Virus record (IMG/VR): IMGVR_UViG_3300030376_006394
Location: 21,212-85,211 of that record
DNA length: 64,000 nucleotides
Reading direction: 5' to 3' (one strand)
From: a virus
Lineage: Duplodnaviria; Caudoviricetes
The notes below the pieces were generated by a model, which had not been told where the DNA came from, ran no database searches, and saw only the letters and a program-made list of their open reading frames with translations. Made by a program: the position numbers and the translations under genes. The number at the start of each line of letters is the position of its first letter. Position 1 is the stretch's first letter. Positions 1 through 64,000 of the stretch are shown piece after piece.

Positions 1-2
1 TG

Positions 3-197
3 GATGCGTGGAACAAGATCAAGGATGAATGGTATCTACCAGCGATGTATGACAACGCAAATCCTTTTGCAGGTAAGCCAGCAGATGCCAAGCCTCCAGG
101 GCTGCCACACAGCGTCAGGGATGACTACGGAGCTGACGTAGAGTTGCCTAGTTCGACCGCTCAGTCGGACAAAGAGATGCCGGGAGAATGGGATTGA
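3..197 (+). CDS. 3' end of a gene running in from the left edge; acidic tail, possibly ssDNA-binding or recombination protein
   Basis: Open frame 3 (DAWNKIKDEWYLPAMYDNANPF...DKEMPGEWD*), stop at 195-197; acidic aromatic C-terminus is typical of phage SSBs. Confidence 0.45.
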   Translation, partial: DAWNKIKDEWYLPAMYDNANPFAGKPADAKPPGLPHSVRDDYGADVELPSSTAQSDKEMPGEWD

Positions 198-262
198 TTG
201 TTACTATCTCTTAACGTAAGTAACCTTTGTCTCTCGAAATCTTAAAAATATAGGTATTCAGT

Positions 263-304
263 GTATCATATGATACGTAAAATGCATACAAGGTTACATA
301 CTGT
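263..304 (+). promoter_or_regulatory. Candidate NtcA-activated promoter
   Basis: GTA-TCATATGA-TAC palindrome at 263-276, then exactly 22 nt, then TACTGT (TAN3T) at 299-304, in an intergenic gap. Confidence 0.5.
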
Positions 305-399
305 TACTGAGCAATATAACTCAGGTTTACATATTGATAGAAAGATATAAATTAAACTGATCCTGACAGGCTAGATCTGTCCTATGCTTCCTGACACCG

Positions 400-687
400 A
401 TGTCCCATCAAGAAGATGTTTTTGATGGTTTTAGCGAGGAAGTTGTAGCACATTATTTATCACTGTTAGACCGTTTTGATTTCCTTTTAATCGATATCAA
501 AATCATACCTTTAACAGAATTTAAATTAGATACTTTCCAGGGAATGCAAAATCTAAATACACTAAGAGAAGCGTTGATAGTATTGAAGATTATTGGAAAA
601 ATACATAACTACAAAATTGATGTAAATTCTTCAGGTTCTTATCTTTGTGTTCAATACAAATCACCACCCGTCCTTACAAGGGCTTAA
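400..687 (+). CDS. Hypothetical protein
   Basis: 95-aa ORF from ATG after an intergenic gap. Confidence 0.6.
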   Translation: MSHQEDVFDGFSEEVVAHYLSLLDRFDFLLIDIKIIPLTEFKLDTFQGMQNLNTLREALIVLKIIGKIHNYKIDVNSSGSYLCVQYKSPPVLTRA

Positions 688-838
688 ATCCGCTAAAACT
701 AGTACAGATGTTAAACGACTTATGGAGTCATACGGTCATCGCGTCTGTAATGAATCGTGGCAGCTACTAAGTCCGATTGAAAAAGCATCTTTGATCCTTG
801 CAAAAGAATTCGGAGGGACAATTATTCATGACGACTAA
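647..838 (+). CDS. Hypothetical protein
   Basis: 63-aa ORF packed between its neighbours. Confidence 0.5.
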   Translation: MFNTNHHPSLQGLKSAKTSTDVKRLMESYGHRVCNESWQLLSPIEKASLILAKEFGGTIIHDD

Positions 839-1193
839 ACCATCAGACGACAACTTGAATCAATATGCATTACTAAAGGAACAAGTTAAGCAGCAAAAAG
901 AAACGAATCGATTGCTTTCTGAACTTGTCTACTTGCTTAATGGGTTTACCAATGGAGGCTCAAGCCTCAATGGTATTGTTCCAGGTTTGGATTTTCTTGC
1001 TTATTTACATGTCATAGGACCAGCCCTTGCTAGACATTTAGACGATAAGATTGGACCAGAGGAAATCAAGAAAGGTGGAGTACATCTAGCCCAAAGTTGT
1101 GTAGAAGAATTCTCCGCTTTCTCCTCCTGCCAAGACCCTAAAGATAAGGTTATTAGTTCACTTGAATTCCTAAACAATCCTGGCTCTGATTAA
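828..1193 (+). CDS. Hypothetical protein
   Basis: ATG at 828 preceded by GGAGG; overlaps the upstream stop. Confidence 0.7.
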   Translation: MTTKPSDDNLNQYALLKEQVKQQKETNRLLSELVYLLNGFTNGGSSLNGIVPGLDFLAYLHVIGPALARHLDDKIGPEEIKKGGVHLAQSCVEEFSAFSSCQDPKDKVISSLEFLNNPGSD

Positions 1194-1261
1194 TACTCAA
1201 ACGACCTAACAACAGGTTTTGTAAGAAAGCGTTACATTATATATATCTTTTAGCTAACAAT

Positions 1262-2113
1262 ATGCTCGCCACACGTTTCGAGATAAACGGTGAAAGGCAT
1301 TATCGAACAGGTGATAAACCTGATAAAGCATATCCCTCAGTTACGACAATACTGGGCAAATGCGCATCCGAATCTTCTAAAAAAGCTTTAAGGAATTGGA
1401 TAGCTAAGAACCCAGGAGGTTCCGCAGCCGCAGCAGCAAGAGGGACAGCGGTACATGAAGCCTGCGAGGCGTATATTCGAGGGAAAGAAATAACAATAGA
1501 AGAAGAATACCTACCATTTTGGGATGGATTATCTAAACATTTAGATCGTTACGATGAATTTCTGTGGTCAGAAATGCCACTACGTCCTGAGTGGGCTTAT
1601 TGCACAGGAGATGATGGTATTAGTCGCGTCTGGTCCCACAAATATCAATACTGTGGATGTCCTGATTTAATAGGAGTCAGGAATGATACCGTCATTATTG
1701 GAGACTTTAAAACTAGTAACCAGCCATACTCTCGTTATTACCCAAAAGGAAAAGATGATCGATCTCGTTTTACTGGATGGAACAAATTCAATAAATGTGC
1801 CATGCAACTTGGGGCTTATTCCATTGCAATAGAGGAAAGCCTTGGTCTAGTTATTGACTGTGCTCAAATCATTGTCTCAACTCCTGAGATAGATCAAAGT
1901 TTTATTTTGAATACCGCAGAACTTGATAAATATAAAACGAAGTGGCTACAGAAGATTCGCAAATATCAAGAGATAAAAGCAGAAGAAGAGAAAGCCAAAC
2001 ATATCCTTAAAGAGTTGAAAGAGGAACTAGAAAATTCCAGGGATGATCTGACCAGTAGTGATGTAAGCACCGACACCAGCAACAAAGCCGATCATTGCAA
2101 GGCGACCGTTTAA
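1262..2113 (+). CDS. PD-(D/E)XK exonuclease (Cas4/MGME1-like phage nuclease)
   Basis: Motifs YPSVTTILG, RGTAVHEACE, GCPDL, DFKTS, QLGAY. Confidence 0.88.
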   Translation: MLATRFEINGERHYRTGDKPDKAYPSVTTILGKCASESSKKALRNWIAKNPGGSAAAAARGTAVHEACEAYIRGKEITIEEEYLPFWDGLSKHLDRYDEFLWSEMPLRPEWAYCTGDDGISRVWSHKYQYCGCPDLIGVRNDTVIIGDFKTSNQPYSRYYPKGKDDRSRFTGWNKFNKCAMQLGAYSIAIEESLGLVIDCAQIIVSTPEIDQSFILNTAELDKYKTKWLQKIRKYQEIKAEEEKAKHILKELKEELENSRDDLTSSDVSTDTSNKADHCKATV

Positions 2114-2224
2114 CAACTCAGATTCTTTGATGTATCCCTTATATTCCTCTACTAATTGTGGTTCAGCTTCTTTGGCGAAAATATTTTGCTTACCGTATTC
2201 AGTAGTGACAGAAGAATTAGTCAT
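2027..2224 (-). CDS. hli: High-light-inducible protein
   Basis: ELLNGRLAMIGFVAGVGAYITTGQIIPGIF, with the AKE-P N-terminal region typical of multicopy hli. Confidence 0.95.
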   Translation of the reverse strand: MTNSSVTTEYGKQNIFAKEAEPQLVEEYKGYIKESELLNGRLAMIGFVAGVGAYITTGQIIPGIF

Positions 2225-2331
2225 TAGAAAATTCCTGGGATGATTTGACCAGTCGTTGCGTATGCACCGAATGCTGCGACGATGCCAAGCATTGCCATCC
2301 AGCCATTAAACTTTTCTGCTTCAGGTGTCAT
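2224..2331 (-). CDS. hli: High-light-inducible protein, 35 aa (not in ORF track)
   Basis: Manual translation MTPEAEKFNGWMAMLGIVAAFGAYATTGQIIPGIF*; TAATG coupling to the next hli. Confidence 0.95.
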   Translation of the reverse strand: MTPEAEKFNGWMAMLGIVAAFGAYATTGQIIPGIF

Positions 2332-2360
2332 CAGAGACGTAAATTTAATAATTCCTTTCT

Positions 2361-2380
2361 ATTGTAGTAAGTATTTATAC
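2361..2380 (-). promoter_or_regulatory. hli promoter -10 (TACAAT) abutted by a GTA-N8-TAC box
   Basis: Minus strand reads GTA-TAAATACT-TAC-TACAAT, 30-50 nt upstream of the hli ATG. Confidence 0.4.
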
Positions 2381-2595
2381 TCTATATTCTATCTGTCGAT
2401 GTGACAGCCGAACACTTTAATAGAATTGAAATGAAATCCAAACAGAGTTAATGGATAAACCAAAGCTTTTATATACAACTGAGAAAGGCGGAACTGTCCA
2501 TACCTATCAATTGACTGGAGGAAAGAGTGAATTTAATCGTTACCTGAGCTGTTACTTAGGTAGTTGTCAATTCAATAACGACTTAGATGGAGCGG

Positions 2596-2976
2596 CTAAG
2601 CATTTGGTTCTGATTGAGCCTCCTGATTAAGAACATCAGCAGTAATTTTTAAAGAATGCTGCGTAAGTTCAGGAATTAAATTTCCTTCGGCTAGCTCGTA
2701 CAGAACTCCGATCATGAAACAATAGTGATGAGTCTTCAATTGTTTCGTTACTTGATCCCGGAAAAATTCAATCGTTATAATTGGCTTCCCTATGAAAATA
2801 CTTTTAATCCTGGGCAACCATTCTTGAGGTATCATGTGGAACTTGTTATCTCTTATTAATTCTTGCCATAGATCTTCTCTTGACATTACTTCTGATCTTG
2901 CAATCTTTCTAAATTGATCAGAAATTAAATCTTGATACTTTTTTGCGTCCTCAAGAGTTATTTGACATCTGTTCAT
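2596..2976 (-). CDS. Hypothetical protein
   Basis: 126-aa ORF translationally coupled to the repressor-like gene. Confidence 0.7.
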   Translation of the reverse strand: MNRCQITLEDAKKYQDLISDQFRKIARSEVMSREDLWQELIRDNKFHMIPQEWLPRIKSIFIGKPIITIEFFRDQVTKQLKTHHYCFMIGVLYELAEGNLIPELTQHSLKITADVLNQEAQSEPNA

Positions 2977-3755
2977 TATGCAAACTTTGTCAATTCAAAT
3001 GTTTTATTTTCTTTAGTAGCTAATTGAGCAATATATAGTTCTGCGTTATGAACCAATTCAGCATACTCTTCTTTCAGAGGTAGATTACTCATTGTCCTAA
3101 ACGCTGTCATTACTGGGCATCTTCCGTATGTAAATGCGATCTCTTTCATGGCCTCTAGAGTAAAAACCTCTTCTCCAACAAAGACATCAAGTATTCCATT
3201 CAAATGTTCTTCTTTAATAAGTTCACTCATCCCTTGTTTTAAAAATAACTGCCACGCATCTTTTGCATTTAACACTTCAGCTCTTTGTATATCTTTAAAA
3301 TGTTTAGCCGCGAATTCACCTATTTTCTTGAACTCTTCTGGGGTTGGTTTCTTAACCTCTGGAGTTTTAGCAGGACGGAACAGAGTCTTCTGATTGTTTA
3401 CTGACTGACTCTCTGATAATGCAGTTAAAATCTTTGATAGATCTTCTGCTCCAGATTCACTTTTAATCCAAGAAGACACAACATCAATATCTACTTGATC
3501 GCCATAATGTCCAGTATCAAAATAGTTATAAAGACTTTCAGTCGTGACACCTAACTGAGCAGCTAAACCTCTCGTAATTCTTGTCTTAACGTCGAATGGA
3601 TCGACCATTTCTCTACGATATTTGTTCAGGGTTCCAATCGTAATATCAAGTCTTGTGCAAAGAGTTCGTTGAGAGCATTTGCCAACTGCTAAAGCTTGAT
3701 TAATAGCTCGAACAAATAACTTTTTACGTTCACTAACTGATAGAGAATTTGTCAT
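2976..3755 (-). CDS. XRE-family HTH protein, putative phage repressor
   Basis: N-terminal HTH pattern SQRTLCTRLDITIGTLNKYRRE...ITRGLAAQLGVTTESL; transcribed divergently from the primase gene. Confidence 0.7.
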   Translation of the reverse strand: MTNSLSVSERKKLFVRAINQALAVGKCSQRTLCTRLDITIGTLNKYRREMVDPFDVKTRITRGLAAQLGVTTESLYNYFDTGHYGDQVDIDVVSSWIKSESGAEDLSKILTALSESQSVNNQKTLFRPAKTPEVKKPTPEEFKKIGEFAAKHFKDIQRAEVLNAKDAWQLFLKQGMSELIKEEHLNGILDVFVGEEVFTLEAMKEIAFTYGRCPVMTAFRTMSNLPLKEEYAELVHNAELYIAQLATKENKTFELTKFA

Positions 3756-4165
3756 AGTAGTAATTGTTTAGTTAGTAGCTCTCTGGTAATCAAAAGATAA
3801 CCAATGTAGTAGCCCATGTGCGGGCCTAACGTGTTAAGGAATACTTAGTTAGGTATGTATTCGATTACAAACATAATAGGTTTTGAATACCCTGTCATCC
3901 AGATTTGTACTTATGCAGCTATTTGACAGCTATATCTGTAACATTTTGTTATTTAGTTGCATGTTCTGACAGAAAGTGTTCGTGCTGGACATAACAAAGA
4001 TAACGATCATCATATTAACTCATCAAAAATACAAAAGAATTATTCCGTCAAACTCTTTTTATTAGAGTCAGAGTTACCCCTGTTACATTGCGTCCGTTTC
4101 AGAAGTAACAATAAGTTGCACTTTTTGCTTACTGTGTCAACCTGTAATTCCACCGAGCAATCAAA

Positions 4166-6556
4166 TTGATTGATTTTTCTATACAACGCCTGATTCGAAA
4201 CAAGCCAGCTTTCTTCAAGCAGGAATATGCCGATAACTGGGAGCCCAACTCTAGTAATCTAGAAGATTTAGTTGCTTTAGTTAAGCAAGGTTACGCTTTT
4301 GTTCCAGTAAAGATGAAAAGCAGCCATCGCAACAGCATGGCGTTCGAGTCCAGTTCCCTTGTCGTTGTTGATATCGACTCTGGACAAACTATTGATGAAT
4401 TCAAAGAACATAAGTTATATCCGTTTGCTTGCTGGGCTTATACAACTCCAAGTCACAACCCAGCAGAGGGTAAGCATCGCTTCCGTGTGATCTTCAGACT
4501 GCCTGAAGTTATTTATGACCCAGATATTTACAGAGAAATCGTCAAGATCCTGATCAATGAATTAGGTGGCGATACTTCATGCACTGATCCCTGTCGACTT
4601 TATTACGGTAATACCGAGGCGCAGGAACTTCTCAAGAATCATGAAGCTGTTCTAACTGCTGAAATTATTGAGAAAGGAAGTAAAAACTTAGAAATCAAAA
4701 AGAAAACTTATGATCCTCGTTTCAACAATGGCTGCGATGATCATTCCATTGCTTTAGCGATTTACTGCTTAGAAACTGTCATCACTCCAACGGGTGACGG
4801 TGAAAGAGATAAGTTTACGAAAGTCACTGCTGCTGCCTCATCTGCTGGAGACGATCTTTATAACGCATGGCACGAGTGGGCTAAACAATGCCATCACACT
4901 CAGGACGACAAACAAAAAAGAAGATCACATCAATTAGAAGAGAAATTTTTCTACGGGTTTAGAGGGACATCTCTTGCAAGTTTGTTCTTCATCGCTAATG
5001 AAGACAACCCAAGCTGGCGAGACGATTTACCTGACGAACTCAGGAACAATAAAGAGTATCAATTAAATATGCACGGCAATGGTTTCCAATGCGGTGGATA
5101 TGAACATTCTCAATTCCTTGGACTTGATGATGACTATTGGGATGGTCAAGAAGAAGATACAACCGAAGGACTCTTCTCGAACAATCCGACCTGGACCGCG
5201 AGTGCTTCTCATGATGAACCTGACGATCCAGAAGAAGATGTTGATTCCTTATTCGACCAACAAGGCAATCCTTCCCAAGATCAAGAGGCTGATGATCAGC
5301 AACCTCGGCAGGGGAGAGGACGAGCTGGTGAGAACCAAGTCTCTAGGATTCGAGAACTACTTGCTAACTCATATCCAGGGTTAAGGCTCAATGAGATGAA
5401 TCAAACGCTGGAGTACGGACCGCATGGTTACCCCATCGAGATTGATGACCCTACACATATGTATCTCAGACTCAGCGAGAGGGAGGGTACGACCTTCCAG
5501 AAAACAATTGTCTTCGACATGGCTCATGTTGTTGGCAAAGCTAATGCTTACCACCCCGTTAAGAACTACTTAGAGCTTTGCGCTCAGAAGTATGACCCGA
5601 TTCCATACTTTGAAACTTTGGCATCCGAATTACTTGGGGTATCTGATGACCAAACTCAGAATCCAAGAATGCCTGATGGTTCTAAGTTTGCAGACACCAT
5701 CTTGAAACGATTCCTGATTGGCTGCGTTGCCAGAGTTATCAACCCTGGATGTAGGCATGACTGGATGCCTGTTCTTGTTGGCGATCAGAACTGCGGTAAG
5801 TCAACATTCTTCCAGTACTTAACACCTCCCAGTCTTTCTGATCCAGGAATTTATAGCTGGGTAACGACAATGCAGATGTCAATTGAATATCTCAAAGATA
5901 AGCCGCATGCATTGCATAGTGGTTGGATTGTCGTCATGGATGAATTTGAGCGGTACACAAAGAGGAAATATTCTGAGGAATTAAAGAACTTAGTTTCTGT
6001 TGGTGTTGATCGCTCTGCTCGTAAGTACGAGAACGAACGCAGCTACAAGAGAGCTTTTGTTTTAGCTGGTGCTACTAACTCTGCTGATTTCTTATGTGAT
6101 CCAACTGGTAACCGCCGATTTATGCCCATCCTTGTAGAGGGCAAAGTTCCCTCTCCGCAGAATCCAGAGATTAAGATCATCGACCTTGACCGATTAAAAG
6201 AAGATCGTGGTCGCATCTGGTCTGCTGCATATAAAGCTTTCCAGTCTGGCGAATCTAATGTGCTGACTAGTCATGAACTTAGCTACATCAATGAATACGC
6301 GGACTCATTTACTAGGGACAATTCGATGGAGGCAACTCTCGATGAAAAGCTCACCGTTAATACAAGCGGCTATGAGAATATTTCAGGTAAGGCTTACTAC
6401 ACGCTGAAGGATATTTTCCAGTGGTTAGATATTCCGATTACTAATCACAGGCAAATGACACCCGAAATTGTTGATTGTCTAAAAAGAAGAGGTCTTAAAA
6501 AGAAAACAATCCGAAGAAATAATAAACAAATTAGAGTTTGGATCACTCAAAATTAG
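4166..6556 (+). CDS. Primase-helicase with C-terminal VapE-like P-loop domain
   Basis: N-terminal primase-like motifs (VVVDID, HRFRVIF), PriCT-like helical segment, acidic linker, Walker A GDQNCGKST, Walker B VVMDE, GATN...DPTGNRRF. Confidence 0.88.
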   Translation: MIDFSIQRLIRNKPAFFKQEYADNWEPNSSNLEDLVALVKQGYAFVPVKMKSSHRNSMAFESSSLVVVDIDSGQTIDEFKEHKLYPFACWAYTTPSHNPAEGKHRFRVIFRLPEVIYDPDIYREIVKILINELGGDTSCTDPCRLYYGNTEAQELLKNHEAVLTAEIIEKGSKNLEIKKKTYDPRFNNGCDDHSIALAIYCLETVITPTGDGERDKFTKVTAAASSAGDDLYNAWHEWAKQCHHTQDDKQKRRSHQLEEKFFYGFRGTSLASLFFIANEDNPSWRDDLPDELRNNKEYQLNMHGNGFQCGGYEHSQFLGLDDDYWDGQEEDTTEGLFSNNPTWTASASHDEPDDPEEDVDSLFDQQGNPSQDQEADDQQPRQGRGRAGENQVSRIRELLANSYPGLRLNEMNQTLEYGPHGYPIEIDDPTHMYLRLSEREGTTFQKTIVFDMAHVVGKANAYHPVKNYLELCAQKYDPIPYFETLASELLGVSDDQTQNPRMPDGSKFADTILKRFLIGCVARVINPGCRHDWMPVLVGDQNCGKSTFFQYLTPPSLSDPGIYSWVTTMQMSIEYLKDKPHALHSGWIVVMDEFERYTKRKYSEELKNLVSVGVDRSARKYENERSYKRAFVLAGATNSADFLCDPTGNRRFMPILVEGKVPSPQNPEIKIIDLDRLKEDRGRIWSAAYKAFQSGESNVLTSHELSYINEYADSFTRDNSMEATLDEKLTVNTSGYENISGKAYYTLKDIFQWLDIPITNHRQMTPEIVDCLKRRGLKKKTIRRNNKQIRVWITQN

Positions 6557-6583
6557 TCGTCTTATTTACATCTCATGAGAACT

Positions 6584-6617
6584 GATCGCCTCCCTCTCTG
6601 GGTTTGGCGATCTTTTT
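6584..6617 (+). terminator. Rho-independent terminator after primase-helicase
   Basis: GATCGCC...GGCGATC stem followed by TTTTT. Confidence 0.75.
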
Positions 6618-6889
6618 ATTTAGGGTGTTACATCTAACTTCCTGCGGATCCATTACTACTTAATGAGTCTCATTTCTGCGTTACCCGTGTACATGCTCCA
6701 GATAGACCTTTGTAGGAAATAAAACTCTGCTGATTCATATTCTTACCCTTTACAAATCTCCTACAATTAAAGAAATCGAATAAAGAAGAAAGAAATAAAG
6801 GGAGGGAATTTCCCAGAAAGGTTAAGGGGAGCATGTCACAGGTGTACCACGTAACACCTCTTACAATGTGATCACTCTGTCTACCACCC

Positions 6890-7210
6890 ATGAATAGTCA
6901 CGTCTTCGTTGATCATCCTATGTATGTCATTGATCGGCCTCTCGTTGATTCAATTATCTGCAAAGACAAGAAGGATTTAACCAATCAAGACATCGTTGAC
7001 CTGGCAAGGCTTTTAAATCGATATACCTTTAACACTCTCCACTCCAACGACATCAGAACCGACATCCTTAGAACCTTGGATAAGTGGGGTAAAACAAATG
7101 AGCAACTCCAACTCAAGTCAAGGGAAATCTGGCAGAGCGGATGGAGACCTGGAGCTCTTGCAACCGAAGAGATCGGATCTGGCGCTGACGTAGAGGCTGG
7201 AGCTCTTTAA
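6890..7210 (+). CDS. DUF3288-like cyanobacterial protein
   Basis: HPMYVIDR...DLARLLNRY...DILRTLDKWG...REIWQSGWRPG matches my recollection of this family. Confidence 0.7.
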   Translation: MNSHVFVDHPMYVIDRPLVDSIICKDKKDLTNQDIVDLARLLNRYTFNTLHSNDIRTDILRTLDKWGKTNEQLQLKSREIWQSGWRPGALATEEIGSGADVEAGAL

Positions 7211-7341
7211 TGCTTCTCAGTTTCTAGTGGTGGTCCAAGAGATTTATATTCCAACTGCTTCTTTAAAAAACGTACTTCTTTTGTAAGCACGTCAACTTCT
7301 TTCTCCAGCACGTCGATGTGCTCTTGATAGATGATGATCAT
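7207..7341 (-). CDS. Small coiled-coil cyanophage protein, 44 aa (not in ORF track)
   Basis: MIIIYQEHIDVLEKEVDVLTKEVRFLKKQLEYKSLGPPLETEKH*. Confidence 0.65.
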   Translation of the reverse strand: MIIIYQEHIDVLEKEVDVLTKEVRFLKKQLEYKSLGPPLETEKH

Positions 7342-7381
7342 GCCTCTAAGTCTAGTAACTTAAAAAGTATTTATTTTTTCT

Positions 7382-7537
7382 TTATTTATTCTTCGTATTA
7401 GCGTAAACCTCAACATACGCCTTGCATGTCTCGCAGACTAATGTTGTGTGCAGATTAAATTCACCATCAGGAAAATCGTCGGAGCAATTCTGCTCTCCTT
7501 TCCAGATCAGTACTCCATGACAGTTATAACAAGTCAT
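7382..7537 (-). CDS. Small Zn-ribbon protein, 51 aa (not in ORF track)
   Basis: MTCYNCHGVLIW...LVCETCKAYVEVY; ATGA coupling; paralogue of 13488-13670. Confidence 0.75.
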   Translation of the reverse strand: MTCYNCHGVLIWKGEQNCSDDFPDGEFNLHTTLVCETCKAYVEVYANTKNK

Positions 7538-7749
7538 CTCCTTTTCCCTGTTTCAAGTTTCCTAATACGTGTCTCGTGATCTCTTAATTCTTCTTTTACA
7601 ATAATGATGTCTTTGGATACTTCACTTCTCAATAATTGAACCTCTCTAAGTATTGCTTCCATGCCTCTTTTCATGCTGCCTTGAGTAAAAGCAATACGCC
7701 ACAGAGCACCCGCAGTAGCAACACCAATAACAGAAATTACTTCAATCAT
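7534..7749 (-). CDS. Small membrane-anchored coiled-coil protein
   Basis: ATG at 7749 with GGAGG upstream; hydrophobic N-terminus, heptad-rich C-terminus. Confidence 0.65.
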   Translation of the reverse strand: MIEVISVIGVATAGALWRIAFTQGSMKRGMEAILREVQLLRSEVSKDIIIVKEELRDHETRIRKLETGKRR

Positions 7750-7773
7750 TAATAATCCTCCCTCTTTTATTCT

Positions 7774-8286
7774 ATGCAAAATTTAAAGCCGCCCAAAGCC
7801 CCTAAACATTGGGATCAACGCTTTCTTGTTTTAGCCTCACACATTGCAGGATGGTCAAAAGATCCATCAACCAAAGTAGGAGCTATTGCTGTAAGAGATA
7901 GACGTATTTTAGCTCAAGGATTTAATGGCCTTCCCGTTGGAATTACAGATTCAAATGCTCGTTTAGATGACCGTGATATTCGACTCTCGATGACCGTTCA
8001 TGCAGAGATGAATTGTGTTGCTTTCGCAGCAAAATCAGGAGTCTGCTTAGCGGGGTCGACAATGTATATCTGGCCCCTAATGACATGCAGTAATTGTGCT
8101 GCTGTTTTAATTCAAGCTGATATCAATAAGATCGTTGTTCCTGATTTTGTCGAACCAATTCGTTGGCAAGATTCTTTTAACACAGCAAGAGAAATGTTTA
8201 TCGAAGCTGGTATCGCTGTTCATCGTATTCCAATCCAAGGACCAATCGAGCCAGATGAGGAATATGAATCGACTAAAACCACTTAA
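7774..8286 (+). CDS. dCMP deaminase
   Basis: WSKDPSTKVGA, GFNG, HAEMN and CSNC zinc motifs. Confidence 0.92.
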   Translation: MQNLKPPKAPKHWDQRFLVLASHIAGWSKDPSTKVGAIAVRDRRILAQGFNGLPVGITDSNARLDDRDIRLSMTVHAEMNCVAFAAKSGVCLAGSTMYIWPLMTCSNCAAVLIQADINKIVVPDFVEPIRWQDSFNTAREMFIEAGIAVHRIPIQGPIEPDEEYESTKTT

Positions 8287-8341
8287 GACTTGCAGAAACT
8301 ATTAGATTGCTTACTGTAGCAATCAGTAAGTACGACCAGCA

Positions 8342-8584
8342 ATGAAGGATCTAAAGCTGGGTCACCGTGTTAAACACAAAACCGACGGTCGTCAGGGCAT
8401 GGTGTTTGGGGCTCAGCAGAAGATAGGCGTAGAAGACATCCTTGTTCCAATCGCCTTAGAAGGTTCTACTCGCAAAGAGCTTTGGCCTATTGATCAATTC
8501 AAGCTTTTGCCCAAGCCACAGCAACTTGTGGCTCTGGGTGGAAATTTTGTTCCTCCCAAAGGTTTTCCTCTCAATACAAAGTAA
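8342..8584 (+). CDS. Hypothetical protein, SH3-like
   Basis: LKLGHRVKHK..GRQGMV beta-barrel pattern; coupled to next ORF. Confidence 0.6.
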   Translation: MKDLKLGHRVKHKTDGRQGMVFGAQQKIGVEDILVPIALEGSTRKELWPIDQFKLLPKPQQLVALGGNFVPPKGFPLNTK

Positions 8585-9258
8585 TGGCACAGTGGGCTCT
8601 TCCTCCAAATCTGCATTCTGAAATTGTTCCAGGTCCAATTTGTTTTCATAAAGATCACAGCATCGGATCACGAGATGGATTAATTCCCAGATACAAAGAC
8701 AGCCATGCCTGCGTGAAGTGCGTCAGCGCTTTAACTGAAGGTAGGCTCGCTTTAGATGTTCATAGTGTTGAAAAAATTCATAGGAGAAGATTCCTTGAGT
8801 TTTGGTCTTTCGTTGAAATTGGTGGATCAGATGACTGTTGGGCTTGGCGTGGTAAGTATCATTCCAGATGTAACTCAAGTTACTTTCCTATTCCTCGACA
8901 TTGGAATGCAGGGCGACAGTTCTCTGCACCGAGAGTTGCTTGTTGGTATACGTGGGGTGATATTGGTCGACTGCCAATGAAGATGATATGTGGAGATAAT
9001 AATTGCTGTAATCCTCTACATATGAAGATCAAAGGTGTACCTCATTTTCACCACCGCAGAACATTAGACACGATTGATATTGAATTTAGTACTCGCAAAT
9101 TAGAAGATGAGACTAAATTATTTCTTGAGACAACGGCAATTAAAGATCCTAAAACATTCGAGAGATTAGAAAAAACCAATAAGACTTGGATCGAATGGCG
9201 CTTAGGAAGTGGTGTTCCAGTTGATTCGATTATGACCCCTAAATTTATGACCGAATAG
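8584..9258 (+). CDS. HNH-fold protein with degenerate active site
   Basis: FWSFVE...DCWAWRG...APRVA...CGDNNCCNPLH; the His residues of the usual AHR and HxCDN motifs are replaced. Confidence 0.7.
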   Translation: MAQWALPPNLHSEIVPGPICFHKDHSIGSRDGLIPRYKDSHACVKCVSALTEGRLALDVHSVEKIHRRRFLEFWSFVEIGGSDDCWAWRGKYHSRCNSSYFPIPRHWNAGRQFSAPRVACWYTWGDIGRLPMKMICGDNNCCNPLHMKIKGVPHFHHRRTLDTIDIEFSTRKLEDETKLFLETTAIKDPKTFERLEKTNKTWIEWRLGSGVPVDSIMTPKFMTE

Positions 9259-9298
9259 ATTACCTAAAATAAATTAGATAGTTCTTACCTCCAGTTAG

Positions 9299-10084
9299 AT
9301 GTCGTTTAGTAGGGATAATGAGGCTTTCCTTAGATCTCAGGGATGGTCTGGTACTCGATGGGATAAGCCAAGAGATAGTAGTTTTACCGAAAAAGATCAA
9401 TTTATTTATGACTCTTTGTTGAAAGCAGCGGGGGGTGATAACCAACTATCTACAGAAGAGTATGAAACTATTTACAACAACAGAGGTCCGTGGGGAAAGT
9501 ATGCGTACAACACTGATTCTGTCGCTAAAGCACTAGCCCAACTTGGATCTCAGACGGGAATTAAGCTAGACCAAGAGACAATGGACAGGCATGATCTGAC
9601 CTACAGCGGTGACGATATTCTTCAGCGAGTTGAAGGCGGTGATCGTGGTCCTGATGCTTTCAAGAAAGATGACTTTAAAGTGAGTTGGGAAAGAGGAATT
9701 GAAGATGGCGATGACTATTCCAATGTTTTTAGATGGAGTAGTAATGTTCAAAAGAAAGAAGACGAAGACCCAGTAATACCTGACGAACCAAAGCCTGATT
9801 GTCCTGACGGTCAAGTGCGAGGTGTCTCTGGTAAATGCATTGAAGATAAAGAATACGCTGATAATCCCTGGGAAGAACCAAAGAAAATACCAAAGGGATT
9901 GAAAGATAAACGTGACGACTGGGATGCTAACTGGGATCCCACAAGATACGTCAGTGATCCAAGCGAATTAGGAAGTATTCCATACATTGCTCCTTCTCAA
10001 GCTGCATTAGATGAAGATGATTACTCATCTAAAGCAGTGGAGGCGTTGATGCGTTCCGCTGATTTTAAAGGTAGATATATCTAA
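9299..10084 (+). CDS. Hypothetical acidic protein with one Cys-pair motif
   Basis: 261-aa ORF; CPDGQVRGVSGKC resembles the Cys-pair repeats in 37614-39095. Confidence 0.75.
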   Translation: MSFSRDNEAFLRSQGWSGTRWDKPRDSSFTEKDQFIYDSLLKAAGGDNQLSTEEYETIYNNRGPWGKYAYNTDSVAKALAQLGSQTGIKLDQETMDRHDLTYSGDDILQRVEGGDRGPDAFKKDDFKVSWERGIEDGDDYSNVFRWSSNVQKKEDEDPVIPDEPKPDCPDGQVRGVSGKCIEDKEYADNPWEEPKKIPKGLKDKRDDWDANWDPTRYVSDPSELGSIPYIAPSQAALDEDDYSSKAVEALMRSADFKGRYI

Positions 10085-10123
10085 CTAACATATAAGAAAG
10101 GACAACACATTTTATTATTCATA

Positions 10124-10741
10124 ATGTCTACTGATCCGAAGGCAGAAGCAAGATCAAGAACCGAAAAGTGGCTTGAAGGAGTTTACAAAAGTGAACTTGG
10201 CAGAGATCTAGGAGATGAAGGTCGTAAATATTGGACTGACGATATCCATGACCGAGGGCAAACTCAAGAGCAAGTTATAGCGAATATTCGTCGCAGCGAT
10301 GAATACAAAGCTTATCAAAGAGGAAAAAGTACACCCCCAAAGGTCGCTCCACCAATACATGGAGATCCTGCTCCAACTAAGCCTGACCCTGATGTTGATT
10401 TTGTTCCTTGGAATAAGGATCAAAGAAAATACGCAATTGTTGATGGTGTCAGTGCCGCAGCATCCGCAGGTAATCGCATGACTGATGATTATTATCAAAG
10501 ATTTCTTCCTCAAATGAGGAAGGAGGTCATGCTTGGTATTGACGAAATAGGAGCTGCTGATAGATATCACTCTGATAGATATGAAGGCACACCACCTGAT
10601 TACGATGATCCCAAGGAACTATTTGATTATTTCCGGAATAAAGACAACGACCAATCAGATTCTTCTACCAGTGATTGGGAGAAGCGGATCAAAGCTTTAG
10701 AAGATAGGTATGGAATAAGTGATATCAAATCAACCGTATAG
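10124..10741 (+). CDS. DUF4214-like repeat protein
   Basis: WLEGVYKSELGRDLGDEGRKYW...QTQEQVIANIRRSDEY. Confidence 0.75.
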   Translation: MSTDPKAEARSRTEKWLEGVYKSELGRDLGDEGRKYWTDDIHDRGQTQEQVIANIRRSDEYKAYQRGKSTPPKVAPPIHGDPAPTKPDPDVDFVPWNKDQRKYAIVDGVSAAASAGNRMTDDYYQRFLPQMRKEVMLGIDEIGAADRYHSDRYEGTPPDYDDPKELFDYFRNKDNDQSDSSTSDWEKRIKALEDRYGISDIKSTV

Positions 10742-10794
10742 CAAGCGATCTCAATATTAGTTTGTTAAGTTGTGTATAGCATCTATCAAAGTGA

Positions 10795-10995
10795 TTGACA
10801 GAATCTAAACTATCCAACAAGGATTGGCTCGTAGAAACATACAAGAACGAACTTTCTCGTGAGCCTGATAACGAAGGAATGGCTTATTGGATTGCCGACA
10901 TGGAAGAAAGAGGCCAGTCAAGAGAACAGGTCTTAAGCAATATCAGACTCTCTGAAGAGTATCTATGGCTTCAAAAACAGAAAAGTTCTGATTAG
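10795..10995 (+). CDS. Stand-alone single DUF4214-like domain
   Basis: WLVETYKNELSREPDNEGMAYW...QSREQVLSNIRLSEEY. Confidence 0.75.
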   Translation: MTESKLSNKDWLVETYKNELSREPDNEGMAYWIADMEERGQSREQVLSNIRLSEEYLWLQKQKSSD

Positions 10996-11065
10996 ATAAC
11001 ATTGACCGACAGGGCTTGCACTTTCTGGTTAGCTTGAGTAGCTTTTGCCAAGTAAGAGTTTGGCA

Positions 11066-11824
11066 ATGAGTGACTTCGATCATTTCCGCGTTGAAAGAAT
11101 TGCTGCAACTGAGCAGCCACAGAAACTTATATATACTGCTTTTCATACTCTTACAACTGATAGTTTTCTTCCTGAGCACAAGCAGGAAGACGAGTATGGA
11201 AGATTATTTATTAATCACTGGAAAGAATCTAAGAAGCAAAGAAAGCAAATAACGATGGAGGCTTATGCTCCATTAAATCATCCATCTCTAACCCTACAGA
11301 TCAGAGCTAATCGTTCGACTATCGAATCTTTAGATCAGATAATGTCTAGTACGATTGCTTTTGACTCCCAGTCATTACAAGAAACTGCTGACTCTTATAG
11401 AAAAGTTGTTAGTGATAAGAAGCATCCAGTTGATGACTGTTTCTACTCTCGAAATGCTGGACTCTATTCAATAAAAGGTGAGGTGTTTGAATGGACTGAA
11501 GAAGATAAGAACATGCAATTAGCTGCTGCTTTTTCTTCTATGATTGACTATGACAACAACCGAAACAAGGGTATACCAGTTGAAGTTGCTAAGGAGTCAA
11601 TATCACAAAATTTGCTAATAAACGCTACAGTAACTGCAAGTCTTAGGGATTGGCTACTTCTTTTAGAACGTGCATTAAGACTTCATCGAACTTATGAAGA
11701 CAAGGCTCTTATTGATTTAATTGCAGAACAAGTTCGGAAGTTTGCTCCTGAGATTTTTGCGTGGTGGTATGCAGGTTTTGATTCAATACGAGCAAGAAAA
11801 AAAGAAGAAGCCTTGGCCTCATAG
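11066..11824 (+). CDS. thyX: ThyX-like protein lacking catalytic motifs
   Basis: Colinear by eye with cyanobacterial ThyX (FRVERIAAT..PQ, PLNH, FDSQS, SLRDWL, APEIFAWW), but the RxHR, SMRY and AQxEIR motifs are absent. Confidence 0.75.
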   Translation: MSDFDHFRVERIAATEQPQKLIYTAFHTLTTDSFLPEHKQEDEYGRLFINHWKESKKQRKQITMEAYAPLNHPSLTLQIRANRSTIESLDQIMSSTIAFDSQSLQETADSYRKVVSDKKHPVDDCFYSRNAGLYSIKGEVFEWTEEDKNMQLAAAFSSMIDYDNNRNKGIPVEVAKESISQNLLINATVTASLRDWLLLLERALRLHRTYEDKALIDLIAEQVRKFAPEIFAWWYAGFDSIRARKKEEALAS

Positions 11825-11837
11825 AGAGGGCAGCGCG

Positions 11838-12044
11838 ATGAATATCTTAAATAATCTACTTTCAATCCATCAAAACACTACTGTTTTAATCGATCAACTA
11901 CTAAACGAACCACAACTTAGAAAACATGTTCCAAGACTAAGTCAGGCTGAACACATTGCAGACACCATGTTAGTTCGCTTTTATAGAAAAGATTTACATG
12001 GCAAGACCCAAGCCAACGGAACTACTTGTAAAGTTCTTCCCTGA
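11838..12044 (+). CDS. Hypothetical protein
   Basis: ATG at 11838 after GAGGG; 68 aa. Confidence 0.55.
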   Translation: MNILNNLLSIHQNTTVLIDQLLNEPQLRKHVPRLSQAEHIADTMLVRFYRKDLHGKTQANGTTCKVLP

Positions 12045-12453
12045 ACTCATTGATAAGACAGTTCCGTCAGCGAATAAAGAAGCTTCGAAAGAATTAAATG
12101 TAAGAGTCTGCGAAGCAATTATTGCTGATCTGATTCGTCAATTCGATACCTTATTTAGCTACCTAGGTGAGGGTGCTTTAATCGTTAAGCTCGCGACTCG
12201 GCACAACAAAGAGATTATCCAAAAAGAAAACTTCATCAATAAGTTCAGTCTTGAGAGAGATCTGCGAGAAGCTCAAAAGAATAATGACGAGCCAGTTATC
12301 ACTTTCCTGAAAGACTGTCTAAACAAGGTAGATAATGCTGATTTTGCAGAGGAGATATGTATTATCTTTATCGATAACACAGGCGGTTCCGTCGCTGTAT
12401 TGCCAAGAGATAATCCAGCAAGGCGCATCCAGGAAATGATGGATGAGCTGTAA
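11998..12453 (+). CDS. Hypothetical protein
   Basis: 151-aa ORF in the operon. Confidence 0.7.
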   Translation: MARPKPTELLVKFFPELIDKTVPSANKEASKELNVRVCEAIIADLIRQFDTLFSYLGEGALIVKLATRHNKEIIQKENFINKFSLERDLREAQKNNDEPVITFLKDCLNKVDNADFAEEICIIFIDNTGGSVAVLPRDNPARRIQEMMDEL

Positions 12454-12455
12454 AA

Positions 12456-13085
12456 ATGCCCGAACCAAGAAGAGTTAATAAGTGTGACTTAGCACCACCA
12501 GCCGAAGTCATACAAGGAGCCCGTTCTGTCTTAGGAACGATTGATTTAGATCCTTATTCCACTCCTGAAATTAATCGAGCTGTTATTGCTTCACGTTTTT
12601 ATGATCGTGATCTTGAGACCTTAGACAGCATTATTCGTAAAGATTGGGAATGTTCTGGAGAAGGTCGAGTCTTTGTTGGAGCCCCAACAGGAGCAGCACT
12701 AACAAGACGTTTAGTTAACAAGACTCTTACCGAATACAGAGCTGGACGGATTGACCAGGCTGTTTTGTGGCTTGCTCATAACGAGGCGATTATTCGTCTT
12801 CCCTGGCTATGGGACTTCCCCATGTGTATTCCATTTAGACGGCTTCGTCCTCAATGGTGGGATGACGAACTTGAAACATTCAGAGGAGTTTCCCCTTCGG
12901 ATTGGTCGGCAATTGTTTATTTGCCACCTCCAGCCAATCCTTCCATGTTCCAGTCAATGCTTTCAAGATTTCACAACGTCTTTGGATCTATGGGACGTGT
13001 TGTCTTCGACGAATACAGCGGACGATCCGATTGGGATGAAGCCTACAAAGCTTTATACAAAAAACCCTACGACTATAGGAGTTGA
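12456..13085 (+). CDS. Phage N6-adenine DNA methyltransferase-like protein, degenerate motif IV
   Basis: PPAEVIQGARSVLGTIDLDPYS and GRVF are retained, but GAPT stands where NPPY is expected. Confidence 0.7.
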   Translation: MPEPRRVNKCDLAPPAEVIQGARSVLGTIDLDPYSTPEINRAVIASRFYDRDLETLDSIIRKDWECSGEGRVFVGAPTGAALTRRLVNKTLTEYRAGRIDQAVLWLAHNEAIIRLPWLWDFPMCIPFRRLRPQWWDDELETFRGVSPSDWSAIVYLPPPANPSMFQSMLSRFHNVFGSMGRVVFDEYSGRSDWDEAYKALYKKPYDYRS

Positions 13086-13086
13086 T

Positions 13087-13491
13087 ATGGAATATTTCAC
13101 AGCCCCAGACAAGACTAGGTATCTAACCATTAGGTCTGTTGTATACGACTCGTGGATTATCTGGCAAGATGCTTTACCCTTTGACCCGCAACTTAGATCG
13201 CTTCTAACTCAAGACATCTATAACAATATTGTTGAACTTGGAACCAGAGTTCATAAGCTTCATCAATCATTTCCTGGATATAAAGCTTTAAGTGAATCTC
13301 CTTTTGAATTTATTCTTTGGTGGGATCCGCAAGACGAGGATGAGGATTGGAACCAAGGTAAGCGTTGTCGTTTTATGGTCAACGATTTCACTTCTGAAGA
13401 AATCACCTATTACAACACTTTGAAAAAAGGAAATAAATTAACCGTTACGCCCAAAACAACTCGCATGGTGGAGGCGAAAATTCCATTATGA
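13087..13491 (+). CDS. Hypothetical protein
   Basis: Likely start MEYFTAP at 13087, just after the MTase-like stop. Confidence 0.7.
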   Translation: MEYFTAPDKTRYLTIRSVVYDSWIIWQDALPFDPQLRSLLTQDIYNNIVELGTRVHKLHQSFPGYKALSESPFEFILWWDPQDEDEDWNQGKRCRFMVNDFTSEEITYYNTLKKGNKLTVTPKTTRMVEAKIPL

Positions 13492-13670
13492 ATTGTTGGC
13501 ACTGTAAAGACGAACTGATCTGGGGTAGCGATTCAAACGTGCCAGAGCATTTAGAAGATGGGGACTTTGATTTTATAACCTTTTTGTCATGTCCCACCTG
13601 CCAATCAGAGGTTGAGATATGGCATAAAAAATTAAGTGAATCTGTTCCTCACGTACCTAAAGAAGGATAG
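13488..13670 (+). CDS. Small Zn-ribbon protein
   Basis: CWHC...LIWG...LSCPTC; ATGA coupling. Confidence 0.8.
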   Translation: MNCWHCKDELIWGSDSNVPEHLEDGDFDFITFLSCPTCQSEVEIWHKKLSESVPHVPKEG

Positions 13671-13912
13671 ATATCTTTCTTTGCTTCCCATGCTTCACGC
13701 CTTGCACCGTATTGATCCAAGTCCTCTTTAAATACTTGGTTGTCAGCGGCTTGCTCAGCAGATCTTCTATTTAGAACACTTAGACCACTACCTCTATCAA
13801 TTGACTTCCTTCCTCCAGTACTACCTCCATAGTTCTGTGCGTGATGGTTGATCGTTCTAGCTCGTGCTAAATGCCTTTTAACTAAAGCATTCTTCTTATT
13901 AGTAAGTCCCAT
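13649..13912 (-). CDS. Hypothetical basic protein
   Basis: 87-aa ORF. Confidence 0.6.
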   Translation of the reverse strand: MGLTNKKNALVKRHLARARTINHHAQNYGGSTGGRKSIDRGSGLSVLNRRSAEQAADNQVFKEDLDQYGARREAWEAKKDIYPSLGT

Positions 13913-14144
13913 GATTCACATCAATAAGCAATAGTTTCTTAGGCCAATCTTTTTTCGGGATGTACTTGATCATCAGATAAAAATGCAAGTTATGGATCAA
14001 GGTGTACATATAGATGACTGTTTCCATAGACAGTCCTTTAACCTCAAGTAAAGCCCCGCAGAATGCGTAGCCCTCCAGCAATTGACGCTCCATGACAGCA
14101 CAAGTAAGAAGCTTAGCTTTCTTGTCGTGCTCTTGGTCGTTCAA
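13899..14144 (-). CDS. Hypothetical protein
   Basis: 81-aa ORF filling the gap. Confidence 0.45.
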   Translation of the reverse strand: MNDQEHDKKAKLLTCAVMERQLLEGYAFCGALLEVKGLSMETVIYMYTLIHNLHFYLMIKYIPKKDWPKKLLLIDVNHGTY

Positions 14145-14203
14145 TATGCTTGCTATATCTGTATCTACTTATTATCCTAGAGCAAATCACCATAAAAAAT
14201 ATA

Positions 14204-14593
14204 GTGAAAACACGCTTTGATCTTATGCCCTGGAAAGCTGTTGCAGAGATTACAGATGTTCTTTCACTAGGTGCGGAGAAATATTCAGCAAACAATTGGT
14301 GTCGAGGTACTGAATGGGGGAGATATTTTGCAGCTTTATGTAGGCATATTTTTGCTTGGTGGCAAGGCGAAGACCTCGATCCTGAGACTGGAAAATCTCA
14401 CTTAGCCCATGCTGGCTGTTGCTTGATTTTCTTAATGGAATACCAAAGAAATAACTGGGGAACCGATGACCGTTTTACAGGACCAGACGGTCAGCAATTT
14501 ACGAAAGATGATGGGCTAGTTTCCAATACTTTTAACATAGATCTATACGACCAAATTAAAAAAGCTGATCCAATTGATTTGGGCTTAGATTGA
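14204..14593 (+). CDS. dATP/dGTP diphosphohydrolase domain protein (DUF5664 family)
   Basis: RFDLMP...VLSLGAEKY..NNW...ALCRH..AWWQGEDLDPETGKSHLAHA; likely GTG start at 14204. Confidence 0.88.
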   Translation: MKTRFDLMPWKAVAEITDVLSLGAEKYSANNWCRGTEWGRYFAALCRHIFAWWQGEDLDPETGKSHLAHAGCCLIFLMEYQRNNWGTDDRFTGPDGQQFTKDDGLVSNTFNIDLYDQIKKADPIDLGLD

Positions 14594-14748
14594 TGCACCA
14601 AGACCTTGCTTGTGAATGTCACTGTGATCACTGTAAAGAAATCGAAAGACAAAAAGATCGCATGGAATCTTGGCAAACTAGACGTATAAAATTTAATCGT
14701 TTTATTGAAGATAAAGCCGTAGAAGTTAAGCCTGAACTAGGACTCTGA
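14593..14748 (+). CDS. Small Cys/His protein, 51 aa (not in ORF track)
   Basis: MHQDLACECHCDHCKEIERQ...; TGATG coupling. Confidence 0.6.
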   Translation: MHQDLACECHCDHCKEIERQKDRMESWQTRRIKFNRFIEDKAVEVKPELGL

Positions 14749-14881
14749 AGCTCTTTTCCTGTTAAGAGTTTTAATTTTATTCCACCAATATTCTTTCTTG
14801 GAATCTTCTACCCAAGGTGAATGATAGTTCACATAAGCTTCTGTTATTTGATCCTCTAAACTAACTTCTTTTTTCAAGTTT

Positions 14882-15301
14882 TTATTGACGAGGTTTTCTG
14901 CTTCTCTTTGGCATTTGCTTCGATAAAGTTTCTATTCCTTCAAGACCTAACTGACTAATACGTTGCTCTAATTCTTTTGCTTTCGCATTGTTAGCCATGT
15001 TCATTTGTCCGATCACAGGATTCATCGCTGGCACCTCTGGAGGAGCCATCATTGGTGACTGCATCTGCACTGAAGGTAACGGAGCATTTTGAACCATCTG
15101 TGCTACTAAAGGCGGCACTTTACTGATGGCATCTTGTACCTCCGCTCTCGGAATCAAGTCGGGTATTACAGTTTCAATAGCTTCAATCCTTCTCCTGATC
15201 TCAGTTGGGTCGCTCTTATTATTTTTAAAACTGATAGACACAAACTGCCCAGTAGCAAGTCCGACCACTACACAAGCAGCGCTAGTGATAAAGAGTTCCA
15301 T
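14882..15301 (-). CDS. Hypothetical membrane-anchored protein
   Basis: N-terminal hydrophobic helix, Pro/Met-rich middle. Confidence 0.7.
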   Translation of the reverse strand: MELFITSAACVVVGLATGQFVSISFKNNKSDPTEIRRRIEAIETVIPDLIPRAEVQDAISKVPPLVAQMVQNAPLPSVQMQSPMMAPPEVPAMNPVIGQMNMANNAKAKELEQRISQLGLEGIETLSKQMPKRSRKPRQ

Positions 15302-15355
15302 AAACTATGTCGTTCGCTTTGTAATCTAGTGTATATAAATTTGAAATGCTTCGAT

Positions 15356-15679
15356 CTAATCTTCTTTATCTAAGACGATTGACTCCATGTCTAACTCTTC
15401 GAAGCTGTTCGCCTCGAAAATATCTTGTATCTGCTCATCCTCTTCGTCTAAGACATAAGAATCTGAGTCGTCTTCATGGGGAATAAAAGCTCCACCTTCG
15501 TTGAATTTAAAGACAAATCCAGCCGCTTTGCTAGATGCAAGAAAGATTTGCTTCTGCCTGAACTTGTCCTCCCAGCACCCTAACAATTCTTCGATAAGCT
15601 GATCCCTCGACATGTCCCTGCTCTCTATCGCAATCCTGTGAAGCATGAACTTCTGTTCTTGAGTTAGATCTGGAATCAT
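15356..15679 (-). CDS. nblA: NblA-like phycobiliprotein degradation adaptor with acidic tail
   Basis: LTQEQKFMLHRIAIESRDMSRDQLIEELL fits the NblA pattern LSLEQQF...MSREQ; GGAG lies 9 nt before the ATG at 15679. Confidence 0.65.
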   Translation of the reverse strand: MIPDLTQEQKFMLHRIAIESRDMSRDQLIEELLGCWEDKFRQKQIFLASSKAAGFVFKFNEGGAFIPHEDDSDSYVLDEEDEQIQDIFEANSFEELDMESIVLDKED

Positions 15680-16061
15680 TGGCTTTAGCTCCTGATAAAC
15701 ACCATAGATCAAATAGATCTTGATTTGCAGGTGTAATCCATGTTTTTATTCTGGCGGCTCTCTCAGGCGTAAAGAACGATTGTTCTTCATACCAAGCCAA
15801 CCAATCACGAGACGATCCTTTCGCCTGATTACAGGGGTGACAAGCTGGTACAAGGTTCGTACGAAAGCTATCTCCCCCAAATGCTTTTGGTTTTACATGA
15901 TCAATAGTTAAGTGAATCTTAACGCCTTCTTTGTGTGTAGTGCCGCAGTATGCACAACAACCCCATTCGTCTTTAATTGATTGTCTGAATCTCCGCAAAG
16001 CATTGCCTTTTGAGATTTCAACTAAACCGAATCGGTAGTTTTCCCAGTGTTCTGGTATCAA
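15531..16061 (-). CDS. HNH endonuclease
   Basis: CAYCG...TIDHVKP..GG...NLVPACHPCNQAKG intact. Confidence 0.9.
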   Translation of the reverse strand: MIPEHWENYRFGLVEISKGNALRRFRQSIKDEWGCCAYCGTTHKEGVKIHLTIDHVKPKAFGGDSFRTNLVPACHPCNQAKGSSRDWLAWYEEQSFFTPERAARIKTWITPANQDLFDLWCLSGAKANDSRSNSRTEVHASQDCDREQGHVEGSAYRRIVRVLGGQVQAEANLSCI

Positions 16062-16122
16062 AAACCATATTCAAGTATTCCAACACTAAACAGAATTGGT
16101 CGTCTACTAAAAATATTCCATT

Positions 16123-16392
16123 TTGAAAATGTCTACAATTAAGAGTATCCCCTATAAACTTATGAAGGCCATAAAAATCATTGCTATCACTAGCATTGCG
16201 ATCAATATATCAATTATTGCTGGAACTGTAGGAGCTTACTTATACGTCAGAACACCTGCTGCTCAAGAAAAAATTAAGAAGGCATTAATTAAAAATTTAA
16301 CACCAAATATTGAAAGCCAAATCGGCAAGTCAATGCCACAAATTCCTGAGATACCTGAATTCACTGGAGGAGCAGTTCCACTTAAGCTTTAG
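16123..16392 (+). CDS. Hypothetical membrane protein
   Basis: TM helix IIAITSIAINISIIAGTVGAYLYV; start may be ATG 16162. Confidence 0.7.
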   Translation: MKMSTIKSIPYKLMKAIKIIAITSIAINISIIAGTVGAYLYVRTPAAQEKIKKALIKNLTPNIESQIGKSMPQIPEIPEFTGGAVPLKL

Positions 16393-16394
16393 TC

Positions 16395-17183
16395 GTGTCA
16401 GAGATACGAGAGATCAAGATAAGAAATATCGATGTTCCTGAAATACCGAACTGGGCAATATCAATACCAGAGAGCCTCCCAACCCTCTCACCCGTCACTC
16501 AACAGCAAATCGCAAATCAGATAGGTTTTCCTGTTATGGACGTTCCAGGCTGCGTAGAGGCCAGGGAGACGGCTAATAACGACAACCTGATTATCGATGC
16601 AGAGAATACTAATTTATTGCTCTGTGATCCAGGTCAGCAACCTTCCTTTACTCCGATGGATTACAGCCCCGACAGTACTCCACCTGTAGCGAAGAATGTG
16701 ATGCTGCCACCTCCTTTAGACCAACCAAAGACTGAGAGCAAAACATCAACGAATAGCAACGTAACGGATGGTACTGTCGATACTTCATTAGGACCACAAT
16801 TACCTTCACCTAGAACACCTGATCCATGTCCTAGACCAGATGATCCCCCTATAGGAAGTAAGGGGAAATTTGGTACGGCTCGTGTTGAATCCTACTTCCG
16901 AGATGCATCGGGTGAGTGCAAAATAAACTGGACAGCAGAGAAGCCGCAGGACGTTGCTTTTACATATTTACCCCCACCGCCCGTTGCTTTAACGACAGCG
17001 GCTATAGCGGCTACAGCAGTAACCAGTTCTGTTCTGATTAAGCCCCTATCGGATGCTCTGCTTAAAATTGTCAAACCCCTTACGAAAAAAGTAGTTAAAA
17101 AAGTACTTAGTCGTCTAGGGAAGAAGACCAAGGTGCTCTCCGTTCGTGAACGCCAAGTAGAGCAGAGGGCTCTGAAGAAGTAG
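16395..17183 (+). CDS. Pro-rich cyanophage membrane protein
   Basis: Cys pairs, Pro-rich linker, C-terminal TM segment then basic tail. Confidence 0.75.
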   Translation: MSEIREIKIRNIDVPEIPNWAISIPESLPTLSPVTQQQIANQIGFPVMDVPGCVEARETANNDNLIIDAENTNLLLCDPGQQPSFTPMDYSPDSTPPVAKNVMLPPPLDQPKTESKTSTNSNVTDGTVDTSLGPQLPSPRTPDPCPRPDDPPIGSKGKFGTARVESYFRDASGECKINWTAEKPQDVAFTYLPPPPVALTTAAIAATAVTSSVLIKPLSDALLKIVKPLTKKVVKKVLSRLGKKTKVLSVRERQVEQRALKK

Positions 17184-17898
17184 ATGCGTCTAGTTGTATC
17201 TCTTTATTTGTGTTGCTTGATTGGATTTGTTCTTGCCCTGTTATGGCTTCTCCTTTTTTGATATTAATTTTATGGGAATGATCTGGAACCGATGAAGGAT
17301 AATTAGCAACAGAAATATCAGAGCACACATGGTAATACTGGGAGTCTTTAGAATGAGATATACCACTCTGCTTAAGAGTTCCGCAGTGCTTGAGTCTTGA
17401 GATTTCGTAGTCCAGTACTTTTAAATTTAGCTCAGCTCTGCGAAGAGCAATCTCTGTACTGGCTGCTTCTTTGCACAGTCCTTGTAACTTTGAATCTAAG
17501 GGCTTAGACCATTGAATCGTTAGGCCATAATTTAGACCGTGATTGTCTTTCTGCTGAGTTAATACTTCTTTCTGGAACAATACACTCCCTGGATTATCAG
17601 GAGCACCGTCACCATCAATATCCCTCATATCGTAAACATTTTCCTGGTACGAACCTTCGAACGGTCGTTTAATATTATGGCTTAGTCCGACATACGGAGA
17701 CAATGTCATTGTCTCTGCTTGGCAGACCACACCGTTTTGACCAAATGTTGAGTTGATAAAATTTCCAGTCAAAACCTGGTATGCATTGACAGTCGCTGAC
17801 CCAGAACTATTAGCGACAGGATTAGAAGTAGCCGATACACCACCGACATCTGCTCGTACATTTAATGGCAATAGAAATAAGCTGAGAAACCCTGCTAT
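17107..17898 (-). CDS. Exported protein with DxDGDG motif and coiled coil
   Basis: Signal-peptide-like AGFLSLFLLPLNVRA, DIDGDG, helical C-terminal part; the nearest in-frame candidate start is ATA at 17898 (ORF track extends to 18069). Confidence 0.7.
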   Translation of the reverse strand: MAGFLSLFLLPLNVRADVGGVSATSNPVANSSGSATVNAYQVLTGNFINSTFGQNGVVCQAETMTLSPYVGLSHNIKRPFEGSYQENVYDMRDIDGDGAPDNPGSVLFQKEVLTQQKDNHGLNYGLTIQWSKPLDSKLQGLCKEAASTEIALRRAELNLKVLDYEISRLKHCGTLKQSGISHSKDSQYYHVCSDISVANYPSSVPDHSHKINIKKGEAITGQEQIQSSNTNKEIQLDASTSSEPSALLGVHERRAPWSSSLDD

Positions 17899-18338
17899 TA
17901 CTGGCTGAACACACTTGAACTTACAATCGTTGTTTCGATTTCGGATGTGCGAGTTATGGTGGTTCGATTCCGCAAACCTGGTCCTTGGTATGAACTTGTA
18001 TAAGTGAATGTTCCCCCTGGTTGTGTTAATGACCAATTTGGTGAAGTATTTAAATCTAAACCTGTCCATGTGGACGTACCACCTGAAGTCGTCGTATGAT
18101 TAATTGTAGTTAAACCCGTAGGATTAATGTGACCTGTACTGGGCTTTATTCCTGTCCCAGAGACTGAGTGAACATATCCAGAATTATAATCTTCCGACAC
18201 GATCACTTCCGATACCACTTGACGCTGAGTTGTAGTCGAGTCGAGTTTTCCGCTCGTATAGTTGGGCACAACTGGCACACTATAACTGGGATCTGCCCAG
18301 CTAAGTAGGATAAAAATTAAACCAATTAATCGCTTCAC
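17898..18338 (-). CDS. Exported Thr/Ser-rich beta protein
   Basis: GTG start 18338, signal peptide KRLIGLIFILLSWADPSYS, then VPVVPNYTSG. Confidence 0.75.
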   Translation of the reverse strand: MKRLIGLIFILLSWADPSYSVPVVPNYTSGKLDSTTTQRQVVSEVIVSEDYNSGYVHSVSGTGIKPSTGHINPTGLTTINHTTTSGGTSTWTGLDLNTSPNWSLTQPGGTFTYTSSYQGPGLRNRTTITRTSEIETTIVSSSVFSQ

Positions 18339-18339
18339 C

Positions 18340-18867
18340 CTAGCGTATTGATAACTCCTGAACGTGCTGTGCAATCGCAGTAGTACCTGACGCTCCACCT
18401 GTAATCGTCGTCGTACCACCTCCGACGGAAGTTAATGTTCCAGCCAAGGTACCCTTGATACCGCCTGCAAATACGGTGGTATCTCCGTATGAAGGAAGGG
18501 ATTGCACCTGTCCAGTTGTGGTGGACACTGTATTACCACTATTCAATGTAGCTATAGGATCACCCTGTAAAAAAGAATTTGTAAAACTAAAACTTTGTCC
18601 CGCTGTATGTATTCCATAATTCCCCATAACCCCTGTCGGTGAAGCAGTTGCGCTGCCAGCCGTTAGACCTGAGAAGGTATCATTATTCCCTGAACCCACT
18701 GCGATATTACTTCCACTTACCGATATGGTTGACGGCACCCGTTTAGAAACTGTTGATGCTCCATCCACAGTCAATTGAATACTCGATTGAATCCGATGAT
18801 GAATCTCAGCACTAACTGGTCCTGATATCGACAATAATCCTATTAAAACAGCGAGCCGTTTCATCAT
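18340..18867 (-). CDS. Exported Gly/Thr/Ser-rich beta protein
   Basis: Signal peptide MKRLAVLIGLLSISGPVSA. Confidence 0.8.
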   Translation of the reverse strand: MMKRLAVLIGLLSISGPVSAEIHHRIQSSIQLTVDGASTVSKRVPSTISVSGSNIAVGSGNNDTFSGLTAGSATASPTGVMGNYGIHTAGQSFSFTNSFLQGDPIATLNSGNTVSTTTGQVQSLPSYGDTTVFAGGIKGTLAGTLTSVGGGTTTITGGASGTTAIAQHVQELSIR

Positions 18868-18909
18868 TCAATTGGTTGATTTACATATATCGTAGAGAAT
18901 TTTGAAATC

Positions 18910-19119
18910 CTAAAGATATGCTTTACTAATGTTGGTAGCGAATCCTACTAAGGTCGTCAAACTAGCGATGACCGCTGCGGCTCCGATAACCCATTTCTCT
19001 ACTACTTTTAAGCGTTCTCTAAGGTCTGCTTGCTTCTCCTCTAGACGCTCAATCTTTAACTGCATCACTGTGATCTTGACCTCTTGGGAAGCGTCAAGAT
19101 TTAATCCAGAATCAGACAT
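18910..19119 (-). CDS. Coiled-coil plus TM protein, holin/XhlA-like
   Basis: KIERLEEKQADLRERLKVVEKW followed by a hydrophobic helix. Confidence 0.55.
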   Translation of the reverse strand: MSDSGLNLDASQEVKITVMQLKIERLEEKQADLRERLKVVEKWVIGAAAVIASLTTLVGFATNISKAYL

Positions 19120-19597
19120 TACTATCTTTAGTAGGCTTCTCTGATTTTACGAGTTCTCCGCCAACGATGTGGATAGGTGTCTGCACACGAATCACTTGCT
19201 CGTTACTGTTTTGCATGGCAAGTATTTTCATCAGCTTTTCTTCCGTTAAACCGCCGCCATTACTGCCATTATTCTTCTTCTGGTTAGCAGCTTGGATGCC
19301 AAATCCAGCTAAAATCGAGCCAAGCAAAGATGCCGGAAAAGTTGGATCTATATTACCTTGCTCTGGGATTGGGATAATTGTCTGTCCAAACGTCAACTTC
19401 TCAGGTAGACGAACGTAGGATAATGTCAACATGGTCATACTCCACCCAAGGACTAAGCACTTGATTGAAGCAGCAAGCAAATCATGCCATAGAGGCTCAT
19501 CCTCTTCTTCTTGTTTTTTCTTCTTCTTGGCTTTTGCAGCCTCCGCTTTCTTCTTTTCTTCTTCCGAAAGCTTCTGCTCTGTTTCGACTTCTGTCAT
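19112..19597 (-). CDS. Two-TM membrane protein, possibly holin
   Basis: Charged N-terminus and two hydrophobic segments (CLVLGWSMTMLTLSY; FPASLLGSILAGFGI). Confidence 0.6.
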   Translation of the reverse strand: MTEVETEQKLSEEEKKKAEAAKAKKKKKQEEEDEPLWHDLLAASIKCLVLGWSMTMLTLSYVRLPEKLTFGQTIIPIPEQGNIDPTFPASLLGSILAGFGIQAANQKKNNGSNGGGLTEEKLMKILAMQNSNEQVIRVQTPIHIVGGELVKSEKPTKDSNV

Positions 19598-19675
19598 TGA
19601 ACTCTGTACGCTCTGTCTAGTCTAATTGTTGTCAAATGGCAGATATGTCGTACACTACATTCACGCATCTAATCG

Positions 19676-19897
19676 GTGATGGCTGAACCTTGGGTTAGTT
19701 CAAATACATGTATCGAACACCTTGGTGTTTCCAGGGATACTTTTTACAGTGCATGGAAACCTATATGGAGAGAAGGAACTCATTTTCGTTATAAGAATCC
19801 ATTGAAACCAAGAGTCAAAGTTTGGAAGTTAAGTGAAGTCGAGAAAACAGCTAAAGAAAGTTCAAGAGTCCTAGCAAGAAGGGCTGGCAAGAAATAA
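19676..19897 (+). CDS. Excisionase / recombination directionality factor-like protein
   Basis: Small basic winged HTH WVSSNTCIEHLGVSRDTFY...EGTHFR, convergent on the integrase. Confidence 0.7.
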   Translation: MMAEPWVSSNTCIEHLGVSRDTFYSAWKPIWREGTHFRYKNPLKPRVKVWKLSEVEKTAKESSRVLARRAGKK

Positions 19898-20103
19898 TGA
19901 CCAGTTCTTACTTTCCTGATCATCAAAAAGACTTTCAATTTTCTAAATCAGGAATCCCTCTCCACATGCTTGACGACATTCAATACCAAGAATTCGCGAT
20001 GGAGTTTCCAAATGAAATTAAAAAACCAATAATTTATTCATCTGTTCAAGAATTTTTTTACTCGACTATTCCTAGTAAAGACGATCCAGAGGCTCACTAT
20101 TAA
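19897..20103 (+). CDS. Hypothetical protein
   Basis: 68 aa, TAATG-coupled to the Xis-like gene. Confidence 0.5.
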   Translation: MTSSYFPDHQKDFQFSKSGIPLHMLDDIQYQEFAMEFPNEIKKPIIYSSVQEFFYSTIPSKDDPEAHY

Positions 20104-21413
20104 GCAACTTTTAAATCAGGAATATAAATACTGTCTATTTCGTTATCCATTAATTTTCTCTGATCAATCCATCTTTGATAAATATTGGTATGAGTAACCA
20201 CATCGTGACCCATTGCTTTTGCACATTTTTCAACTGAAACATCACAGTTAGGCAGCGTTGCCATCGTGACGGCCCATGTATGGCGTAGGTCATATGGAAC
20301 AGCAGCTTGTTGCATTGATGTTTTCGTTCCTCTTTTGCTTGGAATATAACCACGTAATTCAGGCATTTTCCTGATGCCTTTCTTGTACCAGCCAAGTGAA
20401 TGTTGAGTAATAAATCTCCCCAGGTCCGAGTTGTTTTCTGTTTGCCATTTTCTGGTCATATCCAATAAGTGTGGATCTTCAACTTGAGTTGTGATGGATT
20501 TATTCTCACGATCAACAATGAGCGGCCTTTTTGACTTCCTTAAAAATGACTGATACTTATCAAAGTTTTTAAATAAATTAAATTCTTCAATCCAATGCTT
20601 AAAGACAGGCCACACAACATGATCTTCTTTGGATTTGGTTAATCGACCTGGGATATAAAGCCAATTCTTACGATCTTTACAAACAAACCAAAGCTCATGA
20701 GGTCTTAATCCGTAGCACATGATCATTGCAAGTGCCCAACATTGCCAACCATATTCTTCTTGATTTGCGTGGAAATATTCTTCAGCGACTGTCATCTCTA
20801 CAATCGCTCTAATCTTTGCTCCTTCAGTTCTCTGGTCTCCTTTCTTTTTGCTTGTAACGATGTAATTATGATGCGCCCTATGTTTTTGAATTTCTACAGG
20901 CGGCAGCCATGCTGGATATTCACCTGTCTGCTCAAGAAAATAAAGTTGAATTTGCCTAAGACTATCAATTCTATGGATAAAAGATTTATTTCCAGGTTGT
21001 TTTTCATATAGCCATTCTTTTACATTAACCCACCTAAATTTAACGTTATTATTTCTCAAACTCCTTAATTGTGAGAAGTGATTCTTATTAGTTGTACCCT
21101 TATTTTTGGCTTTCAGAAATTCGATAATTTGATCAAAATGCTGGTCCCAAGAATTCTTCTTTATCTGCTTTACTTGTATATCAAACTCCCATTCATCATC
21201 ACCAGTCTTTTTGATTTTCTCCCAGACTAATTCACAATGAGTAGCTACATCTTTACGGTACGGATGCAGTGAAATCCTTTTTTGAGCGGTCACGCAAAAA
21301 CTATCAAGTATATAAATAGCGTTTTTATCTGACCGATGAACCAACCTCCATCTCAGATGAGGGAAATTTCTTTGCCTTTCGATGTATTCCTTTAAATAAT
21401 TTTTTCTTAACAT
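20100..21413 (-). CDS. int: Tyrosine recombinase / phage integrase
   Basis: GLRPHE (R), TKS (K), YDLRH (R), MGH and IYQRW (catalytic Y); likely ATG at 21413; next to a tRNA-derived att core. Confidence 0.92.
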   Translation of the reverse strand: MLRKNYLKEYIERQRNFPHLRWRLVHRSDKNAIYILDSFCVTAQKRISLHPYRKDVATHCELVWEKIKKTGDDEWEFDIQVKQIKKNSWDQHFDQIIEFLKAKNKGTTNKNHFSQLRSLRNNNVKFRWVNVKEWLYEKQPGNKSFIHRIDSLRQIQLYFLEQTGEYPAWLPPVEIQKHRAHHNYIVTSKKKGDQRTEGAKIRAIVEMTVAEEYFHANQEEYGWQCWALAMIMCYGLRPHELWFVCKDRKNWLYIPGRLTKSKEDHVVWPVFKHWIEEFNLFKNFDKYQSFLRKSKRPLIVDRENKSITTQVEDPHLLDMTRKWQTENNSDLGRFITQHSLGWYKKGIRKMPELRGYIPSKRGTKTSMQQAAVPYDLRHTWAVTMATLPNCDVSVEKCAKAMGHDVVTHTNIYQRWIDQRKLMDNEIDSIYIPDLKVA

Positions 21414-21516
21414 TTCATTCCCCCTCCCAATTCGTAACCCCGCACGGGGAATGAAAGGGGAATGAAAAGGGGAATATTCCCCCAAAAAAGGTTAAAAAGG
21501 GGAATGGAAATCCGTC

Positions 21517-21543
21517 CAAAATCGGACAAAATCGATCAAAATC
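21517..21543. repeat. Three CAAAATC repeats at exact 10-bp spacing, candidate Xis sites
   Basis: Copies at 21517, 21527 and 21537, between the int-side arm repeats and the core. Confidence 0.55.
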
Positions 21544-21591
21544 TACCAACATAAACGACCTCTTTTATCCCTGAGATCCCTTTATAGCACT

Positions 21592-21619
21592 AAAAAAGCC
21601 CAGTGGCTACCTGGGCTTT
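21592..21619 (-). terminator. Rho-independent terminator just downstream of the tRNA half
   Basis: AAAGCCCAG/CTGGGCTTT stem, 7-nt loop, U-tract on the minus strand. Confidence 0.85.
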
Positions 21620-21627
21620 AGAAAAAA

Positions 21628-21670
21628 TGGCGGGGGCAAGATTTGAACTTGCGACCTTCGGGTTATGAGC
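21628..21670 (-). other. attP core: 3' half of initiator tRNA-Met(CAT), 43 bp
   Basis: Minus strand GCTCATAACCCGAAGGTC-GCAAG-TTCAAAT-CTTGC-CCCCGCC-A contains the CAT anticodon loop, T-arm and fMet-type acceptor 3' strand; no D-arm or 5' half upstream. Confidence 0.9.
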
Positions 21671-21777
21671 ACATGCAACTTCTGGCAAAGCTGTTGGTAT
21701 AACTGGTCTGCGATACATGAGGGGAATGAGCAAAAGGGGAATGGTCGAAGGTCGGGTTCGTGCCCGAAGAGCTTTTA

Positions 21778-21951
21778 TTATGCTCGACCCCACGCAAGCT
21801 GCAACATCCCTTTATCATCATCATCGTCATCATTGTCATCATCACGAACGTCATAGCCAAGGATGTATGTCACTATCGCCACGCATACCAAAGGGATGAA
21901 TGGAAAGAAAATAGCGAGCTGGACAATACCTGGATCTGGGAATTCATACAT
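21778..21951 (-). CDS. Small TM protein with poly-Asp tract, 57 aa (not in ORF track)
   Basis: MYEFPDPGIVQLAIFFPFIPLVCVAIVTYILGYDVRDDDNDDDDDDKGMLQLAWGRA*; GGAGG upstream. Confidence 0.75.
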   Translation of the reverse strand: MYEFPDPGIVQLAIFFPFIPLVCVAIVTYILGYDVRDDDNDDDDDDKGMLQLAWGRA

Positions 21952-22089
21952 TTAAATCACCTCCTTGTTTGTTTAATTTTCTAAGTGCTTTGTTTGATTT
22001 TTTAATTAACTTCTGAGCCTTTTCTCTTGATGTACATTCCTGAGCTTTAGCCGCTAATTTAATAAGTTTCTTGTATTGCTTATTGATAC

Positions 22090-22818
22090 TTACATGACCT
22101 CCACTAATTCTTGGTTGGGTTGATTGATCGCATCAGCAGCTACAACTCCACCAGCACCAGATGCAATTGCTGCGAGCAATAATTCAATAGGAAATCTTCC
22201 AGCACTTCTTCTACCTGATGGCATTCTGGGTATATGTCTAGCTTCTAATTTATCTCTTAAAACTATTGCAGATCTCGGAGGAATTGCTTCGACTTGTTGA
22301 ACAGTTCTTTTAACACTTGGCACTTCTCCTTGAATACCAAATTTGCCTTGCTCTCTATAGTCAGGGCCAATATATGGATCAAGTGTAGCCGCTGCTTGAG
22401 CTGTTAAAGCTCTTCTTAAATCTGTTATCTCGGTATCATTTATAGCTTGTCTTACTCCTGGCCTTCCTTCAACAGCCTGAGTCGGATCTTGTCCGATTCT
22501 CATCCGAGCAACCATCTTTGCATCACGATCACTTAGCCCTAATTTCCTACCTTCTAAATATGCATTGTTCCAATCTTCTTCTAATAATACCTGATTGAAG
22601 CCTGTTGAAAAAATTGTATCTTCTCCATATCGATTCCAAGAATACTGTGATGGTGTCTGATCAGAAACCAGTCTGGGTTCACCACCAACAATATCTCCAC
22701 TAGCCCTCAAAGATGCTCTGAACTTTGCTAACTCATCAGCAGCTTTCCTAGTGCCCGTCCCATATGTAATAAATTCTGGGTCTTGATTAAAAATTCCGCG
22801 AGGGTGTCCAGTAGCCAT
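22090..22818 (-). CDS. Hypothetical protein, possibly virion-associated
   Basis: 242-aa ORF, C-terminal Ala/Gly hydrophobic segment. Confidence 0.75.
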   Translation of the reverse strand: MATGHPRGIFNQDPEFITYGTGTRKAADELAKFRASLRASGDIVGGEPRLVSDQTPSQYSWNRYGEDTIFSTGFNQVLLEEDWNNAYLEGRKLGLSDRDAKMVARMRIGQDPTQAVEGRPGVRQAINDTEITDLRRALTAQAAATLDPYIGPDYREQGKFGIQGEVPSVKRTVQQVEAIPPRSAIVLRDKLEARHIPRMPSGRRSAGRFPIELLLAAIASGAGGVVAADAINQPNQELVEVM

Positions 22819-22819
22819 A

Positions 22820-23488
22820 TCAGATTTTCATCGCTCCAGCACCGAGAGCTGCTGCCAGCGCAAGTTTCTGCCATTGAGGCATTCCTTCTTTTTCCTCTCT
22901 TTCTTCTTCCATGCCTTCGTAAATTTCTTTAGCTTTTGCTACCTCTGGCGCATCCTCTGATTCAGGTGCGTTAAGAACACTTTCGACTGGGCGAGGTTTA
23001 TCTTCTCTGAGTTTTGTTGCCCCTAAGTAACCGCCAAGTGTTCCCAATAATCCTGCTGCTGCTGCCATTCGATAACTATTTCTAAGCTTCGCGGCTGTCT
23101 CTAAAGGAACTGTTCTTCTTCCAGTAGGGATATTAGATGCCTCTCTTCTTTTGTTGTAGAAATCTTTAACTGTTTCAGTTGAGCCTTCTTCTCTCTTTCT
23201 TCTATCCATCACTGCTCTAATTAAATTCCCAAGATTTTCATCTACGTTCTGTCTGAGAACGGGGTCTGCAGCTACGATTCCACCTGTTCCTAATGCACCA
23301 CCAACTAATGGCAATGCCTGAGTAGCCACGTTTACTGGTATTTCTGCTGAGTTATAAAATTTATCTGGTCCAGTAACTAAATCAGCTCCACCTTGGATAC
23401 CTGCAAAGAGATTTCCTAATGCAGTAAGACCTACTAGATCTTGTACTACAGGATCGGCGGCTGCATATCTAAATCTATTTACGTCCAA
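22820..23488 (-). CDS. Hypothetical protein, possibly virion-associated
   Basis: 222-aa ORF with Gly/Ala-rich helices. Confidence 0.75.
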   Translation of the reverse strand: MDVNRFRYAAADPVVQDLVGLTALGNLFAGIQGGADLVTGPDKFYNSAEIPVNVATQALPLVGGALGTGGIVAADPVLRQNVDENLGNLIRAVMDRRKREEGSTETVKDFYNKRREASNIPTGRRTVPLETAAKLRNSYRMAAAAGLLGTLGGYLGATKLREDKPRPVESVLNAPESEDAPEVAKAKEIYEGMEEEREEKEGMPQWQKLALAAALGAGAMKI

Positions 23489-23518
23489 AACACAAGAAGA
23501 TACCGATCATTCTTTATT

Positions 23519-23725
23519 TTAGATGAATTTATTTTCGAAAAGTTTATTTAATAGGGGTCTTAACTCGTGCTCTGGTGGGTAATGTCTCATAATTGCCCTT
23601 GCTTCTCTTCTGACTTCTCTAGGAATCCTTGGTGTTTCCTTAGTATTAGTCAAACGAAGAAGGAAATCCCTGACACCGACTATGGCTTCGAGCTGTTGAT
23701 TTGGTTGACTAATTCTTAATTTCAT
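23519..23725 (-). CDS. Small conserved phage protein (BPSL0761-like)
   Basis: RDFLLRL...TPRIPREVRREARAIMRHYP. Confidence 0.65.
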   Translation of the reverse strand: MKLRISQPNQQLEAIVGVRDFLLRLTNTKETPRIPREVRREARAIMRHYPPEHELRPLLNKLFENKFI

Positions 23726-24011
23726 TTTCCAGCTCCAGAAGTAATTTATTCTTGTTGTCTCTGACCTCTAACCCTTCCCTTACATTTTTAATATGCCATT
23801 TATTAGAGAAATCTTTTACTAAATCTCTGCCCAGCTCTAATGCAAACTCATCTGCAAGTCCCGTGAAGGTTGCATGAGGATGAGTTCCTTTGGGTAAATC
23901 ATGACGACCAGAGCGATCATATAAGAAATTCATAAAATCGCATCGGTTCTGTTGCTCCCTAACCTCTTTCTTTACTCGCTCTCTCTGTTTGATGGATGGC
24001 ACGATTGACAC
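23709..24011 (-). CDS. Conserved cyanophage hypothetical protein
   Basis: FLYDRSGR...HPHATFTGL. Confidence 0.65.
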   Translation of the reverse strand: MSIVPSIKQRERVKKEVREQQNRCDFMNFLYDRSGRHDLPKGTHPHATFTGLADEFALELGRDLVKDFSNKWHIKNVREGLEVRDNKNKLLLELENEIKN

Positions 24012-24099
24012 AGCGTACGTTATGCAAGCTTAGTCCTATTTTTAAAATAGTGCTAGCTGCTTATTATGCATATTTCAGCCCATTCCAAGTTATTCGTCC

Positions 24100-27000
24100 T
24101 TAAGCATGGGCATAATAAATATAAGCACCAGAACTGTTGTTGTAATCATTATCGCCAACTAAAGTAAATCCATTAGATGTTGGGGCACCAACTTCATAAT
24201 CACCTTGAGCACCACTACTATTTAACAATAAATATTTATCATCTCCAGAACCCCATCCTCTTGTTGTATCCAATACAAGCCAATGAGCAGCATCATTATA
24301 CTTTCTTATTATTACAAATCTAGGTTGGAATCCAAGCGTGATAGTCTGTCCTGTTGATCCATTTCCTGTATAGCTACCAACCTTACTGACATCAGTACTT
24401 GCAAAGAGAAAAGCCACATAATCACTACCTGAACCATTAACCCAAGCACCATCAGCTACCGTAAAATGAGTAGATGTAAATGCTGTTTGCGCCCATCCAA
24501 AGAAAGTAGTAGCCGTCCCAGTACTATTTAAAAACATACGATAATTTTCTGGGTTAGTTCCACCATTAAAACCTTTATGATAAACAACCCAGTTTTCACT
24601 AGAATTTCTACGTTTGACCCATAGCATTTCTGGAACTTTTCCAAGGCTATGACTTATATCTGAAGCACCTAAACTAGAATTATATATATTTTGCCCCCCT
24701 GCATAAGTCACCAAATCAAAGCCAGCGCTTCTTTTCCACATCCATGATTGATAATCACTACCCCAAGCAGTAGAAGCATAACCTACATTTGAATCGTAAT
24801 TAAAAAGACTACTTGCAGCAGAAGCACTGGTATTACTTGGTCTTAGATAAGTTTTGTCTATTAATCTTCCACTTGCAAACCAATCTTCAACACTTGCTGG
24901 TCGTCTAGCTAAAGCAAAATCAACAGGGAAATTACTTGTAAATTGAAGGCCAGCAACATCAAGAGCATTATCCATAGCGAATACATCCGTAGCCAATTGA
25001 GGCTTTTGTACTAGAGGATCTGGTCTTCTTATCGCAAAATATACGTAAGTTTTTCCATTTCCATTCACTGAACCACTACCAGTTTCTATTTGAAATCCAG
25101 TAGGCGTCAAACTAAAACGATCATTTTGACTTTCAGCATTACTTAAGTTTGGTTCTAAACAAGGTTCACTACCTCCCGTAACTATCCCTCGCATAGAATC
25201 ATATAGTTCCCAATGTTCAACATCAGTAGCACATTTTACCAAGATCCACTGAGGCTCCCAACCTAAATTAATATTCGGCCCTGCTGTGCCTGTACCAGAT
25301 GTAGATTGACCTGTTCCAACATAACTACCGCACTTGACTACGGATTCTGATCCCAACTCTCCAAAGGCAAAACCAGCAGGGTCATCGAAGGGACTATCTG
25401 TGCTTGCTGTTACGTTGTTTTCTGCTGTAATCGTTCCAGGGGTTACGGTTGAACCTGTAGTAGATGAGTTATTGCAACATAAAAGCTTTGTATTCGTTAT
25501 GTTTGTTAATGGCTCAGTTGGTGGTCTAAATGATGAGGTATAAACTGCTGTTCCTTTTACTATGCGTACATTGGATATTGAGCCATTCCAACTATTATTA
25601 CCGTTTATATAAGCTCCAATAGACATAGCTTGTGCGCCATAATTATGACTATCACTAAAACTATTTTTCAATTCACCATTAAGAAAGAGTCTTGTTGTAC
25701 CTGAACTTCTACTAATTGCATAATGTGTCCATTGCCCTACGGCTGCAATTCCAGCAATTTTAGTATTTACAGTAGAATTATAGTAAATATAGCTATTGCT
25801 ATCATTACTAATTCCAATATTAGGATTATCAGAACCCCAATTTAAAAAGACTTGATAATTAGTGTTGTTGTTTGGTTTTAGCCACCCTTCAAACGTAAAA
25901 TCTCCTGTACCAAAATTAAAATCGTTACTAGAAGCAAGTTGCAAACTATCATACGATCCATCAAACGTAAGAGACCTTGCAGTAGCCGCGTCAGATTTTC
26001 CACCTGCGAATAGGTAGGCTACATAACTATCACCTGTGTTATTTGACGAGTTGTCATTACCAACTCTAAACGTAGTAGCTGTATGGTAACTAGCTGTACC
26101 TAAGTTATAAGCAGTTTGTTCTGCACCAGAACTATCAAGCCTTAAAACTTTAGACCATGCTGCATTAGTTGTTGCTGGTAAATCTCGATGATATACCCAC
26201 CATCCACCAGTACCATTAGTTTTCTTGAGAATTATTAGTCCGGGGAGACACTTAAGATTATGTGCTATATCTGAAGTTCCCCAGTTAGGGGCTCCTGAGT
26301 CACCATCGTAGGTAACAACATCAAAGAACCCAGGTGCCTTGCGGAATGTCCATGAGGAATAAGTATCTGTAGATGCTCCTGTTCTAGCGTTATCATCAAT
26401 TTGAAAACCATAAGGTAAAAAACTTGTTAACCCATCAGAAATTGTTGTTTCAGAGGCATTACTACTGCTAACTAAAGCTTTTGTTGCTCCTCTTGCTGTG
26501 TCAAATAAAACATGTTCATTACTACTATTTCTTTGCTTTATCCAAACAAGACCGCCTTCTCCAGTTACGCTATAACTACTTAAACTTGCAACAGTTACTC
26601 TTCTTATAGCCCTTACGTGTCTTGTTTTGGTTTTATTATCAGTATTTGACCAAGCTCCATTACTCATGTGAATCATCCAAGCATAAGTAGAATTAATCTC
26701 TGTACTTGACCACGTATCCCAGTTCTGTAACCAAGCTTGTCCAGAAGGTAAAGTGCCTTGATTTTGCTGTAAAAGTGTTAATTCATCTTTTGCAGGTAAA
26801 TACCAATCGCTATATCCATTTAATGACAAAGCATAAGCCCAATCAGCAGCAGGCCAACTACCACTTGCAGCGGCTAATGTTGCTGTATTAGCAGGGCCAT
26901 TTGTTGTACTTGTTGCTCCTGCTGATGTACTTGATGATCCATAACTTACCATTGTTCCGTTATTATTTCCTGCACCAATAGGTGCAACTATCAAGGCATA

Positions 27001-27213
27001 TTCAACACTATTATCTGTAAAAGTACCTTGAAAATATCCACCTTGAATATACGTTCCAAGAGCTAAATTTAGTCCTGAAGCTAACTTTAAACTATTATTT
27101 ATAGTTTTTAAATTTCCATCACCTTTCCATAGGTATGTCGAAAAAACATCGTCAACGTAGGTCTTCGTAGCAACTGCACCTTGCCCAAGAAATAATTGCT
27201 GAATGGGTGACAT
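24100..27213 (-). CDS. Tail fibre/adhesin with DUF1566-like and LamG-like modules
   Basis: MSPIQQLFLG start; WYLPAKDEL...WSSTE...VRAIRR (DUF1566/Lcl-like); SLTFDGSYD...FTFEGW...WTHYAISR...ISNVRIVKG (LamG); repeated FDVVTYxG / WWVYH units. Confidence 0.85.
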   Translation of the reverse strand: MSPIQQLFLGQGAVATKTYVDDVFSTYLWKGDGNLKTINNSLKLASGLNLALGTYIQGGYFQGTFTDNSVEYALIVAPIGAGNNNGTMVSYGSSSTSAGATSTTNGPANTATLAAASGSWPAADWAYALSLNGYSDWYLPAKDELTLLQQNQGTLPSGQAWLQNWDTWSSTEINSTYAWMIHMSNGAWSNTDNKTKTRHVRAIRRVTVASLSSYSVTGEGGLVWIKQRNSSNEHVLFDTARGATKALVSSSNASETTISDGLTSFLPYGFQIDDNARTGASTDTYSSWTFRKAPGFFDVVTYDGDSGAPNWGTSDIAHNLKCLPGLIILKKTNGTGGWWVYHRDLPATTNAAWSKVLRLDSSGAEQTAYNLGTASYHTATTFRVGNDNSSNNTGDSYVAYLFAGGKSDAATARSLTFDGSYDSLQLASSNDFNFGTGDFTFEGWLKPNNNTNYQVFLNWGSDNPNIGISNDSNSYIYYNSTVNTKIAGIAAVGQWTHYAISRSSGTTRLFLNGELKNSFSDSHNYGAQAMSIGAYINGNNSWNGSISNVRIVKGTAVYTSSFRPPTEPLTNITNTKLLCCNNSSTTGSTVTPGTITAENNVTASTDSPFDDPAGFAFGELGSESVVKCGSYVGTGQSTSGTGTAGPNINLGWEPQWILVKCATDVEHWELYDSMRGIVTGGSEPCLEPNLSNAESQNDRFSLTPTGFQIETGSGSVNGNGKTYVYFAIRRPDPLVQKPQLATDVFAMDNALDVAGLQFTSNFPVDFALARRPASVEDWFASGRLIDKTYLRPSNTSASAASSLFNYDSNVGYASTAWGSDYQSWMWKRSAGFDLVTYAGGQNIYNSSLGASDISHSLGKVPEMLWVKRRNSSENWVVYHKGFNGGTNPENYRMFLNSTGTATTFFGWAQTAFTSTHFTVADGAWVNGSGSDYVAFLFASTDVSKVGSYTGNGSTGQTITLGFQPRFVIIRKYNDAAHWLVLDTTRGWGSGDDKYLLLNSSGAQGDYEVGAPTSNGFTLVGDNDYNNSSGAYIYYAHA

Positions 27214-27253
27214 AATTAATAACCTCCGTGCGTTCTAGTTAGTAGGTACATTT

Positions 27254-28690
27254 TTAACTCAATGGTGAACCTGAGATATAACACTGTGAACTAGATGTGA
27301 AAAGAATGGTTGCCATTCCTCTTGTGCCTAATATCCTTGTCGCATCCGTGCCATCCTGTGTCCAATACATATCATTGATAGCTTTCACAATTGATATATC
27401 TCCACCTGTATTGTTCACGATTGTCACGGCCTCACCAGCAACGAAAGTACTGTTCTGCACTGTGACATTTCCAGAAGCAAGTATATGTTTCCCAGCGTCA
27501 GCAGCGACAAGAGTATAAGCAGAACCTTGTGTATTTTGAATTATCTTTCTTACATCGCCTTTGCTGTCTGATACCGTTCCACTTTGTGTAATTCGTGCTA
27601 ATTCATTTGAACCATTGTCAAAAATAATATCGCCATTTACAGGCATTAAGATATTGTTGGTTCCGTTGTGATAAAGCTTAAAATCTTCTCCAGTTCCTAG
27701 TCGTATCTGCTTACTATCCTCTAATCGTAAATTGTCATCTAACCTTAATCCATCAGAAGATGTGTATGCTCTTCTGTTGCCGTCATAATAGAGTTCTGTG
27801 GCTCCATTAGGTTTAGCTACAAAATTATATTCACTTGGTAGTGCCGATATACAAACCCATTTTTGTCCGTTACTTGAACCTCTTATGTGAAGGTTTCCTG
27901 TATTTTCTAAAATATACGAATCGTTCCCATCATGGTAGATCTGGAGATCATTACTATCACCTGCTTGGATTTTACCGTTATCCTTTACGTTTATTTCATC
28001 AGAAGCCCATATTTTTTGCCAACGTCTATTACTTAAACCTAGTTGAATAGCATCGTCACTTATTGGATAAGGCGCACCGCTAAATGTAGCATTTCCTGTT
28101 ACATGAACTCCAAGGCTTGATGTCTCAAACTTCTTACTGTCGTCGTAATAGAGATCTACTGATCCATTAGGTTTAGCAATAATACTGTGTTCACCTGACT
28201 TAGCTTGGATATACATCCAACTACTACCATCTCCTCTGAGATAGGTATTTCCAGTGCTATTCGTTAAGTATGAATGAGAGCCATCATGGTAGATCTGAAG
28301 GTCTAATCCAGTTCCTAGAAATAACCTCTTATCATCTCCTAAATGAACATGCTCACTAGATGTCCACGCATCAGTACTGTTTACCCAATTAAACGTTTTT
28401 GTAGTAGAGCCGAGCAAGCTCCAGCCTCCACCGTCGGCAGTAGTGTCTGAGGGACTTGCTACTTTTCCTATCTCTATATTTTTGTCTTCTACCTGAAGTA
28501 TTGTCGTATTAATCGTAGTTGTCGTCCCATTAACTTGGAGATCCCCACTTAGCGTGAGATTGACTCCTGTTACTGTTCCTGTAAAAGCTGGACTAGCTTT
28601 ACTTACTAAATCACTGAGAACAACTGTTATCTCATTATTCGAGTTATCCTCATATATAAGGTCTTGTACTTTTAAATCACCAAATGCCAT
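27254..28690 (-). CDS. Tail fibre protein
   Basis: DLQIYHDG and GSVDLYYD repeats of cyanophage fibres. Confidence 0.85.
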   Translation of the reverse strand: MAFGDLKVQDLIYEDNSNNEITVVLSDLVSKASPAFTGTVTGVNLTLSGDLQVNGTTTTINTTILQVEDKNIEIGKVASPSDTTADGGGWSLLGSTTKTFNWVNSTDAWTSSEHVHLGDDKRLFLGTGLDLQIYHDGSHSYLTNSTGNTYLRGDGSSWMYIQAKSGEHSIIAKPNGSVDLYYDDSKKFETSSLGVHVTGNATFSGAPYPISDDAIQLGLSNRRWQKIWASDEINVKDNGKIQAGDSNDLQIYHDGNDSYILENTGNLHIRGSSNGQKWVCISALPSEYNFVAKPNGATELYYDGNRRAYTSSDGLRLDDNLRLEDSKQIRLGTGEDFKLYHNGTNNILMPVNGDIIFDNGSNELARITQSGTVSDSKGDVRKIIQNTQGSAYTLVAADAGKHILASGNVTVQNSTFVAGEAVTIVNNTGGDISIVKAINDMYWTQDGTDATRILGTRGMATILFTSSSQCYISGSPLS

Positions 28691-28766
28691 GAAGAGATCT
28701 CTTCTTTTCCCAATACATGTATTTTAATAGAAGTGAAAACCCAATAATCTCAGTACTCTTTGAACC

Positions 28767-30761
28767 TTAAGCGTATTTCAGCCCGTACCAAGTAACTCTA
28801 CCTTCTGTAAAGTTATTACCTGCGTGTTCAAAAATCTTTGCGCCTACTATATATTCATCTTCTGTTGCACTTTGATCATGCAGACAGCTATCATGAACCG
28901 AAAGTGTACCAGTTCTTAATACAGCAGTAGCCCCTTTTTTCAGATCTTTAGCCATTGCTGCAATATCAAATGTTATTTCCCCATTCCAGTAAACACTACC
29001 ACCTCCATTACGAAAACGCCAAGCATTAGAATCATTATTTCCACTGCTTTCATTGGCTGAATCGAATTGCCTCCATCTAGCTGCATATTTGTATTCACTC
29101 TGAGTATTCAGCGTTCCATTGCTTCCATATGAGGAATTGAAATACCATTGCATAGACAAATCTGAATTACTAGCATTACCTACACCATTAAGGACACATT
29201 TCACTTGTGTATATGTACTTGGCCATCCTGTGTTTATTGAATTGTTTCCGTTATTTGATGCGAAATCAGTAGTACCTAAGATTTCCCAAGTACCACCACC
29301 AATAGCAGAGCCGTTAACAGTTAAAGCACCAGTAACGTTGACACCACCAGAGGTAGTTTCTAACTTCTTACTGTTGTCGTAATAAAGTTCTACGGCTCCG
29401 TCTTTATAAAACCGACCCATTTTGCCATTAGAAACTGAGCCATCAGATATTAATGAAATAGAAGGTCCATTTGTATCGAGCCATAATGTTCCAGTACCTA
29501 CATCACGAACATACGAATTACTGCCATCATGGTAGAGCTGGAGATCTTCACCAGCACCAATCCTTATTTTTTTATTATCAGCAGTTAAATTAACATTACC
29601 ATCTGTATAGATATTTCCAGTTACTGTTACACCAGCAGCACCTGTCTCAAACTTCTTACTATTGTCGTAATAGAGTTCTACGGCTCCGTTTCCAGTAGCT
29701 TTTAGATTACTTTCCCACGCACCAGAAGCATAATTTTGAATATAGAAAACACTTCCATCCACAACCAGTTTATATTTGTCAGCATTATCATCACCTTCGT
29801 CTGAAAAAAGTTGTAGTTCTGCATTTCCACCTTCTGGTCCTATGACTGATACTCCATTACCTGTTGTCTCAAAAGTTTTGACGCCGTCGTAATAGAGATC
29901 TACTGAACCTCCACCTGTCATTAATGCAGTAGTGTTAGTTGTTCCACTATTTGCTACTGAGAAATAATGAACGCCTACGTCAGCAGGATTATCACAGTGA
30001 AAACGTAAACGTCCACTTGTGTCATGTCGAATATATGCGTAATCATTACCACTCACATCACCATTAGAGTCACCATCTAAATAGATAGCTGCACCACTAG
30101 CATCAGTGGAACCAATTCGTAGTTGTACGTTTCCTGATCCTATTGTTTTTATTCCACTTGAGATTGTCTCAAACTTCTTACTATTGTCGTAATAGAGTTC
30201 TACGGCTCCGTTTCCAATACAATTAATTGCTGCTTCTCCGTTCTGAACTTGAATATTAATATCATCTTGTGCTCTGATATTTATATCATCTGCATTTGAT
30301 CCAGTATTCTGAATGTAGAAATCACCTTGACTATTAAGAATATTTGAATCCGTTCCATTATGGTAGATCTGGAGATCTGATCCAGTTCCAACCAAGAACT
30401 TTTTATTATCTCCTAAATGAATATGCTCGCTAGAAGTCCAAGCATCAGTTGCGTTTACCCAGTTAAATGTCTTGTCGCTTGCGCCTTTTAAAGTTATACC
30501 CCCATTATTTGCTGTCGTGTCACTAGGCGTTGTCACCTTACCCAGAGTTATATTATGATCCTCGACATCAAGCGTCTGCGTATTGATCGTAGTTGTCGTA
30601 CCGTTTACTTGGAGATCCCCACTAAGAGTGAGATTTACTCCAGTGGCAGTTCCTGTCCAGTTAGGACTGCTACCTGTTAATAATGTACTCAGGACTACTG
30701 TATTATCCCCAGAGCCTGTATTCCATATTAAATTTCTTACCTTTAAATCACCGTATGCCAT
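28767..30761 (-). CDS. Tail fibre protein
   Basis: N-terminus paralogous to 27254-28690; several GAVELYYDNSKKFET repeats. Confidence 0.85.
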   Translation of the reverse strand: MAYGDLKVRNLIWNTGSGDNTVVLSTLLTGSSPNWTGTATGVNLTLSGDLQVNGTTTTINTQTLDVEDHNITLGKVTTPSDTTANNGGITLKGASDKTFNWVNATDAWTSSEHIHLGDNKKFLVGTGSDLQIYHNGTDSNILNSQGDFYIQNTGSNADDINIRAQDDINIQVQNGEAAINCIGNGAVELYYDNSKKFETISSGIKTIGSGNVQLRIGSTDASGAAIYLDGDSNGDVSGNDYAYIRHDTSGRLRFHCDNPADVGVHYFSVANSGTTNTTALMTGGGSVDLYYDGVKTFETTGNGVSVIGPEGGNAELQLFSDEGDDNADKYKLVVDGSVFYIQNYASGAWESNLKATGNGAVELYYDNSKKFETGAAGVTVTGNIYTDGNVNLTADNKKIRIGAGEDLQLYHDGSNSYVRDVGTGTLWLDTNGPSISLISDGSVSNGKMGRFYKDGAVELYYDNSKKLETTSGGVNVTGALTVNGSAIGGGTWEILGTTDFASNNGNNSINTGWPSTYTQVKCVLNGVGNASNSDLSMQWYFNSSYGSNGTLNTQSEYKYAARWRQFDSANESSGNNDSNAWRFRNGGGSVYWNGEITFDIAAMAKDLKKGATAVLRTGTLSVHDSCLHDQSATEDEYIVGAKIFEHAGNNFTEGRVTWYGLKYA

Positions 30762-30821
30762 GGATAGGTTTCTTCTATTGCCCTATCAGTAGTTTAATTG
30801 AACTGGAAAACGTTATGTCTA

Positions 30822-30992
30822 CTACTCAACTACTTCAGGAGTTGTTGCATCGTTCAATGCGTTGATTTCCTCTTGAGCAATAGCTGTTTTTAAATCGTCA
30901 ACTGCTTTGTTAGCTGCTTGGAATTTAACACCTGCGTCGTTCTGATTTTTTACTGCTTCTATAAGTTTGCGAACAAGTTCCTGATCTGCCAT
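30822..30992 (-). CDS. Small coiled-coil protein, 56 aa, possible fibre chaperone (not in ORF track)
   Basis: MADQELVRKLIEAVKNQNDAGVKFQAANKAVDDLKTAIAQEEINALNDATTPEVVE*. Confidence 0.65.
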   Translation of the reverse strand: MADQELVRKLIEAVKNQNDAGVKFQAANKAVDDLKTAIAQEEINALNDATTPEVVE

Positions 30993-31046
30993 GTTGTGTT
31001 TGTATTGTATTTAAATTATAGGTATTTTATCGTTGTACCAGGGGTT

Positions 31047-31358
31047 TTAACTCCAAGGTTTTCCAGTACCTGTCGTTGGTGTTTTTTGTACATTAACACC
31101 ATTTTCTACTTCTTGCTCTATAGCTGCTACAGCACCTGCGTTATCGGCATTAAGCTTATCCTTCGTCCAAGTTAATACCTGTGATTCTGTTAGGTCTGCA
31201 TAAGGGACCAGTGTGTCAGGTTTAGGAAGTTCTACCTCTCCCGTGGCCCTAAATGTAATATCGCCATCAACACCATTTACTCTGTAGATAACTTTATAAA
31301 CATAGTTATCAGCAAGTTCTCTTTCTAAAGTGTTGACTTGCCAAGTTTTAGTCGCCAT
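31047..31358 (-). CDS. Tail-fibre-associated protein
   Basis: TWQVNTLER...VIYRV...VPYADLTESQVLTW...TGTGKPW. Confidence 0.7.
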   Translation of the reverse strand: MATKTWQVNTLERELADNYVYKVIYRVNGVDGDITFRATGEVELPKPDTLVPYADLTESQVLTWTKDKLNADNAGAVAAIEQEVENGVNVQKTPTTGTGKPWS

Positions 31359-31380
31359 TAATCTCTAATCTTTTATTTTA

Positions 31381-31830
31381 TTATAAAGGCTTTACAGGCC
31401 AGGTCATTCCGTCAGCCTCCCAAGGAAATCCACTTTGAGTAGGCAAGTCTCTTAGAGCTTGTCTGTACGTTTTCCATTCAGCTTTTTTAGCATCATCTAA
31501 GTCTGAAGAATTGACTGTCCATTCGTATTTACTCAACAAAGCATCTCTTTTACCTCTTACTTCTGCACTTTCAAATGGAGTCAATTCTGCTTTCTTTTCG
31601 TCAGCAGTTAAAAATGGACTCCAATAATTAGGATTCTTTTTTAAAAGCTCAGTCATCGTAGTTTCTACGTCTTCTTTAGAAGTAAATTCAATACGAGTTT
31701 CAGGATTGTAATTTAATAATTCACATTCCCATTTTTTACTAGCAGAATCGGTAACTGTCCATGTAGACGTAAAATCATCTGCAACTGTGGCAGTTAATGT
31801 AGCGTTTTCTAGTTCAGTTTTATCAATCAT
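31381..31830 (-). CDS. Phage tail assembly chaperone
   Basis: VRGKRDALL...W...WKTYRQALRDLPTQSGFP...WPVKP. Confidence 0.85.
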   Translation of the reverse strand: MIDKTELENATLTATVADDFTSTWTVTDSASKKWECELLNYNPETRIEFTSKEDVETTMTELLKKNPNYWSPFLTADEKKAELTPFESAEVRGKRDALLSKYEWTVNSSDLDDAKKAEWKTYRQALRDLPTQSGFPWEADGMTWPVKPL

Positions 31831-32192
31831 TTGTCATACTCCACTAAATGAATAATAGTATCTCCAGATTGGACACCCTTAATAACATCTCCTTCATTTA
31901 AAACCCATTCTTGTTTCATGTCACCTCGATAACTTTGGCTTGATGAATCGATGTTTTGAAATCTGGTCATAAGCACATCATTTATCTTAAATGGATAGTT
32001 CTCGCTGGTATGCATAATCATGCCTTTTGCATATTTATTAGCAGGCACTGTATAAAGAGTTCCACTACTCCCTGCTTTGTATTGAAATGAGCCAGTCGGC
32101 TTTTCGTAATTAGGAGTAGCTGCCGCAGAGCTGCCACTACTACTACCGCTACTACTGCTGCTAGATGCACCTGATGTACTTTGTAATGCCAT
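31827..32192 (-). CDS. Virion structural protein (putative)
   Basis: Ser-rich N-terminus, LYTVPANKYAK beta domain. Confidence 0.6.
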   Translation of the reverse strand: MALQSTSGASSSSSSGSSSGSSAAATPNYEKPTGSFQYKAGSSGTLYTVPANKYAKGMIMHTSENYPFKINDVLMTRFQNIDSSSQSYRGDMKQEWVLNEGDVIKGVQSGDTIIHLVEYDK

Positions 32193-32195
32193 AGT

Positions 32196-33701
32196 TTAGG
32201 TTGTCAAAATACCTGTAGTACGAACGTCTACAGTTCCAAATGCAGAATTTGCATCTGCATCTACTGTAACTGCTCGATATATACCTGACTGTCCATTGCC
32301 TTCTGACCAGTCACCAGCTAATGGAGTAAAAAACAACGATAAATTATCAACATTATCAAAATCATACCTAGCTCCATAGGTACCGGAAGGTCTGTCAGCC
32401 GTAGCACCATACTTGTCTCCCATGAGAAAAGCGTATCTCGGACATTCTGGACTATTTAAAGCAAACCCTGCTTGACCATGAATTCTTTCTCCGTCACCAC
32501 CTAAGTTATATGACCAAGTTCTTTGAGCATCAGCCCCTTTGTCGACTATCGCAGCATCATCTGCTCTGTAGACATAAGTTTGTGTGTAGTTCTGTCCTGC
32601 ATCTAAGAAATTAGTTGTTATATTCTGGCCTATTTTACAAATAGACATTGTATTGCCATTATTGCTGTAAGAACTAGACTTCAAAGCTCCAATATATGCC
32701 CAATGATCACCATTGGAATCTCTAACTATTCCACATGTTCTCCTGACAACACTTGCACTATACGAACCAGCTAAATCACTGTGACTAGCATCATATATTT
32801 TTCTTGATTTACCAGTTGTCAATTCAACTATTCTTGCTCTTATGTTGTTACCGCTTCCACCTTGACAATAAATTAAAGCATAAGGAACTCCAGTACTAGG
32901 ATCTTTGTAAAAATAACCAGAACCAGCGTAAGTAGAAAAGTTTAAACTTTGTGAGCCAGTTGTTTGACCATCAGGCCTAAGAGTTATGTTTGTTGAATTG
33001 GTATTACTTATATCGTTTGTTGCGTCGAATCTTTTGATATTGCTACTACTTTCAAACGCATAGATATATTGACTTCCGTCGTAAAACATTAAATAACAAG
33101 GATTCAGCATAGATGTTGCGTCACCGTTGGCATTAGTTCTGTATAGACGATTTCTAGAACCATATCCGTTATCTCCTCCTCTTCTCCACCATTCTTGTTT
33201 CGCTCCGCCAACTTCAAAATACCGATAATGGCTTACGTTGTACATCCAAGTTCCATTTCTTACACTTTGAGTTGTAGAAGCACCACTTTCCCAAGCTCCA
33301 TCATTTGCTCCATCGCCGTATGACTCAAAAGGGGTTGTTCCTATTTTGTATCGAATTGTCGTATCTCTTTGAATTGTGTTACCTGAATATCCAACCCCCC
33401 ATCCAATCATTTCAAAGTGAGTAAATAATGGTTTGACTTCAGTATGTAAAACTAACGAACTACTGGCTTTAAGTAATTCTGTTCCTGACAAAACATCTTT
33501 TGTTGCACTTGTACTTGCAACTTCCATCCCTGTAGTGCTACCTATTTTAAATTTCATTGCTCTTCCTTTTGTATTTTTAATCGCAATATCCCTTACGACT
33601 GCTTGCTGACTCCCTGTAGTAGCCGCTAATGAAATACCCGCTTTTAATTCAGTATAGGTTTTACCTGCGTGACTACTAAATTCTGTGATCGTATCAGCCA
33701 T
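32196..33701 (-). CDS. Tail/receptor-binding protein (putative)
   Basis: Gly/Ser/Tyr-rich beta protein inside the fibre cluster. Confidence 0.6.
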   Translation of the reverse strand: MADTITEFSSHAGKTYTELKAGISLAATTGSQQAVVRDIAIKNTKGRAMKFKIGSTTGMEVASTSATKDVLSGTELLKASSSLVLHTEVKPLFTHFEMIGWGVGYSGNTIQRDTTIRYKIGTTPFESYGDGANDGAWESGASTTQSVRNGTWMYNVSHYRYFEVGGAKQEWWRRGGDNGYGSRNRLYRTNANGDATSMLNPCYLMFYDGSQYIYAFESSSNIKRFDATNDISNTNSTNITLRPDGQTTGSQSLNFSTYAGSGYFYKDPSTGVPYALIYCQGGSGNNIRARIVELTTGKSRKIYDASHSDLAGSYSASVVRRTCGIVRDSNGDHWAYIGALKSSSYSNNGNTMSICKIGQNITTNFLDAGQNYTQTYVYRADDAAIVDKGADAQRTWSYNLGGDGERIHGQAGFALNSPECPRYAFLMGDKYGATADRPSGTYGARYDFDNVDNLSLFFTPLAGDWSEGNGQSGIYRAVTVDADANSAFGTVDVRTTGILTT

Positions 33702-33756
33702 ATTTTATTAGCTCTTTGTTTTAGTCGTTCTTATTCAATATTAGCGCAGCCGTTAT

Positions 33757-35121
33757 TCAGAAATACTTAAGCAAGCCTGCGTAGCTCGATCCTCCAGAAA
33801 GAGCTGAACCATTCACTGTGATAGCTCCAGTTATGTTGACTCCTGTACTCGTCGTCTCAAGCTTCTTATTGTTGTCGTGATAGAGTTCTACGGCTCCGTC
33901 ACCCCATGCTTTTATACTATAATCACTTGTTTGAGTTTGAATAAAAACATCATCAGCCGCTCGAATATAGATATCTTCTCCTGAATCTGCGGCATGTATT
34001 ATTAAAGAGCCAGTTCCATATTGTTTTATATACGAATTAGAACCATCATGATAAATACTAAGATCATCATGAGTTCCAAAAGTTAATTTATTAGAACCAC
34101 CAGCACCGCTTCCATCATTGAACTTCCATTGATATTGAAGCAGACCTCCAGTACTTGTCGTCTCAAGCTTCTTACTGCCGTCGTAATAGAGTTCTACGGC
34201 TCCGTTTGCAAATCCTCTTATTAGACTTTCATCATTAGCCTGATTATTAATCCTAAACGAATCGGTATTTATAAACAAAACACCTGTATTACTTTTTAGC
34301 CAACTGTTCGTTGCATCATGGTAGATTTGTAGATCATCGCTATTTCCATAAACAGCCTTAACACCGTCATTAAATCTTAGCTTGTCGTCATTTGTATTTT
34401 GTATCCAATTTAAATGATTAGTAGTACCTCTAAACTGTGCTCCAAAACTAGTCGTCTCAAACTTCTTACTGTTGTCGTAATAGAGTTCTACGGCTCCGTT
34501 AGCTACACTTTTAATTGAAAGCTCATTATTAGTTTTTATTTCTACATCTTGAGCATCTTGTGTCATTAACTGGAGTTTTCCAGACCCTGTATTTTTCAGA
34601 GTCAGCACACCAGTACTATTTAAAATACTAGAGTTGCCTCCAGCATGGTAGAGCTGGAGATCATTCGATGCACCAATTTTTAAGTAAGCATCTGAATTTA
34701 GTTCTAAATTTCCACCAACAAGAGCGGCACCATTTATAGTTACACCCGTTGAGGTAGTCTCAAACTTCTTACTGTTGTCGTAATAGAGTTCTACGGCTCC
34801 GTCATCTATGAATCTTGCAAACGTTTCATCTCCTGAATAACTCATTAAATGAATATCATCACTCCTTAGTTTTAAATCGTCAGAAGCTAAAATATGAAGA
34901 TCACCTGTTCCTGTATCCCATAGGTAGCTGTTGCTTCCATCGTGATATATCTTTAGATCATCACTAGAACCTAGTCGAATCTGATTGTTATCTCCAAGAC
35001 TCTGATTTCCTGTAAACGTATTAGCTCCCGTCGTAACAAGATCAACTAAATTCAGAGTGACATCCGTACCTGAATCGTTATACAGAAACTGATCAATTTT
35101 TAATTTTCCGTACTGTGGCAT
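33757..35121 (-). CDS. Tail fibre protein
   Basis: Four GAVELYY(D/H)xxKKxET repeats and DLxIYHDG repeats. Confidence 0.85.
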   Translation of the reverse strand: MPQYGKLKIDQFLYNDSGTDVTLNLVDLVTTGANTFTGNQSLGDNNQIRLGSSDDLKIYHDGSNSYLWDTGTGDLHILASDDLKLRSDDIHLMSYSGDETFARFIDDGAVELYYDNSKKFETTSTGVTINGAALVGGNLELNSDAYLKIGASNDLQLYHAGGNSSILNSTGVLTLKNTGSGKLQLMTQDAQDVEIKTNNELSIKSVANGAVELYYDNSKKFETTSFGAQFRGTTNHLNWIQNTNDDKLRFNDGVKAVYGNSDDLQIYHDATNSWLKSNTGVLFINTDSFRINNQANDESLIRGFANGAVELYYDGSKKLETTSTGGLLQYQWKFNDGSGAGGSNKLTFGTHDDLSIYHDGSNSYIKQYGTGSLIIHAADSGEDIYIRAADDVFIQTQTSDYSIKAWGDGAVELYHDNNKKLETTSTGVNITGAITVNGSALSGGSSYAGLLKYF

Positions 35122-35634
35122 TTAGAGAATCACCCAAACTCTGTTAACAGGAACCGTGACAGTCGCTCCATTTTGAATTGTCATTGGACCGACTGACACA
35201 GCGTTCTTATCAGTATCCCCATCACCAATCGTGTACGAAGTTGTGATTGTATATTGGTTCTCAAGGAACGATTCATCAGTTCCACCACCGGATGCAGCAC
35301 CGCCACCACCACCTACGGCAGTCCAAGCGTTGATTGACCCAGCTAGATATATTTTAGTGCTTGAGTCAGTTGTGTTATGCCACCAATCACCCTCATTCAT
35401 CCCAGAAGAAGGAGCTGATGTTTGAATATAAACCTTACTACCACCAACTGATTCCCAGGCACTGCCATTCCACATCTTGAGCAGGCTGTTGGTAGTGTCG
35501 TACCACATGTCTGCTGTCTGGGCAGTCGGTGCTGATCCAGATCTATAGATCCAAGGTGTATTTAAACGATCATTAGCTATATCCAACTCACTTGGATAGC
35601 CGTTGATATAGATTATCGGTTTACGTGTTGCCAT
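35122..35634 (-). CDS. Tail fibre proximal/adaptor protein
   Basis: SAPTAQTADMWYDT / SAPSSGMNEGDWWHNT repeats, then GGGTDESFLEN...SVGP. Confidence 0.75.
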   Translation of the reverse strand: MATRKPIIYINGYPSELDIANDRLNTPWIYRSGSAPTAQTADMWYDTTNSLLKMWNGSAWESVGGSKVYIQTSAPSSGMNEGDWWHNTTDSSTKIYLAGSINAWTAVGGGGGAASGGGTDESFLENQYTITTSYTIGDGDTDKNAVSVGPMTIQNGATVTVPVNRVWVIL

Positions 35635-36162
35635 TTATTTCAGTAGTACTGGGACATCAATGTTTAATGCAATTATGTTTGCATCTAATGCTTCTCCAAC
35701 GAGTACCACGTATTGATTGGCGCTCGATGGGGGAGTTGCTGATATTGTTCCTGTTCCATTTAAGAAATATCTTGCACCCGGAGTTAAGTTTCCTTGAGCC
35801 CAACCAGCGACATTAATCTTTCCTGAAAATATTAATTTTGCAGTGGTGTTTGCCGTTGCCGCTTCAAGAATTAAACCAGCTACTGTTGCTATATCTCTTG
35901 TTGAGTTATGTGCTGCTTTTGCAAGCTTTCCGTTGGCATCGATATAGACAGCATCACCAATAGCAAGATTAGTAGCTGCTGTTAGTTCCATTGTCAGAGA
36001 GGACTCATCCATGCCAGCAATTGCAGCTTGTAATGCAATTAAGGCTTGAATAATTCCACCTGTGTTATTGTTGTATGCCGTTGTCAATGTACCTCCTGCT
36101 GCAACAATGCAAGCTTGGATAGCGGAGATGATTCCACCAGTATTTTCAGGGTAAGCCGCCAT
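35635..36162 (-). CDS. Capsid cement/decoration-like protein (DUF2190-like C-terminal domain)
   Basis: AIGDAVYIDANGKLAKA...LTPGARYFL...VLVGEALD. Confidence 0.6.
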   Translation of the reverse strand: MAAYPENTGGIISAIQACIVAAGGTLTTAYNNNTGGIIQALIALQAAIAGMDESSLTMELTAATNLAIGDAVYIDANGKLAKAAHNSTRDIATVAGLILEAATANTTAKLIFSGKINVAGWAQGNLTPGARYFLNGTGTISATPPSSANQYVVLVGEALDANIIALNIDVPVLLK

Positions 36163-36181
36163 TTCTTTATTCTATTAAGTT

Positions 36182-37603
36182 CTACGGAATGATTATTGGA
36201 GCTGTACTTGATCCTCCATCTACAACCTCAATCATGGGGTAGCTAACTCCACCAATATTGACTGTACTTTCAAATTCTTGGGTCGTAGCATTAAAAATTT
36301 TTATTTCCTGAGTACCTCTTTTACACCACCAATCATTTTGTCGACACCAACTGGCTTCTGGTTCTTCATGATCGTTCCAGAGCATAGGGCGATTATCTGA
36401 TCTGATATTGTTCCTTACGTCTGTTCCTGGGAAAAGTTCTAGACCTACAACTTCTGCTAAAGCCAAAGCGTATCTGTCATAGTTTACTCGATGCCTTGCA
36501 TTGTACTCGTCATAAACCTCATCGCTAAACTGTCGTTCCATACTTGAATCCGTCATCATTCCGCTTGGATTATCGCCGTAGTATTGAGTCGGAAAATCAT
36601 TTGGTTCATACCAAGGAATACCGCATTCCCACCGCATCGCATGCATATGCTTGCATTCGCGACGTTCATCAATTCGACTTTGAAGAGATCGCCACTGCCT
36701 GTAATAACCAGCACCCTGTCTCTCCCATGCGGCTCGAACAGTTCTACTGGCATTAGGTAATGGGAACATATCTTGATCGACTTCCCCTTTCGGAAACTCA
36801 AGGTTTGCTAATGCACCACCTAGATGATCAGGACAGCAGCAGAACATTTTTGTTGCAGAGCAAAGATGTCTACTCCCATCTGTCTTCCAAATGTTTGGAG
36901 AAGATGGTTCATAATCAAGTTTTTTCCAATAAATAGTATTGTTTACTTTGACTCGCCCATAAGCTTTGGACAGATCAAACACCAAAGTCATTGAGCCCGT
37001 GTTTGCTGCTATTAATGTCAATGCAACACTGCCTTCTGGCTTAGAAACAATATCATCTGGATAGTTAGGCCCAGACGCAGTATCTTCAAATTGATCACCT
37101 ATAAAAATAGAGAAAATACCAACCTGAGCAGAAGTCAACACTCCACTCACGTTGTAAGTCAACGTATGATTTGCAGGATCAGGATCACTCGTATTGGTTG
37201 ATATCTGTCCCGATGTCAGGGCATTAGGCAGGATGATACTTCCTCTCGTTCTTTGCCCGACATACCAAGTCCTCTCAGGGCTAGTCTCACTTGGGAACAT
37301 TGTGACAATATCTTTTGATACACCACTAACAGCTCCTGTCGTGAATCGACTATTGCTGTAGATCGAAAGATCATCCCAACTTCTACCTGTACCAAAATAA
37401 TATGCCTGTCCTAACTGCCATCTTGTGTAATCACTTTGTCGATTATACGACTCAAGAATTGTAGGGAACTGAGCAGTTCCGTAAACACCTAATCCTTTTC
37501 CTTTACTAGGGTATAAACCTTTTGCCTTACCAAGACCTATCCCCTGAGTAATAGGTTTCAATCCAAAACTTTTTGTACCTAAATTGCCAAGTCCTTTAGG
37601 CAT
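36182..37603 (-). CDS. Hypothetical protein with SWIM-type Zn finger
   Basis: CCCPDH ... ECKHMHA (CxC-x(n)-CxH). Confidence 0.65.
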   Translation of the reverse strand: MPKGLGNLGTKSFGLKPITQGIGLGKAKGLYPSKGKGLGVYGTAQFPTILESYNRQSDYTRWQLGQAYYFGTGRSWDDLSIYSNSRFTTGAVSGVSKDIVTMFPSETSPERTWYVGQRTRGSIILPNALTSGQISTNTSDPDPANHTLTYNVSGVLTSAQVGIFSIFIGDQFEDTASGPNYPDDIVSKPEGSVALTLIAANTGSMTLVFDLSKAYGRVKVNNTIYWKKLDYEPSSPNIWKTDGSRHLCSATKMFCCCPDHLGGALANLEFPKGEVDQDMFPLPNASRTVRAAWERQGAGYYRQWRSLQSRIDERRECKHMHAMRWECGIPWYEPNDFPTQYYGDNPSGMMTDSSMERQFSDEVYDEYNARHRVNYDRYALALAEVVGLELFPGTDVRNNIRSDNRPMLWNDHEEPEASWCRQNDWWCKRGTQEIKIFNATTQEFESTVNIGGVSYPMIEVVDGGSSTAPIIIP

Positions 37604-37613
37604 TGATTTTTAT

Positions 37614-39095
37614 TTATCCTCTGAAATTTCCTTCTTTATCGAAGAACGTACTTCCAGTGGAGTACCCGCCTCTCATTCCACGTGCTGCATAAGGTCTATC
37701 ATCTCTGACTTTTGGTCCCGCAGTGATTTGACTTCTCTTTCTTGAACGATCTGAAGTTGCTGTAGCTCCTGACTTTAAATCTCCTCTCCTCCTTCCAGGA
37801 AAACCTCCAACAGCTATGCCACTTCTTAATTTCCCTGTTTCATCTGCTCTCTGTGCATTGATATATGAATCAGCCTCTCGCCTCGCATCGTCGTAATCAG
37901 ATTTCAATCTTTGGTATTCATCATCTTTTAACGAAGCACCATTGAACAGGTCTTCATATTCTTTCTTTTTCTGATCATACAAATCACCCATTGACGGATC
38001 ATCGCCAACCCAATCTCCTACTCTTGTACCTGAATCGTCAACCTCCTCACTGGGATCATCCCCCATATATGTTCCAGCAGTTTCTTCTCCTGGATCTCCT
38101 GGATCATCAGGAGTTGGACCTGGAATAGCTTCACAGTTTCCTGCCGCGTTTTTCTGTGTACCCGTCGGACACACATCATCAGGAATGTCAGGGATATCAA
38201 TACATCCATCACCAGCACTATTTAATTGCTTACCTGCACCGCAAACGATAGGAAGCTCTGTCTCACAATCCGCAGGGTTCAGAACCATCGACCCGTCTGG
38301 GCACGTGTGATATTCAGGTATGGTCACATCAGGTTGGCATGTTCCATCGGAATTCCTTGACTGACCTTCTGGACATTCGGTTGGGGCTTGAGTACAACTA
38401 CTTCCATCCCAAGTTCCACCCGACTGAGCACATTGATATTCCTCGCTTCTTTTAATGTTTGCCAGTACGTCGTCTCGTGTTTGACCTCTTCCTCTTATGT
38501 CTTCCATCCAATACTCCCTGCCTTCATCCCCTAATTCCCTACCAAGCTCTTCCTCGTAAACATCACCCAACCATTTTTCATCACTTCGTTTAATGTTTGC
38601 TTCTACTTCTTCTCGTGTTGCCCCACCAGCTAAGTCTCCCATCCAATACTCTTTACCCTCATCGCCAATATCGCGTTTTAAAACGTCTTGATAGACACCC
38701 TTTAGCCATTCCTCATTGTTCTGACCTGAACCACCTTCGTCATTAATTTCTTTATATTCATTACTTGCTTGAATATTTTGTTTAACTTGTTCCTGCGTTT
38801 GGTTCCCGCTATTGATTTGCTTAGCCCAATAGGCTGCTCCCGCCTTGTCAGGCTCTCTGTCTAATTCAACCTTATAGGTATCTTCTATAAATTTCCTAGT
38901 CTCTTCTTCTTTGTCTTCTTTTATTTGTTTTGCTTCATCTGAAGCATCGAATGCGTTAGCAACGCTGGTAGCATCCATGCGACCAGAATCAATCTCAGCT
39001 TGCCAATAAGCCTTACCTGCTGCGTCTGGTGCTCTTCCGAATTTTTCCTGGTAGAGCTGATCTAGATAAGCTCCTGTATTAGCAAGTGATGGCAT
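37614..39095 (-). CDS. Protein with four DUF4214-like repeats and five Cys-pair repeats
   Basis: Four Y..LGR..D..G..YW...S.E units, then CAQSGGTWDGSSC, CPEGQSRNSDGTC, CPDGSMVLNPADC, CGAGKQLNSAGDGC, CPTGTQKNAAGNC. Confidence 0.8.
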   Translation of the reverse strand: MPSLANTGAYLDQLYQEKFGRAPDAAGKAYWQAEIDSGRMDATSVANAFDASDEAKQIKEDKEEETRKFIEDTYKVELDREPDKAGAAYWAKQINSGNQTQEQVKQNIQASNEYKEINDEGGSGQNNEEWLKGVYQDVLKRDIGDEGKEYWMGDLAGGATREEVEANIKRSDEKWLGDVYEEELGRELGDEGREYWMEDIRGRGQTRDDVLANIKRSEEYQCAQSGGTWDGSSCTQAPTECPEGQSRNSDGTCQPDVTIPEYHTCPDGSMVLNPADCETELPIVCGAGKQLNSAGDGCIDIPDIPDDVCPTGTQKNAAGNCEAIPGPTPDDPGDPGEETAGTYMGDDPSEEVDDSGTRVGDWVGDDPSMGDLYDQKKKEYEDLFNGASLKDDEYQRLKSDYDDARREADSYINAQRADETGKLRSGIAVGGFPGRRRGDLKSGATATSDRSRKRSQITAGPKVRDDRPYAARGMRGGYSTGSTFFDKEGNFRG

Positions 39096-39098
39096 GAC

Positions 39099-39635
39099 TT
39101 AGAAGAAACCTCCTTGTGCAAATACATGAACTCTTGTGTTCGCGCTTGGAGCAGCAATCGCTTGGTCAACACCAACGTAAATCAATGCACCAGATGGAAC
39201 ATATAGTCCTGTGTTCTTCTTGTCAGTTTCGGTTGGATACGCTGCGACCGTTGCTGCTGGACTAGCTAAGTTTGGGACTGGAACACTTAATGGTGGTAAA
39301 GGTATATTCGTTCTTTGTCCTTTTGATGATGATCCAATTGTCGCACCAGCTACATACGCCGAGTTAGCTGTTGTTATGGACGCAGCAACTGTTGCTGTAC
39401 TGAGGAAAACGAGAACATTACGAGCAGTCGTATTTGCCTCCATTGCAACGATGGACAGGCTGTCAATAACCGCTCCATCATTTGCCGAACAATCCACAAG
39501 CAATACACATCCTGCTGTTGCTGGTGTATTTAAATTCGTTGATGCTGTTAACGCTGCTGTTCCACCAACAGTCGCAAACGAATGCATTGGTCTGTCGACC
39601 AATAAGGGCATTTTATTTGAACTACTCGTTGCCAT
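39099..39635 (-). CDS. Virion structural protein (putative)
   Basis: Ala/Thr-rich beta protein in the morphogenesis operon. Confidence 0.65.
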   Translation of the reverse strand: MATSSSNKMPLLVDRPMHSFATVGGTAALTASTNLNTPATAGCVLLVDCSANDGAVIDSLSIVAMEANTTARNVLVFLSTATVAASITTANSAYVAGATIGSSSKGQRTNIPLPPLSVPVPNLASPAATVAAYPTETDKKNTGLYVPSGALIYVGVDQAIAAPSANTRVHVFAQGGFF

Positions 39636-39688
39636 TTAATTACCTATCTATTTAAAGTTTAATGAAATTGCATTAGCAAAAATGCCAA

Positions 39689-40126
39689 CTACATAGGAGA
39701 GATGTCCCTGAGTGGACCAGCTTTCATTAGTCCAACAGAGGTACTCATTCCTTTTCTTTTATCCTTTGTGTCCTCACGTTTAATTTTGCCTTGTTTCTCG
39801 ACTGGAACTGGTGGAGGATCAAAAGAAGAACCTCTCTGGTTTGGTCTTGTAAATATTGGTGCTTCGTTATTGATAACTTGCTCGCCATCACCATATGGAT
39901 TCTTTCTCACAACCTGATCACCTTGCATCGACATGGCAGGATTCGTCGGTGAAGCGACAGGCATAAAGGACTGAAAGTTTTGTGGGTTATTTGGAACTCC
40001 ACCTTTCTGTCCTGTGAAATAACGGTTGGCTTCACCTTCCGCTTTCTTGTTGACGTACCACTCGTTAGGTCTAAAGGAACGCTTTGCTCCTTCCTTGTAC
40101 TTCATGTGGTCGGGTTTCCTAGTCAT
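39689..40126 (-). CDS. Hypothetical protein
   Basis: 145-aa ORF coupled to the upstream gene. Confidence 0.65.
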   Translation of the reverse strand: MTRKPDHMKYKEGAKRSFRPNEWYVNKKAEGEANRYFTGQKGGVPNNPQNFQSFMPVASPTNPAMSMQGDQVVRKNPYGDGEQVINNEAPIFTRPNQRGSSFDPPPVPVEKQGKIKREDTKDKRKGMSTSVGLMKAGPLRDISPM

Positions 40127-40917
40127 ACTGTGATTGCTCCACTAGCTAATGCATTTGGAATACGTATATTTTTAAAATCATCTAACAAACTCTTCGTCTT
40201 CGATTGAGCGTTTAATGTATTCGCTTCACTATCACTTGTGCCTGGGTTGATAATGTGAGCGTTCATCACGCCTTGCTCATCACTTGGAGTGAATGTATTC
40301 AGCTCAGTTGTTTCTCCTGGACTTGTATTAGATGCTTGAGAGAAGGTTGCATCTTCGCTAAAAGCACCAGAGATATTGCTTTCTTGATTTTCTTTTGGAT
40401 TTGTAATGTTATCCCCTAGTGGAAATTGATAATAAATATCACTGTTGTTAATATCCTGATCCGAGCCTGGACCAACCCCTAGGCTTGATTGATCAGCATT
40501 TTGTTCTTCTAGTGTGGCGCTGGGAGTTTCTTGGCCTTGCCCCTTATTGCCTAACATCTGTTGCAAGATTGCCGCACCCCCTGCGGCTAATACAGCATTT
40601 GTTAACTTTGATTTATTGCTATCACCAGTAAATACTGTTGCTAAGGCACCAGCAGCCATGGGTAATCCAACTTTGTCATTTAATAATCCTTTAAAGCCAG
40701 CGTTGTCAGGAATACCCGCGTTGCCTTTCATTTCATTTAATGCTTCCGCTTTATTCCTCTCCGAACTACCTTCTCCGTTATTGCTATCCCAGCCACCACC
40801 TGGATAACTAATTTGATTGATTTCCTGCTTGATCTTGCTCCCGTCAATCAATTTTCTTCTAAGATCCCTTTCCTCGGCAGCGCTTTTAGGAAAATCGTCG
40901 TAATTCAATGTAGCCAT
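40123..40917 (-). CDS. Hypothetical protein, possibly virion-associated
   Basis: 264-aa ORF in the operon. Confidence 0.7.
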   Translation of the reverse strand: MATLNYDDFPKSAAEERDLRRKLIDGSKIKQEINQISYPGGGWDSNNGEGSSERNKAEALNEMKGNAGIPDNAGFKGLLNDKVGLPMAAGALATVFTGDSNKSKLTNAVLAAGGAAILQQMLGNKGQGQETPSATLEEQNADQSSLGVGPGSDQDINNSDIYYQFPLGDNITNPKENQESNISGAFSEDATFSQASNTSPGETTELNTFTPSDEQGVMNAHIINPGTSDSEANTLNAQSKTKSLLDDFKNIRIPNALASGAITV

Positions 40918-40919
40918 AA

Positions 40920-41405
40920 TTACCTCCAGTTTTGTGATCCAACGGCTTGTGCAACTCTTGTCCCAACTGCCGTATCGGCTGGACCTTTGATTGCCATGAT
41001 GTATTCAGACCCTGAGCGATCAAAAGCGTATCTTCTTACCTCGTCACGTCGATAGTTAGCGACATATAATGTCTCAGCTAAGCGATCAACTTCACGTAGA
41101 TAAATTTCTCGATATGTTTTGTCAGCTTTAATAGGATCTGACTGCATGATCTGCCTGTCAGTATCCCCTGTTATACGCTGGATCATATTAGGTTGAGGCG
41201 ATGTCTCAGATTTAAATACCTGAGAAAGCCTGTATGCCTTATCACAGCGATTTAAGTGCTCGACAATTCTCTCGAAGAAGTAACTGTCAGGGACTCTTGC
41301 CATCGCCTCTTCTAGACGAGCGATATCACCTGCTGGGAGATTCGCGCCAGTGTTATAACCAAGATGGAACCGCGTACGGCTTTTGTCGTAGTCGTTAAGT
41401 TCCAA
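40920..41405 (-). CDS. Head-tail adaptor-like protein
   Basis: Helical 161 aa (RTRFHLGY), size and position downstream of the capsid genes. Confidence 0.5.
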   Translation of the reverse strand: MELNDYDKSRTRFHLGYNTGANLPAGDIARLEEAMARVPDSYFFERIVEHLNRCDKAYRLSQVFKSETSPQPNMIQRITGDTDRQIMQSDPIKADKTYREIYLREVDRLAETLYVANYRRDEVRRYAFDRSGSEYIMAIKGPADTAVGTRVAQAVGSQNWR

Positions 41406-41441
41406 TCGACAGAAAAGATGACTTTCGCTTTATTCTAGGAG

Positions 41442-41873
41442 CTATGAGATATAGATTAAATCTTCTTTAAATACTTCATCCCAATCAACCCTGCTGATTT
41501 TTCTTAGTTGCTCTAAGTTCTTAAATCTTTCTCCAGGTAATGAGAGTCGTAATTCAACAATTTTCTTTGCGGTTGCATAACCAATACCTTTGACTTGCTT
41601 AGCTAATGCTTCAGCGGTGGTCACGTTTAGATTCAATCTTGTATCTAAAGGTATGACTGCTTCTGGGATCTTATCCTCATCCTCTTTTTTGAGGATATCA
41701 GGAGTTTCAATGGTTTGACCTGTACGTCCTTTCCCTGCTTCGTATGAAACTAAATCATTCAAAGCAACATACTGAACAATACCTGTTGCATTCTTCACCA
41801 TTGCCCAGTCTTTGTCGTGATGTCCAATGAACTCGACGACTTGACCGTTCTTTTGATTTTGATATAACGCCAT
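41442..41873 (-). CDS. Helix-hairpin-helix (ComEA-like) DNA-binding protein
   Basis: LNLNVTTAEAL...VKGIGYATAKKIVELR...FKNLEQL. Confidence 0.8.
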   Translation of the reverse strand: MALYQNQKNGQVVEFIGHHDKDWAMVKNATGIVQYVALNDLVSYEAGKGRTGQTIETPDILKKEDEDKIPEAVIPLDTRLNLNVTTAEALAKQVKGIGYATAKKIVELRLSLPGERFKNLEQLRKISRVDWDEVFKEDLIYIS

Positions 41874-41878
41874 AAATT

Positions 41879-41906
41879 AAAAAAGGCATCCCTTTTGAGA
41901 TGCCTT
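41879..41906 (-). terminator. Rho-independent terminator after the capsid genes
   Basis: AAGGCATC/GATGCCTT stem with A-tract on the left. Confidence 0.8.
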
Positions 41907-41930
41907 TATTGTAGTGAGAAACCTAGTGAT

Positions 41931-42566
41931 TTAGGTCTCTGTGATGTAAGGAATAAAAGTACTATCTACATCAGCTACTTCATCATCGACGAAATAAGAT
42001 ACTTCAACAATGATTGGAGTACCACCAGTTTGCGTAGAAGTTAAAGCACTTCCTGCACCGTTGCCTGCTGCATTACGAACATAAACCTTAAGAGTTTCTG
42101 CTCCTGCAAGCACTGCTGCGGTTACGAGTCCTTTCTTAGCAGATGCTGGTGCAATAGTTGTACTAGCAACTGCAATAGTTGGAGAAGAAACCACACTGGT
42201 TGTAATACTGCCAGCAGCAGAACCAGCCGCATCTTTAACTGCGATGGTGTCTGTGTTTGTGCCGACTAAACCTGATGCTGCTGTGCCAGCATCTTTATTC
42301 TTCCTCATGTCAGGAACACGAATACCTACGTGGTATACAGATGCTCCTGCTGGAATTGTTAATCCAGTGATATTCGCACGGACTTTATCGTCTCCGCGCA
42401 TATCTGGACTAGGGATGGTTATTGCAAACTCAGTTCCGCCTGTAGCGTCAACTAATGCATAACCAACTTTGTGGTAGTACACTCTACCTGGACATGCCAC
42501 CACTGGCTGCCCTTGATAACTACTGAGTGCTGTGACCCAGTTACCAGGATAAATCTTTTTAGCCAT
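41931..42566 (-). CDS. Minor capsid/decoration protein (putative)
   Basis: Ala/Thr-rich beta protein directly after the capsid gene. Confidence 0.6.
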   Translation of the reverse strand: MAKKIYPGNWVTALSSYQGQPVVACPGRVYYHKVGYALVDATGGTEFAITIPSPDMRGDDKVRANITGLTIPAGASVYHVGIRVPDMRKNKDAGTAASGLVGTNTDTIAVKDAAGSAAGSITTSVVSSPTIAVASTTIAPASAKKGLVTAAVLAGAETLKVYVRNAAGNGAGSALTSTQTGGTPIIVEVSYFVDDEVADVDSTFIPYITET

Positions 42567-42583
42567 AATTGTTAGTTACCTCC

Positions 42584-43732
42584 TCAATATACGAATGAGT
42601 AAGCAACAGTTATGAAGTCCTTATTAAGGATTTCAAAACCAGCAAAAAGTGACCAAATCATAATGATGAAGCGTGAAAAATCATCATTATTATTTAATAA
42701 GATTTGGGCATTATTGCCACCAATTCCGACACCAACTGCCTGTGGTCCAAAGAATAACATTGGAGCAATATTGTAATTAGCAGCACCAGCATTTGCTGCG
42801 TCTACTGCAATATTTGCATTGATAGTCTTTTCAGGTAAGTTGGTTGACTCGAACCATCTGACTCCCTCGAACAGGAAGCCTGTCGGCATGACAGGTTGTC
42901 CAGCTACGAAACCAGCTTGGCCGTAGGCTGGGCCCATGCCCTGGAAGAAGTTAGCGTTAGGAGCCTGCTCTGGAGACATAGGATTGACCATCCCATTGCC
43001 TGCATATCGTGCGATCTCTCTGAACGCGTCGTTCTGCCTCAGATGCATCATGGCGGTCGGATCCGCTATACATCTGTAGTAGCCGTCTGAGAAAGTTGGT
43101 ACATTTCTCTTACGCATGTCTTTGACAACCTGAAGAAGGTCTGTCTTGACATCGAACTTAGCTGAAACGTTAGCTCCGTAGGTGAAGACTGGGTTTCCTG
43201 CTGCTTTAGCACTTCCACCTGGGAAGTAGTATCCACCCTGTGCATCGGATGAATTACCATTCGCTTCAGCTTTAAATAGCTCGTCTGCGAATACTCTATC
43301 TCTCCAACGTCTGTAGTCGTCCAAGAGAGTCAGACTACCAATTGACTGGTGAAAAACGTTGAGATTACCAGTATCTAGGAGTAGGCGTTGTGCAGTTAAC
43401 AATGTTTCACGAGCAACCTTAAAGGTTGAAGGTGAAGTTGCATCTGTTGGATCTGCTGGACCTGTGTACTCCTTAAGGTTCACTAGAACCTTGTCTTTAA
43501 CAATATTTCTGCTAGATGCCGTTCCGAGTGTTTGATCCGCTGTACGCTCTCTGGAATCCTTATTACCAGGATTTCCCCAGAACCTATAACGGTCGAGCTG
43601 CACGGTCTGTCCAGGTTGCTTGGAAAAATCGTGTACCACTACTGGTTCGACTGCCATCTCGATGATATATCCAGGATGGGGTCGATATAGTTCGGCTCCT
43701 AACAGTTTTGGAAAATCATTATCAATCCACAT
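42584..43732 (-). CDS. Major capsid protein
   Basis: 382 aa; N4-gp56-like features (KQPGQTVQLDRY, RCIADP, G.FEGVRWFESTN, FFGPQAVG, W..FAGFEILN); followed by decoration gene and terminator. Confidence 0.85.
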   Translation of the reverse strand: MWIDNDFPKLLGAELYRPHPGYIIEMAVEPVVVHDFSKQPGQTVQLDRYRFWGNPGNKDSRERTADQTLGTASSRNIVKDKVLVNLKEYTGPADPTDATSPSTFKVARETLLTAQRLLLDTGNLNVFHQSIGSLTLLDDYRRWRDRVFADELFKAEANGNSSDAQGGYYFPGGSAKAAGNPVFTYGANVSAKFDVKTDLLQVVKDMRKRNVPTFSDGYYRCIADPTAMMHLRQNDAFREIARYAGNGMVNPMSPEQAPNANFFQGMGPAYGQAGFVAGQPVMPTGFLFEGVRWFESTNLPEKTINANIAVDAANAGAANYNIAPMLFFGPQAVGVGIGGNNAQILLNNNDDFSRFIIMIWSLFAGFEILNKDFITVAYSFVY

Positions 43733-43821
43733 TGGGATTTATAACTCCGAAACTTATAAGGAACAAGACACACCTAATGTGTGTTGTCTATATCATAAAT
43801 ACATCTCATAGGGTAAAACTA

Positions 43822-44514
43822 TTGGAGGCTACCGACGTTCGCGGAATCCTCGGATTATTGATAGCAGATGGAAGTCTTGTCGCATATCGCACTCCTAGCG
43901 GTGGTTACATACAACTCACACTTGTAGCTGGTGCGACCGAGTCTGCTTTTCTGGAGGAAAAAGTTAAGGAATTTAATCAATTTATTTTCACAAAGGCAAA
44001 AATTGTTCCCTATAAAACAAAAGCAAGATCAAGTGGTAATTCGACCCCAATTCTTCGTTTCAGGGTTTCAACCAATAAATTGCGTCCTGTCTACAACCTT
44101 CTTTATCCAATCGGTGAAAGACAGATTACGCAAACCACTCTTGATTTATTAGGAGCTAAAGCTGCTGCATGGTTATGGGCAGAAGGCGCGAAAGTCTTAA
44201 AGGATGGCTCTTCTCTACTCTCAAGAGTTGGAAATACATTCGAAGAAACTCTAATGATTCAAAATTGGCTCCAGATGCTCGTTGGGGCAGAGGGGATGAT
44301 TGATGAAAACTACGTTCGCCCAAGAATTCAATTTGATATAGAGAATACCCAGAAAGTACAAGAAGCACTTACTAATTACGCACCCCAAAGTCGTTTACAC
44401 CTTTTCAAACAGGAGCAATGGAATGTCAGCGCAATTCGTAGTTCACGCACTGAGTTACAGTTTGGGAAAGGGGAAAATCAGTCTCAAGGGGAAAAGGCAA
44501 CGTCCTTGGCTTGA
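43822..44514 (+). CDS. LAGLIDADG-family endonuclease-like protein (two-motif type)
   Basis: ILGLLIADGSL and AAWLWAEG motifs; likely TTG start at 43822. Confidence 0.75.
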   Translation: MEATDVRGILGLLIADGSLVAYRTPSGGYIQLTLVAGATESAFLEEKVKEFNQFIFTKAKIVPYKTKARSSGNSTPILRFRVSTNKLRPVYNLLYPIGERQITQTTLDLLGAKAAAWLWAEGAKVLKDGSSLLSRVGNTFEETLMIQNWLQMLVGAEGMIDENYVRPRIQFDIENTQKVQEALTNYAPQSRLHLFKQEQWNVSAIRSSRTELQFGKGENQSQGEKATSLA

Positions 44515-45013
44515 AATTTCCAGAAGTGAAATTGATCGTACTTATTTAGACCACCAACTAAGAACTCTTAGATATTCTCACGACGGACCAGTCGATTATT
44601 TCTGGGATCGGATTGCAACAGATGGCTTCTACGACAAAGAACGTTTCAGATTCCAAGGAGATCTGCTTTGGAGGGCTTATGAATTGCTTTATCCAAGAGA
44701 TTTATTTTCAATCAACAGAGAAGTCCTCAATATTGCTGGATTAAAAGGAGCTACTGCTCTTTGGATTGATCAAGGCAGGATTACTGGTAAGAAAGGGTCT
44801 ATTAGAGGTCGATATTCCGAGAATGATTATTTAGAACTGGAATCATGGTTTAACGATCTGAGTATCCCTGCGAAAATCCATCGAAACAATATGAGTGTTG
44901 TTCAACTAAGTTTCAAGAAAGATTCTCTGATTGCATTGCTTGAATTAATCAAACCTTTCGTACATATCAATATGAAGAAGACATTGAAGCAACAGTTTTC
45001 AAAATTCAGGTAG
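44423..45013 (+). CDS. Second LAGLIDADG-like protein, acidic catalytic residues lost
   Basis: YSLGKGKI (D to K) and LWIDQG; AYELLYP and LIKPFVH..MK match the same fold. Confidence 0.7.
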   Translation: MSAQFVVHALSYSLGKGKISLKGKRQRPWLEISRSEIDRTYLDHQLRTLRYSHDGPVDYFWDRIATDGFYDKERFRFQGDLLWRAYELLYPRDLFSINREVLNIAGLKGATALWIDQGRITGKKGSIRGRYSENDYLELESWFNDLSIPAKIHRNNMSVVQLSFKKDSLIALLELIKPFVHINMKKTLKQQFSKFR

Positions 45014-45048
45014 ATTAAGCATGCCCCGTAGAAGAACTACGACAGGGG

Positions 45049-45156
45049 TTTTAGTGAAGTCAGGAGTTCTGGTTTTTGTAGTTTCCTAGAGCTTTAAATT
45101 GATCCCTGTGCGTTTAGCTGACGTGCAGGGCTCCTGATAGGTGAGATTCACTAAAA
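45049..45156 (+). ncRNA. Candidate structured RNA (three-way junction) upstream of cp12
   Basis: Stems 45049-58/45147-56 (10 bp perfect), 45060-66/45131-37 (7 bp perfect), 45067-72/45086-91 and 45104-13/45121-30; the G-U pairs only work on the plus strand. Confidence 0.6.
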
Positions 45157-45177
45157 TACGACTATACAAGGGATTTC

Positions 45178-45306
45178 ATGTCTATGAGTGACTCTCTTGA
45201 CCAAGACGACCTTGACTCACCAACGATTTCCCCTCAACGTAGACGGTACTTAGAGTATTGCGAAGAGAACCCGTCAGATGAGGAATGTCGGTTATATGAG
45301 TGCTAA
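45178..45306 (+). CDS. cp12: Mini CP12-like protein, 42 aa (not in ORF track)
   Basis: MSMSDSLDQDDLDSPTISPQRRRYLEYCEENPSDEECRLYEC*; EYCEENPxxxECRxY is the CP12 C-terminal loop. Confidence 0.75.
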   Translation: MSMSDSLDQDDLDSPTISPQRRRYLEYCEENPSDEECRLYEC

Positions 45307-45311
45307 TTTTC

Positions 45312-46100
45312 ATGACTTCAGTAACTGACTCGCTAGACAAACTAAGAGGATCTTATGGAGGGAGCGAAAAAACGTCGCCCTCTTTTTTAAGGCCGCAGAA
45401 CGTTAAGTACAACACGCCTGCAAAAGCTAGAAAGCTTGGTACCGTTGATAATCTTGCTCAAACAATTACTGGATCTTTAGGATCTCAAGATGGTGCTAAT
45501 ACTCTTTTCTTCAAAGTAGTAACGAATGGTAAGTCAGATTTAAGGATCACCAAGAATGTTTTAAATAAACACGAGGATAAGTATTTAGCAGTGGGGGTTC
45601 TTGATGGTAATTACAACCCTCTGCAATTGAATGAATATGGTTTCACTCATTTCAATGAGATTGAAAATACAGTTCCTTTAGAAGCGATCCTTCAGCAACC
45701 TAAAGGGTCGTATTACTTCACGGTTACAAATTCTCAATGGCAATCCATACCTTTCAGTATCAATGTTCAAGTTATTAGATATGTCCTACTTGATGGATCG
45801 ACAGAGGATCAACATGAGTTAAGCGGTCGTATCGCTCTGGTCAAGCTTTATGGTGTGACCTCTGGAACCTCAGAAGGCACTCTTACATTCCTTCCAACCA
45901 GTCAATTGAAGGTAATGAGTGGAGTATCCCTCGGCACTGATCAAACAACAGGAGCTATAACCATAATGAAGGGTACTGTAACGATGTCTGATCAGACTTA
46001 CGGAAGACTCAGAATGACATGGCGAATTAATGGAACAGCCAGCGGTTCAAGTTCAAATACGGCTACACTAACAGTTACATCCCCTGGCGGTGGTTATTAA
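45312..46100 (+). CDS. Virion structural protein (putative)
   Basis: Beta-sandwich N-terminal part, Thr/Gly-rich C-terminal repeats; ATG at 45312. Confidence 0.6.
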   Translation: MTSVTDSLDKLRGSYGGSEKTSPSFLRPQNVKYNTPAKARKLGTVDNLAQTITGSLGSQDGANTLFFKVVTNGKSDLRITKNVLNKHEDKYLAVGVLDGNYNPLQLNEYGFTHFNEIENTVPLEAILQQPKGSYYFTVTNSQWQSIPFSINVQVIRYVLLDGSTEDQHELSGRIALVKLYGVTSGTSEGTLTFLPTSQLKVMSGVSLGTDQTTGAITIMKGTVTMSDQTYGRLRMTWRINGTASGSSSNTATLTVTSPGGGY

Positions 46101-46150
46101 CAATACGTCTACCAATCTTGCCAGAATGTAGATGATGAACTGACGATTTA

Positions 46151-46573
46151 ATGGCATTTTCTCAATATCTAGCAACTAAGGTTCTGAGCTGGTACAAGAA
46201 CTCAGCTTTTCCTACAGCTCTAACGAATGTTTATGTTTCGCTTCATACAGCGGATCCAGGAACTGCTGGAACTAATAATGATTCAACAGCATCAATTATT
46301 GGTAACGCAACTCGTGTTGGTATAGCTGCTAGTGGTTTCAGCTCAGTCGGTGCTGCTGGAGGAGGTGGATTCCAAGTCACCAACTCTGGTGTATGCCAAA
46401 TCACTACAAGTGCTCAAAATTCTAGTGGTGTAACTGTCACGCATTTCGGACTATGGGACGCGGCTACGTCAGGAAACTTCCTAGCATCAGGTTCGTTAAC
46501 AACCAATGTTGACGTTCAGCTAGGCGACACCGTCCAGTTCAATAGCGGTGCGATGGCAATCAAAGTGATTTAA
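46151..46573 (+). CDS. Phage tail-associated protein
   Basis: YVSLHTADPG...THFGLWDAATSGNFL...GDTVQF pattern. Confidence 0.75.
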   Translation: MAFSQYLATKVLSWYKNSAFPTALTNVYVSLHTADPGTAGTNNDSTASIIGNATRVGIAASGFSSVGAAGGGGFQVTNSGVCQITTSAQNSSGVTVTHFGLWDAATSGNFLASGSLTTNVDVQLGDTVQFNSGAMAIKVI

Positions 46574-46576
46574 ATT

Positions 46577-47125
46577 ATGACCCAGCAGAGATGGCTCCTT
46601 CTTGGAGCTGGTATAGCTTTTGGAGCTTCTAATCTTTTTGCAATCTCACTGCTGGGGCGCAATCAAAGTGGATTACCGAAATTCAATTTACCCGTAAGTC
46701 AATATTCTTCTTACAGCATTGATGTTTTTAAGTCTGATTCAGCTCAGTCTTATAACATCAAGCATCGAATGCATGATCCTAAAATAGTAGAGGAGGTAAG
46801 AACGATAAAGAAGCCTTTTGGCTTATTTGGAAAAGGAAAATCTGATACCTACATACTCAAACAATCGCCTGTTGGAGATGAATTTAATCAATCATCAATT
46901 CGCAGTTCCGAACTCACGGCAAAGCAAATTGCCTGTATTGAGGCAGGAGGGTCTGGAAAGAATACGGGTCGGCTCATCGGTTCCTCAGTTGGAACGGCTG
47001 CTGCGCCTGCACTCAGCGGAGTGCCAATTCTAGGTCCATTCCTTGCCGGAGCTGCTGCGATGTTCGGAATGGATAAGGGTGCCGAGATCGGATCTCAGAT
47101 GGCAAAAGACTTCAAGGATTGTTGA
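46577..47125 (+). CDS. Membrane/exported protein with glycine zipper
   Basis: N-terminal hydrophobic helix; CIEAGGSG...GRLIGSSVG...GAEIG. Confidence 0.7.
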   Translation: MTQQRWLLLGAGIAFGASNLFAISLLGRNQSGLPKFNLPVSQYSSYSIDVFKSDSAQSYNIKHRMHDPKIVEEVRTIKKPFGLFGKGKSDTYILKQSPVGDEFNQSSIRSSELTAKQIACIEAGGSGKNTGRLIGSSVGTAAAPALSGVPILGPFLAGAAAMFGMDKGAEIGSQMAKDFKDC

Positions 47126-48240
47126 GGTCTTTTAGAAAAAGCACCATTCTTTCGAGTATCGATATGTACATACCCTTTTTGCTTATTGGGTAAGAATCCT
47201 CCTGTCCATCTCTTCGCTAGCCAGCGAGAAAATTCAATCAGGCAATCTTGGACTGGGTAGATATCTAGAGCCATTCCTCTGGAGTGATAGTTATCTTTTA
47301 TCTTCTCTTCGGGTCTATATCCTCCTACTACCCCTACAGGGGCTCCCCAAGCCTCTCTAATGCCGTCAAACTCTACCGCAAGCTTCATTAGATTCTTTTC
47401 GTCTGTACTACCCTCTACAGGAGCACGACGAGGGTCATACATTAATACCTCTCCTACAGTTAGATATTTACCAACGCGATCCTCCATCGCATGCCAATCC
47501 ACCTTCTCTGCTTTCTTGGTGACGAAGTTATTAGCTACTTGCTCTCTCCAATGAGTCTGATTAATAATCCAACGCTTACCACTTCCATAGATTGTGATCC
47601 AAGCATGACAATCTCTTGGAATTTCTTCTAAGCGAGAGACTAGTAATTCTTCTTCAACTTCTATATATTCCTTTCCTGAATCAGATAATAAGAGATCATC
47701 AATTGGTGCTTTCTTCAGGAATGTATCTTGCGATGCTGTCAGCTTTAATGGTCTAATTGTTTCTTTATTCCACTCCTTAGATTCAACTTCCCGCCGATAC
47801 ATTAATCCTGGTAATTGTTCTCCATAGGATTTCGAATAAAGACCAAAAATACAACCAATATCTTCATACGCTTCTGGATGTTCTACCCCTTCTTTTAATG
47901 CTTCTTGTAGGTCTTCAAAACCTTCAACCTCAAAGAAATTAAAGCCCATGTTCCAGGCGAAACTTATCAGTGCTGACTGCCTGCTTGAACCTAAATTATC
48001 CCATCCTGGAATCTTAGATACTTCAGGTAAAATATCTCTTTCAATTTGTTCTTTTGTGTACTCAGTACAAATTGATTCATAACAAACGTCTCCCAATCTG
48101 ACACGTTCTCCATTGGAATACTGAGTCATCCCAGTACACAGTGTTGGAATACCTAGTGGATCTAAATACGCTTCAACTTCTACACCTTCAAACAATTCAA
48201 TTAGAGCTGCTGCCTTCGTTATCGTCAGCGGATGTGTCAT
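47095..48240 (-). CDS. Endolysin: GH24 lysozyme plus peptidase M15 domain
   Basis: FEG...AYLDPLGIPT (E-x8-D-x5-T), ALISFAWN, GL..RR..E; C-terminal GYR...HSRGMALD...VHID zinc motifs; ATG at 48240. Confidence 0.85.
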   Translation of the reverse strand: MTHPLTITKAAALIELFEGVEVEAYLDPLGIPTLCTGMTQYSNGERVRLGDVCYESICTEYTKEQIERDILPEVSKIPGWDNLGSSRQSALISFAWNMGFNFFEVEGFEDLQEALKEGVEHPEAYEDIGCIFGLYSKSYGEQLPGLMYRREVESKEWNKETIRPLKLTASQDTFLKKAPIDDLLLSDSGKEYIEVEEELLVSRLEEIPRDCHAWITIYGSGKRWIINQTHWREQVANNFVTKKAEKVDWHAMEDRVGKYLTVGEVLMYDPRRAPVEGSTDEKNLMKLAVEFDGIREAWGAPVGVVGGYRPEEKIKDNYHSRGMALDIYPVQDCLIEFSRWLAKRWTGGFLPNKQKGYVHIDTRKNGAFSKRPQQSLKSFAI

Positions 48241-48463
48241 CGTAAATTCTTGCAAAACGAATAGTTTTCTTTGCCATCGGTTCTTGATGCAAAGTCATTC
48301 TTTCGGCTACGTCTCCAGCCGCACTACTACTGTATCCTTTTGATTTAAGTAATTCGTAAGTTTCTAGAAATGTATCCAAATCCTCACTAGCAAATTTTTC
48401 ACCATCTTCCCTTGGACTTATTTCATCGCTCTCCCAATCTGACCCACCGCTAGCGAAGCGCAT
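48197..48463 (-). CDS. Hypothetical protein
   Basis: 88-aa ORF. Confidence 0.6.
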   Translation of the reverse strand: MRFASGGSDWESDEISPREDGEKFASEDLDTFLETYELLKSKGYSSSAAGDVAERMTLHQEPMAKKTIRFARIYDDTSADDNEGSSSN

Positions 48464-48505
48464 TAGGTACTTACGACTACTTTTTAATGTTAACGATTAG
48501 AGTTA

Positions 48506-48838
48506 TTAACTGAAGAGAAAATCTAAGCTATTTGGGTAATCCTGAAGATGTTGAACGACTGCGTTATGAGCATCTTGACCAACACCAGCAGCTTTTCTCA
48601 TCTCTGAATTCATATAGTGAGCCATCGTAGCTCCCTGATGCTCTTGCTGTGCAAGTCTCTGCGCTGCTGTTTTAGCAATATCCATTGCCTGAGCAGTATC
48701 TTGAGTATTAGCAATCTGATCGTAAACTTGAGCTGTAGACACAGCCTGATGACCTCGCTGATTATTGACGTATGTAGATGGTGCCCCAGCGGGATCGTTT
48801 AACGTCTTAGCAATAATATTTCTTGGTGGAAGATTCAT
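48506..48838 (-). CDS. Hypothetical protein
   Basis: 110-aa ORF. Confidence 0.65.
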   Translation of the reverse strand: MNLPPRNIIAKTLNDPAGAPSTYVNNQRGHQAVSTAQVYDQIANTQDTAQAMDIAKTAAQRLAQQEHQGATMAHYMNSEMRKAAGVGQDAHNAVVQHLQDYPNSLDFLFS

Positions 48839-48877
48839 ATATGGTGGCCCCGTAAAAACGGGGCGATATTGTCTCGG

Positions 48878-49963
48878 TTAGCCAATTGAAGGTGCAAGTA
48901 GAGCTACTTCACTAGTTGCTGTAGAAGCAAGATCTAGAGGGAAGTTATGAGCGTTACGCTCATGCATCACTTCCATTCCGAGGTTAGCGCGATTTAAAAC
49001 GTCTCCCCAAGTAGGAATGACTTTACCTTTATAGTCTACGACAGACTGATTAAAGTTGAATCCATTTAGATTAAAAGCCATTGTGCAAATCCCCATACTT
49101 GTAAGCCAAATACAGATAACAGGCCAGCTAGCAAGGAAAAAATGCAAACTTCTTGAGTTATTAAACGACGCATACTGGAAGATTAATCTTCCGAAGTAGC
49201 CATGTGCAGCCACGATGTTATAGGTCTCTTCTTCTTGTCCGAATTTATATCCATAGTTCTGAGAAGTCAGACCTGTGGTTTCACGAATAAGTGAAGATGT
49301 AACCAGTGAGCCATGCATAGCACTAAACAGAGCACCACCAAACATACCCGCCACGCCTGCCATGTGGAATGGATGCATGAGGATATTATGTTCCGCCTGG
49401 AAGACAAACATAAAGTTGAACGTGCCTGAAATGCCGAGAGGCATACCGTCACTGAATGATCCTTGTCCGAAAGGATAGACGAGGAATACAGCAAAAGCGG
49501 CTGAGACTGGTGCGGAGTAAGCAACACAGATCCAAGGACGCATTCCTAAGCGGTACGACAGTTCCCACTGTCTTCCCATGTATGCAGATATTCCGATTAA
49601 AAAATGGAAAATAACGAGTTGGTAGGGACCGCCGTTATATAACCATTCATCTAACGTCGCCGCTTCCCATATGGGATAGAAGTGTAACCCAATTGCGTTA
49701 CTACTAGGTACAACAGCACCAGAAATAATGTTGTTGCCATACAGGAATGAGCCAGCTACTGGCTCGCGGATACCGTCAATATCGACTGGTGGTGCAGCGA
49801 TAAAAGCGATGATGAAACAAGTTGCAGCAGTTAACAAGCAAGGGATCATTAAGACTCCGAACCAGCCAACATAAATGCGATTGCTGCTTGAGGTAACCCA
49901 ATCAGTAAACTCGTCCCATCCTTTTAATAAGCCACCACCTCTAATTGAGGTTGATGTAGTCAT
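48878..49963 (-). CDS. psbA: Photosystem II D1 protein, Prochlorococcus/cyanophage type
   Basis: Full-length D1; MGRQWE (Q130), [27 protein letters not shown] intact; RETTGLTSQ loop; no intron. Confidence 0.99.
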
Positions 49964-49990
49964 CTTAAGAAAAAAGTACGGTTGAAACTT

Positions 49991-50044
49991 GTATGATGAG
50001 AGACTTTTCCCCGTGGTCTCGGTTAGGGGATGCTGATACGTCTA
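49991..50044 (-). ncRNA. PhotoRC-II-like pseudoknot in the psbA leader
   Basis: Minus strand CATCCCC-TAACC-GAGAC-CAC-GGGG-AAAA-GTCTC-TC: CCCC/GGGG and GAGAC/GTCTC interleaved. Confidence 0.65.
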
Positions 50045-50067
50045 ACAGCAAATTTAATTGTAGACAA

Positions 50068-50097
50068 TAAAAAACCACCGCTACTTGAGCAGTGGTC
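50068..50097 (-). terminator. Terminator after the outer-membrane protein gene
   Basis: ACCAC.GCT/AGC.GTGGT stem with A-tract on the left. Confidence 0.65.
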
Positions 50098-50111
50098 TTA
50101 TGTGTCTATGA

Positions 50112-50474
50112 CTAGAAGGTGAACTTACCGCCTAACTTCAAACCATATGCATTGTCAGTATCTTCTGAAGAAACACCAGAAAACTCACCATATGCTGAAA
50201 CCTTTTCAGTTAAAGAATATGAAGCACCAACTTTTCCACCAATTTCTGTAGAACCTTCGCCAGATGTTGGGTAAAGAATAGATGGACCACCTTGTACGTA
50301 GTAACCAAGCTTTTCATTTGCTTGTCCTTCGTAACCAACGTGTAGATCTAGAACAGATCCAATCGGGTCATTACCAACGTATCCTTTGTTGAACTCTGGA
50401 TTTACATAGAACCCAGCCATAGCAGGCATGCCAGCAGTCGCAAGAGCTGCGGCTAATGTCGCTTGTTTAAGCAT
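50112..50474 (-). CDS. Small outer-membrane beta-barrel protein
   Basis: Signal peptide ending AMA, alternating amphipathic strands, C-terminal Phe (GLKLGGKFTF). Confidence 0.8.
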   Translation of the reverse strand: MLKQATLAAALATAGMPAMAGFYVNPEFNKGYVGNDPIGSVLDLHVGYEGQANEKLGYYVQGGPSILYPTSGEGSTEIGGKVGASYSLTEKVSAYGEFSGVSSEDTDNAYGLKLGGKFTF

Positions 50475-50509
50475 TGTATTGAGAAAATACGAAATAAAAT
50501 TGTTCGTTT

Positions 50510-50561
50510 ATAACGAGAGACTTACCCCCTTGGTCTCAATTTGGGGATGCCAATACGTCTA
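50510..50561 (-). ncRNA. Second copy of the psbA-leader pseudoknot, upstream of the OMP gene
   Basis: Minus strand AGACGTATTGGCATCCCC-AAATT-GAGAC-CAA-GGGGG-TAA-GTCTC-TC; stems conserved, loops diverged. Confidence 0.65.
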
Positions 50562-50632
50562 CTAGCTACATGTAGTGTAATAAATTTTTTAACCCTCCTT
50601 TTGTGCCAATTATGTCATCTGTCCTAACGAAT

Positions 50633-51307
50633 TTATTTACCACTTTTCTTTTGGCTTCTTGTCGCAGTCCGTTTTCCTTCTCTTGCCGACATATTCCTTG
50701 CGGCTGCAGCTTTAGCACGAGCTTTGGCTTGTCCTGCTTTTGCGTGAGCTGTTCCGCCTCCTTTCCCTACGGAATAAAAATCACTCCCTTCTAAGCTACC
50801 TTCTTCAGGCCAGTAGCAATCGCTTGGAATGCTGTCATGCTTATCGCTACTTGTCGTGGTCCTACATTTACCAAATGCTCTTGCCCAATCCTCTCCAGTA
50901 GTAGCTGGATTGTATTTCATTGCATCTTCCAAGCTAAGTCCTTCATCCAATTGTCTTTGATATAACTTCTCCATAAATTTCCGTCCATCTGTTTTTTCGT
51001 CTACTGGATCTTTCGGAGCTGGATCTACTGGCTTAACTACTACTTCTTCTTCCTTCTTCTCTGGCTTTCTCCAAGGATCTGAGTGTTCTTTAAAACCCTC
51101 TAGTTCCTTCCTCTTTGTATCTAAGTAATCGCCATATGATCTACTTCCACCACGGCCTGTTTCAGTAAGTGAGCTGATGTAGGGTAATTCAGATTGACTA
51201 GGACTCACGTACGGAATACTTCCTGCATCCGACGGGTCAGGTTCTAATGTCCCTGCCCGACGCAATTTGCCAAATAATTTAGATAAGTCTGCACCAGCGA
51301 ATCTCAT
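50633..51307 (-). CDS. Hypothetical protein
   Basis: 224 aa with a basic Ala/Lys-rich C-terminus. Confidence 0.7.
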   Translation of the reverse strand: MRFAGADLSKLFGKLRRAGTLEPDPSDAGSIPYVSPSQSELPYISSLTETGRGGSRSYGDYLDTKRKELEGFKEHSDPWRKPEKKEEEVVVKPVDPAPKDPVDEKTDGRKFMEKLYQRQLDEGLSLEDAMKYNPATTGEDWARAFGKCRTTTSSDKHDSIPSDCYWPEEGSLEGSDFYSVGKGGGTAHAKAGQAKARAKAAAARNMSAREGKRTATRSQKKSGK

Positions 51308-51366
51308 GATCTGTTAATTCCCAAAGCTCTGTATTTTAGTAGTCTTTTCTTTTAATTTTAGACAAG

Positions 51367-51398
51367 AAAAAACCACCACCAAATTAATGGCAGTGGTT
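51367..51398 (-). terminator. Probable terminator after the scaffold gene
   Basis: AACCAC/GTGGTT stem with A-tract; imperfect. Confidence 0.45.
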
Positions 51399-51414
51399 CA
51401 CTCTATTTCTGAAT

Positions 51415-52473
51415 CTATTCCTCAGAAACTAACACCTTACTTCTAAGCTGATCAGGTGTTGCTTGACTTAAAGCTTGCCATGCAGCCGCTGGGTTTTTAT
51501 CGCTTAGATTTGAAAATGCTGCCCAAAAGTCTCCCTGCCTAGCAGTTTGTGCGCCTGGTGCAGGCATATCCATTTGAGGACGCTGGAAAGACTGCTGCTT
51601 TGATGCTTCTGTCTGCAGTTCTGCTTTTGTTGCTGCTTGTGGAGCTACCTGTGCAGAAGGAGGAACGAAAGGTTGAGAACGTGCTTCATTCGCTGCGACT
51701 TCAGCAGCTAGACGATCCTGTGGTAACTCAACTGGGTGAGGACCATTAGGACCGAAAAATTCGTTGACGTATTCCGATAACATATCGGGATTTGTCAACA
51801 TCACATGGTATGCAGCGTTATCTTCTGCTGCTGCTGTAACAACCTTCTTAGCTCCTTCGATTGACTGAGTTAGCTTTTCAACTTGCTGTAAGCCATCAGC
51901 AGTTTGCTTTGCTTGATTGATTAATGCATCTTCGACTGTGCAGGCATAACGGTTAAGTAATGCTGGTGCTTCTATACCAAAGTGCTGTATTACTTCAAGA
52001 CTTTCGTCGCTTACTGCTCCTAGATACCCGTCTTGCCCTTGTGCGTTCTGCTGCTGAATCGAGGGCTGCGCCTGTACCTGTGGTGTCTGGGAGTACGCCT
52101 CTGTTACTTGGGGCAGATAAGTCTGCATCCCCGAAGCTGATGGAGCCGCTTGGTATGTTGGTGCCTGAGAGGGATAACTGGTTGACTCCTGTGCCTGTGG
52201 GGTCGGCGTTGAGTAAGCTGCCTGCGGTTGGGAGTTCTGCTTCGCGCTCAGACTGTCGCTGAGTTTGTTGAACGCCTCCTGCCAAGGATTCTGATCCTGA
52301 ACCTGCGGTACCTGGGGCTGTGTCTCCACCTGTGGAGCCGAAGGTATCTGGTATGAAGGTTGGGCGCTCTGGACCTGTGTCTGTTGGGAGACCGCTTGCG
52401 GCACGGGCTCGCTCGATGGAATCGAGTTCTGTTGGCTCTCCTGAGCCTGTGTCATCTGAATAGGAACCTGCAT
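51415..52473 (-). CDS. Capsid scaffolding protein (putative)
   Basis: Gln/Pro/Ala-rich with coiled coil, directly after the portal. Confidence 0.65.
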   Translation of the reverse strand: MQVPIQMTQAQESQQNSIPSSEPVPQAVSQQTQVQSAQPSYQIPSAPQVETQPQVPQVQDQNPWQEAFNKLSDSLSAKQNSQPQAAYSTPTPQAQESTSYPSQAPTYQAAPSASGMQTYLPQVTEAYSQTPQVQAQPSIQQQNAQGQDGYLGAVSDESLEVIQHFGIEAPALLNRYACTVEDALINQAKQTADGLQQVEKLTQSIEGAKKVVTAAAEDNAAYHVMLTNPDMLSEYVNEFFGPNGPHPVELPQDRLAAEVAANEARSQPFVPPSAQVAPQAATKAELQTEASKQQSFQRPQMDMPAPGAQTARQGDFWAAFSNLSDKNPAAAWQALSQATPDQLRSKVLVSEE

Positions 52474-54208
52474 AAGTTAATTCTCGCTTAAGGAATTCAA
52501 GTGCTCGATATACATATGGCGTTAAATCAAGCTTCGGATCAGCAAGCAGTGGTAAATCAGGAGCTTGCGGATGTGGGGTCTGTCGCATGTCGTTTATCAG
52601 CGACAGGAATTGACCAATACTTTGCTGTGTTGCCTGAGCCATCCTAAATGGATAGCCACTCAACATTGCACTGCGTTCTTCGTCCGTTTTGTCGGGGAAG
52701 AGATATCGCAACGCCTCGATACTGTTTACACCGAGTTCTTGTAGGTTGCGAACAACAATACTTGAATTCAGTATATCTTCGGTCCCATCTTCAAAGACTG
52801 GACCTGTCCACCTCCATTCTACTTTTCTATTTCCGTCGGGGATTAAACCAACGACTCCTGGAGGTAGCTCTGTATTTTGTACAGCTTCTCTAATTCTATT
52901 ATCTAATTCAATTTCATATTTTCTTTCAGCTTCCCGATACTCTTGAAGGTACTGCTCATAGAGTTGAGGATCGTTGATTTCCTCTTCAATAGGCACGGCT
53001 GGCTTAATCATCCCTGTCGCTGCTGCGAACGAATCTCTAAAGATTTTTTCTTCGTGATAAATAATTAAAGAGAATAATTTGCATAGTCCATAGGTCAGCA
53101 ACCCTCTGCATCTACGGTTAGCACTTGTGCTTGCACGTCCGTATAAACTTTTAATTTCATATGCAGTCGCACCAGAACTGATACCCAGTTCATCGACACC
53201 GCCTAAAGCAGTTCTTAATTCTTCTCGATATTGCCTTGCATATAAATTCTGGTCTCCAGAGACAGCGTCAGGTGTTAGGTATACAGCTCGATCAGTTGGC
53301 TCGACATTGGCTATCACTCTTGGAACTTTCATACCACCTGTTCCAGACCCTGCTGGTTCGCTTAATCGCGTTGATGGTCTATTCGCTGAATAGAAACCAG
53401 CTTGGGAGCTTATCGTTGGCCTTAATTGATCATCGCTACCTGACTCAACCAAGTCATGCTTGGGTCTACTAGAGACCAGTGTTGGATTACCAAAGAAATG
53501 AATATTCGTCCTAATGTTCTTAACCAAATCATCATGCAAGACAATTTGCTCTGCTAACCAATCAAAATCTCCAGTGGAATCCATTCCAGTGGATCTCATA
53601 TTGTTAAACGCTTCGACTGCTGGGATAAACCCAAGACTATTAGTTAATGTCCTTGTCTGATTGGGAGCCCAACTAAAATTATTTCCTACACCTTGTTCGA
53701 ATGAAGGTCTTTCTGTCGTAATCGATTCTTTAATTGCATCACGTCTAACTTGTAATTTCACCCATCGCTCACTTCCGTTTTTGGAATTAGGAGTTGCCAA
53801 TGCTCCAAGTCCTGATCGGACTGAGAATGAATAAATTAATTCAATCTCCTCTAGTTGTGACTGCGAATCATAATAAGCCCTGTAATTATCCTTACTAAAC
53901 CACATCAACCTGTACGTATCATCTACAGGTCTGAAATAAAATAATCCTTTTCCATCGATCAAGAAATCATCAATAATTCCCTCTAACCTTGTATCGATTT
54001 CATTTTCTTCTACCAGTTGTGTCAGGAACATCTTCCTGAAACCATAGGTATCTTGTGCTGGGAAAAATTCCAACCCCTGACGAAGCATGAAAAGCTTCAT
54101 CTGAGCTAAATGGCTATTGACAAGCATTGTGTCAGTACCACTCATGCCGTCACGCTTTCGTGCGGCCTCTAAGATTTGACGAAATCTTTCGGTTGCTGGA
54201 ACGCTCAT
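51995..54208 (-). CDS. Portal protein with long C-terminal extension
   Basis: Follows TerL; helical portal-like core with A-x-G-x-D-x-L-G...SG and W motifs; low-complexity tail overlaps the scaffold ORF. Confidence 0.75.
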   Translation of the reverse strand: MSVPATERFRQILEAARKRDGMSGTDTMLVNSHLAQMKLFMLRQGLEFFPAQDTYGFRKMFLTQLVEENEIDTRLEGIIDDFLIDGKGLFYFRPVDDTYRLMWFSKDNYRAYYDSQSQLEEIELIYSFSVRSGLGALATPNSKNGSERWVKLQVRRDAIKESITTERPSFEQGVGNNFSWAPNQTRTLTNSLGFIPAVEAFNNMRSTGMDSTGDFDWLAEQIVLHDDLVKNIRTNIHFFGNPTLVSSRPKHDLVESGSDDQLRPTISSQAGFYSANRPSTRLSEPAGSGTGGMKVPRVIANVEPTDRAVYLTPDAVSGDQNLYARQYREELRTALGGVDELGISSGATAYEIKSLYGRASTSANRRCRGLLTYGLCKLFSLIIYHEEKIFRDSFAAATGMIKPAVPIEEEINDPQLYEQYLQEYREAERKYEIELDNRIREAVQNTELPPGVVGLIPDGNRKVEWRWTGPVFEDGTEDILNSSIVVRNLQELGVNSIEALRYLFPDKTDEERSAMLSGYPFRMAQATQQSIGQFLSLINDMRQTPHPQAPDLPLLADPKLDLTPYVYRALEFLKRELTYAGSYSDDTGSGEPTELDSIERARAASGLPTDTGPERPTFIPDTFGSTGGDTAPGTAGSGSESLAGGVQQTQRQSEREAELPTAGSLLNADPTGTGVNQLSLSGTNIPSGSISFGDADLSAPSNRGVLPDTTGTGAALDSAAERTRARRVSRSSKRRKS

Positions 54209-54217
54209 ACGTCTATT

Positions 54218-55750
54218 TTATCTCCATTCAATTTGTGCTCCCCCTCGTTTCATTAGACCCTGTACAACTATGTTAAGTGAATCAGCACAGTCATCATGAG
54301 GGGAATGACCAAAGTTGACGACTTCATCAACCATGTAACTGAAATCACGATATTTATTGAAAATAATCTTCTTACCCTGAAAGAGACCAATAATCCCTCT
54401 AAGGCGAGCAAGCTTGTCTCCCCTAAAACCTTTTACAGGACTGACACTTAAATTATAGAGCTGCCACTCATTAAAAAGAATCCTCTTCATATCTCCTTCA
54501 AAACTCTTCTGATAGGCAACGACTTCAGGCCATATCACAACAGGAGAATCTGTTTGAAAATATTGACCATCATCATTCATAGTTAATAAATTCCACTCCA
54601 TCAATAGCTCACATAACGCTTCTATCTTTTCAATATTTCCCATCGACCGCATTCTCTTGTAGTCAATGATGTAAACCTTATCGTCAACACGTCCTGCAAG
54701 TGTGAAGACAGTCCAATCATTCCTCTCGCTCATTCCTGCTGAAAGGTCAATTCCAACACCCATTACGTCGTAATCATCTGGAACTTCACCTCTGACAAAC
54801 AATTCTGGAGATAATCCTAGTTCTGTTGTTTTGACTGGTTGATTTAAATACTGATAAGAAAAAGCAACTCGATCTTCTGCCTGTAATTTCAACAAATATT
54901 TAACCGACCACATCTCATCCCAATACGATTTTGGTGTCCCAGAATCTGTATAACTTAAAGCTCCTTGCGTAATCACCTTCCAACCACGCTTTTCACAGAA
55001 GGTAGTTGTAAATAAATCATCAAAATGGAACCTCGTACCAAGAGCAATTGCACGAGCCCCTTGGAACATAGTTGGAACAATTACGTTATTCCAGTTTGCC
55101 TCCATCTCTCGCCTGATGTCTGGGTTGGCGATTGCTGCTGCACTTTTGATTGCGTCATCAACGATGATCAGCGAACTACGTTTTGATGTAATCGTTCCTT
55201 TTAATCCAGCGCAGGCGACCGTAAAAGCATCTTCTCCTCTGACATCGATCTCAGCAAAATCGAAATCGATAGACCATAACTCATCGCTCGTGCGAGCCTT
55301 CGACAAACGAACTGTCGGAAAAATTTCCTGATATTCCTTGTTCATTATCAGGTTTTTTATCGCAGCACTCTTGTTCCTTGAAACATCAACGTTATAAGAA
55401 ACATAAAGAGTCCTTAGTAGCTTCTTTTGCTCCGCATGCCTGCCAATTAGCCATGCGACAAGCAAACCTATAACTGTTGATTTAGCACTGCCTCTAGGGC
55501 TTAACAAGCAAGTATTAGGACCAGCAATATCTGATAAATGTTCATTGCTCTGACCTGTTAAGAATTCTCGATGCCATGCCTTCATATGACGGGCTGGCTT
55601 CTTACCCATAAACTCGCAAAAATAAGAAAAGCTTTCTCTTGCTTTTAATAATTTAGGATCTACAACTTGTACTTCTGGTTCTGTTTTTATTGCTTTTGCA
55701 GCTAGTTGTGCGCTACGTCTTCTAGCTAATGCAATAGAGGAATTTGGCAT
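54218..55750 (-). CDS. terL: Terminase large subunit
   Basis: Walker A SPRGSAKST, Walker B IIVDD, coupling motif LGTRF, nuclease GIDLS and HDDCADS. Confidence 0.93.
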   Translation of the reverse strand: MPNSSIALARRRSAQLAAKAIKTEPEVQVVDPKLLKARESFSYFCEFMGKKPARHMKAWHREFLTGQSNEHLSDIAGPNTCLLSPRGSAKSTVIGLLVAWLIGRHAEQKKLLRTLYVSYNVDVSRNKSAAIKNLIMNKEYQEIFPTVRLSKARTSDELWSIDFDFAEIDVRGEDAFTVACAGLKGTITSKRSSLIIVDDAIKSAAAIANPDIRREMEANWNNVIVPTMFQGARAIALGTRFHFDDLFTTTFCEKRGWKVITQGALSYTDSGTPKSYWDEMWSVKYLLKLQAEDRVAFSYQYLNQPVKTTELGLSPELFVRGEVPDDYDVMGVGIDLSAGMSERNDWTVFTLAGRVDDKVYIIDYKRMRSMGNIEKIEALCELLMEWNLLTMNDDGQYFQTDSPVVIWPEVVAYQKSFEGDMKRILFNEWQLYNLSVSPVKGFRGDKLARLRGIIGLFQGKKIIFNKYRDFSYMVDEVVNFGHSPHDDCADSLNIVVQGLMKRGGAQIEWR

Positions 55751-55753
55751 ACG

Positions 55754-55993
55754 CTATGAAAGGATAATTCTTTGTTTTGTTCTCCAACCTTTCCTATCTA
55801 CGTACTCGGAAAACTCAGCCTTTGCTTCTGGAGTCAGGTATCCAAAGATTCGATTTAAAGCATGTTTTAAGGCATAATTCTTATCATCGAACTTCTCAAG
55901 TTCCAACCCCCCTTGCAAGGCACAACAAGCATCCAAAAGATCGTACATTGGTATTTCTCGTACCACTTGCTGTTGCTTTCCATCCATCCTCAC
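55754..55993 (-). CDS. Hypothetical protein
   Basis: 79-aa ORF abutting terL. Confidence 0.6.
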   Translation of the reverse strand: MRMDGKQQQVVREIPMYDLLDACCALQGGLELEKFDDKNYALKHALNRIFGYLTPEAKAEFSEYVDRKGWRTKQRIILS

Positions 55994-56052
55994 CTCTTCA
56001 GGGTTTCCCCTAAAGTTTAAATGTTTTCCCTATATTATGAGGATTATCTCTG

Positions 56053-56235
56053 CTAACTCGTCGTAACTTTTTCGACAACTCTTAATAAGCCATCAGCGTA
56101 GAATCCTAAAAGACTAAAACCGATAGCCATAGATATTAATGTTGCATTCTTATTATGTTGATCAATAGCAGCATCGATCATCTCTTTAACTTCAGCTTTA
56201 TTCACGAGCTTCAAGTTTAATGGATTAGCGTTCAT
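56053..56235 (-). CDS. Small membrane protein
   Basis: EVKEMIDAAIDQHNKNATLISMAIGFSLLGFYADGL. Confidence 0.65.
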   Translation of the reverse strand: MNANPLNLKLVNKAEVKEMIDAAIDQHNKNATLISMAIGFSLLGFYADGLLRVVEKVTTS

Positions 56236-56734
56236 CGACTAGCAATTGCCACACTGATTCATATGCTAAATCCAATGCTTTAATAACGTCGTCATTTCCT
56301 TTAAATATAGATTTTAATTCTCTCATCACTTTGTCTGCACCCGACAGGACTAAACCTCTTCGATCTGCTGATTTTGTCATCCTCTCAACCTCTACAACAT
56401 GTCCTCTTAGTTCCTTAGAAAGGTGCGCAATCCTAGTCGCAGCCGAGTCTGGCTTAACAATATCGGCCTGAACTTGTTGCCTTAAAAAATCGATATCTGC
56501 CTCTAATTTGACAATTTCTGCCAACATTAGTTCTCTTCTGTTTAACTTGGGATAAAAACATTTGACCCACTTTTCTAGCGCAATAAATCCATCGTCGTAG
56601 CCAAGTAGACCTGCATAAAGATATATCTCATAAATAGAATATGTATTCTCTACATAAGACAAGAATGCCTCCCTTTGCCCGTGATCTAAAGCATTTAAAA
56701 ATGCCTTAATCTCGGTCGGTATTTCCTTTACCAT
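56225..56734 (-). CDS. Helical protein, possible terminase small subunit
   Basis: All-helical 169 aa shortly upstream of terL; the call is mainly positional. Confidence 0.45.
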   Translation of the reverse strand: MVKEIPTEIKAFLNALDHGQREAFLSYVENTYSIYEIYLYAGLLGYDDGFIALEKWVKCFYPKLNRRELMLAEIVKLEADIDFLRQQVQADIVKPDSAATRIAHLSKELRGHVVEVERMTKSADRRGLVLSGADKVMRELKSIFKGNDDVIKALDLAYESVWQLLVDER

Positions 56735-56783
56735 TTTCTCCTGATTCTATTGAATGAATCCTTCTTCCTGCGTCCTTTATTTA

Positions 56784-58412
56784 TCAACCAAAGAATCTGG
56801 AACCCGACCTTCTGATTGCTCCTCTTGCATCTGCTCTCATCTTGCGATCTTCACGATACCTATCTCTTTGAGTCTTACGCTCTTGATCTCCTTTCTCTCT
56901 AGTCAGCATACGATCTTGTATCCCCTGTGCTGCCATACCCATTCGATCCTGAGAACCTTGTTCCATCATCCCTGCTCTGTTCTCTTGCCCTGCGACGCGC
57001 ATTCCCTTTCTATCCTGGTCACCTTGGGTTTTTATCCCCGCTCTATTCTCTTGACCTGCGACGCGTAAACCTCTTCTTTCTTGGTCTCCTCTTTCACCAA
57101 TCTGACGACTTTCTATATCGCCTTGCTGCCCCTGTAAATCCTTAATGATTCCACCCTCCGCAGCCATTAGCTTCATCGTATTGCCTGTCTTCAGATTCTC
57201 TAATCCACCAATATATTCTGCACGTTGAGACATCTGACCTTTTTGGTATAAAAGATCAAGCCCCATGTTCATCATGGTTTGACTGGAATCAAGTTTTGCA
57301 CCTGATATATATCCTTGAATCGCTTTATTATCCTTGAACTTATTACCCCAATCGACCATATTTCCCCAGCCCTGATTAAAAAGATTCCCTCCGAATGTTG
57401 CTGGTTGGTACTTACCAAAATCCGAAGATTTTTTTGCAGCACCTTTCGATGTACCTTGGTTCGCATTAGCTGCTGTTGGGGTGTACCTCGACATGTCGGC
57501 TGGAGCGTACTGAGTCGGTGCGTATGAAGTCGTCAAGCTTGGAGTAGCAGCAGCTTTCTTCGCAGGAGCTGCTTTCTGTACTGGCTTACCGAATCCACTA
57601 AAGCCACTCGCCTGATTAGCTAGTTGCCAACCCGTACCTGCCTTGGGAGATTTACCAGCGGTAACCGATGTTTTCTGACCTGTCGTTGGATTTACGTATT
57701 GCTGCATTACCATCAAACTTGCCTGACCAGGAGCGACGTTTGATTCGAAATCCCTATCAGCTATTTCCTTGTTAAAACCACCACCACTATTGATCTTCTT
57801 TTGGTTTTCATCAGTGTAAAAATCTAACCAACCACCAAAATTGTCACCCCCTCTTCCAGTACCAGGCTTCTTAGGTCTACCAGGCAATTCTGCTTCGGGA
57901 GGTTTGGGAATCCCTATTACAGGATCGCCGTCTTCCCGTGGCCTTTGGCCTCGCCAACCTTCGTCTGTTGCTGGAGGTCTAGTTCTCCCTTTGTCTTGTT
58001 GTCTGTATTTCCTAGCTTCGTCTGAACCGAAAATACTCTCCTGTATTTGTTCTCTACTTTTTCCAGATTTTAGTTCGTTATCCCAATACGCCATTCCTTC
58101 TGCATCTCCCTCTCTTCCGAGAAGATCCATGTAGGTATTCTTCAGGAAACGAGTACGACCTTCATCTGAGCCTTGAATATTCTTGATGACCTGATCAATG
58201 GTTTGGTTGCCTGTATCTAGTTGATTCGTCCAATAATCAAGACCTTCCTTATCTGCTTCTCGACCTAATTCCCGTTGATAGACTTCTTTTAATCGACCTC
58301 TATTGTCAATCCCAGGCTTGGGTCTAGGCCAAGTTCCAGGGAATCCAGGAAATCCAGGGAAATCACCGCCTCCAGGGTTTGACGGAAATCCAGGTAGCAT
58401 AATTGTTGACAT
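56784..58412 (-). CDS. Probable internal virion protein with two DUF4214-like repeats and 11-residue repeats
   Basis: GFP repeats, two Y..LGRE.D.EG..YW units, C-terminal GxQ(E/D)R periodic repeats. Confidence 0.7.
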   Translation of the reverse strand: MSTIMLPGFPSNPGGGDFPGFPGFPGTWPRPKPGIDNRGRLKEVYQRELGREADKEGLDYWTNQLDTGNQTIDQVIKNIQGSDEGRTRFLKNTYMDLLGREGDAEGMAYWDNELKSGKSREQIQESIFGSDEARKYRQQDKGRTRPPATDEGWRGQRPREDGDPVIGIPKPPEAELPGRPKKPGTGRGGDNFGGWLDFYTDENQKKINSGGGFNKEIADRDFESNVAPGQASLMVMQQYVNPTTGQKTSVTAGKSPKAGTGWQLANQASGFSGFGKPVQKAAPAKKAAATPSLTTSYAPTQYAPADMSRYTPTAANANQGTSKGAAKKSSDFGKYQPATFGGNLFNQGWGNMVDWGNKFKDNKAIQGYISGAKLDSSQTMMNMGLDLLYQKGQMSQRAEYIGGLENLKTGNTMKLMAAEGGIIKDLQGQQGDIESRQIGERGDQERRGLRVAGQENRAGIKTQGDQDRKGMRVAGQENRAGMMEQGSQDRMGMAAQGIQDRMLTREKGDQERKTQRDRYREDRKMRADARGAIRRSGSRFFG

Positions 58413-58421
58413 AATTTCCTC

Positions 58422-58991
58422 CTACTGAATTTGAGTGAGAATAAGCAGATTTTTTACTAAATCCATGTTTTGCTGACGTGCGTTCCCTTGATTAATCTTG
58501 TTCAAAATATTGTCTTGCATGTCATAAGAAGAGCCGCCCATTATCCGCAAGTTGTTATCAGTATCAAAAGTCTTCCCCTCCCTTGACTGTCGAGCGATCA
58601 ATTCTGCTAGAGACTGTGGATTACCGTCTGAATCACGAAACTCGTCTCTCTTTCTGTGCATATCGTAGAGAGCCTCTACGTTTAACTCTTCTTTTGACTT
58701 CTTATCGATATCATATTTCCCTCCTTTCCCATCACCACCAAAAGGCCACCATTGGTTGTTCAATTTATCCTTAATCGTATTCTCTGTCTGAATAACGTCT
58801 TGCTTTAAACTATTCAACTCACCACGTTTTACATCAATCTCACCTAAGAGCTGATTAAACTGATCATCACTTATTCCTGCACTGTTGTTAGGGGTGTAGG
58901 TTGGTTGCTCTGATGGTGGCCTCCATGTTTCAGTCTGGGGGTCATACCCCTCGATCTGTAGAGCTTTTAACCTTTCCTGTAATTTGCTCAT
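58422..58991 (-). CDS. Hypothetical protein, probable internal virion protein
   Basis: 189-aa coiled-coil ORF. Confidence 0.65.
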   Translation of the reverse strand: MSKLQERLKALQIEGYDPQTETWRPPSEQPTYTPNNSAGISDDQFNQLLGEIDVKRGELNSLKQDVIQTENTIKDKLNNQWWPFGGDGKGGKYDIDKKSKEELNVEALYDMHRKRDEFRDSDGNPQSLAELIARQSREGKTFDTDNNLRIMGGSSYDMQDNILNKINQGNARQQNMDLVKNLLILTQIQ

Positions 58992-58993
58992 CC

Positions 58994-59554
58994 TTACTTA
59001 GTTGGAGGTTTCCAACCCATCTCCTCTAAGAGTTTCAGGGTTTTTTGATCTAATAATCCTTTTGATTCTAATTGACTCCCAGAAGTAGGTATTGGAATAT
59101 TTGTATCTAACTTATATAAATTAGATAATGGGTCACCTGCTCTATTTGCTTCGTTCCACTTATTCGTCATTCCAATCGACTCTTTTATAAAACCTGGTTC
59201 TGGTAATCCTGATGCAATTGCATTGTAATTTTGTATACCAGAAAGCAGGCTAGATGATCCTCCAGATTTTCCACTATTCATCAAATTCACTAACAAGTTA
59301 TTTTTCTTCTCTTTTGCTGTTTGCTCCAATGTTGCCATTAAGACATCATTGATCATTTCTCTTTCTTTTAAATCTCCTTCAATTCCTAAAGCCTTTGCCG
59401 CTAAATTGCCTGCAAGTGCTTGGTTCTGAGCTTGTATTGATCCCATTAAAGCCTTACCGTCCTCTGACAGTAATCCAGCTTCCCCTAGAGACTTGAAGCC
59501 GTACTTACCGCTATCAAAGCCCTGTGCGTATGCTGCTGCTGTATTGAATGTCAT
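58994..59554 (-). CDS. Hypothetical protein, probable internal virion protein
   Basis: 186-aa helical ORF. Confidence 0.65.
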   Translation of the reverse strand: MTFNTAAAYAQGFDSGKYGFKSLGEAGLLSEDGKALMGSIQAQNQALAGNLAAKALGIEGDLKEREMINDVLMATLEQTAKEKKNNLLVNLMNSGKSGGSSSLLSGIQNYNAIASGLPEPGFIKESIGMTNKWNEANRAGDPLSNLYKLDTNIPIPTSGSQLESKGLLDQKTLKLLEEMGWKPPTK

Positions 59555-60063
59555 TAATACCCTGTAAGAGAATTCATATAGCTATTGAAAATTGCTGCTT
59601 CTCTTTGCTTCTGTAACTGATCATTTCTCTGGACGTTTAAAACTTCATTCATTGCTTCTGCTTGTGCCATATCAATTTCGTTCTGTCTCTTAATCTGTCT
59701 AACTTTGTGATCTGTGACTCCATCTGGATTTAGACCTTCGTATATTCCACCACCCGCTTCCTTACCAACCTTGCCGACATAAGGAGCAGCCAATGCGGCA
59801 ATGATAGGAACTGCTGGTGCTGCTGGTGTTTTTAATAAGGGTGTGAGTAATTTCATCGTTCCCATAAAACCAGCACCGTAGCCACCTAATGTACCTAACG
59901 CTTCTGCTGCGTTTTTACCGAAAGGATCATTCCTGTCGGTCAAGTTGCTAAGTGCATCTACCCCTGCAAAGGTGACTCCAAGTCTTGGACCTAAAGCTCC
60001 CATTGCTTTAACAAATCCAGCACCTCCTGCTTTTGGAATTACTGTTGGATTAATTACTTCCAA
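59554..60063 (-). CDS. Glycine-zipper protein, probable ejection protein
   Basis: GTLGGYGAG...VGKEAGGG followed by a coiled coil. Confidence 0.65.
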   Translation of the reverse strand: MEVINPTVIPKAGGAGFVKAMGALGPRLGVTFAGVDALSNLTDRNDPFGKNAAEALGTLGGYGAGFMGTMKLLTPLLKTPAAPAVPIIAALAAPYVGKVGKEAGGGIYEGLNPDGVTDHKVRQIKRQNEIDMAQAEAMNEVLNVQRNDQLQKQREAAIFNSYMNSLTGY

Positions 60064-60106
60064 GACACTACGAATCTACATATACCTCAATTCTAGTAGT
60101 TATTAA

Positions 60107-60529
60107 CTATGCAACTGGTACACCTTGCGATGCCGCGTATAATTTCAACCCTGTTGAGACTAAACCCATCAAACCGGAACCGCTCTTCTTTTTCTGTGCT
60201 CTTTGGAGTGCTTCTATTTGTTCTTTCTTTTTTCCTGCTGCGTAGAGCTGATCTTCGTAATACTGAATATCCGCAATATCTTGTACTGCATTTGCTTGTT
60301 CCTTAAAAGCATCTGCGTAAAGAGCTTGTTTCCCCTGGTTCCCAGAGATACTTTCAATTCCAGAAAATTCTTCATCCTGATAATCCTTGTCTGCGTAGTG
60401 TTTCTTAGAAGAATCAAAGTCAGAAGTCATGAAGTTCATTGCTCCTACCTTGCTGGACGCTTCTCTTTTTTCTTTTTGCTTCTCTTTCCAAAAATCAAGA
60501 GGATCGAATGGTGCAGTCATTAGCCCCAC
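60107..60529 (-). CDS. Hypothetical protein, probable internal virion protein
   Basis: 140-aa ORF ending in an amphipathic Gly-rich helix. Confidence 0.6.
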   Translation of the reverse strand: MGLMTAPFDPLDFWKEKQKEKREASSKVGAMNFMTSDFDSSKKHYADKDYQDEEFSGIESISGNQGKQALYADAFKEQANAVQDIADIQYYEDQLYAAGKKKEQIEALQRAQKKKSGSGLMGLVSTGLKLYAASQGVPVA

Positions 60530-60870
60530 CCCGACAAGATATCACCAAGTCCTTTCGTGACTGGTGCTTTGTCTTTAAAGCTATTAAATAATCCCAGATC
60601 ATCCAAACTTCCAACAATACCTAAACCTTGCTCTAATTGTGAATTAAAGATATCACTATCAGTTAAACCGTATTGCATCTTTGCCATATTAAGAGCAGCG
60701 TCTGCATCTTGATCTGCAATCTTTCTTGAATACTCACTTTTTAATTTAGTTCTTTCTAGTGCGGTCTTTGCAGCTCTATTAATGCTATCTAGCTGAGACA
60801 TACCGTCCAAGCCATCGCTAGACAATACGCCATCTTTTATAGATTTAAAATCTAGTCCACCAAAAGCCAT
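60520..60870 (-). CDS. Hypothetical protein, probable internal virion protein
   Basis: 116-aa helical ORF. Confidence 0.6.
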   Translation of the reverse strand: MAFGGLDFKSIKDGVLSSDGLDGMSQLDSINRAAKTALERTKLKSEYSRKIADQDADAALNMAKMQYGLTDSDIFNSQLEQGLGIVGSLDDLGLFNSFKDKAPVTKGLGDILSGWG

Positions 60871-60876
60871 GAGTTT

Positions 60877-62220
60877 TTACACGTCCTCCTGAGACATTCC
60901 TCGTCTCCCTAATTCTAGAGCTTGTCCAACTAGACCTGCTCCACCGCCATAAAGTGAGCCATAAAGTAGCGATTGACCTAAAGCTTGACCTTGATTTTTC
61001 TTTTCCAAATCCTTTAAGTCTCTCTCTAGCTTTTGTGATTTTTCCTTTGTTTGCTTGTATGTTGCAGGATCAATTTCTGGACTGATATTTTCTAGGTCTC
61101 GTTGTATTCTTGCTCCTTCATTTCTTAATTTTTCCGCTCTTTGTAAGTCTCCTGATTCTTGCAATCTTCTACCCGCAGTTCTAATACCTCTTCTAATTCC
61201 TGCAACTGCTGCTGCTGTTGGCAATATGCCAGTTAATACAGGAATCGACTTACCCATAAAGTTGACTTCTGGACCATGAATACCATCTGTCGTTGCCCTT
61301 AATGCTCCTAATACATTGAGATCTCCATCGAGTGGATTTAGATCTGTCTGTTTATTGAATAAATACGCCTTATATCTGTTGTATTCCCCTTGAGAAACAT
61401 CAGGTCTTTCTTTAGCGAATTCTGCGTAGGGGAGAAGCTTACCTGTTCTACCGAGGAAGTATCTGCTAACTGCCTCTGCTACTGGCTCATCTGTTTTCCT
61501 TGGATCTGCATCACTTGGTAAGACCGTTTTATATCCAGCAGGTCTGCCAATATTTCCAATTGCAGTAGACATTGCTACCACGGCTGGTGCTGTTGCAGCC
61601 ATCCTTAATTGCCTATTTCTAATTAAAGTCGGATTCTCCAAGCCTTGTACATATGGCTGAGCAGCCGAATGGACTGCTTGTAACCCAGCAATATTGGCAA
61701 CTGCTTGTGGGGCATTTAAAAACCACCAAATATTTCTGAGTCCATCACCCATTGCATCGGCTGTTGCAACTCCTGCCGTCTGAGCCGCCTTCGCCCTGAA
61801 GCTATCTGTTGTTGCCTCTGGTCCAGCTTTGGTTCTGTACTTCCCAGCCTCTACTGTGTTCTGTCTAACATTTTCGTTTGCCGCACGTATATCTTCAATT
61901 CTTCGTTTTGTCTCGTTAGAGAAACCACCTAAAGGAATATCTCCAAGAGCATTCGCAAGTCTTCTTTGTAATCCAGCTTTATTGTCTAGATCTGCGTTAG
62001 GTAGTTGTGATTTTAAATCGTTATACCAATTCGTATTTCCAACTTTTTCTGGTAGCTGCTGTCTGATGTAATTCAGCAGTTGAGACTGATCGCCCATCTC
62101 AGCGAAAGGGCTTCTATTGACTCCAGTACCTATGTCAATATTTTTAGGATTAGATGTCGCAGCATCAGTAAAGATCCTTTTGAGATCTTCCCAACTTGGA
62201 TCAAAACGAGCTTCTGCCAT
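60877..62220 (-). CDS. Probable internal virion/ejection protein
   Basis: 447 aa, Ala/Gly-rich helices and coiled coil. Confidence 0.7.
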   Translation of the reverse strand: MAEARFDPSWEDLKRIFTDAATSNPKNIDIGTGVNRSPFAEMGDQSQLLNYIRQQLPEKVGNTNWYNDLKSQLPNADLDNKAGLQRRLANALGDIPLGGFSNETKRRIEDIRAANENVRQNTVEAGKYRTKAGPEATTDSFRAKAAQTAGVATADAMGDGLRNIWWFLNAPQAVANIAGLQAVHSAAQPYVQGLENPTLIRNRQLRMAATAPAVVAMSTAIGNIGRPAGYKTVLPSDADPRKTDEPVAEAVSRYFLGRTGKLLPYAEFAKERPDVSQGEYNRYKAYLFNKQTDLNPLDGDLNVLGALRATTDGIHGPEVNFMGKSIPVLTGILPTAAAVAGIRRGIRTAGRRLQESGDLQRAEKLRNEGARIQRDLENISPEIDPATYKQTKEKSQKLERDLKDLEKKNQGQALGQSLLYGSLYGGGAGLVGQALELGRRGMSQEDV

Positions 62221-62777
62221 TACATCACTGTCCTTCTAGCTAAAGCTGCTGAAGGAGGCAGATTACCAAGGCCAACAGCGAGACCGCCACCTGCAATTAA
62301 TGCAGCAACCGCAGCTTCCAACTTCTCTCTTTCTTCTGCTCTGATTTGTGCTTCTACTAATTGCTGCTGTTCTAGTCCTGACTTTTGTAATGCACCTGTA
62401 TACAGAGGTCTTGGTGCGACCATTTGAGCCACGCCCGCCGCAAGGTCGCCACCAGTCTGTAATCCTTCTGCCAATGCTGGATTCTTATATTTCGCTGCCA
62501 ACCTATTTCCTAATTTTCTACCGCCATACTGTCCAACACCTGAACTTAATAAATTAATCCCTAAGTCCTCTACGAATGCACCAGCTCTATCTCCCGCCGA
62601 TGCGCCTTCGGGTAATGTTGATGCTGCGAATACTGGGTAGGCAATATCAGGTCCATACCTCAAAATTGTATTAATAGACGAAGCACCCGTGGAGAAATCT
62701 GGTTTAACAACTTTCCAAAAATCCTTACCAGCTCTTCCCAGTAGTTTTGCAAGTTTTTGTGCAGCAAATGCTTTCAT
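62220..62777 (-). CDS. Probable internal virion protein
   Basis: 185 aa, Gly-zipper-like segments. Confidence 0.65.
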   Translation of the reverse strand: MKAFAAQKLAKLLGRAGKDFWKVVKPDFSTGASSINTILRYGPDIAYPVFAASTLPEGASAGDRAGAFVEDLGINLLSSGVGQYGGRKLGNRLAAKYKNPALAEGLQTGGDLAAGVAQMVAPRPLYTGALQKSGLEQQQLVEAQIRAEEREKLEAAVAALIAGGGLAVGLGNLPPSAALARRTVM

Positions 62778-63076
62778 ACCATTGGCTCCTCTGGTGCTCC
62801 GAATAGGTCGTAGTTCAGTCGGCTATTGAAAAACTGCTGTGCAATGGTACTTGCTTTCTCTTGGTTTCCTGGCTGCATAAGCCATTGACCAAATTCACCC
62901 TCAAGACCAAGACCACGCCCTGCCATTTCTGTTTTATGAAATTCTGGATCAGTAGGTTTTCTAGGTGAACCAGAAACATAGCCTGCTGGACCTGGCTGTT
63001 CTTTCAGAATGTCTTGATTAGCTCTTGCCGCATTTAAGATACTTCTCGTATCTTTATTGTCGTATCCAAAAGCCAC
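62774..63076 (-). CDS. Hypothetical protein
   Basis: 100-aa ORF. Confidence 0.6.
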   Translation of the reverse strand: MAFGYDNKDTRSILNAARANQDILKEQPGPAGYVSGSPRKPTDPEFHKTEMAGRGLGLEGEFGQWLMQPGNQEKASTIAQQFFNSRLNYDLFGAPEEPMV

Positions 63077-63104
63077 ACTAATACAGCACTATTTATTACT
63101 TATC

Positions 63105-63356
63105 TTAACTGTTCTCTTTTTTCGAAATTATATTTTTGTAGAAGTTAGCTTTCCTTACCATCTTTGGTGAGTAGCTATCCCGCTTAGCGAGTACCTCTTT
63201 TGCGAATTTTAATCGTTCTGACGGAGAGTCATCATACCCAGCTTTAGTTGCAGCGGCTGAGAAAGTACCACCTGTTCCACCTTTACTGGCTGGTTTATTC
63301 ATCTTCTTAAAAGCCTGTGCAAGAGACTTTGCTTTTTCTTTTTTCTTATCGCTCAT
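63105..63356 (-). CDS. Small basic protein
   Basis: GTFSAAATKAG...KMVRKANFYKN. Confidence 0.65.
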   Translation of the reverse strand: MSDKKKEKAKSLAQAFKKMNKPASKGGTGGTFSAAATKAGYDDSPSERLKFAKEVLAKRDSYSPKMVRKANFYKNIISKKENS

Positions 63357-64000
63357 TAAAGACCTCTTCTTAATTTTGCAATGCGTTGAGCTTGTATAGC
63401 CATTGCACGATTCTGAAGATCACTTCCTAATTCTGCTCCAGTTAAGTTTGCAACAGCTCGATAATCTTTATAAGGAATTTCTCCGTTACTTGAAGCTGGT
63501 GCATTTAAAGCATTACTTGGTGGTAGGTACTTGGCACGTATTTCATCAGCCAAACTTAATTCTTTTCCAGTTAAGCCACGACCTACGACACCACCAAATC
63601 TTGGATCTGCGTCCATATAACTAGTGTTAACTCCTGTACCTCTCCACTTAGGATTGCCAGCTCCTACTGGATTTCGACCTTCTTCGCCAAACCTCGTACC
63701 TGAAACGTAATCATCACCTTTTAGTCCATACCCATTACCGTTATAAACTTCTTTCCTCACTTCTCCATTATCAGAGCCGCCATTTGTTGCCTCGTCATAA
63801 GGCTTGTCTATTGGTACGTCTTCGAACATTTCCTGTATATCCGCTGTACTTGACTTGCCATAATCTGCATCTGGTCCAATTGCTTCCTCGCTAAAGAGAT
63901 CTACTTCTCTTCCACCTGCTGATTGTTCTATAAGTGCTTGATTTAATAACGTCCTTGCATTACTTCCTTCTGGATGTCTGGAAGCAAAGTCGTTATATAT
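63356..64000 (-). CDS. 3' part of a larger gene that runs off the right edge
   Basis: The frame of ORF 63356-63829 stays open to base 64000 (IYNDFASRHPEG...DIQE-MFEDVP), so the listed ATG is probably internal. Confidence 0.7.
   Translation of the reverse strand: MYNDFASRHPEGSNARTLLNQALIEQSAGGREVDLFSEEAIGPDADYGKSSTADIQEMFEDVPIDKPYDEATNGGSDNGEVRKEVYNGNGYGLKGDDYVSGTRFGEEGRNPVGAGNPKWRGTGVNTSYMDADPRFGGVVGRGLTGKELSLADEIRAKYLPPSNALNAPASSNGEIPYKDYRAVANLTGAELGSDLQNRAMAIQAQRIAKLRRGL

Follow-up and report, generated by a model that had tools for sequence, protein, structure and literature searches.

A probable lambda-type integration and excision module directed at the initiator tRNA in an S-EIV1-like, psbA-carrying cyanophage

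Whether real prophages occur in Prochlorococcus is a long-standing question. For P-SS2, a 108-kb siphovirus of MIT9313, integration has been proposed only (Sullivan et al. 2009, PMC2784084). The lineage described by Flores-Uribe et al. (2019, 10.1101/325100), which carries a split DNA polymerase, a class II RNR and talC, has been associated with a tRNA-Pro/Arg island of Synechococcus WH8016. P-SSP7 and S-TIP37, which target tRNA-Leu and have attP downstream of int, were found to integrate transiently without lysogeny (PMC8776855). A rare prophage has also been noted in a Synechococcus single-cell genome.

The DNA analysed here (the window, 64,000 nucleotides) covers bases 21212-85211 of an 85,211-bp virus record, a single contig whose completeness is estimated at 100% and in which terminal repeats are absent. 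The phage, of about 86 kb, is an S-EIV1-like marine cyanophage. At 19679-21745 we found an intact lambda-style attP module, and we consider it very likely that this is a functional attP/int/xis integration and excision module of an S-EIV1-like, psbA-carrying cyanophage infecting low-light Prochlorococcus. The original prediction of a complete lysogeny module goes beyond the data, which describe a module for integration and excision without a repressor.

The phage and its gene content

The following genes outside the module are referred to below.

2027-2224 and 2224-2331, minus strand: two tandem hli genes
2976-3755, minus strand: XRE/Cro-C1-like HTH regulator, a repressor candidate, divergent from the primase gene
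15356-15685, minus strand: nblA-like gene (weak Pfam match, E 0.0011, under the Pfam cut-off)
42584-43732, minus strand: major capsid protein, 70% identical to that of S-EIV1, used as lineage marker
45178-45306, plus strand: short cp12-like gene, 42 aa, C-terminal motif only
48878-49963, minus strand: psbA (D1)

S-EIV1 is the sole annotated relative of the capsid protein, and S-EIV1 (KJ410740) also shares the terminase (53% identity), the portal (45%) and a total of 16 ORFs. Homologous capsid, portal and terminase genes in a conserved order place the phage among the S-EIV1-like phages, in which psbA is mostly limited to one portal clade. Neither DNA polymerase A (PF00476) nor RNR (PF02867) was matched in this genome of estimated 100% completeness; the BAC21E04-like lineage of Flores-Uribe et al., with its split DNA polymerase (PF00476) and class II RNR (PF02867), was ruled out on this ground. 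The traits of T7-like cyanophages, a T7-type DNA polymerase and a tRNA-Leu attP, were likewise not found in this genome. The phage encodes a VapE-like primase/helicase yet has no DNA polymerase A or RNR match, in which S-EIV1 differs.

The photosynthesis genes of the original prediction were recovered in unequal strength: psbA and both hli genes are present, cp12 is represented by 42 aa only, and the nblA match is weak. A small Cys-rich ORF in the same genome (8888-9043, outside the window) resembles a second CP12-like protein by eye and gave no match to the CP12 profile. One or more LAGLIDADG endonuclease-like ORFs were observed at 43708-45013, immediately upstream of the capsid gene and on the other strand, and in two relatives (L250 and L252) the capsid match is interrupted by an insertion.

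The XRE-HTH and primase genes diverge from each other in this genome, in an integrated relative described below (L176) and in four other integrase carriers. It is also found in two near-complete relatives without integrase, so a role as a lysogeny-specific repressor is unsupported; profile searches of this gene gave no cI-type peptidase match.

Architecture of the integration module

The module comprises three genes and a compact attachment site.

19679-19897, plus strand: putative recombination directionality factor of Xis type (72 aa; winged-HTH, DUF1233-like), with weak excisionase matches
19897-20103, plus strand: acidic 68-aa ORF, translationally coupled to xis and converging on int
20100-21413, minus strand: tyrosine integrase, 437 aa, with an N-terminal beta-rich domain, core-binding helices and a catalytic domain
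21416-21506: int-side arm-type repeats GGGGAAT, at 21417 (inverted), 21446, 21457, 21469, 21476 (inverted) and 21499
21517-21543, plus strand: three CAAAATC direct repeats with 10-bp spacing
21578-21588, minus strand: family-conserved motif directly past the terminator, kept in S-EIV1-like att sites
21595-21619, minus strand: 9-bp hairpin and T-run, predicted intrinsic terminator for the restored tRNA; same architecture with another sequence in all relatives
21628-21670, minus strand: attP core, tRNA-fMet positions 32-74 (anticodon loop to discriminator), 43/43 match
21695-21705, no strand assigned: conserved motif of the far arm, 23-25 bp away from the core wherever an attP shows it
21721-21743, plus strand: two far-arm copies of the arm-type repeat, at 21721 and 21736

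The core is identical over all 43 positions to tRNA-Met(CAT) of Prochlorococcus AG-402-G06 and AG-311-D23. This tRNA has the features of an initiator: its 1:72 pair is mismatched, and its anticodon stem contains three G-C pairs. As the core ends at the discriminator base, CCA is not encoded. ARAGORN and Rfam searches of the window detected no full tRNA and no RNA family, and a relaxed ARAGORN run yielded only noise. The hairpin was not picked up by a simple terminator scan; a hairpin with a T-tract nevertheless occupies this position in all relatives, with varying sequence. The predicted tRNA-fMet 3' half followed by its own terminator is therefore borne out, and so is the unintegrated state, as phage genes flank the core on both sides. 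Across related attP sites, the part identical to the host starts at tRNA positions 25-33 and in every case takes in the anticodon loop, which fits the anticodon-centred subsite A class.

The integrase has an open reading frame of 437 aa. Residues R237, K260, R377, H403 and Y412 are invariant in its family, every member of which carries a tyrosine in place of the HxxR histidine (YDLRH). Pfam PF00589 was matched only weakly (E 0.002). The best PDB match of the predicted fold was lambda Int (E 8e-6, low TM), and the top Foldseek matches were lambda Int, XerA, Tn1549 Int and Cre (E about 1e-5, probability 1.0, low TM). Catalytic residues and an Int-type fold thus identify a tyrosine recombinase, as had been predicted, with the HxxR histidine replaced by tyrosine.

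The Xis-like protein is matched weakly by the excisionase families DUF1233 of Pfam (E 0.0087) and PHROG 539 (E 0.028), and also by an Atlas excisionase cluster (feature match 0.94, 173 features in common; structure TM 0.66), while a PDB sequence search gave no significant match. These matches, though weak, are concordant, and the gene is kept beside int in S-EIV1-like relatives and in L176, in line with the original identification of an Xis-like gene. The 68-aa ORF had been overlooked. It is 60-85% identical across relatives, even where Int is just 33-39% identical, and is far better conserved than either Int or Xis. Profile searches against Pfam and PHROG gave no family match for this ORF, which is possibly a regulator of integration.

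With regard to the arms, eight copies of GGGGAAT fall within about 330 bp (six on the int side, two on the far side), compared with five in the other 85 kb. In a Markov shuffle of the att flanks, 46 of 2000 sequences had a 7-mer as frequent as that observed; this test is conservative because the repeats themselves set its composition, and much stronger evidence comes from the genome-wide comparison. By analogy with lambda, the GGGGAAT repeats are putative Int arm sites, one of which, at 21417, covers the ribosome-binding region of int, and the CAAAATC repeats are possible Xis sites. An inverted motif related to that at 21578-21588 is present on the far arm. In related attP sites each phage has a private repeat of 7-9 bp, typically with two far-arm and two to six int-arm copies, and integrated copies retain the int-side repeats alone, as expected of attL. 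A host-identical core flanked on both sides by arm-type repeats to which Int would bind corresponds to the lambda type, and the conservation of xis and of the arms points to regulated excision.

These features outline how the module may work. Int would bind both the core and the arm repeats and recombine attP with the tRNA-fMet gene beside ansA, with the crossover most likely within the 7-nt anticodon loop. The phage would bring a new 3' half and terminator, which would restore the essential initiator tRNA, and the CCA would be added post-transcriptionally. The prophage would read ansA, tRNA-fMet, int, xis, early genes, terminase and portal, psbA, capsid, tail and attR, and Xis would drive excision.

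Integrated relatives and the probable host

A single-protein search of viral contigs gave no match, and an alignment search did give matches. The module lies at one fixed position in many marine contigs. In a quick tree made without bootstrap, the integrase falls in a 32-row clade with support 100, comprising 27 half-tRNA attP sites, three attL sites behind a full host tRNA-fMet and two truncated sequences. The integrase is absent from S-EIV1 and from five near-complete, more distant S-EIV1-like genomes, and it is therefore dispensable across the wider lineage. The family also moves among unrelated phages. Distant integrases in larger picocyanobacterial genomes (L186-L211) adjoin tRNA-Lys, a different tRNA-Met, tRNA-Thr or tRNA-Pro; to judge from these positions, the wider family has switched tRNA targets.

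The Int of this genome itself was found in the attP state only. The IMG/VR record of one relative, L176 (also G044), classed there as a provirus, starts precisely at the int ATG; its untrimmed source is contig QCLH01000002.1 (142 kb) of the Prochlorococcus assembly GCA_003214715.1. This contig reads carB, rsfS, ansA, full tRNA-Met, terminator, arm repeats, int, xis and phage genes, and the host-phage joint lies exactly at the att core, behind the full-length tRNA-fMet. In the phage part (56,206 bp) there are 74 ORF matches to the present genome, which follow its order in circular permutation. Among them are primase, the XRE-HTH gene, hli, nblA, the terminase (92%) and the portal (87%); the integrase is just 37% identical to ours. 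The S-EIV1-like lineage thus integrates. Together with the exact host match, this relative upholds the original proposal that integration with restoration of the tRNA is possible for a non-T7-like lineage. With regard to the junctions that had been predicted, attL was found in this assembly and no attR was seen for L176. The lack of an attR, the attP-only state of our Int, its low identity to that of L176, the tyrosine in its HxxR motif, the integrase-free relatives and the failure to find such a terminase in 401 picocyanobacterial genomes all count against the favoured explanation of a functional module.

The contig ends in the gene after portal, about 2 kb short of the position of psbA. The portal of L176 lies in a clade (support 97) whose other five members all carry psbA, and its portal affiliation makes psbA likely in this provirus. 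The idea that photosynthesis genes could be delivered as prophage cargo goes further than the data: hli and nblA are present in the integrated relative, and psbA would lie past the contig end. A second L176 contig with psbA, tail genes and attR was sought through capsid, lysin and att-neighbour scans and was not among the matches listed.

Other integrated copies are mostly integrase-only scars. The nearest integrase (79% identity) lies behind a full tRNA-fMet in host DNA, with a decayed second core 87 bp further on and the far-arm motif correctly spaced, and further integrase scars were found at tRNA-fMet in four host genomes. The copy with the 79% integrase was observed in several ocean metagenomes (L125-L130 and L316; 35-1771 in L125) as a 1.7-kb scar of attL, integrase and decayed attR, in which the integrase is intact and the phage is gone. 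Two unrelated phages with homologous integrases are also joined to ansA-tRNA-fMet in two other assemblies (L177, GCA_003279785.1, QCGR01000004.1, and L178, GCA_003278305.1, QCFU01000005.1, joint at about 9780-10001). One is unassigned (a 42-kb IMG/VR record) and the other has a T7-like cyanophage terminase; this T7-like phage uses tRNA-Met at the ansA site, not tRNA-Leu. On the evidence of such joints, the tRNA-fMet gene beside ansA is a phage attB common to several Prochlorococcus clades. Two further loci (G036:C15, 31527-33398, and G009:C1, 237612-239486) show two tRNA-fMet 3' matches about 1.8 kb apart with an adjoining glycosyltransferase-like ORF, and no integrase of this family was found at either.

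The exact match of the core to a picocyanobacterial tRNA-fMet, as originally predicted, was confined to one Prochlorococcus genus: among 301 genomes of the picocyanobacterial family it occurs in four, all of that low-light genus, and within the genus 7 of 32 matched genomes have the exact allele. As the core also exactly matches Acidimicrobiia tRNAs and one marine proteobacterial bin, we rejected it as a host identifier on its own, and the host assignment rests on the psbA and hli content and on the ansA-linked integrated copies. The best named DNA matches of psbA are phages isolated on NATL1A and NATL2A, and the ansA of L176, in host DNA of 35% GC, shares 93-97.5% identity with ansA from the genus to which AG-402-G06 and AG-311-D23 belong. 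The host is probably a low-light Prochlorococcus of the LLI ecotype. We infer this ecotype, as well as a single-cell origin of the L176 assembly, from the L176 host DNA, the accession series and the closeness of psbA to the NATL1A and NATL2A phages. An nblA-like gene thus occurs in a phage of a probable LLI host, and this ecotype has been reported to be without nblA (PMC12695635).

Within one Prochlorococcus genus (L398-L427), the T-stem of the initiator tRNA comes in two alleles distinguished by a compensatory pair, and both were also found in phage attP sites. The terminator after tRNA-fMet varies among Prochlorococcus genomes, and some of these terminators resemble those of phages. This T-stem and terminator variation suggests that the tRNA-fMet 3' half has been repeatedly replaced through integration.

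Given that the case for integration leans on L176, the nature of its joint has to be considered. Whole-genome amplification creates chimeras, and a shared core may mislead assemblers, so the joint could in principle be a single-cell amplification or assembly artefact formed through the shared core of about 45 bp. We regard this as quite improbable, as the joint coincides exactly with the predicted attL and is found in three assemblies with three unrelated phages, in addition to five scars. It is scarcely credible that we are dealing with a passenger or relic, a tycheposon or satellite scar captured by a lytic phage and unused for its integration. In favour of this reading, tRNA-Met is a tycheposon target (10.1101/2020.12.28.424599), the module is patchy within the lineage and the integrase family moves between unrelated phages. 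Against it, the module has a single core and not one on each side of an element, many phages carry it at a fixed position and in the same synteny, and the entire phage arm that follows int in L176 largely refutes this reading.

Two readings of the integrated state fare better. If integration is accepted, we lean somewhat towards a state that is transient or does not last long, like that of T7-like cyanophages, and give heritable lysogeny a little less than even weight. The proposal that integration occurs only transiently, as a by-product of pseudolysogeny or lytic infection, with the single-cell junction recording an infected cell, appears to us evenly balanced between acceptance and rejection. 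Transient integration was demonstrated experimentally for S-TIP37 and P-SSP7 (PMC8776855), another assembly has a T7-like phage at this tRNA, infected cells are known from the source data set (PMC6122165), and integrase-only scars predominate among the other integrated copies. Several host genomes and metagenomes, however, have such scars behind the tRNA, which implies that some cells survived integration and divided, and the architecture of arm sites and xis is fully conserved.

That the phage is truly temperate, with stable heritable lysogeny maintained by XRE-HTH repression and with hli, nblA and psbA acting as prophage genes, can be put forward only tentatively. This proposal refines the favoured explanation of a functional integration and excision module and does not exclude it. 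It would account for a prophage arm of at least 56 kb with intact-looking genes, assembled in line with host DNA; assembly through the core would also suggest that free attP copies did not predominate in the cell concerned. The presence of xis, the XRE-HTH gene divergent from primase in integrase carriers, and a phage without its own DNA polymerase and RNR are consistent with it. Against it, the XRE gene is shared with the two integrase-free relatives and its profile searches gave no cI-type peptidase match, a terminase of this type was found in none of 401 picocyanobacterial genomes, and T7-like cyanophages integrate yet form no lysogens (PMC8776855). A broader proposal, which we consider unlikely as a whole, is that the polymerase-less, psbA-carrying S-EIV1-like clade represents the first true temperate Prochlorococcus phages, forming heritable prophages at a tRNA-fMet/ansA site common to at least three unrelated phage types, with one core and private arm repeats, and repeatedly replacing the 3' half and terminator of the host tRNA.

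In either case, a specific attB (tRNA-fMet beside ansA), a phage clade and a public assembly with at least 56 kb of integrated phage can now be named. Should integration be stable, photosynthesis genes (hli and nblA as seen, psbA as is likely) would be carried by prophages in the most abundant phototroph, and the tRNA-fMet island would gain a named driver. Should it be transient, integration without lysogeny would extend beyond T7-like phages.

Comparison with known systems

The mechanism is that of a standard tRNA-targeting tyrosine integrase, and both the family and target of P-SS2 and the lysogenic potential of another S-EIV1-related lineage had already been proposed. The novelty is thus lower than originally implied, given that the P-SS2 integrase is homologous and directed at the same tRNA-Met at ansA, and that integrase-bearing S-EIV1 relatives were published in 2019. 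A literature search found no paper on the module of the polymerase-less clade or on tRNA-fMet-integrated copies in Prochlorococcus, with many subscription papers outside the search.

P-SS2 provides the sole annotated phage relative of the integrase (29.6% identity over residues 226-416), and shares with the present phage an att site upstream of int, the same orientation and the tRNA-Met target at ansA. The system described here differs in belonging to an S-EIV1-like phage, in its psbA and adjacent xis, and in having a relative seen integrated. The Flores-Uribe lineage resembles it in its size of about 86 kb, in being closest to S-EIV1, in carrying psbA, nblA and an integrase, and in its proposed lysogenic potential; in contrast, the present genome lacks DNA polymerase A and RNR matches, targets tRNA-fMet and points to Prochlorococcus. 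S-EIV1 (KJ410740) has a collinear morphogenesis block, but no match to this integrase, tRNA fragment or psbA, and it has DNA polymerase A. P-SSP7 and S-TIP37 have in common with it an int gene, a tRNA-derived attP and site-specific integration in picocyanobacteria, whereas their target is tRNA-Leu and they belong to another phage family. Tycheposons (10.1101/2020.12.28.424599) likewise combine an integrase and excisionase at a Prochlorococcus tRNA-Met island, but they measure about 10-20 kb and are without a full virion module, whereas a whole phage is involved here. Finally, the lambda-type subsite A integrases (Islander, PMC4383910) also carry the 3' part of a tRNA from the anticodon loop onwards, restore the gene, have arm repeats on two sides and use Xis. 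Relative to these, only the YDLRH motif and the phage-specific arm repeats around one shared core are mechanistically new.
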